This document shows, one piece after another, positions 1 through 64,000 of a stretch of 64,000 nt of DNA. The stretch's first letter is position 1, and every line of letters starts with the position of its first letter. The position numbers were made by a program, and so were the translations under genes. Source of the stretch: Mizuhopecten yessoensis (lineage: Eukaryota); contig NW_018479986.1 in NCBI RefSeq assembly GCF_002113885.1, positions 124,001-188,000 of the forward strand, in the 5' to 3' direction. A model generated the notes under the pieces. The model searched no databases, was not told the origin of the DNA, and saw nothing but the letters and a program-made list of their open reading frames with translations.

Positions 1-616
1 GTATAATATAAAATATTCTTTCGCGGTTTGGATTTTTCAAATTATTTCGTGTATATAAACTTTCGTTGTTAGCCCGCACAACGAAATGTAAATGTGAGTT
101 GTTTTCGTTGATCTGACCATCGGTATTTAAACTAAGATAGGAACACGTTTCTTCGTTGTTGTTGTTGTTGTTGTTATGTTGCTGTGACAATATTCATAAT
201 CATACACGTACAATGTATATACCTTTGTGTTCACATTTTTGGTTGAAATAAAGTTCATATAATTGTTACATTTTCGTTGGTTATATTCTTTCGAGTTATA
301 GAAATATTCATTGTATTTATATTCCTGGTTAATTACCAGCCACGAAAAGAACGAAAATGTATACACAACGAACATTTCGTGTTATAAAGTATGTTAAAAT
401 TATGCCATGATAGTCTTATATTTGATCATTATTTTAACATAAAATCTGTAGGCTTACAAATATTATACTGTAAACAGAAATTATCAACTCAATGTTGATA
501 TAAATATCCACGTGCCACTTGACTAATTTTACATAACAATTCTTGTTTCTTTACACCATGATATATATATCTTCTAACAATTTAAATGTACATTTTTTTC
601 CATCGCATTACCATAC

Positions 617-809
617 TGCGGTGGCTCAGTGGTTAAGGCGTCTGGCATTCTGCTACCACAAGCCCTCCACCACTGGGTTGCGGGCTCGAGGCCTACGTGG
701 GGAAGTTGCCAGGTACCGGCCGTAGATCGGTGGTTTATTCTCCGGGAACTCCGGCTTTCCTCCACCACTAAAACCTGGCGCGTCCTCAAGTGTCCATGGC
801 CGTAAAAAC
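617..809 (+). mobile_element. tRNA-derived V-domain SINE
   Basis: A-box TGGCTCAGTGG; V-domain-like core TTCTCCGGGAACTCCGGCTTTCCTCCACCA; 11-bp TSD CATTACCATAC at 606-616 and 810-820; second, internally deleted copy at 50743-50890. Confidence 0.8.
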
Positions 810-1559
810 CATTACCATACAATAAAAACTCAAAATATTTCTAATCTCAGTTTTTATATATAATATGTTAGGGAAAACATACTGATTCAAAATACCTTAA
901 ATCATTTCCTGTACATTTCTTGACTTGGTAACTTCTGACAAACATTGTGTGAACTTTTTCCACATCTTTGGCTTCATAATGATCCCATATCTCACTTGAA
1001 TATTCTAAAACACTGTTATATGTTGATATATGTATCAAATACTGAGCATTGTGTCTTTATATCAAAAAAAATTAACTAACTTTTTATTGCAAAATTCGTT
1101 TTTCCACCTTGGTTAGAAACACATTTTTTTAAATTATTTTTTCCGTTATAAAAGTAGTTAAAGTCACCAATCACTCGTATATCTACATTATTATAAAGCC
1201 ACTTTTCGACAGATCGCGGTCTACCATTATCTTGTCTTTGTTTTATACACATCAAGTTTTAACTTCTAATTATTGTTGTATAACAATAAAGCATCTAACA
1301 TTCTTACCTTTTCAAGATTACATGATTCGAACAATTTTCTACTTGAGTCATCGAATCCGTCAAAATCTGTCAAACCATAAGGGGGGGGGGGGGGCGCTAA
1401 ACAAGTTTGGCCCCTGAAGAATCGGGGATTTTCTTTTATGTCTACAATTGGGGGACATTGAACAGATCAAATTAGATCTTCTGCCCCCATTGCAACACAC
1501 TTGGGGTCTTAAATCTTTCCTTTCTTTTTTCACTGTTATGCCTTTCTGTGGTGTGTCGT

Positions 1560-2360
1560 GCCGCCTGGGAAGCATAGCGAACACTGAAGGATCACTCTGT
1601 CCGTCATCACACGTTGTCGTTGGCGGCGGCAGTCACATTTAAGTTTTCCAGACTTTTTTTTTCGCCACCATTTACCATATCAATTTGTAACTATGTATGT
1701 GGCTTAATCATAATAGATTACAGATCAAGTTCGAACCACGTGACAATAAAAAAAAGCTGGAGTTACATGAATGGCCCTTTGCACATTCGAATTTCTCATA
1801 ATTAACTGTTTGCCATACTTTGTTCGTTACCGCTTGCCACTTAGAATGTCGCTTTATCATAATGGATTACAGTTAGAGTCAAAACCCTGTGTCAATATTT
1901 CATTGTTGCTGGAGTTATGGCCTTTTGCACATAAGAAATCTCATAATTAATTGTTTTCCCGGACTTTTTTTCGCTACCACTTGCAACATCAATTTGTTAC
2001 TTAATATGTGTTACAAAATGGATTACAATTTGAGTTTGAACCATGTATTAATAATCCTTTTTTGACTGGAATTATAGCCTTTTTGCACATAGGAAATTCT
2101 CATAATTAACTGTTTTCCATATTATTTGTAACTTAGTATACATGTATAATGGAATACAGTTTGAGTAAGAATCCAGTGTCAATTATCTATTTTTTTCTGG
2201 AGTTATAGCCCTTTGCACATAGAAAATTCTTATTAGTAACTGTATTTATTTTCGCGACCACTTGCCACATTAATACGTAACTTGATGCTTGACTTTTTCT
2301 TGAATGCTGGATTACAGTTCGAGTTCGATCCTCATGTCAAATTATATTTATTGCTGGAGG
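1560..2360. repeat. Helentron/HINE-like non-autonomous element with internal ~130-160-bp degenerate tandem repeats
   Basis: Recurring unit (CTGGAGTTATGGCC..TTGCACAT..GAAATCTCATAATTAACTG) near 1755, 1907, 2065, 2196, 2351; preceded by a TCTGTCCGTC/GGCGGCGGC microsatellite-like leader. Confidence 0.5.
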
Positions 2361-2639
2361 CAACACACAGGCACACACAATACGTATCATGCACTAATGA
2401 TACCATCCGCATATGACCTCAGATGTTGTGTGGACGTTAAGCTCCCTCCACCTACCAACAAGCAACTGAAAGCATAATGTTTTTCATATGGCCATTATGG
2501 TGACCATGATATTTCAAAATGACACCCTTTAATTGTGTGGGTGCACGTGCCGGCAACACATCCACTTCCTCAAATTGTAGTTTTCTTCTATAGGTGCCTC
2601 CATGACACCCATCCTCATATGACCCTGGTTGTTGCGAGA

Positions 2640-5600
2640 ACATACATATATGGCAGCCATTTTGTCTAATTAGAGAACGGATGTCATAGTTGAGTTCGCG
2701 GTACCATCATACACCTACATGCTAAGTTTGGAATGCATTGGAAAATATCTATAAAACATGTAAAATAGGATAGGATATGTGGCATAGGCTATCTTTAGCG
2801 AACACCTTAAGAACTTTTAAATTCCCAAAAAATTTAAAAATTCATGGCGGCCATCTTGGACTACCGATCGAGATAAAAATAGCCTGTTGCACACCTTGAC
2901 CCCCAGTATATGTGTGTAGTTTCATGATGATCTGCTCAGTAGTTTCTGAGAAAACCTCCAGACAAGTTCATGGCCGAAGAAGAAGAATAAGAAGAAGAAC
3001 ACAGAATAACTAGTACTAATTGTAACAGATGCCGTTACAGAAGTCCCCCAACGACCCCTGTTGGACTTAGGGACTTTGGCAAAATCAGACAACAGCTAAA
3101 TTGCGATCAATGAAGGACTCCGTTTTGTTACCATGGCAACTGAGTTGTTCGAAACTGTTGATATTGTGTCCTGCAACCTTTCAAACCCCTATGTACCAAT
3201 TCTGGGCAGATTCAGACCACAGCTAAATTTCGACCAATCAAAGGCCTCTATTTCATTACCATGGCAACTAAACTTTTCGAAACTGTTACCATTGTGTTCG
3301 GCATCCCTCAAAACTCCTATGTACCAATTCCGGGCAGAATCAGACAACATCTATATTTCGACCAATCAGAACCAGTATATGGCAGCCATTTTGATTAATT
3401 ATAAAACGGATGTCAAAGTTGAGTTCGCGGTACCATCATACACCTACATGCCAAATTTGGAATGCATTGGAAAATATCTATAAAACATGTAAAATAGGAT
3501 AGGTGGCAAAGGCTATCTATGGCGAACACCTTTAGAAATTTTAAATTCCCAAAAATTTCAAAAATTCATCGCAGCCATCTTGGACTTCCGCTCGAGATAG
3601 AAATAGCCTGTTGCACACTAAGACCCCCTAATGAGTAAACGTGTGTAGTTTCATGATGATCCGCCCAGTAGCTTCTGAGAAAACCTCCGGACATGTTCAT
3701 GGCTGAAGAAGAAGAACACAGAAGAACTAGTAACAATTGTAACGGATGGCCGTTACAGATTAGTCCCCCAAACGACCCCTGTTGGACTTAGGAACTTAGG
3801 CAAAATCAGACAACAGCTATATTTCGACCAATCAGATGACTCCATTTTGTTACCATGGCAACTGAGCTGTTCGAAACTGTTACCATTGTGTTTGGTATCC
3901 CTTAAAACCCCTATTTACCAATTCTGGGCAAAATCAGACAACATTTACATTTCGAACAATCAGAGGGCTCCATTTCGTTACGATGGCAACTAAATCTTTC
4001 GTAACTGTTACCATCGTGTTTCGCATCCCTCAAAACCCTCATGTATCAATTCTAGGCAGAATCAGACAACATCTAAATTTCGAACAATCATAGGCCTCCA
4101 TTTCGTTACCATTGCAACTGAACTTTTCGAAACTGTTACCACTGCGTTCAAAATCCCTGAAAACCCCTATGTACGAATTTTGGGCAGACACAGAAAACAA
4201 CTAAATTTCGGCCAATCAGAGGCCTCCATTTCGTTACCATGGCAACTGAACTTTTCGAAACTGTTACCATTGTGTTCGGAATGCCTGAAAACCCCTATGT
4301 ACTAATTTTGGGCAGAATCAGACAACAGCTAAATTTCGACCAGCCAGAGGCCTCCATTTTCGACCAAAGAGAGGCCTCCATTTGGTTACCATGACAACTG
4401 AGCTGTTCGGAACTGTTTCCATTGTTTTCGGCAGCCCTGAAAACCCTTATGTACCAATTTTCAACGAAATCAGAGCCAAAAACTCCAAAACCGGAAGTAA
4501 GGTTCTGGCGGCCATCTTGGACATCCGGTCGAGGTAAAAAAAATCCTGTTGCATACCTTGACCCCCTAATGATTATGTGTGTGAAGTTTTATGATGATCC
4601 GCTCAATAGCTTCTGAGAAAACCTGAGAAAACCTGAGAAAGAAGAAGGAGAAAAAGAAGAAGAACACAGAGGAATAAAAACAATAAGTCCCCAAACCATG
4701 TTTGGGGAACTTAATAAGAAGAAGAAGAAGAAGGAGAAGAAGAAGAAGAAGAAGAAGAAGAAGAAACGGAGTAAAAACAATAAGTCCGCAAAACTTTGTT
4801 TTGGGGGACTTAATAACAAGTGCTAATTGTAATGGGGGGCCCATTACAGATGTCCCCCAAACTGCCCCCATAGTCGCGAAGATGCATCAGAAAAGGTTAG
4901 GAATGCCATAGTACTATTACAATATACATGTGAATTGCGACCAATCAGAAGTGTCTGTGGTTTTTTATGACAATTATACATATGCGATTGATTTCGAAGT
5001 CCCCTAATACCCCTATATACCAATTTTCATCAAAATAGAACAATATCTATATTTCGACCAATCAGAAGCCCCCATGTGGTAGGTATAGCAACGAAACATA
5101 TGCGGGTGAAGTCGCAGTCCCCTAATAACCATATATACCAATTTTCATAAAAATCAAACAATATATATATTTTGACCAATCAGAAGCCTCCATGTAGTTG
5201 CTGTGACGTTGCTTTTGCAATGAAACCTATTATGCAGTTGAAATCGCAGTCTCCTGATACCCCTATATACCAATTTTCATCAAAATCGAACAATATCTGA
5301 AATTGACCAATCATAAGCCTCCATATGGTTGCTATGGCAACGAAACTTATGCGGTTGAAATCGCAGTGCCCTAATACCCCTATATACCAATTTTCATTAA
5401 AATCGAACAATGTCTAAAATTGACCAATCAGAAGCCACCGTGTCGTTGCTATGGCAACGATCTGATCGGAATGTAAAACGCAATTTGCACACCTCCCCAT
5501 GCTCATCTATAAGTTTGCAATGTTTCATTAAGTTCTGTCCAGACATCTCTGAGTTTACCTCCGGAAAGTTTCACGGCGGAAGATATTGAAAGAATAATAA

Positions 5601-5760
5601 TACCAAAAAATTCGTTTGGGGGACATAATAAGGAACGGAGTAAAAACAATAAGTCCCTAAACTTTGTTTGGGGGACATAATAATTGTAACGGGTGGTCGT
5701 CACAAAAGTCCCCCAAACGACCCCTGTTGGACTTAGGCAGAATCAGACAACATCTAAATT
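2640..5760. repeat. Nested HINE/Helentron-like elements with ~128-bp and ~118-bp tandem arrays and (AAG)n microsatellite
   Basis: 128-bp period units (GACCAATCAGAGGCCTCCATTTCGTTACCATGGCAAC) at ~3825, 3953, 4081, 4209, 4337; related ~118-bp units at 4939-5430; terminal hairpins AAGTCCCCAAAC..GTTTGGGGAACTT at ~4685, 4780, 5650; (AAG)n at 4716-4765. Confidence 0.65.
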
Positions 5761-8700
5761 TGGTTGGAATCCATCAAGGAATCGCATGGCCACAGTTAAA
5801 TATCACCAGGTTAAATTTATAATCAAACTTGCTGTATACATGTATTTGTATACTTTCATCTTTTATCATTTTGTAGTTACCAATAAAAGTTGGAATATAA
5901 TAACTGGCATATTGGGCCTTCCAAGGCCCTGATCTTATGAAAGGAGCCAAGAAACTCAAAATGCTTTCATTTTTTTTTTCAAATTTTTATTGTTGCAGAT
6001 TTAAATTTACAATTGAAAGCTGCCAGGGTTGGGGCCCTGGTATCAGCTTCGTTACAATAAATGTCCTCTCGCAGGAGAGCTCTCGTACACCATACTTCGA
6101 GTCTCAGACAATCATTAGGTCATACCTTCATTCATTTTTTCTTTTGTACATGATATATTCATATCCATCTCATTGCTGAAGTTCAATCACACATTCATTA
6201 TTTCATTCAAACAACCATTTGTTCTTGTGTTATAATTATAAATGAGTAGCGAGGGAAGTCTTATTCAATATTGTCGGTCATCTCTCTTCATTTTAAAGTT
6301 GCCCCACTTACAAGCGTCATGTATGGTATTTTGTTGTAAAATGTAGTCCTGTACATCAATATGTTTTCTATGTTTTTGCTTTGATAACTACTCTATGGAA
6401 TACTACCATTATAAACTTCTGAGTCTGATGCATTTTTTTCCACACCAGATATATCAGATGACTGAGCTCTGCAATATGAAAATAAAAGAAGAATTATCAT
6501 TTACCAGAATCTATGGCTATGCATGAAAGATTAATTGCAATATGTTTCAGGCAATCTAGTGAATCTACTGTAGTACAAATTTAATAATCATAACAAAATA
6601 TAAAATCTGTTTAACACCCTATCCTACCCTGAGTTTGGGCCCTCTGGGGCCAACTGATAAGTTTTGGTGGGAACCATAACATTTCTGGAAATATTGAAAT
6701 ACTGTAACATGGTTCGACCCGCTAGTTTTACCCAAACTTGAAATGATACACACAAAATAAATGAAGAAACAACTAGAAACATGAATGCTGCCTTTCCCCT
6801 GCTTTATTTGCAGTAGACCTTTTCTCAAATCTTGCGAAGTACAAATTATGTGTTTTTTTACCCTAAAAGTGTTAGAAAATTAAAGCTTCACACAATCTGA
6901 TGTCATATTTGTTTTGCATTATCCATTAGTATACATCATTTCAAGTTTCTTTTGCTTACCACTTGTACTTTTCTAGATTTACCCAAAATTACAGAAAATC
7001 TTTAACCAGCAGACGGACACACGGGCGGAATGGGGTAAAACAGTATGCCCAGACAAAGTCGTACTGGGACATATAATTAAGACTGGTCTAATGCAAAATA
7101 CAATTATAATTTTTGACCCAAGATCTCATGGCAATGTTTCCATTTGATTATAATTTACCATCTGTATACATACATACAGTACACAGTTCACAAGTGTTAC
7201 TAGCTAAGCCTATCATATATGTGATGTATACATAATTTATATTACGACAATTGGTGTGTCGCATTGTGGGTGATATTTTCCATAAAAGTATATACATACA
7301 TGTACATGTACTTACTCTATATCTGAGACGTTGGACATTAGTGTATCTACAGATAGGCTAGGTTCTTTATGGGCAGGTGTGGATGTAATCAGTACTGGTG
7401 TCCCTATAGATGTGTGTGATGCCTTCCTAGACCCAAAAAATGCTACATGTAGGTGTCTCCATTGAAGTACCATGTACCCCCATAAAATACCAGGTGTGGC
7501 AGTAGCTACACCATGTATTTCTTGTGTCACTGAAGTACACCTAAAACATGGAAAAAATTAGAAATTATTTGAAATTAAAATATTCTCCCAATATCTTTTT
7601 TATCACAATTTAAGTAATATCATTGAAAATTTACTGAATTTCACGATACCCCCACCAGTGATGGATGTTATATTAGCTATAGGAGTCACCTGTGCACTCT
7701 CCTTGACCCTGGACCAATAAAGGATGGATTGCTAAATCAGTTCACCATGAATCACCGTAATCAATGAGAAATATTTAAATACAAGGAGAAGGGGTTATAA
7801 TATTTGTTTTTATATTTACTGTAAACAGAATGCAGGTACTGTCTATTACTATAACATCAAAGCAATCAACCAGCAAACACCCCCCAAAACCCCTTCCGGC
7901 GACTTTTGTTTGAAATTTCTAACTGGAAATATTTATTTTTGCAGTTGTATATAACAAACTTCATCTTCATCTTCATCTTTAGACCTTCCTCCGTCAATGT
8001 CGTCAATATTGTCAATATATGTAAACAAAGTTCTATGAATTCAGGATCCATAAACATTATTAAATAATTCACATGTACAGTAGAGTATAATCTGTATTTT
8101 CATGCAATTAATTGTGTACTTCATTACATATACATGTAGCTCTAACATCTTGGATGTGGGAGAATTATAAATATATTATACTCGTCTGATAGGCCTTACA
8201 ATTTTACTAATTGATATTAAAAAAACTCTTATTTTATATGACAACACTGTAAATAAAGATAAAAACACGTGTAAAATAATAAATAATTTCGAAAACCACC
8301 CCAAACAAAATTAAGTTTTGTCTGTACACTAATTTAAAATGTATGTAAAAAATACCCCCCAAGGGGCCCCACTGAAAACAGACGTGAAAGAAAGGTGTCA
8401 GTTTCCCATCAATTTACATTTTTCCTGGACACTGTTAACAAGTGCGCCCTACAAACATCTTAAAGGTAGCGTTTGCCAACACAATCATTCACATTAAAGT
8501 AAATTTATACAACTTGTGTTCTATAATTGCGAACAGTTGACAGCCTGGCACACTTACCGAGAAGATTCTGCGCTGCGTGTTCGTGTCCACCTACTATGCT
8601 GCTTCCAATGTCTTTATAAAGGGTTGTCCAACGCCCATTGCTTTTTTGTGTGTTTTGTAGTGGACTCTGTATCCGTTCTTTGACGATGTCATGGCTTTTG

Positions 8701-9888
8701 CATACATCTTTCTTTCGCCGCGATTTTTACAATGGCCTTGTTGATGACGCGCATGCGGTAAAACTACATCACTGATCTTGGTTAAGTGAGAGTTTTAGAC
8801 TGTCAGGTGACGATTTAGGATTTCTTAGGACACCATTAAAACATGACTTTAGATCATGTACAATGTATCAGGATAACACTAGTTTACAGATTTAATTTAA
8901 ACAAACAGGCTAAGCATCACACGCACGAATTTTCAGATTGATGTCATTAATGTCCAGCTACATAACCCTAATCGGATAATATTCTTAGAAAAAGCTAGAA
9001 TGCCTTGCGTCATCAAACTCGGACTATGTGGAAAAGTTTCCATATGTCTTCACTTTTACAGGATTCGTTCAAAACGTCAATTGAAGTGAATTAAGTCAAT
9101 ACCCAGATTTTACCCATCCTCCCCTAATTTTTTACTTGTAAAATGGGCCATCCGCCTTACCAGAAACAAGGACCTAATTTTTCATGTAATAGGCTGTCGC
9201 AAAAAATAAATACAAAAAATTGTCCACTCGGCATTATAAAAGTCCTATCTTGTCTTTTTTATTCCAGATTTTACCCATCCTCCCCTAATTTTTTACTTGT
9301 AAAATGGCCCATCCGCCTGACAAGAAACAAGGATCTAATTGTTTTTAGCCTAATACATTTAATACATTTTTATATTAATATATTGAGATAAAAACACTTC
9401 ATAAAACAAGAACATCGCAATTGGTATCGTATTTATTTTCAGTTTTCATAGTCAGTTATTCATACTTCATACAAGAAGCAATACAAACGATTGTGACCTT
9501 GGCACAGTAATGTAACGTAAACAATACAAATATTATATATATACTACAAAACAGCTGGCAGACCTTGCACACAACTCACATACACACTTACAAACGCTCT
9601 CATTCATAAATGTTTGTTTGTTTGTTTGTTTATGTTTAACGGCCCATCGACGGCTGTGGTCATTTAGGGCCATGGTGATTTATTTATTTATTTTACTTTT
9701 TTAACAAACATGTGAATAGCGAAGATAAAATCAGATAAAATGGTTCATTTTAAACGTATTCGCATTGTATGTGTAGATAATAAAAAATAATAAAAGGGGG
9801 TTAAAATAATAAAAGAGATAACGAATAGATGATATGGAATATGCGATATATATATAACGTCAAAAAGGATAAGGTGGGTTAAAAGACA

Positions 9889-12800
9889 TCAGAGTCTATA
9901 AAATAGACCGATGTCTTTCAAATAGTTAAATAATGCCTTCGAATCCACGGAACTGAAAAGTGTTTTCATATCCGGGACTCGGAAGTAGTTATCACGAATG
10001 TGTTTAAAATCGGAACATTCTATTAAAAAATGCTCCACTGTAAATGGAGTGTCACATGCGTGGCATGAAGGTATATCTTCTCGTTTTAAAAGGTACGAAT
10101 GAGTAGGATATGTGTGCCCAGTGCGGAGCCGAGCGAGGACAACTTCCTCTCTACGATCTTTCCGACTGGGAATAGATGTTTTAAGTTTCGGTTGTATCTT
10201 AAAAAGTTTGTTGTTGGTCTCCAGAGACCAGCGTTTCTGCCATTCATTTTGAATGGCTGTACGAATAGTAGGTTTAAAATCTGTGTATGGTAGTTTGATA
10301 TTTGTTTGTTCGAGATTCAATGCATTTTTTGCTTCCCTGTCAGCAAATTCGTTGCCTTTTATTCCGACATGGCTCGGAATCCATAGTAAAGTTATTTTAG
10401 ACTTTTTTAATATACGAGATATTCGAAGAGCAAGGTTTTGTACGATTGTGTTTTTAGGATCTCGTAACTGTAAACTCTGTAGGACAGATAGAGAGTCTGA
10501 ACAAATAATTGCCTTTTTAATGCGGTGTTCATCGATATGGTCGAGGGCCAAACCAATGGCGCATGCTTCAGCAGAAAAGATGGAGGCGCCGTCTGGTAGT
10601 CGGACTGAAGTGCAAGTATTGGCAGTACAGCAGGCTGCTGCCACTTTCTCACCTTCTTTGGAGCCATCGGTGTAAAGTTGTGTATGAGAAGGGTAATTCG
10701 AAATGCATTCCCGAAAGGAGGATTTGTGTTCTTCGGGCATAACACTTGATTTCCCTCGCTCATGTAATGTAAAGTTAAAATCAGGGGTTTAAATGGTCCA
10801 CGGAGGAACATCTGATATGTTAAATTCAGCTATGTCCGTCAATTTTATGTTGAGTTCTTGCAGGAAATTCAAAATTCGGATACCAAATGTTGGCAGAAGT
10901 TTTTGGTTTTGCGTAAATATGTTTTGGTATTTGGGGTTGAATACTTGGTCGAAAGCAGGATTTTTAGGGTTTGATTTTAATTGAGCTGCAAATTGTAATG
11001 AAAGTTTTTTTTCTTCTGTCATAAAGGGATGGTTCATTTGCCTCCACGTACAGGCTTTTTACAGGTGTTGTTCGAAAAGCTCCAAGGGCTCGACGTAGCC
11101 CTTGGTTATGGATTGGGTCTAGCATCTGAAGGTACGAACTGCGCGCCGACCCGTATACCATAGAACCATAATCCAGTTTTGTTCGAATAAGTGATCTGTA
11201 TAGGCGCAAAAGCATTTCCCGACCCGCTCCCCAATCAGTATGAGAAAGGACTCGTATGTATAACGCCTTGGAACACTTATCCTTCAGATACTTTATATGT
11301 GGTATGAAAGAGAGTTTCGAATCAAAAATGAGGCCGAGAAATTTAGTCTGTTCAACAACAGGAATTCTAGTGCCATCGAGTGTTAGATTTGGGTCATTGT
11401 GTGCTTTTCGTTTTTGACAGAAATGCATGCACACAGTTTTGGATTTAGAGAATTTGAAGCCGTTTTCGTCTGCCCAATTTTGTAGTTTGTTTAAACTCTG
11501 TTGAAGTTGTCGTTCTATCGTGTGCATGTTCTTAGATCTGTAACAGATCAAGAAGTCATCCACAAATAACGACCCTTCTGTTGATTGACCAAGACATTTG
11601 ACTATATCATTGATTTTAAGACCAAACAGTGTGACTGATAGGATTCCACCCTGTGGGACTCCCATTTCCTGTTTAGACGTTTCAGAAAAAGTTGAACCAA
11701 CACGGACTTTGAAGTGTCTATCTGATAGGTAATTAGATATAAAATTGGGAAGGTTTCCACGTACGCCAAGGTCGTGAAGATCTTTCATGATGCCATACTG
11801 CCATGTAGTATCATAGGCCTTCTCAAGATCGAAGAACACAGCGACAAGGTGTTCTTTCTTGGCGAAAGCCTCTCGAATGAACGTCTCTAATCTGATGAGA
11901 TGGTCATTTGTCCCTCTTCTATTTCTAAAGCCACTTTGAAGAGGGGATATTATATCGTTGGCCTCAAGAAACCAAACCAGTCTAGTGTTTATCATTCGTT
12001 CCAAAGTTTTACATACACAACTAGTCAGAGAGATAGGACGATAGTTGTTTGGGTCAGTAGCATCTTTTCCCGGTTTTGGGATAGGTATAATTGTGGAGTT
12101 CTTCCACGAATCGGGAATCTTTCCGGAAGCGTAAACTTGGTTGAATATGTAAAGAAGGCATGTTAGTGAAGAGTCCGGTAAGTGCTTTAGAAATTGATAT
12201 GGAATATCATCAGGACCTGAAGCAGTGTCCTGTGATTTTCTAAGCGAATCAACAAGTTCTGGTAGGGTAAATTGTTCATTATAACTTTCTTTGTTTGATG
12301 ATTTGAAATTGAGCCGTTTCTTTTCTCTCTTTTTTTTCAAAGACTGGAATTTTTGGGAGTGGTTTAAAGGGGATGAGTTTTTAGCTATGTTTTTTGCAAA
12401 TGCATCAGCAATTTCAGTTATAGACGAGAAAATTTTGTTTTTATTAATGAGGTGGGAGGATGTTGCCTTTTTCTTTTTCCCACTTATTTTCCGAATCATA
12501 TCCCATACTTTTTTGGAGGACGTGTTTGATGATATCTTGGATACATATTCTCTCCAGCTGTTTCTTTTGTCAATTTTAATTGATCGCCGAGCCTTTGCCC
12601 GCCAAATTTTAAATTCACTGTAGTTTGAAGCAGTTGGGCAATTGAAGTAGCGTCTTAGAGCAGCTGCCCGATTACTGCGTGTTTCAAAAGATTCTTCAGA
12701 TAAAAGGAACTTCGTAGGTTTTGGAGCGGATTTTGGAATTGTCTTTTGGGCAATTGAAGTGAGTGTTTCAGTAAAAGTTTTGATAGGGTCGTCGAGGTTA

Positions 12801-13549
12801 GTAAAATTGTCTATGGTTAGTTTTTCAATGCACATGTGTTGGAATTGGGCCCAATCTGCTTTGTGCATATTCCATCGAGGTAGAGGATCATCAAGAGGAG
12901 TCCCAATATTCTGAAGAAAAATTGGGAAGTGGTCACTCCCACAAAGATCATCATTTACCCTCCAGTCATAGTCAAGTAAAATGGATGGATGGCATAATGA
13001 TAGATCAATGTGGGTACGAGAGCCTGTAGCAGGGTGTAAATAAGTAGGGGTATTGTTGTTAAAAAGGCACAAGTTGTTTTTATCTATAAATTCCTCAATA
13101 CGTCTTCCTCTCTCGTCTGTGTTGGGAGAGCCCCACAGGCTATTATGACCATTAAAATCACCGAGGATTATGAATGGTGTTGGGAGCTGGGAGACGAGAT
13201 TATTGAGTTGCTCACAAGTGAAAACAATACTCGGAGGGAGATAAATTGAACAGACGGTTATTTGTCTGTGTAATGTTGCACAGACAGCAACAGCCTGTAA
13301 ATTTGTGTTTAACTTGATCATTCTGTGAGGAATATTTTTATGGACAGCTACCGCTGCGCCACCTGCTGCTCTGCTAACTACAGTTGGAATGTTAGTGTAG
13401 AGTGAGAAATTTCTAAGCGTGATTGGGTTTTTGAGCATGATTTCTTGTAGACAAAAAATGGCGGGTCTAAATTCTTTTGATAGATTCTGAAATTCTTCTA
13501 TATTTGCCTTTAATCCGCGGATGTTCCATTGGATAATTGTATTATTTAT
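9889..13549 (-). pseudogene. LINE ORF2: AP endonuclease - reverse transcriptase - RNase H, disrupted
   Basis: Frame opens IIQWNIRG..CLQE upstream of Met at 13438; GDFN and SDH (APE); YRPISL, FFDLEKAYD, GVPQG, FVDD (RT); YTDGS, CSDS, WIPSHVGIKGNEFAD (RNase H, 9889-10740); CHAC..H..C. One frameshift in an A-run near 11010 and one in-frame TAA at 10789-10791. Confidence 0.93.
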
Positions 13550-15002
13550 CTTTTGCTATTTTGGCTGGATTTCGATGGAGTCGAAGCACGAAGCGCTGAG
13601 GCATTCGTCTCCATCTCATCATCGAAATCTAGTAGGACATTGAACCGGTTTGTCGGGTCCTCTGATCCTTTGCCAAAGGTGACATTCAGATCAGGTCCAT
13701 TAGATTTGCCCCTCGCTTTTCTAATTTTTTTCCTAGGTCTGTTGGTAGGTGATGTTGCGTCTTGCCTCAGTTGGGACCGAGGAACAGATGTGAGTGAGCG
13801 AGATCGCTGCGACCGCATCTGTGCCCTGGATGGGCCAACCTTTGGAGGGTTTTCTCCTGAAGAGGAAGGTTTTTTCGATGGTGGTGCTGGTTTTGATGGT
13901 GGTGCTGGTTTTGATGAAGATGCTGTTTTTGAGGGTGATGCTGCTTTTGACAGGTTGTTTGGTTTGGTTGATTTGGTTGGTTTGGTTAAAGTCGTGAAGC
14001 GGGATGGGTCCCCCGTGAGGATTTTCAAGTTCTGTTGACCAGCCATGTCTGGGACTTGTGAGCCCCAGGCAGGTATGTCTTCAGAAACTTGAACCGAAGC
14101 ATCCTTGACCGTGACACTGTCAACCGCCGCCTTGCCTCGAGTCACTTGTGCGTAAGAGGGTGTAGCAATGTCTGCACTCCCGACTATCCTCCTGGCCTCG
14201 GGGAAAGAGACACCTCGGGTATATTTAACCCGTAATATCTCCCTCTCCTGGCTCCAGGTAGGGCAGTCGCGAGAAGAGGCAGCGTGCTTCACCTCACAGT
14301 TGACACAGCACAGGTTGGCGATGTCACATTTTGCTCGGTGTGACCCTCACGGCCACAATACTGGCAGATCGATTTTCGTCTACATCGCTTTTCGTGATGA
14401 CCGTACTTCTGACAGTTTCGGCATCGCAATGGATTTGGGATGTAGACGGAAACGTTGTTCCTCTCGTATCCGATTGTTAGTATATGGGGTAGTGTTGGCG
14501 TTGAAAAAGTGATGATGAAGGTGTTTGTTTTGATAGCATCATTGTATCTCCTGATCACCATCCGCCTCACCTCAGAGACCGGGACGCTCTCCTCCTGGAA
14601 ATATGCCAGTATGTCTTCGTCGGTGTCATTGCGCAAGGCAGGGCACCTGATTACCCCCTTGCTGCAATTAAGTGATGAGTGTGGTTTCACACTGACACCG
14701 ATGCCGGCAAAACTGGTTGTTCCGAGTAGGTTCATCGCATGTTGTTGGCGATAAACCTCTACAAGGAGATCGCCCGATCCCAATGACTTAACGGATTTCA
14801 CATCCCCTGCGATTCCCTGGATGCCCTTCCTCAACAGAAGTGGCGACAACGCGGCCGTTGTTTTACCACTCTGTGTGGAGGTCATTGCAAGGAATTGCGG
14901 GAATTGGGTGTTCTGTGTTGCGTTTTGTGTTGTTTTTGAGCTAGGGTCATCGTTGCTGATTTTGGTATGTCCGTCGTTTTGGTGGTTTTTATCTTTACCC
15001 AT
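13546..15002 (-). pseudogene. LINE ORF1 nucleic-acid-binding protein (three zinc knuckles), one frameshift
   Basis: ORFs 14289-15002 and 13546-14292 join through a frameshift near 14330; knuckles CRNCQKYGHHEKRC, CQYCGREGH..C, CVNCEVKHAASSRDC; Ser/Lys/Pro-rich tail. Confidence 0.9.
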
Positions 15003-15426
15003 GTGTATATTTGTTTGTTTTACGATCTATGCCTCCACCCGCCACGGAGCCCAACAAGGGGACCCTGGTGTGACGCGGATATCCAGCGCCAAGTGTCGGA
15101 GATACATAGAATAGTATACTCGTAAGAATATACATACTATTTGAAAGAGTATACTCTCGCAATTGACCCTAAGCCATCGCCTTCTTGGGAGTATGTAAAC
15201 CAAGGGCTCGGCGTGACCAGCCGATTGATGATAGAGGGGCCATATCACCTCTCGTCTACCCAGAGTCCGAAGCCAAAGCAGTATGTTGCAGAATATCGGA
15301 TCATGTCTCCTTCCTATCAAGAGTTTGACAGTGATTCCGACTCAGCTCAACTACCAGGATCTTCTTTCCCCAGGAATACGAGATGCAACCCACGGCAAAC
15401 AGGTTGGCTCAAATTGGAGCTACTGT

Positions 15427-15545
15427 GAAAGCCTTCTGCTACGATGACGCCCAGCGCGCCACAATCATACCCCCGAAATGATCACATACGCACTGAGCAC
15501 CAACGTACCCAGCCTCGGGACGTGGACCCAGCTTTCTTGGAGGCC
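15427..15545 (-). ncRNA. HDV-like self-cleaving ribozyme at the LINE 5' terminus
   Basis: P1 GGCCUC/GAGGCU (G1-U wobble); P2 GAAAGCU/GGCUUUC; P3 GGG/CCC with L3 UCCACGU; P1.1 CC/GG; 68-nt P4 hairpin; J4/2 G-C-AGAA with catalytic-position C at 15438; starts at the TSD boundary. Confidence 0.85.
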
Positions 15546-15652
15546 CATTCATAAATGCTCGTCACACCAAAACATGAAGAAAACTACTGTAATAGGCTGT
15601 TGCAAAAAAATAAAATACAAAAACGTATACCAAGTAGACCCAATCTAGCAGC

Positions 15653-16385
15653 AAACTAGAACACTGACAGGTCAGTAAGGGTCCCGTCTTGTGGCAATAT
15701 ATCCCCAATAATCATCAAGAAGCAATCTGCCCATATAGCTGAGCTTGACGTTTGATATGTGGACTTCAAAAAAGAATCGCAAGGAAGCAAAATATACATT
15801 TTACATGTACTAGGATGTGAGTCTTGTTTCCTTCCACCTCCATATTTGATGGGCTAACAGAAATGTAAATACTGGTGCAATACTCATTTGTTAGCTTCGA
15901 ATTGTTTTATTTAACCTTATATACCTCCTCCATCAAGAGCCAGGGTCAAAGTCAGAGATCCACTTTGTCTTTGACCTTTGGAACCGAATGACCTTGACCA
16001 TTAACCCAGTGACCCTGATCTTTGGTCAGTTGACTTAATTCCGACAAACTTTGCTCCTTAATATCATAACAAAATGTTCATCAGTGAAAATACAAAACTT
16101 GACCTTGACACTTTGAAACCCATAACCTGGACCTAAGGTCAGTTGACTCTGTGTTAAGTGCTGAACAACATTGCTTCATAATGTCATAACAAAATGTTCA
16201 TCAAGGAAAAGATACAAAATTTAACCTTGACCTTTGACCCAGTGACCTTGACCTTTGGTCAATTGAGTCCTTAATTAATCTGAGCTACATTGCTTCAAAG
16301 TGTCAAAGCGAAATGTTCACGCGAAAAAATCCAGATTTTGACCAAAATTCTACCCGTGAAGTATATACGATGCCTTATTGAGGCA
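15653..16385. repeat. HINE-like element with TGACCTTGACC-rich ~130-bp internal repeats
   Basis: Repeated TGACCTTGACC(TTTG) and CATAACAAAATGTTCATCA units at 15960-16330; AAACTAG start; terminal GCCTTATTGAGGC hairpin. Confidence 0.5.
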
Positions 16386-17975
16386 AAAGTGCTGTGTACT
16401 TGACATTCATTCATGTTTTAGTCTTTAGCTTGCAAATAAATATCAGTTTATAACTACATTTATTTATTTAAAAGGAAAAGTGATGAAACAAAGATCAATT
16501 TTGTATCGGATACAGCGATTCGCAAGGATATATTGACAAATTCCTTCAAGAATTGACCGGCCGGGCTCGATAACCCCTCCCCTCCCACTTAAAAAATGCA
16601 AATTTATCAGAAAACAGTGGTTTAAACATTTTAAAACAGCTTAAACACACTTATTGTATTCAAGAGCGTAAAAATAGGATTGACACAAAACGGTTTCAAC
16701 CTACATGCTTCTCCATCTCTGTCTAAACCCAGCAGACTCGTGCTTTGACATGACCTATTTGTCATATATATACATTACTGTTTCGTCTGCAGGTTCTCGA
16801 AGCGCTAACTGTGCGATGCAAGTTATCTCCCCTCCCTGATCTGTCTTGTACAACGGGCTGGGGGGTTAGCTCAAAACTGTTTACAGTTGACGTGCCAAAT
16901 ACCTCACATCTGCTGTAATTACTATATGTATTATATAACGTGTATATCTGTGCTACCAATACTATGAAGCCTAACTATGTTTATGCTGTTCTGTACACTG
17001 CCTATTATAGGTGTTTTTGTACAATAAAAGAACTGATTGATTGATTGATTGACTTACAAATGCGCGAGGCGGACATGTACAAGGCAGTTTAGCCGCAGCG
17101 CCACCTTGTTCTTCATTTCAGAGATATTTCCCAAGAACCCGAAAAACCACGGAAACTATGTTGTTGTTGTTGTTGTTGTATTCCAAATCTCCTTCTTCGC
17201 GGGAATATGGTCACTGTGGAATTTTTATCTCCTCTATGGATATTATTTCCTCACTGTAAAATAACACTATGTATCTAGGTGACGCTGCAAGTATGATTAA
17301 ATTTGGAGTTTACAATAAACCAAGCAAAATATAGGAGATTGCTCAGTTCCTATCACTTCCTTGCATTATTTCTACTTCCGCTGAAAAGTAGACGGTGAAG
17401 CCTACAATATGTCGTTATAGTTATATTTATTAACCAAGTATGATTTATACATACAACTATATAAATATAATGCAGTTACCACATAAAATTAGCGTTGTTA
17501 ATAATGGGCTGATAAAGTTTCGTTTGCTAATCCCATTGGGATTTACGACAGAGGTTAGCCGAAGGGTAACTTCATGATACTTCTGCATACTCCTTCGATG
17601 GAGATCATTCTAGTAAAACCCTATGGTAGGATGCATACGATAATAACCATATATAACACCATGACATTTAGGTAAAACTTGAAAGATCAGTCTCGAGCAG
17701 GGCCCCTCGAAAGCAGTCGCCTTATCTGTCGTTTCGTGATTATCAAACGCTTTGAAACTTAGGGCGACCTCAAAGTGTCGCCTTAAGTGTGTTTTGGTTA
17801 TATAAGTACTAAAACAGATCAAATATTGAAAAAAATGTATTATTGGTTATGTTAATTATTCTATTCTACTTCGATTAAGATTGATCTGGTATAGAAAACA
17901 ATAGTAATTTAAATTATCAAAGTCTACCTAAGTGATGTACTTATTAGGGGTCCTCCTAACGACGGTTGTACGGTA

Positions 17976-18007
<32 letters not shown>

Positions 18008-20739
18008 CATTTTAAATACTTTATTTTTAGAACAATTTTTTTTTCAAAAAGTGATTTCCCCAGATTTGGGACTTGTGAAAACCATGGTTTTACCACATCA
18101 AAAACGCCAAATTATGCCAAAAAACATGATTTTTAACCCAAAATTTGATCCACGCAAGTAGTGTTTTTTCTTAAAACCTGTCTTAAATTGAATATCACCT
18201 ATTCGGCAACAGAAATACTCACGTTATAGCATAGGTCGTTCAACTGGATTTTCTCATTATTTACACATGTGCTGTGCTTTTATTGTGTAGACACAGATTT
18301 GCAAATGGCCAAAAATGTAGTCTCAAACCAAAATCGATTTTTTTTAAAATGTGAAGCCAATATAGTCCACTTCATCATGTATCTGCCTATTTTAGTGCTG
18401 ATTATATGTTTTTACTTTTGATACATGTAATATTACATTGGTTATTCATTGTACAAATATATCATCCATGGCCACCGTACGCTACTGTACACTGCTAGCC
18501 CAACAGTTGATGGTTAATAATCATATGTATCTAGATCGAGTTAGTTAATATTCGAATTGCATAAAAACTCGAGGTCCACCGACTCTTTAGGAAGTTTGAA
18601 AATTAACTTACTCGAGTTAGATAAACGTGATTACCAACCATCACGAGTTTGGGGACCTTTTTCTCCCACCACGTTCAGAAAGTGTATCTTGAAGACCCCA
18701 TTTGTCTCTTGGGAATACATTTTTTATATTTCCGATCAGAGAAACACTTGCCATTACAAGTTACTTTTACATCAAAATGGAAGATGACGTCGCAACGCAT
18801 TGTTAGTTGACGTCTTCATTAGAAGGTTGACTAATGAAATAACGTCCATGGTGTTATCCACAGGTTGGTAACCAAAATTGTTTACCAACTACTATCAGGT
18901 GTATCCAATGAGTCGGAAATGCGAAAACCTATCGGTGTTTGTTGAAGAAATGTCAATGACTATAAGCAGGTTATTGCCAGTGGTGTGAATCAGTTGCAAT
19001 TTCAATATCGATGATTGGCTTACCGAAACTCCTAATTCTGTGTAATCTATACGATGCATAGAGGATAAATTAAATGGTTCGCATGCACTCCTTAAAAATA
19101 TCGACCTTCTGCGACACTCGAGACATACATACAGTGTATGACTACGGAAAACCAATTAAAACTGTCTATGTTTTACAGTGTATGACTACGGAAAACCAAA
19201 TAAAATTGTCTATGTTTTTCATTGTATGACTACGGAAAACCAATTAAAATTGTCTATGTTTTACATTTTTTTTTATTTAACACGACACAAATATTGCTGC
19301 AACAAAATAGCGCGCCAATCAGTAACGTAATATTTGCTGTTTTTACATGGTCACACACAAATTAAATCGATTGTGTAGTTATTTAAAAACATAGTGTAGG
19401 GAGTATAAAAAAACTTATTTTGACGTCGCTTTAATTGCACCCAAAACTGAAATCTACGCGCTGCATAGAAAGTACCATTCTTACTGGATAATACTATAAA
19501 ACGTATATCTTCACATGATGGAAAATAAAAAGTTCGTTTATCTTTTCGGTAAAAAAAAAATGAATATACTTTTTTATCAAGTAGATTTTTTGTTTGTTTT
19601 ACGTGTGATAATATAAGATAGGATTCATTTTGATATTGTTCTGGCAAATTAAAAAAAAAATCCTGTAACAAATATATCATGATAAAATCCTTCTGTATTG
19701 CAATATATCGTGATACATTCAGGGTACTTTTTTACACGCCTAGTTCAGTTGAGTATTAACAGTCAAAATATATTACCTGGCAATACACGCTATCAAACAA
19801 TCATCAGTTAAAATAAATTATCAGCCCAGACGCAAAGTAATAGTCAGGAAAACAAACCTGTGTCAACTAAACTTGAATTAGAACTCAACATCGATACAGC
19901 TATGGCAAAAATATGAAAAAAAGGAAAGATTTACATTGAGACCAGAGAAAAGCAGAAGGAGAAAAAAATCATGTTTTCCAGAAAAGTAAGCGTCGTCTGC
20001 TTCATCCACAATATACAAAATCTAGGATAAATCAAAGAATTGTCACGTCCTTGTTCCAACAACAGGGGTGCAACAAGTCACACTTATGAGTATCATAAAA
20101 ACGTTCACTTTCATATCAAACAAACAAAATAACATATTCCCCAATGATATCACAATGTCGACAATAAAACTTGTCCATAGTTTTCATTAAACTGCGTCTT
20201 TGAAACTCCTGTATTGTTACTTTGTACGCCTCCAATCGACATCTTTCACGGAAGTCAACATGCAACACAGTACGTTGGAAAAAAAACGATACTATCAAGA
20301 AAGGGAAAGTTCGCGATCGGAAAATTGTGACGCTTGTTCACTCAATAAACATGTCATGTCAAGTCATACTATTTCTGTAAAATAACTGCATTAAAATATG
20401 TACTATGCTGCCAATTAAAGGGAAAGAAATAGTCAAATGACGTTACTTTACAACATTTGGTTAGCAAGGAAAATGTGTCAACCGCACCAAACACCAATAC
20501 ATGTGTAGATTAAATTATCCCGAAAGAATTATTCAAGCTTAATAAGAAAATATGATCGACGATAGAGCAATGCATATATGACTAAGGGTCACAAAGTATT
20601 ACGAGATAACGTTATCGGGGTTGAAATGTCAGTTCTTCTTTGAATGACGTCAAGGTCATCAGACATTATATCCTGACTTCGTCGTTACAGATTGAAGTAA
20701 ACCGCATAGTTTTATTAGAAGATCAGAACGGTATCCAGC

Positions 20740-20835
20740 ATGTCATTTACTGTAATCCTTTTTGTACTGCTCTTTGCGGAACATTCACACGGTATGGTTC
20801 CTCATTTCAAATAATTATACTTACCATTTAGAATA

Positions 20836-20875
<40 letters not shown>

Positions 20876-23800
20876 NTGGGAGATGTAAATTGGAGTTCGT
20901 CCCGTTGTCTGACCGTCTGTCTAATTGGGTTCCTTGCAATAAGTGTTCTTATCAGGCTAAAAAGTAAGTTTGATTGTTAATTCGATATTCGTTGTGTCCA
21001 TATTTACGCATAGTTAATAAGGCTACACACTTCGGATGGATTTATTGGTTTTATTGTAGTTCTCCCCTTACAACGGTTTGTTTTTAAGAAATTTGTTTTT
21101 ATTAATTGAATTATTTTGTATATGTCTTTACGTTACCTGTCTCGTATACATGTCTCTTGAACTTCCAGGTAGCTGCCCGGCGGGATATCTAGTGGAAGGG
21201 GAGTTTTGTTTCTTCTTTAGTGAAATAGCAGGTACCTGGGCCGAGGCAAACGTAAGTGCCCTGTCTTAATAATCATGTTCTTGTATGTCTGTTTACCATC
21301 CGTCATATAATCTATAAATCAAAACTGAAAGGAGAAAATATATGTAGTAGGATTCCTAATTAGTCAACGTATTTTCATAATTAATTAACATCTTTCCGAA
21401 TCTCTTTCGTGATTTCGTTTTATTTTACAGAATAATTTATATTGAATAAATAAAAACTATCATGTGACCTCTTCCATTAAGATGCAAGCTGTGGAAAGAG
21501 GCCATTTATAACCTGTTCATTGAAAGGATTTCTTTGTTATTTAAACCAGCGTTACGAAACGACTAGTTTGAGATTCCTAAGTTTTCACATAGTAATGTTA
21601 AGTCTCAAGTAAATTTAATTAATATACTCCTTTTAAACGACAATACAAAGAAAAAAAGCCGATATCCAAACTCGATACGACCAGACAATATGTTGTCAGA
21701 TCATTTACTTATTTCAATTTCAAGGTGACATTCTCCTTTCCATCTTGAATATATCTACATGAGTAGGGATTATTTTAGGGGAGGACTGGTTGGAAATACA
21801 CGATTAACTTACACGAATCCAATCATTTTGCACATCCTGAACATTTCAAGATTGTAAATCACTTGCGTTGATTTGAAACCCCTTAAATGGCCTGCTGCAC
21901 AGCGATTTGTTCAACCAGTTAATCTAGTATATGCATTATACAAAGTTATTTGAATCAATTACATATAGGATGAAATGAGTTACTATCTTATTTTGTAGAG
22001 CTACTGCAGGACCTTCAATGCTGTGTTATTCGAGCCGAATACTGAGGATCGTCAAACTGCGTTGGTCAAAGCCTTGCAAAACGTATCAGGTGTGGACATG
22101 TTCGGATAAGTCCATAGCTATATAACCTCCACATGCAGTTAAAGGCCATCTTAATTAAATATAAATAATTGATAATCAAATACTGTACACATTAGACTTG
22201 ATCCTATAAAGTTTATTTTTTTAAGTTTCGATTGTACTCATGTTAGAAATTAAAGCAAAATATTTGGAAACTGTATTGCAATACTAAAATAACCAATAAG
22301 TGAAGACAAGTTCTAAATTTGTAATACGCCAGGGTTAAGATCATGGAAAATATAAGATATAGCTAATACGTAGGTAACACAATACGAATAAGAAGTCGCT
22401 ATGAGAATACCACCACAGGAACTGAATTGGAGATTAAAATGAAAGCTCACCTTTGACCTCCAATATAGCTTCCATTATTATGTAAATTAAAGAGGTCAAC
22501 AATGACAACAAAATCAATAATAACACCAAATATGCTAGTATTTTGATTGGTCTGCAATAAGTTTAATTGTTTTGTATGTTTTGTAGGACCATATGACAAA
22601 AAAATTTTCATAGGAGGTAGCGATTTTTTTATCGAAAACCAGTGGATCTGGTCAACGGAGCAAGATCCTATTACTATCTCCCACTGGGCCCCCGGTAACC
22701 CTAGCGACAGTAACATAGGAGAGGACTGTATGGCAGTGTTAAAAGCAGGGCAGTGGAATGACATCGCATGCGACAGCAAGCTGGAGTTTATTTGCGAAAG
22801 ACAGTAAGTGTTTATTGATTTAAATAAGAGGTATAATATACCCGGATTTGTAATGTGCTTGATTTAATATATTTATATATATATTCAGGCTGTCCCAAGG
22901 TAAACTATGTCCGTAAAATAATTGTAAGCCAGACAGAAGTTCCTTAAATACCACGCCAACCCTTTGGGAAATAAAGCAATAGACATATTAAACTAGATAC
23001 GACATCAATAGTTAGTGGTCTTATTTAGCAGTTTAAGTATTTACAAATGAAAAATTGAAATAATTTGATTTTCAAAGCCCTTTATAATGTCCATAACAAA
23101 CATATGTGAATTCCATGTTCTATTGATAGATCTTTATTTCAAGGCTAATTTTGCAACTTACATTTGAATATTGTATCATATTTAGGAGACATAGCAACAT
23201 AAAGGTGTTTTATCTGATTAAATATACTGCATTGAACAATACATATTTCAATATAAAACTTTAAACGAAAATAAAGGAGCGATAATGAATAGGTCTTGAT
23301 TTCGACTTCTGGGCCCGATATCATGAAACCATTCTCATGCTCAAGCATGGATTCAGTGCTCAAACTAATATTCTTCTGACTTGCTTATCAATGAGAAACA
23401 TTGCAACTAAGTGTAAACATTAGATAGAGTATTTGGCCTTAAGTCTCTTCTCAAGTCCGCCAAATCATTGACAAATACGATTTATGTTGATTTGTTAACA
23501 AAACAACAAAATACGCTTGAGCACAAGATCTGAGATTGAGATGAGAACGGTTTCATGAATACAGGTCCTATAATATGCATCGCAAGAGTGTAAATAGTAA
23601 GAACATATTTTAACATAATGCTTCTCTTTAACTATACGCTATGATATCGACCACTGTACCGAGAGTACTAGTGTATGATGCAAGCTAAGTTCACTATATA
23701 TTTTAGCAGTTATTCAAGATGGAATATCTGCCTTTTGTTTTGCAAGGATTTTGGGAGTGCCAATTTATCAATGAGCTAATCTGTAAAAAAAAATTCCAAA

Positions 23801-24480
23801 TGCTATCAAATAACTCAAAACAGTTTCAACGTGTCTGTGATAGCATATTCACGAGTCCACTGATTAAAAATAATTCGCATTTATATTTTCTAAATCCAAA
23901 GGTTCTCTTGACATATATATCTTCTTCAAAGCTTTGGAAAATGTCATGACAAAGATTAAAAGCTTATGGATGGTAAATAGCCTCTTTTGATTTCCTATGC
24001 GATCGTGAAAAATGAAATTAATCTCGCGGCAGCGTACCGGTAATATTGACAGGTTATAAACTTGCTTGCAGTTCCTGTATAATATTTAAAGGATATGGAT
24101 CACTGATTGGTAAGGTTTTACACCAGGAACCGATCAAAGATTTTATTCCGACTTTACGTATTGCAAAGTTATCTGCCTTGTGAGCAGGTATTGATTGTTA
24201 CGTCATTTGTTTGTGAGAGTAACGTCATCAATTTTTGAGAAAACGACGTAATTTTCTCACACAAACCAATGACGTAACAATCAATACCTGCTCACAAGAG
24301 AAGATAACTCTGCAATACGCAAAGACGGAATTACGAGCCGTAAATTTTGTCCAAGGCTGCAGAGAAGAAATCTGTATCCAGGGGAAGCCGCTGGAATACG
24401 ACGATGCAGATATGAGAGCAATGATAATTCAATATCTCTTATTTTACAGGGCACTTGAGAGCGGGGAAATAATTGGGTAA
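20740..24480 (+). CDS. Secreted C-type lectin (perlucin-like), copy A
   Basis: Exons 20740-20791 (signal peptide MSFTVILFVLLFAEHSHG), 21169-21251 (SCPAGY..CFFF..TWAEAN), 21999-22089 (SYCRTFNAVLFEP), 22587-22803 (FIGGSD..WIW..EDC..WND..C..FICE), 24450-24480 (ALESGEIIG*); GT-AG with consistent phases; possible extra exon ~20877-20963. Confidence 0.88.
23310..23569. mobile_element. MITE with imperfect TIRs in the last lectin intron (also ~31500-31760 and ~54597-54865)
   Basis: GGGCCCGATATCATGAAACCATTCTC ... GAGAACGGTTTCATGAATACAGGTCC inverted termini. Confidence 0.55.
24145..24331. mobile_element. Fold-back MITE (copy at ~32336-32522)
   Basis: ~75-bp arms ATTCCGACTTTACGTATTGC..GTTACGTCATT / AATGACGTAAC..GCAATACGCAAAGACGGAAT; absent from the homologous intron of inverted copy C. 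Confidence 0.7.
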
Positions 24481-27400
24481 ACTCGTATGTCAGAAACAGT
24501 TGTTTTGTGATGGCAGTCAACAATATCATATTTCTGATCAGGGAAATATGAGTCAGCTCAATTTTCTGCCTTTACATCATGGTGGATATAAACTTTACTA
24601 ATATTGTTTATTAATATCAACGGTTATTAATATAAATAATTATTGATATTTACAACGTGTAATAAACGGTGCTTAGTAAAAAAAAAAAGTTCAATAAAGA
24701 ATGATGTAAGAGCTGTATGGTGTAGTGTAATTATTTGTTAGCATATTTTATCTCTTACTAAATGTTATTGGTGCAATCATAATTCTGTGTGTGTCATACT
24801 TTCACCTTTAAAGATACAAATTGATGAATTCTGCTAGTTGCGTTCTTGGTTCCCGAGGATTGCCGAACCTGAATAGTAATTATTTTGGGTAGTGGCACGG
24901 TTCGCAATATATTCACTGTACCATTAATTTGAAATTAACCAGTAATCCTCTTGTTTTGGAATTAAGTTAATTTAGGTGTTTTACAATATTATAATTGCTC
25001 TAACATGTTTGGCTTATTTTAACAAACGTATTAGACACGTTCTGATATTCATATAAAATATAACTGGCGCTGTGATGACAGCTTTCACATAAGGATTTAA
25101 CGGCATTTTCCGTGCTCCATGGTTACTATGTATGTTACCGATTTGTGTCCATACTGGCATGAACATAAAAAGATATCGTTCAATCCTTATAANAGAACAG
25201 CCTAACATCACCAACATATTTGCTTCCGACAGTTGTCATGCGTTATTGGAAGCAAGAGGAGAATCTTCAAAATAACGCTGATCAATCCCTTTATATCCCT
25301 ATGAAGGCAATTTCTTCCCGTATCGGTAAATACCCTAAGCGTGTTCACACCCCTGATACAGTTTTAACGTACCTGAAAGGTACACGGATGTCTTCTCAAA
25401 CCGTGATAGATGGCTCTAATAGATGTTTATTTTTTATTTTAAACAATTATGAAACAAGTTTCGTTTGTTACTATTCATGTCATGTTAGAATTGAAAATTT
25501 ACTGAACCGATTTAAATACACTATGTAAGTATTTTATCTGTACTTATATAAATGATCATAGGTCTAATTCCGAAAAAAAAGGGTTTTTTTTATTTAAAAA
25601 CTAACTCGTCCGGTTTGACCTCAATTCTAACGTGATTGTTCATCAAATATAATGCATTTAAATACAATTTTTATCAATGTATCTGGAACATTCTAATTGT
25701 ACTGTTATAAACAATAAACACCTTCAGGATTTTCGAGCCGCTGTGGTCAGTAGAGTCAGTAAACATTATCCGTACTTACTGCATGAATTCGGATATATCC
25801 AAATTCAAATCCTATATTTCCAACTTCCATTGGTCAAAATGAAGCAGATCTGTATTGGTGTAGTATCACAATAATCCTAATCTCGAAATCGTTGTAAAAA
25901 TCGAAAAACGTCAGCCACTCTGTGTCTCTCTGAGGCCCCATATATTGCTCTGTTTGAATTAAAATGCTCGTGATGAAGTGAATTTTATAATTCCGATCAA
26001 TATTAATGAGTAATGACGTCACCTTTATAAGGCTAATTGTTTTTGTCAAGATGAGAAAGGCTATGAGACCTGTTACAGTATGCATACACTCATACATTAC
26101 ACCCATGAACTCACGTCCGTTAGTGACTTAAGCTGTTGATGGGACGTTAAACTCACTACAACCAATCAACCTATCAGCAAAATTCGCTCAACATACATTA
26201 TTATTGTGACATTACATAATTATTTGATGACAAACCATTTCTTATCAGCAGTTCATTTCGTATATAACACCATGACATTTAGGTAAAACATGAAAGATCA
26301 GGGCCCCTCGAAAGTAGTCGCCTTATCTGTCGTTTCGTGATTATCAAACGCTTTGAAACTTAGGGCGACCTCAAAGTGTCGCCTAAGTGTGTTTTGGTTA
26401 TACAAGTACTAAAACAGATCAAATATTGAACAAAATATTTATTATTGGTTATGTTAATTATTCTATTCTGCTTCGATTAAGATTGATTTGGTATAGAAAA
26501 CAATAGTTATTTAAATTATCAAAGTCTACCTAAGTGATGTACTTATTAGGGGTCCTCCTAACGACGGTTGTACGGTAATATATATATATATCTATAAACT
26601 ACATTTTAAATACTTTATTTTTAGAACAATTTGTTTTTTCAAAATGTGATTTCACCTGATTTGGAACTTGTGAAAACCATGGTTACCACATCAAAAAACG
26701 CCAAATTATGCCAAAAAACATGATTTTTAACCCAAAATTTGACCCACGCAAGTAGTGTTTTTTCTTAAAACCTGTCTTAAATTGAATATCACCTATTCGG
26801 CAACAGAAATACTCACGTTTTAGCATAGGTCGTTCAACTGGATTTTTCACAATATTTCCACATGTGCTGTGCTTTTATTGTGTAGACACAGATTTGCAAA
26901 TGGCCAAAAATGTAGTCTCAAACCAAATTCGATTTTTTTTAAAAATGTGAAGCCAATATGGTCCACTTCATCATGTATATGCCTATTTTAGTGCTGATTA
27001 TATTTTTTACTTTTGATACATGTAATATTACATAGGTTATTCATTGTACAAATATATCACCCATGGCCACCGTCCGCTACTGTACACTGCTAGCCCAACA
27101 GTTGATGGTTAATAATCATATGTATCTAGATCGAGTTTGTTAATATTCGAATTGCATAAAAACTCGAGGTCCACCGACTCTTTAGGGAGTTTGAAAATTA
27201 ACTTACTCGAGTTAGATAAACGTGATTACCAACCATCACGAGTTTGGGGACCTTTTCCTCCCACCACGTTCAGAAAGTGTATCTGTAAGACCCCATTTGT
27301 CTCTTGGGAATACATTATTTATATTTCCGATCAGAGAAACACTTGCCATTACAAGTTACTTTTACATCAAAATGGAAGATGACGTCGCAACGCATTGTTA

Positions 27401-29270
27401 GTTGACGTCTTCATTAGAAGGTTGACTAATGAAATAACGTCCATGGTGTTATCCACTAGTTGGTAACCAAAATTGTTTACCAACTACTAGCAGGTGTATC
27501 CAATGAGTCGGAAATGCGAAAACCTATCGGTGTTTGTTGCAGCAATGTCAATGACTATAAGCAGGTTATTGCCAGTGGTGTGAATCAGTTGCAATTTCAA
27601 TATCGATGATTGGCTTACCGAAACTCCTAATTCTGTGTAATCTATATGATACATAGAGGATAAATTAAATGGTTCGCATGCACTCCTTAAAAATATCGAC
27701 ATTCTGCGAGACTCGAGACATACATACAGTGTATGACTACGGAAAACCAATAAAAATTGTCTATGTTTTTCATTGTATAACTACGGAAAACCCATTAAAA
27801 TTGTCTATGTTTTACATTTTTTTTTAATTTAACACGACACAAATATTGCTGCAACAAAATAGTACGCCAATCAGTAACGTAATATTTGCTGTTATTACAT
27901 GGTCACCCACAAATTAAATCGATTGTATAGTTATTTAAAAACATAGTTTAGGAGTATAAAAAACACTTATTTTGCCGTCGCTTTAATTGCACCTAAAACT
28001 GAAATCTACGCGCTGCATAGAAAGTACCATTTTTACTGGATAATACTATAAAAAGTATATCTTCACATGATGGAAAATAAAAAGTTCGTTTATCTTTTCG
28101 GTAAAAAAAAAATGAATATACTTTTTCATCAAGTAGATTTTTTTGTTTTACGTGTGATAATATAAGATAGGATTCATATTGATATTGTTCTGGGAAATTA
28201 AAAGAAAAACCTGTAACAATATATCATGATAAAATCCTTCTGTATTGCAATATATCGTGATACATTCAGGGTACCTTATTACACGCCTAGTTCAGTTGAG
28301 TATTAACAGTCAAAATATATTACCTGGCAATACACGTTATCAAACAATCATCAGTTAAAATAAATTATCAGCCCAGACGCAAAGTAATAGTCAGGAAAAC
28401 AAACCTGTGTCAGCAAAACTTGAACTAGAACTCAACATCGATACAGCTATGGCAAAAATATGAAAAAAAGGAAAGATTTACAGAGAAAGGCAGACGGAGA
28501 AAAAGATCATGTTTTCCAGAAAAGTAAGCGTCGTCTGCTTCATCGACAAAATCTAGGATAAATCAAAGAATTGTCACGTCCTTGTTCCTACAACAGGGGT
28601 GCAACAAGTCACACTTATGAGTATCATAAAAACGTTCCCTTTCATATCAAACAAACAAAATAACATATTCCCCAATGATATCACAATGTCGACAATAAAA
28701 CTTGTCCATAGTTTTCATTAAACTGCGTCTTTGAAACTCCTGTATTGTTACTTTGTATGCCTCCAATCGACATCTTTCACGGAAGTCAACATGCAACACA
28801 GTACGTTGGGAAAAAAACGATACTATCAAGAAAGGGAAAGTTCGCGATCGGAAAATTGTGACGCTTGTTCACTCAAGAAACATGTCATGTCAAGTCATAC
28901 TATTTCTGTAAAATAACTGCATTAAAATATGTACTATGCTGCCAATTAAAGGGAAAGAAATAGTCAAATGGCGTTACTTTACAACATTTGGTTAGCAAGG
29001 AGAATGTGTCAACCGCACCAAACACCAATACATGTGTAGATTAAAGTATCCCGAATGAATTATTCAAGCTTAATAAGAAAATATGATTGACGATAGAGTA
29101 ATGCATATATGACTAAGGGTCACAAAGAATTACGAGATAACGTTATCGGGGTTGAAATGTCAGTTCTTCTTTGAATGATGTCAAGGTCATCAGACAGTAT
29201 ATCCTGACTTCGTCGTTACAGTTTGAAGTAAACCGCATAGTTCTATTAGAAGATCAGAACGGTATCCAGC

Positions 29271-32200
29271 ATGTCATTTACTGTAATCTTTTTTGTACTG
29301 CTCTTTGCGGAACATTCACACGGTAAGGTTCCTCATTTCAAATAATTATATTTACCATTTAGAATACTAATATATATATATAGTTAGTATGGGAGATGTA
29401 AATTGGGGTTCGTCCTGTTGTCTGACCGTCTGTCCAATTGGGTTCCTTGCAAAATGTCTCCTAATCAGGCTAAAGAGTAAGTTTGATTGTTAATTCGATA
29501 TTCGTTGTGTCCATATTTACTCATAATTAATAAGGATACACACTTCAGATGGATTTATTGGTTTTATTGTAGTTCTCCCCTTACAACGATTTGATTTTAA
29601 GAAATTTGTTTTTATTAATTGAATTATTTTGTATCTGTCTTTACGTTACCTGTCTCGTATATATGTCTCTTGAACTTCCAGGTAGCTGCCCGGCGGGATA
29701 TCTAGTGGAAGGGGAGTTTTGTTTCTTCTTTAGTGAAATAGCAGGTACCTGGGCCGAGGCAAACGTAAGTGCCCTGTCTTAATAATCATGTTCATGTATG
29801 TCTGTTTACCATCCGTCATATAATCTATAAATCAAAACTGAAAGGAGAAAATATATGTAGTAGCATTCCTAATTAGTCAACTCATACGTATTTTCATAAT
29901 TAATTAACATCTTTCCGAATCTCTTTCGTGATTTCGTTTTATTTTACAGGATAATTTATTTTGAACAACTATCATGTGACATCTTCCATTAAGATGCAAG
30001 CTGTGTAAAGAGGCCATTTATAACCTGTTCATTGAAGGGATTTCTTTGTTATTTAAACCAGCGTTACGAAACGACTAGTTTGAGATTCCTAAGTCTTCAC
30101 ATAGTAATGTTAAGTCTCAAGTAAATTTAATAAATATACTCCTTTTAAAGAAAAATACAAAGAAAAAAAGCCGATATCCAAACTCGATACGACCAGACAA
30201 TATGTTGTCAGATCATTTACTTATTTCAATTTCAAGGTGATATTCTCCTTTCCATCTTGAATATATCTACATGAGTAGGGATTATTTTAGGGGAGGACTG
30301 GTTGGAAATACACGATTAACTTACACGAATCCAATCATTTTGCACATCCTGAACATTCCAAGATTGCAAATCACTTGCGTTGATTTGAAACCCCTTAAAT
30401 GGCCCGCTGCACAGCGATTTGTTCAACCAGTTAATCTAGTATATACATTATACAAAGTTATTTGAATCAATTTCATCTAGGATAAAATGAGTTACTATCT
30501 TATTTTGTAGAGCTACTGCAGGACCTTCAATGCTGTGCTATTCGAGCCGAATACTGAGGATCGTCAAACTGCGTTGGCCAAAGCCTTGCAACATGTATCG
30601 GGTGAGGACATGTTCGGATAAGTCCATAGCTAAAATGAAAGCTCACCTTTGACCTCCAATATAGCTTCCATTATTATGTAAATTAAAGAGGTCAACAATG
30701 ACAACAAAATCAATAATAACACCAAATATGCTAGTATTTTGATTGGTCTGCAATAAGTTTAATTGTTTTGTATGTTTTGTAGGACCATATGACAAAGAAT
30801 TTTTCATAGGAGGTAGCGATTTTTTTATCGAAAACCAGTGGATCTGGTCAACGGAGCAAGATCCTATTACTATCTCCCACTGGGCCCCCGGTAACCCTAG
30901 CGACAGTAACGTAGGAGAGGACTGTATGGCAGTGTTAAAAGCAGGGCAGTGGAATGACATCGCGTGCGACCGCAAGCTGGAGTTTATTTGCGAAAGACAG
31001 TGTTTATTGATTTAAATAAGAGGTATAATATACCCGGATTTGTAATGAGCTTGATTGAATATATTTATATATATTCAGGCTGTCCAAAGGTAAACTATGT
31101 CCGTAAAATAATTGTAAGCCAGACAGAAGTTCCTTAAATACCACGCCAACCCTTTGGGGAATAAACCAATAGACATATTACACTAGATACGACATCAATA
31201 TTTAGTGGTTTTATTTAGCATTTTAAGTACTTACAAATGAAAAATTGAAATAATTTGATTTTCAAAGCCCTTTATAGTGTCCATAACAAACATATGTGAA
31301 ATCCATGTTCAATTGATAGATCTTTATTTCAAGGCTAATTTTGCAACTTACATTTGAATATTGTATCATATTTAGGAGACATAGCAACATAAAGGTGTTT
31401 TATCTGATTAAATATACTGCATTGAACAATACATATTTCAATATAAAACTTTAAACGAAAATATAGGAGCGATAATGTATAGGTCTTGATTTCGACTTCT
31501 GGGCCCGATATCATGAAACCATTATCATGCTCAAGCATGGATTCAGTGCTGTAACTAACATTCATCTGACTTGCTTATCAATGAGAAACATTGCAACTAA
31601 GTGTAAACATTAGATAAAGTATTTGGCCTTAAGTCTCTTCTCAAGTCCGCCAAATCATTGACAAATACGATTTATGTTGGTTTGTTAACAAAACAACAAA
31701 ATACGCTTGAGCACAGGATCTGAGATTGAAATGAGAACGGTTTCATGAATACAGGTCCTATAATATGCATCGCAAGAGTGTAAATAGTAATAACATATTT
31801 TAACATAATGCTTCTCTTTACCTATACGCTATGATATCGACCACTGTACCGAGAGTACTAGTGTATGATGCAAGTTAAGTTCACTATATATTTTAGCAGT
31901 TATCCAAGATGGAATATCTGCCTTTTGTTTTGCAAGGATTTTGGGAGTGCCAATTTATCAATGAGCTAATCTGTAAAAAAAAATATGCAAATACTATCAA
32001 ATAACTCAAAACAGTTTCAACGTGTCTGTGAAAGCATATTCACGAGTCCACTGATTAAAAATAATTCGCTTTTATATTTTCTAAATCCAAAGGTTCTCTT
32101 GACATATATATCTTCTGCAAAGCTTTGGAAAATGTCATGACGAAGTTAAAAAGCTTATGGATGGTAAATAGTTTCTTTTGATTTCCTATGCGATCGTGAA

Positions 32201-32671
32201 AAATGAAATTAATCTCGCGGCAGCGTACCGGTAATATTGACAGGTTAACAACTTGCTTGCAGTTCCTCTATAATATTTAAAGGATATGGATCACTGATTG
32301 GTAAGGTTTTACAACAGGAACCGATCAAAGATTTTATTCCGACTTTACGTATTGCAGAGTTATCTGCCTTGTGAGCAGGGATTGATTGTTACGTCATTTG
32401 TTTGTGAGAGTAACGTCATCAATTTTTGAGAAAACGACGTAATTTTCTCCCACAAACCAATGACGTAACAATCAATACCTGCTCACAAGAGAAGATAACT
32501 CTGCAATACGCAAAGACGGAATTACGAGCCGTAAATTTTGTCCAAGGCTGCAGAGAAGATATCTGTATCCAGGGGAAGCCGCTGGAATACGACGATGCAG
32601 ATATGAGAGCAATGATAATTCAATATCTCTTATTTTACAGGGCACTTGAGAGCGGGGAAATAATTGGGTAA
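29271..32671 (+). CDS. Secreted C-type lectin (perlucin-like), copy B; last donor site damaged
   Basis: Exons 29271-29322, 29682-29764, 30511-30601, 30783-~30999, 32641-32671; a 4-nt deletion turns the GTAAGT donor into GTGTTT, so read-through ends ERQCLLI* at 31015. Confidence 0.82.
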
Positions 32672-35274
32672 ACTCGTATGTCAGAAACAGTTGTTGTGTG
32701 ATGGCAGTCAAATATATCATATTTCTGATCAGGGAAATATGAGTCAGCTCAATTTTCTGCCTTTACATCATGGTGGATATAAACTTTACTAATATTGTTT
32801 ATTAATATCAACGGTTATTAATATAAATAATTATTGATATTTACAACGTGTAATAAACGGTGCTTAGTAAAAAAAAAAAGTTCAATAAAGAATGATGTAA
32901 GATGGTGTTGTGTAATTATTTGTTAGCATATTTTATCTCTTACTAAATGTTATTGGTGCAATCATAATTCTGTGTGTGTCATACTTTCACCTTTAAAGAT
33001 ACAAATTGATGAATTCTGCTAGTTGCGTTCTTGGTTCCCGAGGATTGCCGAACCTGAATAGTAATTATTTTGGGTAGTGGCACGGTTCGCAATATATTCA
33101 CTGTACCATTAATTTGAAATTAACCAGTAATCCTCTTGTTTTGGAATTAAGTTAATTTAGGTGTTTTACAATATTATAATTGCTCTAACATGTTTGGCTT
33201 ATTTTAACAAACGTATTAGACACGTTCTGATATTCATATAAAATATAACTGGCGCTGTGATGACAGCTTTCACATAAGGATTTAACGGCATTTTCCGTGC
33301 TCCATGGTTACTATGTATGTTACCGATTTGTGTCCATACTGGCATGAACATAAAAAGATATCGTTCAATCCTTATAACTTTTTTCCTTTTTGTTTTGTTT
33401 TCATCTCTCTACAACAGGTATACATTTAGGTATTCCCTTCTATTTCTAAGATTGAAATATTTGTGTCGCCAATGCAAGATTCCCGGAACAGCCTAACATC
33501 ACCAACATGTTTGCTTCCGACAGTTGTCATGCGTTATTGGAAGCAAGAGGAGAATCTTCAAAATAACGCTGATCAATCCCTTTATATCCCTATGAAGGCA
33601 ATTTCTTCCCGTATCGGTAAATACCCTAAGCGTGTTCACACCCCTGATACAGTTTTAACGTAACTGAAAGGTACACGGATGTCTTCTCAAACCGTGAAAG
33701 ATGGCTCTAATAGATGTTTATTTTTTATTTTAAACAATTATGAAACAAGTTTCGTTTGTTACTATTCATGTCATGTTAGAATTGAAAATTTACTGAACCG
33801 ATTTAAATACACTATGTAAGTATTTTATCTGTACTTATATAAATGATCATAGGTCTAATTCCACAAAAAAAAGATTTTTTTTTATTTAAAAACTAACTCG
33901 TCCGGTTTGACCTCAATTCTAACGTGATTGTTCATCATATATAATGCATTTAAAGACAATTTTTATCAATGTTAGTATCTGGAACATTTTAATTGTACTG
34001 TTATAAACAATGAATACCTTCAGGATTTTCGAGCCGCTGTGGTCAGTAGAGTCAGTAGCCATTATCCGTACTTACTGCATGAATTCGGATATATCCAACT
34101 TCAAATCCTATATTTCCAACTTCAATTGGTCAAAATGAAGCAGATCTGTATTGGTGTAGTATCACAATAATCCTAATCTCGAAATTGATGTAAAAATCGA
34201 AAAACGTCAGCCACTCTGTGTCTGTGTGAGGCCCCATATATTGCTCTGTTTGAATTAAAATGCTCGTGATGAAGTGAATTTTATAATTCCGATCAATATT
34301 AATGAGTAATGACGTCACCTTTATAATGCTAATTGTGTTGTCAAGATGAGAAAGGCAATGCGACCTATTACAGTATGCATACACTCATACATTACACCCA
34401 TGAACTCACGTCCGTTAGTGACTTAAGCTGTTGATGGGACGTTAAACTCACTACAACCAATAAACATATCAGCAAAATTCGCTCATAGTACATTATTATT
34501 GTGACATTACCTTATTATTTGATGACAAACCATTTTTTATCAGCAGTTCATTTCGTTGATCGCTTGTTAGGATACTTTATCTAACTACATTGGTCATTGA
34601 GGTTGCTGTTAGTGAGTAATAGCGTTACCTTCGTAAGGTTAATTGTGGTGTCAAGCAAGGCATGTTTGAGCTGACTAGTGCGGAATTGCTATTATACAAT
34701 ATCAGTGTGAAACTTGAATACGATTTACCTGGAGTAATGTAACCCCTGACAAAGGCTCATTGTACATTTTGTATCTGACATTAGTTAACTGGACCCAAAC
34801 CTTATTTGTCAGTTGTTCATTCTGTTCATCATTTGTTATGATACATAAAGCAGGTGAAAATTTATTTTGTCCTACCAATGTGTTTAATAAGAACTCTTCC
34901 ATTTTATGGAACTTTACTTATGTTTCAAAATACTTTGAACTGGGATTTTCCTTTTGTTGACCGTAAACACTAATGATGAGTATTAAATGGAAGAAAATAG
35001 AATAAAGTCTTAACTTTGTTTAGCTTAAGAAAACCTTAATTCTTAAAAAACATTTTTGCGTTTCTAGTTCGTAAGTTCATTTTTGTGTTTTTTTCGGCGT
35101 AAATTATGGAATAAATTCTCAATCTGAGAAAAAAACAATTTCCATATTTCCAGCGAGTTTACAATGGTTGTTGTCTCTTTTCTTGAGAATTGACAATAAA
35201 AATAATTTAATGCAAGGTAAGGACGGCAAGCGTATTTCTTGCGTGTATTCATCGAACAGATAGTATTATGAGGC

Positions 35275-35575
35275 ACGATACTAGTGGTAGGAAGCTGGGC
35301 TCACACACGAAGGATTGCAGGTTCGAGTCATTTCGCGGCATTGTTTTTATATTTTTGAACACGGTACTTTTCTCCGCGAGGTTGCGGAGTGCTACAATTG
35401 TTGAATGCTTGCCGTGAGTGCCGAAATTGCAGCACCGGCTGTATGCTGCCAGGGGAATTGATAAAGATATTGGCTGATTGCAAAGGCCCTATAACTACGG
35501 ATAAACAATTGTGAACCGCTCTGAAACGACCTACGAACTAGATTAAAATAAAGCGGTATATAAAATACCATGTTT
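35275..35575 (+). mobile_element. Degenerate tRNA-derived SINE with L2/CR1-like tail
   Basis: A-box-like TAGTGGTAGG; B-box GGTTCGAGTC; tail GTGAACCGCTCTGAAACG..AAGCGGTATATAAAATAC resembling L2-type 3' ends. Confidence 0.55.
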
Positions 35576-35652
35576 CATCTAATATATTATAGGTGCCAAA
35601 TTAATGTACAACACGGATCACCGATGTATGCTATTGCCAATCATTGGTAAAT

Positions 35653-38600
35653 CTAACAAGGTTTCACATGGGAGATAAATGTATTCATTTGTCGCATGAG
35701 CAGCCTGTTAGCCTCTCGGATACCTGAATTCAGTGACCCATGCGTCGAAGCAAGGTAGTCAATATCTGTAGCCTCGCCGGCAAATAACAGGACAGGCTTG
35801 TTGTCCTTGGCAACAAGGGGCATGGCCAGAATACGGACATCCTCCACTGTCGATCCTACGCGGATGTAGGAGTACGACCCCCTGAACTGTCGGTTTGAAA
35901 ACCACGAGGTTTTTAGGATTGAATCGGGTTCTGGGATAGTTGGGTCGTTGAGAAATTGTCTCAACACCGTGGTAAGCACGAGCGCTATTACGTCATTAGG
36001 GATCGTTTCTATCTCTTTGCCTTCCTCCCCACACAGCCACACGTCGAGTGTATAGGGGTTGGCTGCCATGGCGTTGAATGTGTACAAACATTTAGCCCAG
36101 CTTGGTAAATTCGTGTTTGATTCAGTAGTGTCGTTTCTCCACACCAGTTTCATTCCTTCATGTTGGCTCCAGAAAGGTGTCTTGTAGCGAAGAATGATCT
36201 TACTGGCTGTCCCATATCCCAGCTTTGATATTGACGCAATCTTTTCAAATGGGAGGCCAGGATTAAAAAGTATCTGGTGATCATTTTTAAGGACGCCCAG
36301 AGAAATTGTAACGATCACGTGATCTGCGGTGTACATTATTGCACCATTTTCTGACTCACACAGAACATTTACCTCTTCAGGATTAGTATAGTCGATGTTT
36401 ATCACTTCCGTTTTCAGATGGATTCTTTTGTCGGTTACTGTATGTGCCAGCCTTGATATCAACGCGGAATAACCGCCTGTCAAACTGATGTTGTTGCCAG
36501 GGGTAATGCTATCGGGTATAAACACTGATACATCTTCTAGTGCAGCACCGTGATTTTCCTCCTCCACCTTTGTAAGAGTTCTACAGATATCCTTGAACTC
36601 ATTTCGATCATTATCGGGGAGAGTTTCCACCACCTGATCCAAGCGGTACTGTATGTACTCAAGAATGGTGGGGTAAAGTGTCTTAGATGATGCCGACAAT
36701 TTATTTCCATAGAGCTCTTCTATTATTTTTCTGAATTCCTCTCTTGCTTTTCTTACAAGTTCCTCATTACACTTTGTTCCATTCGAGCCCACATACATCC
36801 CATAATATCTGAAATGAGAATTACTTAGAAAACAAAGGTTCCCTTTAAACTTCATTCATATTTCTAGAATATTAAAGTATGATCTTATTTCATTGCAATC
36901 ACTGAAATATCGTAAATAATCTTACTTCTAGTTTCATGTCCTTACAGCCACGGTCAAAGCAAGACAGGTGCCAAATGAGACCCCGCCGGAGGAAAAAGCA
37001 GTAAGAGAGAAAAGAAAATACAGACCCAAAGCTTTGCACTAGAGGCAGCAGCTCAGCCTTAAATCTCGTCAATGTCCTCTTAGTAGAAGACACATAGGAA
37101 TCTAGGCCCGACATGAATTGAATAAGACATCCAGTAGGAAAGAGAATGTCAATTCTTTCCCCAAACCTGAAAAAGCGCAATTATTCACAATTCTAATTCG
37201 GAGAAGTGATGAAGGGCTTTCAGTTTAACCGATTCCAAACTAGTGGAATTCCCGAATTAACTTTATTTCAAAAGTTACACGAAGTTGGTAGCGAAGGGAA
37301 CTCTTGTGATAGCTTTACTTCTTTTTCATTGCGAATAAGTAGCTATTATGCAGAGGAAAAGCCGCAAGCAATATCCTGGAGCGAGCAATCTGCAGAACTT
37401 ATTTCTCATCAACAATATTTTGGGTTGTACGGAGCAGATAAGAAATAACGGTAATAGGTTATGTTAATCTTTGTAATGGAATATTAACCTGTGAATAGAA
37501 AAAAAAAAGTATATGTAAAGATGAAATAATTTCAAAATGACCTAGATTTATGCTTAACAAACCCCTGGGTAGACAAATCAATTACAGACCGATGGAAATC
37601 AAAAGAGTGAAACATTTCTTTCGTGATAACTGCTATATAATGTCATATTACATCCTAACAGTATGTCATACTATGAGATCTGATATTTTCTTTGGGTGAA
37701 CAATTCAATTCGTGGTTTACCGCACACTATTTGGTTGATACATGAATTCGTATAGTCCGTGTACCCACTCATACGGAGAATTGCTTTATGACATATTTGT
37801 AATTACTTCGTGGACCTATGAACTCGTAGAAGTAGATTACCCACGAAATCAACACGATTAAACACTCAACGAGAATTAGTGATTTCACAGTATACCACTT
37901 ACAGCTTATTTTTGATGACTAACTTGTCCTGTATTAGTCCGTTGTCGATGAGACCGAAAACCGACGACAATTCATTAACTGAAACGTTACCAAGGATGAA
38001 GAAAAACTTACTCGTCCTCTGTCAGATCGCAGTCGATGAGATCAAAAGTCTTCGCCAATTCGTTTACTGGGCCTTTGCCATGGATCCAGGTTGCCCCCAA
38101 CTCTACCGTCGCCGGGTCTTCTGTTTCGCCATCGTCACCAAACGGTACAGAGTGAATTCTACCGCCAATCCTTAAATATACATAGAAGCGTAATGCAAGT
38201 CAGTTCTTTTTTGCTACATACAAGTATACAACTGTCATATTTAACAAAAAGGTAAATAACACAATCTGGATTGCCACAGTTATATCTTTTGAGTAGTGGC
38301 ATGGTCTGTAATACACAAAGGTATCCTCTATTGATTGTATCTATAATCAAGAGAATTTAAGCACCTGCTTCTCTGTTTCCTCAATTTTGTGGTCCCAAGC
38401 ACCTCCGATGAGTCCTATATGGTCAAAACAGCTATAATATGCAGTGTAATTCCTTTTGGTTTGCTGTATCTATCGCTAATTTGTAAGGTGCAGTCACCTG
38501 TGTGTTACGTTCATGTTTCCTAAATTTCAATAACATTTGTTTCGGAACTGTAAAAGACACATTTATCTAAGATCAATGCATTCCAAATAGTCAAAAGGAC

Positions 38601-40344
38601 ACCCATTTCATCACAGGGTCACAACAAAACCAAAGTTTATCCCGAACAAATTCACAATGTCAATATCGGGCATGTCCACGTTAACGTTACACATTTAACA
38701 GAAATGCATGCATGTACTATGCCACATGCATCCAACAAGATTGTTGAAAAATCGTTAACTAACAAATTAATGCACAAATAGCTCAGCCAACGCCACAGGC
38801 TGATTTGGTAGCTAACGTAACCGATGTTGCATCTCGTTCCATACGTCCTCGATGGACAAAAGTTCAGATGATAGTACAGAACATGGCAATACATCCACAT
38901 TTTGCTGAGTAATAAAACCAATCACAAAACGTGCAACATGTGGTCTAGCGTTTTCATGTTGCAACGTAATGAGATGTTGTTGAACGAAGGGGATGACTTG
39001 GGTTTGCAGGATCTCATCGGGGTAGAGTGAATCCGTCAAATATCCATCAACGACCACCAGAGGCGTTCTGACTTTCGCTGTTATGCCTCCCCGGGCCATT
39101 ATATTACATCTGTCAACACTCTATGGTAAATTGTATGATCCTTTGATAGAGCACTTATGTTGTACTAAGTCATTTCAGGCCCAGCGTAAATGACTATGTA
39201 TGGTTGGGGCCTTTTTTGACCCCCAAATCCATCAAAATTAAAAATCTGCAATATAACTTTCAAACGACTGTTTATTTAATTTTGAATACTTTCTCAGTAC
39301 TATTATGGAAACATTTATTTGTGTTTTCAATTTTGGCTGCCATGGTGACCAGGTCATATTTGCATAAATTATTGAAATTTGATTATTCAGTCAATTTTAA
39401 CAGGTTTTCACCTAGTTTTCTCTTAGATACCATAGAGCGCACTCTTGAACAAACTTTATATTTCTCCTAAAGATGTATTACAGGTGCCTACACATTATCC
39501 TTTGATATGAAGTTTGTTCAAGCATGCGCTCTATAGATTCTAGGAGAAAACCTATGCAAAATATCCCAATATTCACTGAATATTCAAGTTTTTCTAATTT
39601 ATGCAAATTTGAACTTGTAACCATGGTAACAATAATCAGAAATATAAATAATTTTTTTCATAATAGTATTTGAGAAGTATTCGAAATTAAAGAAACAGTC
39701 ATTTCAAAGTTCATTTAAAGGGTTTGAATTTTGATGCATTTGGGGGCCAAAACAGGCCCAAACCATACATACGAGAAGTTCTCGGAACGAAACAACAGCT
39801 TAATGTTGTAACAATAAGATTAATAGTGTTAAAATAGTGGTCACCTGGAAATTTGGGGTTTTACACTTGCATTGCATTTGGGTGATGCAGAACATATGTA
39901 AATATATAATGGAATAAATGTTGGCTAGACATTAATCCTATTTGCGAATGATCTTAAACATGTCACTCGGAGATTAAGTGATATGTATGACTCACACAAC
40001 TATTTTCCATGATTTCTATAACAAGATTTGTGAATGTTAACCCAAAAGAACATCTCAATAAAGCCAGAAAATAGATAGACAAATTATGAAATTACACTCA
40101 ATCTATAAAAACCCAAATCAATAATAAAAGACCGTCCTTCACTTTTGGTGACTGTAACCTGTTGTTGGCTTAAACTCTGACCTTAATTGCCTATTTCTAC
40201 CTAGTCCTTTGTATAACAAGTTTACCTGTCGCCTGCCTCTAATACAGTTACACGGGTAAGGCCGCCTTTAATGAGGTGACACCCAGCTGCGAGACCGGCC
40301 AGACCAGCTCCTATAACCAACACGGATGGGTCCTTACAAGCCAT
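35653..40344 (-). CDS. FAD-dependent polyamine/spermine oxidase family protein (PAOX/SMOX-like), ~477 aa
   Basis: Exons 40226-40344 (MACKDPSVLVIGAGLAGLAA..VLEAGDR), 38012-38170 (IGGRI..ELGATWIHG), 35653-36808 (GGY..L, ADHVIVTISLGVLK, GYGTASKI, RGSYSY, FAGEAT..HG..SG.REA); phase-2 GT-AG introns join in frame; 5' UTR acceptor just upstream of 40362. Confidence 0.92.
38650..39100 (-). mobile_element. Tc1/mariner transposase remnant
   Basis: QHENARPH (cf. QQDNARPH), SSELLSIEDVWN (cf. SPDLNPIEHVW) and decayed GGHTRY* end; inverted partial copy at ~47290-47400. Confidence 0.8.
39195..39771. mobile_element. Fold-back MITE with long imperfect arms, TA-flanked
   Basis: TATGTATGGTTGGGGCC..CCCCCAAATCCATCAAAATT / AATTTTGATGCATTTGGGGG..GGCCCAAACCATACATA; inverted similarity continues inward to ~39460/39510. 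Confidence 0.8.
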
Positions 40345-41030
40345 TGTGTCAAACAGGGAAGGCTGCAATTAAAAAGAATGTGTTATTACATTTCTGCCAT
40401 TGAAATATCGGATTTATCAACTTGATAAAACTGATATTTTTCACACTGTGACAAATATCAAAACTAATCATAACGGTACCGTCTATTCGCTGCATTCAAA
40501 GGCAACGTTTTCTTTGTTCAGATTAAAATGAAGCGACGGTTGAATAAGTGGTTGTTATGGTAAATGTTTGTTACACACACTTAAGTATTTACATAAATAT
40601 ACGATTAATAACAATAATATAAGCAATCATTCCAGAAAATAGCAAAAACCGTTGGAATTGCGTCGAGTATCCGATTCAAACTGGTGCGCAGCCTTGTTGT
40701 CAAGCGTGACGTCATTAGAATAAAGCGCTAAATTTTACGCTTCTGATTCCCGCCCTTTTTTAATGCATTCAATTTTTCATATTTTATGCTTTAGAAATGT
40801 AATAAATAGAATGGTGTCTTCAGTTATAACAAATATGTTTCGCTCGTGTCGCTAATATCAAAATTTTAGCCACACTCGTGAAATATATTTGTTATTACCG
40901 ATGACACCATTAGATATCCTCTATTTATCTACTCATGTTGCTTCTATATAACTTGAAAGTAGACACGTATAGGTGATTGCGTCAATATAATGTGGTAATA
41001 TATATACAGCATACGATAATGAATTACATT

Positions 41031-41074
41031 ACATCATACAGCTGTTTTGTCTTTTAAAGACTCATCGGTGATGC
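41031..41074 (-). ncRNA. Decayed minimal type I hammerhead ribozyme motif (Penelope-like type)
   Basis: GCATCA CCGATGA GTCT-TTAAA-AGAC AAAA C-AGCT-G TA TGATGT: stems I and II pair and loop 3 is palindromic; core deviates from CUGAUGA/GAAA. Relatives at ~38400-38445 (+) and ~47572-47618 (-). Confidence 0.5.
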
Positions 41075-43139
41075 TAGCAGCCAAAACAGTTGAAATTTAA
41101 AATGGTTCAATTTATCATTAATGTAGAAGGGAAGATGCATATTAAAATCAAACATTTAAAAATATAAGTGGAATAAGAATTAATTTAGAATTAAAATGAG
41201 TCAAAATTGTATAAAATGAATCGTGCCACTACCAAAGAGATTGTTGTTGCCGTCAAGGTTGCGATACACGTCGGAGACTAAAAAAAACATTCGCAGGGTT
41301 TACCAGCATATGTCTTGAAGGATGAATTTAAGACCAACACTTGTGATTGCACGTATACAATTTTGGTAATAAATACAGTTCGCCAAATACGAATTCGCTG
41401 CACCGTACAGCTGTTTCGTCCTTCTAGCAATCGTTGGTACAAAGATATTGCTTTTGTGATGTGTATTCTCATTGACAAAAACGTTGCTACTGAAACATGT
41501 TTATCGCATTCACTTAAGCATGATTATGTGATACCGTCAATAATATACATAGAAGAAGATATTCACATTTGGTTCTGAGGGCCGTATTCCAAAGCATCAA
41601 GAGATTACTAATGTGGGAGCTCACTGCAGAAATGCTACGTTAATTAACATAGAAAGTGTAGAAGATAATTTATTCAAATTTGGCAAACCAGTCCTGATCG
41701 ATACTCATTTAAATCTAAAAACGCCAAAAGGAAAACACTCAGTACTAATTTTATGGTCTTTGATGTATCTCGCCTAGGGAATGGAGCCCGTAACGTTCTT
41801 TGTTTTGGCCATAAGCTTCAATCCGAGGGTATCCTTTATGAATATGTTTATGATGTTTAGAACGTTAACAAATACTCGTATGTACTTGGATAGATATTTC
41901 GTCATCATGATTGCAACAGTCTGTCATTATTATTACTATCAAGCTTTCAATTAATTTTCCAGACAGCCTTTGAACTTGCAATATGAAAGCGATTGCAAAT
42001 TTTGTTTGCAAATGGTACATGTATATCCTTTACATCTGTTGTGGAGACAAATTAAACATCACAGTGGTATCATTTTCAATCGATATAGCACTCTTTTCTA
42101 CATTTGTTTCATTGAATTGTCATAATTTTAATGGTAATGCTATTTCCAAAACGATTTTTTTGTTTATTATTTCCGTTGAGCATTTTTATGATTTAACGGC
42201 TAATTCAAGTAGCATTTTTTTCCGTTAGTGCTCCAATTCCTATTTTTGTCCCACCGACATTTTATATTGAAAGTTCATCTTCAGGATTAAGTTACTAGAC
42301 CTGGGTGTCAGGTATTTCACTACCCCGATAACCTTTTAACTTAAATATCATGAGAGAAAAACATCAGGCAATAATCTATGCTACTGTTATCCTATAGTGT
42401 TACAATTGACATTAAAATAACCGACAAATTAAAATATGGATGAAAAATACAATGGAAAAATAGTTTGTGACCTAAAATATGGCAAGACACTGCACATGTT
42501 TAAACACTTCTACTAACGATTAATAAAAGATAAGAACTACCTACCTAACAGCTCAATAACGACAGGTACACTGATACAGTGATGAGACACTTGAAGGTCA
42601 GGTATGATGCGGCAAGCTGACAGGTAGGCTCGTCCAGTTCTGTGTTCAGGTGTATCACTGATGGTGTTCGTAGCGGATGGAGATTTTTATATCTACATAT
42701 TATAAACCGGGCACGCATCGCTGATTTGGTTTCTGAAATATACATTGATGCATAAATGGTGGCTATAGAAATCATAGAGAGCAGCTCCGGAGGACTTATT
42801 GGAGCCTCGTTTTGGATACACTTTGTAAAACCTGAATGCTTAACATACGCACAGTTGTCTGATATCTGAATGTCGTTTATACACAGCACTATGAAGTTAA
42901 GATCAAAAGTTATCTCAATGTGCATTTACTGTTAACATGACTTTATCAAACAGATAAAAGAAAAGAAGAGAAAATATTGGCCTGACATAAAACTTATAAA
43001 CATGGAACGCTGGTGGGCGCCAATATCCCTCTGGGATCTCTAGTTGCGCCATAACTTTGAAACGATTGTTGGCTAAGCATGTTTACATCATGTACGCTAC
43101 ATATATGCATATGGTAGTTCTGGTAGTTATAATAAGAGA

Positions 43140-43480
43140 AAAATTCTCTTTCATATCCAAAGGTGTAGGATAGGGAAATTCCATCATCAGGATTTTTCAA
43201 ATTTGGCAAAACCCGAGGCTTTTAAAACCCCTCGGTAGAATGTCCCTATCCTAAACCTATTGGCATGAAATATTCTTGTTATATTATGTTATGGATCCCT
43301 GTCCCACTGCAAAAAAAAACCACCACAAAGTAATTCCACTGCTATTTTTTCGTTAAAACCTCCCCTTACTTTTTGGCGTAATGCACATCGGTTGACCAGG
43401 TAGCTGAGTTGGTCGGAGCGACAGTATAGATGTTTGTGGTCAAAGGATCGAATCCTGGTCCAACCCTGTTTACATTCAGA
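43140..43480. mobile_element. Palindromic non-autonomous repeat with tRNA-like segment
   Basis: TAGGATAGGGAAATTCC..GAATGTCCCTATCCTA inverted repeat (43165-43255); A/B-box-like TAGCTGAGTTGG / GGATCGAATCC at 43394-43462. Confidence 0.45.
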
Positions 43481-45428
43481 TCACTGTTGTTTTGTTTGTG
43501 TCATTTTTATAAATATGTAAATAAATCATATCAATATCAAGCGAGGTTTGATCTATACAAAATTGCAATAGTTATATTTTTTTTGTCCATTCTCTGCTTT
43601 CTGTGAAACAGGGAATATTATTGTATGTGGCCCGTCTGTCCGTCATGGTTGGATTAAATGCAGTAACTCCTCTGAAATGGTTTGGTGTAACCATGTTTGG
43701 AGTGCACATACATTTTTGTACGTATTGATTTCATCCCGATTCGATTAACTTATGCCTATGGCTGAGCATGCCTACCTCCATAGTTCATGGATATAAAGAC
43801 AAAATAGAGTGTTTGTAAAAAGGTGTTTGGGGACCATTTATAAGATCTGATGGCCAATTGTGGTATCTAAGGACAATCTGAGAACACTCTCTAGACAGGA
43901 GCACAACAAAAAGGAAATTTCTAGTAGACAATAGGAGATGGTGAGGGGGATGAGGGGAGGTTATAACCAAAAAGAACCCAGAAAATAAAAATTAGAGAGG
44001 CAATCTACTAGACAGCTGATGGGAAAGGGAAACAAGGGAGGCCAAACAATTCCTATACTCAAACTATGGAAGAACGTTGCAAAAACTTGAAATCGAATTC
44101 AGTTTAAAATAGTTACAACTAGCATTTGGTTACATGGAATTAGCAAGTAAAAAGAAACTTGGTTGTTAGCTATGAATTTCATGCTTAAACATGAGAACGG
44201 TTTAGTGAACAGGGTTCTGGTATTTACCACTTAATCATGATAAGATACGTTATCTAAAGACTTTTTGGCACACGATTGCTAACAAAGTTATGTATCATGC
44301 TTACCACCATGCTATCATGGTTCTTTAAAAAGAAAAAAATTAGTGTAACTGTGTATTGAAATGAAATTATTTAAACAACCTGTTGCACCGAATGTGATAT
44401 GTTAATTATGGACCAGAAGTTTTGAACCATATGTTCCGCGTCATAATATGTAGATACATATCGATTTCTTTCGAAATTTTGATACAGATTGCCATTTAAC
44501 ACTGAAATACAATGAATGCTGCGCCATGTTTTATGAAATATGAATGCTGGCATTAAATTAATTATTGACGATGTTGTATATCAATATTATACATTGGCAG
44601 CAATTTAGCTGTAATATTCATTTATTCTAATAAGATTATTTCTATTTAATTATGAATTATACTCATTGTAAATGCAGTTATTAAAATTGTATCTATTATT
44701 GAACATATGACAGACTGATTTTAGATTTATTTTAATTCTGCAATTGACATTCCTATATTACATGTCCTGCTTCGTACTATGTAGATGCGTATTGGGTTCT
44801 CTCTATTTTTTAAACCTGTTTTGTACTTCGAATTCTAAATCAAAACTGAAATATAATATTTACTGCGACATGCCTATCGAACACATATATTTCCATTTAT
44901 ATTTTATTTTACTCGTTATAAATGCCATAATTGAAATTATATCTATTATTTGACAGATGACCGACCGATGTTTGGTTTTATTTTTAATTAATTCTCCAAG
45001 TGACAATCCTATAATCATTAGTCATAATGATGGGCGTATGGTAACACGATTAATGTGAATCTATGTTATCCATCTGAAAGCAGCTTGGCCATATTCGATG
45101 TATTTTGATTCCATGCTCTCAGTAGCAAATTAATCGTGTATATATATATTCTTACATTATGATTTATACATTGTTTTTCATTTGGAGCATCGTGTGACCA
45201 TTTTCTGAACCATGATTTGAAAATGTTCCTAATAAACGGATTAGTGTAAAACTAAAACAGATGTTAAATATGTTGAATATATGCCATGGTATAGTTATAA
45301 TGAGAAAATTGTATACTGCTGTGGTTTTTTATGTTTATAAAAACATACCAACATATAAATACATCTAAACAATTTCTTCGGGTTGGTTAATATGGATTAT
45401 GATCATTTCTTTTCACACAATCAAAAGA

Positions 45429-45670
45429 TTTTCTATGTGACGTTTCGATGACTAGTACGATATGTACGCTGTCAGACAAAAGACCAATGAAGCGTATGCA
45501 TACAAAGGTGCAAAATGTGAAAAATGCTTACAGCGTAGCCGAATTGACTTGATTTGGTGGACACCTCGTTCACATGTTACACCTTTGTGTGCATACGCTC
45601 CACTGGTCATTTGTCTTATGAAGGTGACAGCGTACTTTTCGTATTAGTCATCGAAACGTCACATAGAAAA
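45429..45670. mobile_element. 242-bp fold-back element
   Basis: TTTTCTATGTGACGTTTCGATGACTAGTACGA / TCGTATTAGTCATCGAAACGTCACATAGAAAA with arms pairing over ~90 bp. Confidence 0.8.
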
Positions 45671-46349
45671 ATCGTATTGGTTTTGTAAAAAAACTTCTCA
45701 TAATTTTCTACCTTGATAGTTTACAATTTTGAACTACTACGATCGCTAGTAACCATTTCTTTTTTTTCACTGTGTACACTGAAATTCACCCAGTTACCAT
45801 TGTTACAGCACATTAGAGCTATCATCTTATAGCCTTATCATATATCGTGCCATTAAATCAACATTAAAATGAACCAATCACACGTTATCAAGTTTTTAAA
45901 GTAAATATTTTGTCCTCTTATCCGACTTATAAGTAAATATTTATAAAACATTAACAGAAAAGCAATGTAATTCGCCATCTATGCAATTCTATCCATAACC
46001 GGACCAAAATAGAAAACCTTTCCTTAATTATTTGCCGCCATCATAGCGTCAGTAAAAGTCAAGCACTATTCTAAAAGCTGAGAAGCTGTACAAGATTGTA
46101 AGTCAGAACCAAAGTGCCAAGAAGCCTGTTATATTACGTTAGGCTATTGTTGACAGCACGAGAAAACGTCGATTTTCCCTCCTGTCGGTGACGTCTCTAG
46201 TTCTCTGTGCTAATACATTTAGTAATACAGTAACACTGAATTGGTGACGCCAGGGGCCAGAAATGTACTGTTGAAACAGAGAGGAAGGTGCGTAAAAGCC
46301 CTAAATAATAATTTAAACCAAAATAATTTGACGGAGACAGATATTGACC

Positions 46350-46800
46350 CTTCATTTAAAATGTTTACATTTAAAAAGTTTCATTATTATCAGCTCCTGA
46401 TTTCCATTCACACAGTTTCCAATAAAGGTTTCATAATTGTTCAACCATAGTTTCATATCGCAACTTTGGGGTCTGTAAACATTTTCAATGGTTTGGAGTT
46501 TTTAAAATTGACCTTTATACCGAGCACCTCAATGACATGTTGTTCTAAGTCATTTCGTCGACTTTATTTTAGTTGCTACACCACCGTTTCTATAGTCATT
46601 TGGACGGTCTGCACGTTTTGGTCGGTGACCTGTAATATCAATATCTCCACTGGAGATAGTAGAAGATAGCCATGTTTCTTAGACACACAGTAGTGGTTGC
46701 AATAGTAAGTGTATGGATATTTCCTCAAATCATTGTATATACAACGTATGTTCCAAGAACAGAGCGGGAATCCAGCGGGTAAATTGAATAATGTAGTTTT
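46350..46800 (-). mobile_element. Degenerate CR1/L2-type LINE AP-endonuclease fragment
   Basis: Frameshifted motifs SWNIRCI then ETWLSSTISSGDIDITGHRPKRADRPNDYRNGGVA, matching the WNxRS/ETWL/RxDR/GGV pattern of LINE APE domains. Confidence 0.65.
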
Positions 46801-47908
46801 CAAATCTTCAATACCCCCATAGTAGGAAGCAATTAGTTTGTTCCAAGTCATAAAATTTGTAACTGTACTTTGCATGTTAACAAATTCCAATAGTATCGCC
46901 CAACCAAGCGTGCATGTTCCACTTACATCTCCGTCATGCCTGATTGACCATTCATTCATCGACAGTATAATCCCTAGTGTGACACAGGTAATAAACAAGG
47001 TGTATTTACCTTTACATTGTCCAATATCGGAATTCCCCATACTGGATCTCGCTCCACACATATTGAGCATTGAGAAATGACAAAGTCCGATTCTCAAACT
47101 GTATATCATCAAATCACACTGAGAAACTTTCATTGATGAAATCTGTCAATTTTTGAATAAGTCAATATCAATAATATAGCACAATTTACGGAAATACACA
47201 AGAACCATAACACACACCCAACCTTGGTAAGGAGAACACCTGACACGGTCATCGAAGGTGCATCTAACACGGCATTCCTGGGGAACTATCAACAATATTG
47301 TTGGATGCATGTTTCATGGGTGAAGTCCGTGTATTACTGCTACATGTGTTACGGTGGACATGCCGGATACTGACATTTTGAACTGGTTCGGGATACACTT
47401 TGTTTTTGTTGTACTCTTGTGATGAAATGGGTATTTGTTTTACTATTTTGAATAAATTGGTCTAAGATAAAATGTGCCTTTTACAGTTCTGCCAAATTGT
47501 GAACGTAACACACACAGGTGAATTCACCATAATTCTTGATAATATATACAGTAAACCAAAAGGTATTACACTGCATTATTCAGCTGTTTCGTCCCTTTAG
47601 GACTCATCGAAGGTGCTCAGATACACGAAATTGAAAATCCATATAGTCTGAGCTACTGTTGAAATAGAAGAGCATGTGCGTAAATTCTCTTGATTATAAG
47701 TACAATAAAAAGAGGATACTTTCATTTTTTTAAAATCTGTAAAATTTGTGTATTATAACCCATGCCTCTACGCAAAAGGGTAAACTTTGGCAATCCAGAT
47801 TGTGGTATTTAACTGTTTCTTTACTATGAGAGTTTCTTTTTTGTAGCTAGTATACTTTTATTTAGCATAAAGGGACTACCTTGCATTACGCTTCTATGTA
47901 TATTATAG

Positions 47909-50367
47909 AATTAGCGGCAGAATTCACTCTGTACCGTTTGGTGACGATGGCGAAGCAGAAGACCAAGCGACGGTAGAGTTGGGGGCAACTTGGATCCATT
48001 GTAAAGGCCCAGTAAACGAATTGGCGGAGGCTTTCGATCTCATCGACTGCGATCCGACAGAGGACGAGTACGTTAGCTGCCAGTAGCATTTGGTTTACTC
48101 TTTATCACAACAAAACACTGAGCTTTAGGGAAATATTTTTATAATTTGTGTTAAAAAAGGATGTCGAGTGTTTTTGTTTTTTTATTTTCTTCATCCTTAG
48201 CAACGTTTCAGTTAATGAATTGTCGTCTGTTTTCGGTCTCATTGACAACGGATTAATACAGGACAAGTTAGTCATCAAGAGTAAGCTGTTAGTGGTATAC
48301 TGTGAAGTCACTAATTTTCGTTGGGTATTTAATTTGGTTGATTTCGTGGGTAATCTACTTCTACGAATTCATAGGTCCACGAAGTAATTACAAATGTGTC
48401 ATAAAGCAATTCACCGTATGAGTGGGTACTCGTGATATACGAATCCATGTTTCAACCAAATAGTGTTTTGCTGGAAACCACGAATTGAATTTTTCGCCCC
48501 ACGAAAATATCTGATTTCACAGTATGACATACTGTGAAGAAGTAATATGACATTATATAGCAGGTATCACGCGATAAATGTTTCATTTGGGCTATAAAGA
48601 AAATGTTAAAATGTCACTATTTTGATTTACCTCGGTTTGTGATTGTTTTGTCTACCCAGGGTAGAAGTAAACCCATCACGAGAGTTCCCCTTAACGTAAG
48701 GTAGCTCTCACCTGTGCTCACCTGTGTACTCGATCGTCAACATTTCTACAAAATGCATGATTATTTTTATTGAGTTACAGCGTAATCACGATTATCTTAT
48801 CCTAAGATTGCGATTTCGCTGTCTACAAAACACCATACTGTGAACAATACTCTGATGAATATTAACACAATTTTAGGTTTACAATATCGCAACTTGGAAC
48901 GCACCCGATAGTAATCTTGTCTTGAGGTTATGAAAGCGTCTTAAACGAATACAGATATCGTATGCCAAAAATGAATTCGCTGCATCATACAGCTCATCAG
49001 TGATATTAAAGAAGAAGGAATCTGTCGTTTTAAATATTATACGTATTTGCAGAAAGCCGAAAACGTACACCTTTTACAGCACCATACTGGTATTACCATT
49101 GCGCCCATTTCGAACTTATCCCCCGCCCCCTAACCCAGAGAATGGGTCACCCTAAAAATCTTTTATTACTTTTTTTCTGCGAACTAATAAGACACTTTGT
49201 GAGTTTGAGTTGTACTTGACAGCTGCCAAAAAAGCCCCTACCGGACACGTTTTCGGCAAGCCTGTTTCGTTGAATTTGCTGTCGTTTTAGGTTGCTTGTA
49301 GGAGATTTCATTCTGTTAATTTACTGGCAAACCTCGAACGCTTGTGTGTGTCGGACGGCATATTTCTTGTAACGAAGAGAGATTCTTGTTTGAGTTATCT
49401 CCCCTCGCGCGTGCTTTTATAGACCTCGGCAGAGCGGGGGTCTATAGAAATAAAGCCCCCGGCAGGATATCCAATCAGAAAGAGTGTTACAAATTAAAAG
49501 GGTGGCAAGCGTCAATAATACCCTTTGTAACGTTACAGAGTTACAACTTTAGCTCAAAACAGATAATACTGAACGATCCCTGTACCACTGACAGAAGCCA
49601 TAGCATAGTATAGGAAACTGTTTTCCTATGTGACTATAGCTTTGATAAATAATTTCTGAAAAGAAAACCAAACCTTGCAGGACTTTTATGAAAACTAATG
49701 AAGATGAAATGAATAAGATATTATCATCAACAATGACTTGTGTGGAATAATTCAGCAAAGCTTGACCGAAATTCGAACCTCGTATTTAAGTTTATTATAC
49801 CTAGCGCTCTAACCATTTCAGTTTCCTGGTCGATGGAAGTGTTCTAGGTTAATTTTTTGGGCCGAACTGAAACTTGTCTGGAGAAACAACACTATTGAAT
49901 AAAACACGAATTTACGCAGTTGTGCTAAATGTGTGTACACATTCAACTCCCTGGCAGCCAACCCCAATACACTAGACGTTTGGCTATGCGGAGAGGAAGG
50001 CAAACAGATAGAAACAATTCATAATGACGTCATAGCGAATGTGCTTACCACGGTGTTGAGACAATTTCTCAACGACCAAACTATCTCGGAACCCGATCCA
50101 ATCCTAAAAACCTCGTGGGTCTCAAACCGACAGTTCAGGGGGTCGTACTCCTACATCCGGGTAGGATCGACAGTAGAGTATCTTCGTACTCTAGCCACGC
50201 CCCTTGTTGCCAAGGACAACAAGCCTATCCTGTAATTTGCCGTTGAGGCTACGGATGTTGACTTCCTTTCGACGACGCATGGGTCACTGAATTCAGGTAT
50301 CCGAGAGGCTAACAGGCTGTTCACGCGTCACATTGATACAGTTATTAACCCTGTGAATCAGTGTAAG
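47909..50367 (+). pseudogene. Polyamine oxidase pseudogene (inverted partial duplicate)
   Basis: Exon-2 copy 47909-48067 (GG>SG, WIHG>WIHC); only the 3' part of exon 3 (49864-50367), with in-frame TAA at 49900-49902 and 50233-50235; no exon 1 seen. Confidence 0.9.
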
Positions 50368-50742
50368 GGTTAACAATTCATGGAAGTAGAGGCATAGCCT
50401 ACATCGGTAATCCGTATTGTACATTCATGTGGCAACTTTAATATATTTAGTGAGACATTGTATTTTAATAAGACATTTCTACAAGTTCGATTAATAAACA
50501 TAGGATATACGTTTACTGTCCTTACCCTTTTATTTTCAATGAATAATAATAAAAAAAAATAGACAAAAACCGTAGCAGAGTCGTTGGAAAAATGGAAATC
50601 ATGCCTTGCCTGCCAACACCTTATGAAGGTGACGCCTTTACTCACTAACAGCAACCTCAATTACATGGTCTGTCATCAAATAACCTTATGTCAGATGAAT
50701 AATGTACTATGTGGTATTGCTGATAGGCTGATTGATTGTTTG

Positions 50743-50890
50743 TTGCGGTGGCTAGGTGGTTAAAGCGCCTAACATTCTGCTACCACTTGCCCTCCACCAC
50801 TTGGTCGCCGGTTCGTAGGCCGGTAGTTCTATTTTTCTCCTGGTTTTCCTCCACCTGTTAATAGGGCGTAAAACACAAACAAGCAAACCG
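50743..50890 (+). mobile_element. Internally deleted V-domain SINE (same family as 617-809)
   Basis: GCGGTGGCTAGGTGGTTAAAGCGCC..CATTCTGCTACCAC..CCCTCCACCAC matches 617-680; (CAAA)-like tail. Confidence 0.7.
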
Positions 50891-50914
50891 AACCAAGCCT
50901 AATGATTGTTGACA

Positions 50915-51260
50915 CCTGTTTTAACGTCCTATCAACAGCTAACATCACTAATAGACGTGCTTTCGTGTGTTTTATGTATGAGTGTATTTGTTTGTATATT
51001 TGAGGCAATGAATATTGATGTATTTGCCTCCCTACGATAGAATTGTTCTGATGTCGACTTTAGAGCGATACCTCACTGAAATACCATGCCGAAGGCACCC
51101 AACACAGTAACCCTATATTTTACTAACAGTGAGTGGGCCGGTTGTTGTCATTACTCTAAATGCTGAATGTTAAGCAGGAAATAACAACTTCCATGTTAAG
51201 GAATTTGGTATGTCCCAGCATGCGGACAGATCCCATTGCCTTTCTTATCTGGGAGAACGT
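50915..51260 (-). mobile_element. Degenerate tRNA-derived SINE (Meta-domain-like) with I/Nimb-like tail
   Basis: Tail reverse complement GTGATGTTAGCTGTTGATAGGACGTTAA; body AATGCTGAATGTTAAGCAGG..TTTGGTATGTCCC; tail-only homologues at 26050-26170, 34350-34465 and 2360-2460. Confidence 0.5.
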
Positions 51261-53974
51261 TGGTTGCATCTTTCCAAATAAATTGTATTTATTTTAAACT
51301 GATATTGTATATAGCGATTCCTCAATATTTATCTGTAGGACTCTCGTAATTAGTCTTATACAGGTGATGTCATTATTCACTGATATATATCTAAATAACC
51401 AATGTCTTTTTTTAATTTCACATTATATTTGTGTATATTCTGTCAATTTTTATGCTTGCTATGTTAGCATTGTATGCATATTCCACTTGATTGTGTTTTA
51501 ATCCTAAGTCCGAAGTAATAATTGTGTGATATACAAGTATTCTGTCACTATTAACTATGTCTTCATTACCTTAATCTGAATACTAGTTACATATGTGATC
51601 ACATTTATGGCTTTTCAAGGAACACTTGTTTTGGTATATTTATTGTATCAAAAGTGTCATATCCCGGGGGCCTTGATAGGAAGGGGACTCCCAATCACCT
51701 AGAAACGTGGGATATCATACTTTCTTTTTCTGCATTAATTATTTTAATTGCTTTTTACCTATAAATGTGATTATCTCCCTTTACTTGTAACATAATGTGT
51801 TATTGTTATTTTACATATGTTTGTCGCAATGATAGCTCTCAAGAGCTGATGTTCTTGGTTTAACTGTATGCGAAATTAAATAAAGTTGTTTGTATCTTGT
51901 ATTACAAATGTAAGAGGGTCAGTAATATTTTATCTGATGAGGAACAATAGTGTGTTATGTTAACCTAGTTCGTCAGGTAACCTATTTGAAATGATAAAAG
52001 ATACTTAATCTTACACACGAGCATTAAAGTTTAAACAAAGCAATAGATGGTGACTTCACACAGACTTTTCAAATTTGTAATCAGTTTCGAGATTAGGATT
52101 ATTGTGATTCTACGCAAATACAGATCAGTTTCAGTTTGACAAATGGGAGTTGGAAGTGTGGGAGTGAAAGCTGGATTAATCCAAATCGATGTAGTATGAA
52201 CGGATAAATTTTACTGACACTCAATAAAGCAGACATTCGCTCCACAGCGGCTCGGAAATATCTAGCTTCAATCCGAATGTACTGGGTTTTTGTATAACCT
52301 TACGTTGACTGATGTGGGAAAACACGCAATATTCGATTAAGTGTTCTGTTTAAGGTAAAATGTCCTGCTTACCAATGAATTGAATCGGACTTTACTTAAT
52401 GGACTGTTTTATAGATGCACGCACCGCTTATGTATAGAATAACTACAAAAAGAAAGCTGAATGTATCTATTGTTTAAAACAGTAAAATTATAAATGTTCC
52501 AGTTCCTAACTTAAATTTGTTTTCTTTTAATGTGTTTCATTTCATGTACCATCACGTTAGAATTGGAGTCAAACTGGACGAGGTAATTTTCAAATATAAA
52601 AAATAATCTTCTGAGATTATAAAATAATAGAGTGAACAACTTACTTTTGTTCGGAATAAGATCTATGGTCCTTTATTTAAGTACAGATAAAATACTTACA
52701 TTGTGTATTTATATTGGGTCAGTTATTATTCCATTCTAACAAGACATGCAAACTAACCAACGATACTAGTTTCATAGTTGTTTACATTAAAGAAATACTA
52801 ATATTTATTAGAGCTAACCATCACGGTTTGAGGAGGCATTTGTGTATCTCACATTTACGTTTAAACTGTATCCACTGCAAGTTCAATTTTAAACTTTACC
52901 AGAAGATTGATCAGCGTTATTTTGAAGATTCTCCTGTTGCTTCGAATAGCGTTAGGCAACCGTTCGAAGCAAACGTTTCGGTGACGTTAGGCTGTTCCGT
53001 GAATCTTGACGACACAAACACTTAAATTTCAGATATAGAAGGGAATACCTAAATATCTACCTTTTGTAGAGAAATGGAAACAAAAAATAGGATGTAAATA
53101 ATCATATGGACTGAAGATATCTTTCAATGTTCATGCCAGTATGGACGCAAATCGGTAACATACATATTAATCGTGGAGTCCAAAAATACCGTTAAATCCT
53201 TCTGTGAATGCTGTCATCACAGCGCCAGTTATATTTTCTGTGAGTATCAGAATGTATCTAATACGTTTGTTAACGTTGCATAATTTAAATAAGACACACT
53301 TGTTAGAGCAACTATAAAATTGGTCAAACTCCTAAATTAAATGAATTAAAAAACCAAGACGATTACTGGTTAATTTTAAATTAAAAGTAAAGTGTGTATA
53401 TTACATACTACTCAAAATAATTACTATGGATGTTCAGGGTACGGCATTTCTCGGGGAACTAAGAGCTCCACTAGCAGAATCCATCAATTTGTATCTTTAA
53501 AGGTGATAGTATGACACACACATAATTATGATTGCACCCATAAAATTTAGTAATAGAAAAAGTACGCTAACAAATAATTACACTTCATCATACAGCTCTT
53601 TCGTCATTCTTTATTAAACATATTTATTACTGAAGCACGGTATATTAAAAGGTTTTAATATATTAATAGCCATTATTATCAATAAACAATAATAGTAAAG
53701 AAGTTTCAATCCACCAAAAATAAATAGCAAAGAAATGTGCTGTATTGCCGGTTTAAGTATCCCTGATCAGAAATATGATATTATTCTTCATAATATATTT
53801 TTTTACTGAAGCACCGTTTATTAGACAGTGCTAATATCAATAACCATTAATATTAATTTCCACCATGATTTAAAGGCAGATAACTGTGCTGAATTGCCGG
53901 TATATATATCATTGATCAGAAATATGATATTGTTGCTTGCCTTCACACAACAATTGTTTTTCTGACATCCGAGT

Positions 53975-56900
53975 TTATCCAATTATGTCCCCGCTCCCAA
54001 ATGCCCTGTAAAATAAGAGATATTTACTTACAATCATTTCAATGCTCTAATTTGCGCATCTTCGTTTTCAAACGGCTTCCCCTGGATACAGATATCTTAT
54101 CTGCAGCCTTGGAATATGTCAGCACGAAATTGAAGCCTCGAGATTAATTTGATTTTTATCAATGACATAAAACGAAGCTTTTTACCATCCATAAGCTGTT
54201 CCTTGAAGAGATTTTAACTTTTTCATGACATTTTTCAAAGGTTTGCAGAAGATTTTCGTGTCAAGAGAACGTTTTGGTTTTAGAAAATATTAAAGTGAAA
54301 ATTTGTTTTTAATCGGTGGACTCGTGAATATGCCATCACAGACAAGTTGAAACTGTTTTGAGTTATTTGATAGCATTTGCAGTTGATTACAGATTAGCTC
54401 ATTGATAAATTGATACTCCAAAAATCCATGCAAAACAAAAGGCAGATATTCAATCTTGGATGAATATATACGAGAAGTAAACTTGCGTCATACACCAGTA
54501 CGCTCAGTACAGTGACCGATATCATAGCGTGTTTGTAAAGAGAAGCATTCTGTTAAAACATGTTATTATTATTTACACTCTGGTGATGCCTTTTATAGGA
54601 CCCGAATCCATGAGACCATTCTTGTGTCAATATCAGACTCTGTGCTCAAGCCCATTTTCGTGTTTTGGTAACAAAACAAAATAAATCGTATTTGTGAATT
54701 ATATGGAGGACTTGTGAAGAGGCTCAAAGCCAAATACGTTATTCAATATTTACACTGAATTCTGTTTAATGATTTTCAATAAGAAGCAAGTCAGAAGAAT
54801 GTTAGTTTGAACACTAAATCCATGCTTGAGCATGAGAATGGTTACATGATTCTGTACAGGCCCATGAGTCAAAATCAAGACTTATTCACTATCGATCTTA
54901 CCCTTTCCTTCAAAGTCTCAGAATGAAATATGAATGCCTTGTCAACAGCAGTAACTTTAATCCAATAGAATATTTTATATTGCTATGTCATCTCAATATT
55001 ATGCAATATCAGATATAAGTTGCATAACTATTCTTGACCTAAAGATATATAAATAGAACACGGAATTCCCATATGTTTGCAGTGTTTGCAATGGATATTA
55101 TAAACGAGCTTTGGAAATGATATTATTTTAATTTATCATTTGGAAATACTTTAAACGCTTAACTGTTTCTTTATTCCCCCATGGGTTGGCGTGATATTTA
55201 AGAAACTTTTTTTCTGGCTTAAAATTATTGCATGGACATAATTTACCTAAGGACAGCCTTAAATATAGTGTTCGTGTTTTGTTTTACTTATATGTTTACC
55301 GTCACATGGACATTTAAAACTATTAATCGCTAAATATATATATATAGAGAGAGAGAGTAAAGCACGCGCATAACAAATTCGTGTATATTATACCTCACAT
55401 TTAAATCAATAAACACTTACCCTCTTTCGCAAATAAACTCCAGTTTGCGGTCGCACGCGATGTCATTCCACTGCCCTGCTTTTACCACTGCCATACAGTC
55501 CTCTCCTATGTTACTGTCGCTAGGGTTACCGGGGCTCCAGTGGGAGATGGTTATCGGATTTTGCTCCGTTGACCAGATCCACTGGTTTTCGATAAAAAAA
55601 TCGCTACCTCCTATGAAAAACTCTCTGCCATTTGGTCCTACAAAACATACCCACAAGTAAACTTATTGCAGACCAATCAAAATACTATCATGCTTGTTGT
55701 TATTGTTGATTGTGTTGTCATTGATGACAGCTTTGATTAAAATAATGATGGAAGTTATATTTGAGGTCATTTTAATCTCCCATTAAGTTCCTGTGGTGGT
55801 ATTATCATTGCGACTTCGTATTTGCTGTATTTCATATTTTACATTATCCCAACCGTGGCGTATTACAAATTTAGAACTTGTTTTCAATACTTTTAATGTT
55901 TAAGTATTACACTACAATACAGCATGATTATTTGCACTTTTATAAATTTTACAGCAGGTGTACAACCAAAACAAGAAAATATTAAATTTCAAAGGAATAA
56001 AGTTTCATTATTATTTGAATAACACAAAGTGCGCTTTAACTGTATGGAGAGATTATGTAGCTATGGACTTATCCGAACATGTCCTCACCTGATACATGTT
56101 GCAAGGCTTTGGCCAACGCAGTTTGACGATCCTCAGTATTCGGCTCGAATAGCACAGCATTGAAGGTCCTGCAGTAGCTCTACAAAATAACATATTAACT
56201 CATTTCATCCTAGATGCAATTGATTTAACTTGCGTTGTCTCATTAATGTATAAAATAGTTTAACTGGTTGAACAAATCGCTGTGCAGCAGGCCATTTAAG
56301 GGGTTTCAAATCATCGATTTGCAATCTTACAATTTTCATGGTGTGCCAAATTATAGGAATCGTGTCAGTTAATTGTGTATTTCCAACCAGTCCTCCCCTA
56401 AACTAAACCCTATTCATGTAATTATATTCATGGTGGAAAGGAGTATCGATGTCACCTGGAATTTGAAATAAGTAAACGATCTTACAACATATACCACAGC
56501 GTATGGTCTGCTCGTGTCGAGTTTGAAAATCGGCTTTTTTTTAATTGTATTGTCCTTTTAGGACTCTATTTATTATATTTATTTGACACTTAACATTAGT
56601 TATTACGTGAAAACGTCTCAATCTAGTGGTCTCGTAACGCTGGTTTAAATAACAAAGAAATCCCTTCAATGAACAGCTTCAGAAATGGCCTCTTTAGACA
56701 TCTTGCAACATAATGGAAGAGGTCACATGACTGTTTTTTAATTAATAAAAAAAATGATCCTATAAAATAAAACGTCATGACAAAGGAGATTAGGGAACGA
56801 GTTAACTAAGCATAAATGCTACAACATATGTTTTCTTTCAATTTTGATTTATAGATAATATGATAATATGATACATGTTACACAGACAAATACATGAACA

Positions 56901-57460
56901 TAATTATTAATACAGAGCACTTACGTTTGCCTCGGCCCAGGTACCAGTTATTTCACTGAAGAAGAAACAAAACTCCCCTTCCACTAGATATCCCGCCGGG
57001 CAGCTACCTGGAAGTTCAAAAGACTTGAACAAGACAGGTAACGTAAAGTCAGGTAAACGAAAATTAAATTAATAAAATACAAATTATTTAAAATCAAACC
57101 GTTGTTAATGGAGAACTGCAATAAAACCAATTAATCAATCCAAAGTTTGTGGCCTTATATTTTATGAGTAAATATGGACACACCGAATATCGAAGTTACA
57201 AACTTACTTTTTAGCCTGACGCATGCCAATAGGAATGTTTGAGCAAAAATTGAATAACATCCAACCGTGATTAGGAGACTTATTGCAAGGAACCCAATTA
57301 GACAGACGGACAGACAACGGGACGAACCCCAATTAACATCTCCTATAATAACTATATATTTAAGTATTTTAAATGGTCAATAAAGTTATTTGTTATGAGG
57401 CACCTTACCGTGTGAATGACCCGCAAAGAGCAGTACACAAAGTATTACGGCAAATAACAT
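53975..57460 (-). CDS. Secreted C-type lectin (perlucin-like), copy C (inverted)
   Basis: Exons 57409-57460 (MLFAVILCVLLFAGHSHG), 56925-57007, 56089-56179, 55421-55637, 53975-54005 (AFGSGDIIG*); exon lengths 52/83/91/217/31 identical to copy A; all splice sites canonical. Confidence 0.9.
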
Positions 57461-58839
57461 GCTGGATACAGTACAGGTCCTCTGAACTAAACGGTATACT
57501 TCAATCTGTTACGACGAAGTCGTAATATAATGACTGATGACCTCGAGGGCATTCAAAGGACAACTGATATTGCAATCTCGATAACGCTATCTCGTTAAGT
57601 AATTCTTAGTAACCCTTAGTCATACACGTATATAGATAACTCTTTCGTTGAACAATTTCGTAGATTTTTGATCCTAAAATTGGCAGTATAATACATATTT
57701 TAATGCATTTTTGATTTTCAAAAAAAGGTGTTTTGACTGCACTGGCTTCTTGAGTGAACATGCGTCTTGATTTGTAATAAATGTTTCTACTTTTTAAACA
57801 CAAATTTTACCTTTTTTGATAGTATCATTGTTTTGTTTCCAACCTACTGATTCGGTTTTTAAACGGTCAACACATGTACACGCAGGTTGATGAATATTAT
57901 GGACAAGTTTTATTGTTTAGACATCATGATATCATTGGGAAATATGCTATTTCTTTGTTTGATATGGACGTCGATGTATTTTATGATATTCATATTTGTT
58001 GTCATTACCCCTACTGTTGGTAGAAGGTCATGACATTTCTTGGATTTATCCTAGGTTTGACATATTGTGGATGAAGCAGAAGACGCCTAAACTTCCGGAA
58101 CACATGGTCTTAATATCCTTCTACTTTTCTCGGGTCTCCATGCAAATATTTCCTTTGCCCATATTATGTCCTATTTTAATCGGTTTCGTTATCGATTTAC
58201 AGTGTAGCTGGCACACGTTTGTTTTCCTGACTAGTACCAGCGTCTGGACTAATAATTAATATATACGGATGATGTGTACTGCCTGGTAACATGTTTTGAC
58301 TGGTAATACCCAACTGGACTAGGGGCGTCAAAATACGCCTAGAATGTATCACAATACATTGCATTACAAAAAGAATCTGTTATGATATGTATCCCGATTT
58401 AGTGTCACAGGAAATAGTTGTTTCATTTGTTAAAACATTATCAAAATGAATCACATTACTTTTCACCCGTACAATATAAATCACTTTGATAGAAACGTTT
58501 CTTCGTTGCAGAAAATGTTTATAGTTATTGACAGTTCTCCCACAACCAGTTTAGTTTTCCGAACTCATGGGATGAATCTATTAAAAGTAAGGTAACATTA
58601 TTGGTTACCCAAAAATGGGTTACACCCTGGACGTTATTTCATTGGTCAACCTTCTAATCATGACGTCAGGTAACAATGCTTTGTGACGTCATCTTCCATT
58701 GTGATGCAAAAGGAACGTTTAACGGCAATTGTTTCTTCGATCGGAAACATGAATTGTTTCCCATGAAAAACATGTTGTTTTTTTGGATATAATATTGAAG
58801 CATTGGTGGAGCCCTATTCAAAATATATATAGCGATTGT

Positions 58840-58997
58840 CCCCAAACGAGTGATGGTTGGTAATCATGTTCATCTTACTCGAGTTAGTTACTTTTCAAAT
58901 TGCATAAAGACTCAGTAAGTCTTGTGTCTTTATGCAATTAAAATGTTATTTAGCTCGAGTTAGATAAACATAATAACCAACCATCACTCGTTGGGGG
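58840..58997. repeat. Palindromic repeat element (homologues 18505-18655, 27100-27250)
   Basis: CCCCAAACGAGTGATGGTTGGTAAT..TTATGCAAT..ACCAACCATCACTCGTTGGGG inverted repeat. Confidence 0.6.
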
Positions 58998-59144
58998 TAA
59001 TCTCTTGAATGTGTATTAATTTTCAAAATTAGAACACTTAGTTGATTAAAAACATTGGGATATTGAAAACAATTTGCGAAAGATCATACATCTGTATTCC
59101 GATACTATACAATATGACTGTGTATTTCAATATACCGGTTTTCC

Positions 59145-59428
59145 TATATGGTAAGATATATCCTGGTAATATGTTTTGTCTGGTAGAATGTAATGACAGG
59201 TAATATGTCTTGACTGGTAAAATGTAATGACTGGCAATATGTTTTTACTGTTAATATGTATGACTGGTGATATGTTATGCCTGATAATGTCTTGCCTGGT
59301 AACATGTCTTGAATGGTAGTATGCTATTTGCTTAGTAATATGACTTACCTGGAAAATATGTCCTGATTGGAAACATGTCTTATTTGGAAAATATGTCTTG
59401 ATTGGAAACATGTCTTACCTGTTAATAG
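59145..59428. repeat. Degenerate ~17-bp minisatellite (CTGGTAATATGTCTTGA)n
   Basis: About 16 imperfect consecutive units. Confidence 0.8.
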
Positions 59429-60039
59429 GCAGTGTTATATTTAAACTGAATGTATGGCAAGATTACTAATTTCGATTCTTGACCTAACAAAACCATGTCA
59501 AGATCCGGAGTATGAGTCTATCAATTAGGAAACTCTAATTGAGGAAGTATAATTTAGATCAGAATGTCATCCTTCTTCTTTGGTATGGACAATATGTTAT
59601 ACATTTATTTTTTTAAGAAATCAACACTTTTTTATCATATTGCTGCAATAATAAATCACATGATGTGATAGCTAACTGTTTAAGCTGACAGGGGAAACGT
59701 GGCTTCCAATGTACAGATTTCAAGATAGGCTTACTTCAAGGAATCTAAGTTTGAACGACGGCATATTTAATAATAAGACTTATTATCGATATTTTATGGT
59801 GTTCGATTTACATATTTGGAAAGACCAGGGAAGAGGTTTGTATATAAGAAGTATATTTTAAAATTGAAGTAGTTTATACAAGATTAACAGCAAGTTTGTT
59901 TACTAATGTAAATTTCTCTGAGGCGATATCAGATGGCGTCTTTATTTTCGTAGTTGATATTCTCCATTGAACTGAACGCTAACTGAATGAAAAAAGAAGT
60001 TCCAGAACTGGACGTCATCTGTATATTTCTAAGGTTCGT

Positions 60040-60430
60040 GACTTGAGACGCTATGTATCTAATATTACTCATGTCTTCTACTACGAAACAGAGCATAAAT
60101 AAATTTAAGTGTCGGTTTTACCACGGAATTTAAAGTCCGTGGTTTTACTGAAAACAATTAGCTATTAAAAAGTCTACATCAACGTAAAAACATGTTATAA
60201 TAATAATGGAAAATGGGAGGTACGTGTATACCGCTTTATCACTACCAAATGGCCAAAGGGCCTTCACAACCAGCCAATGTTCAGAGATAAACTAACAATT
60301 AACAGTTTTCCGTGACTTAGGACGCAATGTATTGTATACTACTCATGTCTTCTACTGCAAGAACAGAACATTAATAAATTTAACAATGTCGGTTTTATCA
60401 CGGAATTTAAAGTCCGTTTTACTGAAAAAA
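60040..60430 (+). repeat. ~120-bp direct repeat pair
   Basis: TACTCATGTCTTCTACT..TGTCGGTTTTA.CACGGAATTTAAAGTCCGT at ~60065-60140 and ~60337-60417. Confidence 0.75.
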
Positions 60431-63393
60431 ATCTCCATCAAAATGTCTGTAACATCAATGTTAACATATATGTTCAAAGATAAGTTAACAACCGGGATTT
60501 TCTTCGCTACAATTTATTATTGTATTATTATGAAATGATAGCTTTCCATATTTATGTAATAATTTAATACGCATTAAGACTTCAAAATAGTGCTGGCTTG
60601 TTATCAATCTATGTCGATCGAGCAACATAATTATAATGAATATATGATTGAATCATTTTAAACACAAGGTTTAACATTGAGCGCCTTTTACGATTCAAAA
60701 ACTAAATAACTTTAATTAAATAAACATGATAACCAACCTTCAAAAATTAAAGAACTGTTTGATTCTATAATATATATATAATAATATCAGTAATGTCATA
60801 TTTTACACACATTATCATTTTTTGACGGGAAAAACGTTATGAATGAAGACATTGATGTAAAACGAATGCGACACTGTATATCAACGCCATTTCTTTCGGG
60901 TCAAAGTTAACATAAAAGTGGATTATTGACCTATGCAAACGCTTCCAACTGGTCATCACAAACGTGATAAATAGTAAAGCATGTTTTAGGATATATATAA
61001 CACCTGATTAGAGTAATGAAACTAGCATACGCCAAGGTACAAACGTACCCATAATTCCCGTTTTACGCCTTTCTGAAATTTCCATGGGGAAGATTACATG
61101 TGCTCAGCATTAAAAACATAAATAAAGCGTGTGTTTGTACACCCTAGTACACAATAATACTTTTAAATGACATCTTTTGAGCTGTTCTTTCATATAAAAA
61201 TCTTAGAAAATAGGAATAGCAAATTCACTGTTTGATAATGTTCAAGTTAAGGGTCCAAAATCGGGAGTCTCCCTCCTAAATAGGGAGAGTTGGCAAGTAT
61301 CGGCAAACACTTTGGTGAAATATGAGTTAGTAATAATATCCTGAAAATATGAAGAGTGTGGGTTTGAAGATTGTAGGCCATCTTTTATATTTCGCCAAAC
61401 CATCACTATGTTACATTTAAATACAGTGATTAGATTCATTAACACTCAGAACTGATTTAAGCAAAAGCAAAACATAAAATACGGGAGTATTTTGAATATT
61501 TTTTTTACGCAGAGGTATGCACATAGCTGCTCCGACTTCTGCATATCAAATAGCAAACTAATCAACTCTAATAAATGAGGTGATCACTTAAATATTTCAT
61601 AAAATTCCGACAAAATGTTATTCTCAACCCATAACTATTATCAAGTGTATCATATTTCTAATAGCAAATGTTCAAAAATTAAACAAAACATGGTAAAACC
61701 TGCTTCCTTTTAACGAGTGAAAGAATCGAAACGGGTTTCGGGTTTTTTCTCAAAAATTTGAAAAATTCTTAAGTTGGTTTGTTATTTGTTATATTGTGAG
61801 AAGAATTTCTAACAATATTCCCATATCATGACTTCAATTTAGTCCTTAGTAAATATAAAAAACGCTTAAAATTAGATATCTAATTTATAGTAGAAGTTGA
61901 GATATTTCTAAAGCAAATTTAAAAAGATGTATGGAAATACTAAGCAAGTTTAATAAAGGTAAGTGAGGATGATGAAATTAAAAGGCCGATTGAACATTTA
62001 TTTCAATCTCAGAAACTATGGAAACCAAATTATAAAAGTGAAGGAAACTAAGCAGATAACCAGGTGGCAAGCATGAAATACATACAAATTCTGCTAAAGG
62101 TGAATTTCTCTAGCTCGATACTTGTATCATTTATAAATCGCCAGAAGCAAAATTAAAACGTGGTACAAAATTGTTGTCTTTGTTTCGTTTAATACAATGA
62201 AAATGTGTCGTGACCATATTAAGGTTTACATTGCCAAACACGTGACCACTTCTTCGTATGCAGCGCTTTTAACACAGTTGTCCGTAACTTTGGCAATGAG
62301 ACATATGATATGCTCTTGTACCATTGTTACCCAGTGCACAACATTGTAAAACAATATGTAACGGGAAATAAAATAAGGCATTATTATTAAAACATTAATT
62401 TGAAACAAACATTAACAAAATTAAGTGAAACAATTTGTAAAATAGTACATAACATGTAATTGGGTACAACAAAATAACAAAAATTAAAATACCCATAAAT
62501 ATACAACTAATATCATCGAATCCATAACAAAAAGCCCAAAGACCTTATTTGCCTGATAAAATCCTGTTCAAACGTTTGACACATTTGTCCTCGCAGCCTT
62601 GAAAGTAGATAACGTAGCACATCAGAGCAAAACTGAAAACTAATAACTTCTAACACTGTTAGTTAACAGACAAACAAATTGACACTTGATCTTGCATTTT
62701 ACAGAAATTATAACACTATAGCATTTGACTCCAGTGCAATTTAACAGACGTTTAAGCAGTTTCTTCGAGGACAAATTGTTGAATATCCACACCTCATGTT
62801 AATGTATTAGGTTAAAATAAATCAAGTTGCATATTTGGCAAAATCAGTTACTCAAACCTGATTACATAGATACATGATAACTGTTTTTTTCTGTAATTTC
62901 GATATTACCGACATTGAAAATTCTAGAAATCGTCAAACTATACTTCAGTTTCATTACGACTAGTATTAAAAAAATATGACAATAAATCTAACAATTATCA
63001 ATAAAAATGATATTAGAATGTTATAACACGAAAAAAAACCTGAAGACAGGTTTTAAAACAATCCAAAATGATATATATATATATAAATATGTGTGTGAAT
63101 AATACGACGTCTCTTAACAACTATAAATGAATAAAATTACCTGTTTTGATAAAAATATCACTTTGATTTTTTTTTACCGAAGATCACTTCCGGGATCTTT
63201 TTTTTTTTTAAAAAACGTCCATCCGCACAAAATCAAGTACATACTATTTGCCGGAAAATTTCCGCTTTAGTTTAACATTCGCCTTGAGAGCGAATTTATT
63301 ATGACAGCTAATTCTCATCAGCAGCATACCATAAGAACTATTAATCTAATGACTATGCATTTTATCAGCTATCGTAGAGTAAGAATATAATCA

Positions 63394-63538
63394 ATCCCTG
63401 ATGTGAGGTATGGATAAGGTTATTCAAACCCAAGGGATAAAATATTGAGCAAGAGACCCGAAGCTTTGCCGAGGGTCTTTTGCTCAATATTTTATCACGA
63501 GGGTTTGAAAAACCGTATAATTACCTCACATCAGGGAT
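63394..63538. repeat. Long imperfect palindrome of a non-autonomous element
   Basis: ATCCCTGATGTGAGGTA..GATAAAATATTGAGCAAGAGACCC / GGGTCTTTTGCTCAATATTTTATC..TACCTCACATCAGGGAT. Confidence 0.7.
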
Positions 63539-64000
63539 GGAATCTATTTCTTGCTTATTACCTAAAACCCGTAAAAACAGCTGCTTTTCTAGTAAAGTTA
63601 TAAACTGTCCGCATATTTCTCATTTGTATATGAAGCCCGGATGGCAATTGTTAGTGACGTCAATGATCCTGACTGACCCCAAAACGTCATACAATGACGT
63701 CACGAACAATAACATGACGACCCCGAAAGGTCACTATAATTCCCCTGCCAGTCTGCGCGTGTAAGCGATCTGGACCCGTGGGTCGGATAGAATTTTCCAT
63801 CTATATTATTCAGAACATTCATTAACCCTCGATGCTATTTTGTATACAAGTCAATTCTCTGAGCTATTTTGTAAAAATATCTCTCCGTTCCGTAAATTAT
63901 CCATATACATGTAGTTATTTTGTACATAAATTATCCATATAACTATTTTGTACAAAAATATCCACATAGCTACTTTTTACTTAAATAATCATCTTTGCTA

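Follow-up and report, generated by a model that had tools for sequence, protein, structure and literature searches.

The first 119 nt of a two-ORF LINE in the scallop Mizuhopecten yessoensis are best explained, taken as a whole, as a working HDV-like self-cleaving ribozyme that defines the element's 5′ end, a reading to which we assign a probability of about 0.8. The ribozyme lies on the minus strand of the window, by which we mean the whole 64-kb stretch of DNA that was analysed, and element nucleotide n corresponds to window position 15546 minus n on that strand.

The HDV-like fold at the element's 5′ end

The proposed fold consists of the following parts:

15427..15545, minus strand, HDV-like ribozyme fold (element nt 1-119), with the predicted cut between 15546 and 15545
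15511..15545, minus strand, ribozyme core (P1, 5′ strand of P2, P3, and L3)
15545-15540 with 15516-15511, minus strand, P1 (element nt 1-6/30-35), closed by a G1·U wobble
element nt 7-9, minus strand, J1/2
15536-15530 (5′ strand) with 15433-15427 (3′ strand), minus strand, P2 (element nt 10-16/113-119)
15529-15527 with 15519-15517, minus strand, P3 (element nt 17-19/27-29)
15526-15520, minus strand, L3, UCCACGU (element nt 20-26)
15508..15510, minus strand, GG strand of P1.1 (15510-15509), followed by G38 (15508) opposite G107 (15439)
15440..15507, minus strand, P4, a 68-nt G·U-rich hairpin (element nt 39-106) with compensatory changes in scallop relatives
15427..15438, minus strand, J4/2 (CAGAA) with the catalytic-position C15438, then the 3′ strand of P2

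P1.1 pairs C21C22 with G36G37 (element numbering), and P1, P2, P3, and P1.1 lie in the correct order of the nested double pseudoknot that characterizes the HDV class. As is also typical of the class, P1 is closed by the G1·U pair, and L3 carries a leading U, the P1.1-forming C, and a late G; the loop is one base from that of the CPEB3 ribozyme (UUCACGU). C108, the base at the catalytic position (window 15438), opens the 5-nt J4/2 and is followed by A. Compensatory changes occur at the third pair of P1 and at four pairs of P4.

The sequence-only reading had claimed a complete HDV-like fold, and this is borne out: the sequence reads as described, and a strict HDV descriptor of our own, applied to both strands of the 64-kb window, has its single match at 15545-15427 on the minus strand. 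The descriptor matched twice in 40 single-strand shuffles of 64 kb (2.56 Mb, or about one match per 1.3 Mb) and once in 3000 shuffles of the element's 5′ 600 nt. P4 alone folds with z = -4.46 relative to shuffles in folding energy, and the MFE of the whole 119-mer is unexceptional (z = -1.53), being a measure that ignores pseudoknots. Searching Rfam with the site and the window gave no HDV-family match, and 16 relatives gave nothing significant (best L140, E = 0.65). Since the models are family-specific and miss almost all of the related ribozymes too, the missing match is weak evidence against HDV membership. An extra nucleotide in J4/2 and a P1 of 6 bp, both pointed out in the sequence-only reading, are indeed present but are ordinary and no counter-argument, given that a 5-nt J4/2 is found in 10 of 15 related folds and that R2 ribozymes typically have a P1 of 6-7 bp (PMC3774820). 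In itself, the ribozyme is unremarkable for its class.

The host LINE and its genomic copies

The ribozyme fold heads an element of 5933 nt between its TSD copies, with these features:

15546..15557, minus strand, 5′ TSD copy of 12 bp, ending in G15546, which is at -1 relative to the predicted cut
13546..15002, minus strand, ORF1, gag-like with CCHC knuckles, frameshifted near 14292-14328
9889..13549, minus strand, ORF2 with APE endonuclease, RT, and RNase H, frameshifted near 10913-11040
9613..9631, minus strand, (AAAC)n 3′ tail
9601..9612, minus strand, 3′ TSD copy, whose first C could equally be tail

G1 directly adjoins the 12-bp TSD, so the earlier claim that the predicted cleavage site coincides with the element/TSD boundary holds. 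The description of the sequence as intact is right for the ribozyme and wrong for the copy as a whole, which has one frameshift in each ORF. An ORF2 of the APE-RT-RNase H type, TSDs, and a short-repeat tail are those of an I-superfamily LINE, and the two-ORF layout with a CCHC-knuckle ORF1 agrees with Nimb. Ingi elements have a single ORF. Since no named I-superfamily clade other than Nimb and Ingi has been reported in molluscs (PMC10294476), the element is putatively assigned to Nimb, by exclusion. No named clade reference occurs among the best 120 RT matches of a homologue search. The best ORF1 matches are Mizuhopecten yessoensis proteins (96-99%), in agreement with the mollusc origin that had been proposed from the letters of the window; the I/Nimb type proposed there holds as well.

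Several observations concern the surroundings and coding capacity of the element. The region of the first ORF2 codon (13549-13546, minus strand) is AUA-type, a relative (L061) has an AUG that overlaps the ORF1 stop, and an AUG is present at the ORF2 start in 0 of 19 genomic copies; a recently active family thus seems to initiate ORF2 without AUG. Just upstream of the insertion site, 15650-15900 is a repeat of very high depth in sequencing contigs. Some 20 kb upstream and on the strand of the LINE, 35653-36855 (minus strand) holds an ORF of 400 aa whose product has a flavin amine oxidase domain (PF01593) and which is a possible candidate for the source of read-through.

The family is young, with 5′ ends that are 97-100% identical between copies. 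A core 21-mer (nt 17-37, at most two mismatches) has 103 matches in the scallop genome and 0 for the reversed control, so that about 100 genomic copies carry the ribozyme core. Of 30 copies chosen by their ORF1 only, 15 have nt 1 as their first base, and in 19 the start lies within nt 1-5. The flanks of the copies are unrelated to one another, and the predicted cut site is the element's 5′ end across copies; the check on where copies start did not overturn the proposed 5′ end. Base -1 varies (A10/G8/T7/C1), which removes the doubt that a single copy would leave about G15546. A G at position -1 is less favourable in HDV ribozymes, and the 5′ flank of the window copy can pair with the 5′ strand of P1; both may lower the activity of this copy. 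Logan contigs cover the element up to 15545, and as branching among multiple loci would end contigs there too, these ends say nothing about cleavage.

Covariation across copies, which the sequence-only reading had named as a check, is found at the third pair of P1 (C-G in the window copy, U·G in a sister family, and U-A both in L066 and in additional copies), and P1, P1.1, P2, and P3 are kept in diverged relatives. In an eight-row alignment of scallop-type sequences, 95% of the cells are paired under the named structure and five pairs show two-sided change, with 0 of 500 shuffles scoring as high; slid controls are 39-45% paired with at most one two-sided pair. Since only two of its rows are diverged, this alignment alone is modest evidence.

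The sister family, known from a single locus (L009, 1501-1900) and from pattern coordinates (G000 C262, C854, C1671, and others), is 70% identical in ORF1 and 96-100% identical over the first ~400 nt, a pattern suggesting that 5′ UTRs were exchanged recently. At the same locus (L009:1365-1640; G000:C5528), a head-to-tail duplication covers the first 136 nt and with them the entire ribozyme, and pattern spacing suggests a similar duplication of ~120 nt on C76496. In a tandem array that repeats about every 72 nt (G000:C4902:299390-300518), the ribozyme's J4/2-P2 sequence is present in both orientations.

Heads and 5′ UTR domain among relatives

About 100 loci with a related ORF1 were collected, 42 of which have enough upstream sequence. 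A loose HDV parser was dropped for its high null rate, and with the stricter parser used instead, an HDV parse was obtained for 13 of the 42 relatives, for 2 of 420 shuffles, and for none of the reverse strands; as the parser demands pairing, the evidential weight lies in the match rate and the position only. P1, P2, P3, and P1.1 differ in sequence among these relatives yet pair, the tested P1.1 pair being C-G, U-A, or G-C. The catalytic-position C, the A after it, the U/G pattern of L3, and P1.1 are kept in 15 sequence-different folds, in part because the parse imposes them. Two TSD-bounded relatives (L163 and L160) start exactly at P1 and a third (L063) within 1 nt of it, and all three begin with C-G at P1, as the L1Tc ribozyme does.

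In one element, a minimal HDV-like fold without P4 (L077:26-81) lies upstream of a structure resembling the module described below, and L134 and L090 have stacked 5′ modules too. Some loci (L145-L156 and L064) are animal LINEs within bacterial MAG or symbiont assemblies, most likely through contamination of these records by the host animal.

About 20 other relatives have a different module of ~70 nt, here called module X, in the slot of the ribozyme. In it, a C-run and a G-run cross a second helix, and it further has a linker resembling AGAAUA, a small hairpin, and a helix that closes it. Two of its helices show two-sided changes. Examples are:

L161:5461-5530, module X
L071:1308-1391, module X
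L155:5279-5362, module X

Module X begins exactly at the TSD in a sea cucumber copy (L161), and variants do likewise in L158 and L159. Its core 18-mer has 2554 matches in the scallop genome (G000), compared to 4 for the control. A ~70-bp head is common to Nimb-17_LMi, I-3_DR, RTE-9_CPB, and the mollusc LP/MESC SINEs, and the LINE-derived head of the scallop SINE has been linked to two Nimb elements and read as a possible promoter (PMC4758252). Module X is probably this published "LINE-promoter" SINE head (PMC4758252), which would thus likely fill the ribozyme slot in relatives; it is absent from the head of the window copy. The strand order of module X fits none of the HDV, pistol, and twister topologies. 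Further structured 5′ heads of neither the HDV nor the module X type occur in L113, L079, L122, L128, and L162.

On an ORF1 tree, HDV and module X heads interleave, and its well-supported branches force at least eight changes for HDV and at least six for module X, with the head labels of a few loci set by eye and with metagenome contigs that can be chimeric.

Downstream of either type of head, a block found in 55 sequences forms a further conserved structure:

15023..15408, minus strand, structured 5′ UTR domain (element nt 138-523) of at least eight helices, candidate IRES

The extent of this ~390-nt domain was set from 42 non-redundant UTRs, and the columns that covary most strongly fall into helices. 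Tested against a tree-aware null, covariation has E ≤ 0.025 for six pairs, and the eleven best-ranked pairs are each 88-100% paired. Conservation is far greater in the domain than in the head. The domain ends about 20 nt upstream of the ORF1 AUG, and the distance from the last conserved block to this AUG is 30-36 nt in 31 of the 34 sequences measured. Rfam has no match for it. Because the released RNA would have no cap and the UTR of the window copy contains seven upstream AUGs, the domain is read as a candidate IRES that may recruit ribosomes to ORF1. We hold this to be somewhat better than an even bet and the most economical reading of the domain, the alternative being a packaging or ORF2-binding signal. 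Neither the conserved downstream RNA domain nor the exchangeable 5′ slot figured in the sequence-only reading. A broader proposal joins these parts: Nimb-type LINEs as a group would make uncapped RNA by means of an exchangeable 5′ self-cleavage cassette, with HDV-like ribozymes in some lineages and module X serving alike in others, module X would be an undescribed class of ribozyme that cuts at the 5′ end, and the ~390-nt domain would be an undescribed, widely conserved animal IRES. As a conjunction of all three, this proposal is speculative and rather doubtful.

Mechanism, alternatives, and known systems

HDV-like ribozymes cut just 5′ of G1 and leave a 5′-OH RNA that keeps the ribozyme (PMC8256844, PMC3383444), and elements headed by a ribozyme have precedents (PMC6765202, PMC11620745, PMC3383444). 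From the fold and this family chemistry, we infer self-cleavage at G1 in the scallop LINE. A copy of the element would be transcribed from an upstream host promoter, and its RNA would fold as a nested double pseudoknot in which C108 catalyzes the cut just 5′ of G1. The released RNA would have a 5′-OH end and retain the whole ribozyme, so that each new full-length copy would begin at G1 and inherit the ribozyme. On the uncapped RNA, the ~390-nt domain would then bring ribosomes to ORF1 through internal initiation, and the stable fold probably shields the 5′ end as well. Precise 5′ ends arise from internal promoters too, and an internal promoter at the same place, like Pr77 of L1Tc, would be compatible with self-cleavage. 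Release from read-through transcripts by self-cleavage, as the sequence-only reading had proposed, is supported overall, and the checks run against it, on start positions and on P1-P3 pairing, left it standing.

An HDV-like fold that is real but has slow or no cleavage in vivo, acting as a 5′ shield or in ORF2 binding while an internal promoter starts at G1, would be in keeping with three observations. A thermodynamically stable HDV-like fold improves the insertion of R2 templates, which the authors of that study link to less 5′ degradation (PMC11331408); the first 77 nt of L1Tc double as a promoter (PMC3383444); and in relatives the ribozyme is replaced by a module that has probably been described as a putative LINE promoter (PMC4758252). 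However, a purely protective fold has no need of the catalytic-position C, the next A, the L3 U/G pattern, and P1.1 that are kept in the 15 folds, or of a P1 that sits at the element end in independent lineages, and we consider this account unlikely. It is also quite improbable that the ancestral start lies near nt 118-121 (CAGUAG, initiator-like), with a promoter in the downstream domain and the ribozyme as an accessory head of some copies. Such a start would suit the far greater conservation of the downstream domain and the three of 11 internally truncated copies (L039, L047, and L051) whose first base is nt 117 or 118 (P of about 0.003, post hoc). This cluster, however, lies where P2 ends on its 3′ side (nt 119), and stalling of RT at the folded ribozyme would account for it just as well, so that it could represent either a second start site or an RT stall. 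Moreover, genome counts do not jump there (103 for the core, 109 for nt 104-121, about 10 of them from one tandem array, and 104 for nt 121-138), and by these counts starts at nt 117-118 are a small class. A chance resemblance to HDV would accord with the missing Rfam match and the MFE of the 119-mer (z = -1.53), but it is refuted by the low null rates, the coincidence of the cut with the TSD, the two-sided and compensatory changes, and the recurrence of the fold in distant relatives, TSD-bounded ones included, and is barely credible.

HDV-like heads have been reported for R2, R4, R6, RTE, SART, Baggins, and L1Tc/ingi (PMC11620745, PMC6765202, PMC3774820). For RTE, Baggins, SART, R4, and R6, as the original work is relayed in later papers (Ruminski et al. 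2011, via PMC11620745, PMC6765202), the fold, its position, the predicted cut at the first base, and the proposed release from host co-transcripts are alike; compared to these elements as there described, the scallop LINE adds a large covarying domain, and among relatives either this type of head or a non-HDV module occupies the slot. L1TcRz/Pr77 of the trypanosomatid L1Tc-ingi elements likewise heads a dispersed, RNase H-containing APE LINE with TSDs in which the ribozyme comes first (PMC3185411, PMC3383444, PMC4035085). Tandem duplication of the head is common to both systems (SIDER2 in that of L1Tc, L009 here), and an IRES has been proposed downstream in both. However, L1Tc codes for a single protein, and its head, of 77 nt, has been shown to act as a promoter, whereas the scallop LINE has a gag-like ORF1 and a 119-nt ribozyme with a long P4. 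The R2 ribozyme has the HDV fold, a P1 of 6-7 bp, and a variable P4 in common with it, but R2 is an rDNA-specific RLE element that is released from a co-transcript with 28S by a cut that often falls within 28S sequence (PMC3774820), whereas the scallop family has unrelated insertion sites and a P1 that is wholly element-encoded.

No report of an HDV-like head in Nimb was found in the literature compared, outside which lay the originals of Ruminski 2011 and Webb 2009. In the one paper among these that mentions both Nimb and a ribozyme, no ribozyme is assigned to Nimb, and a 2026 ribozyme preprint leaves Nimb unmentioned. As far as this literature goes, HDV-like 5′ heads are known, and their occurrence in the Nimb clade, the exchange of heads, and the UTR domain appear new.

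Nimb-type LINEs form an animal clade that is usually regarded as promoter-driven. The present reading would extend ribozyme-defined 5′ ends to this widespread clade, for which the young family of ~100 copies is a ready test case. The covarying UTR domain is a concrete candidate for how the uncapped RNA of a self-cleaved retrotransposon gets translated. Finally, the unexplained ~70-bp head of Nimb LINEs and mollusc SINEs gains a testable reading: if it swaps repeatedly with an HDV ribozyme, it may be a candidate for self-cleavage besides being one for a promoter.
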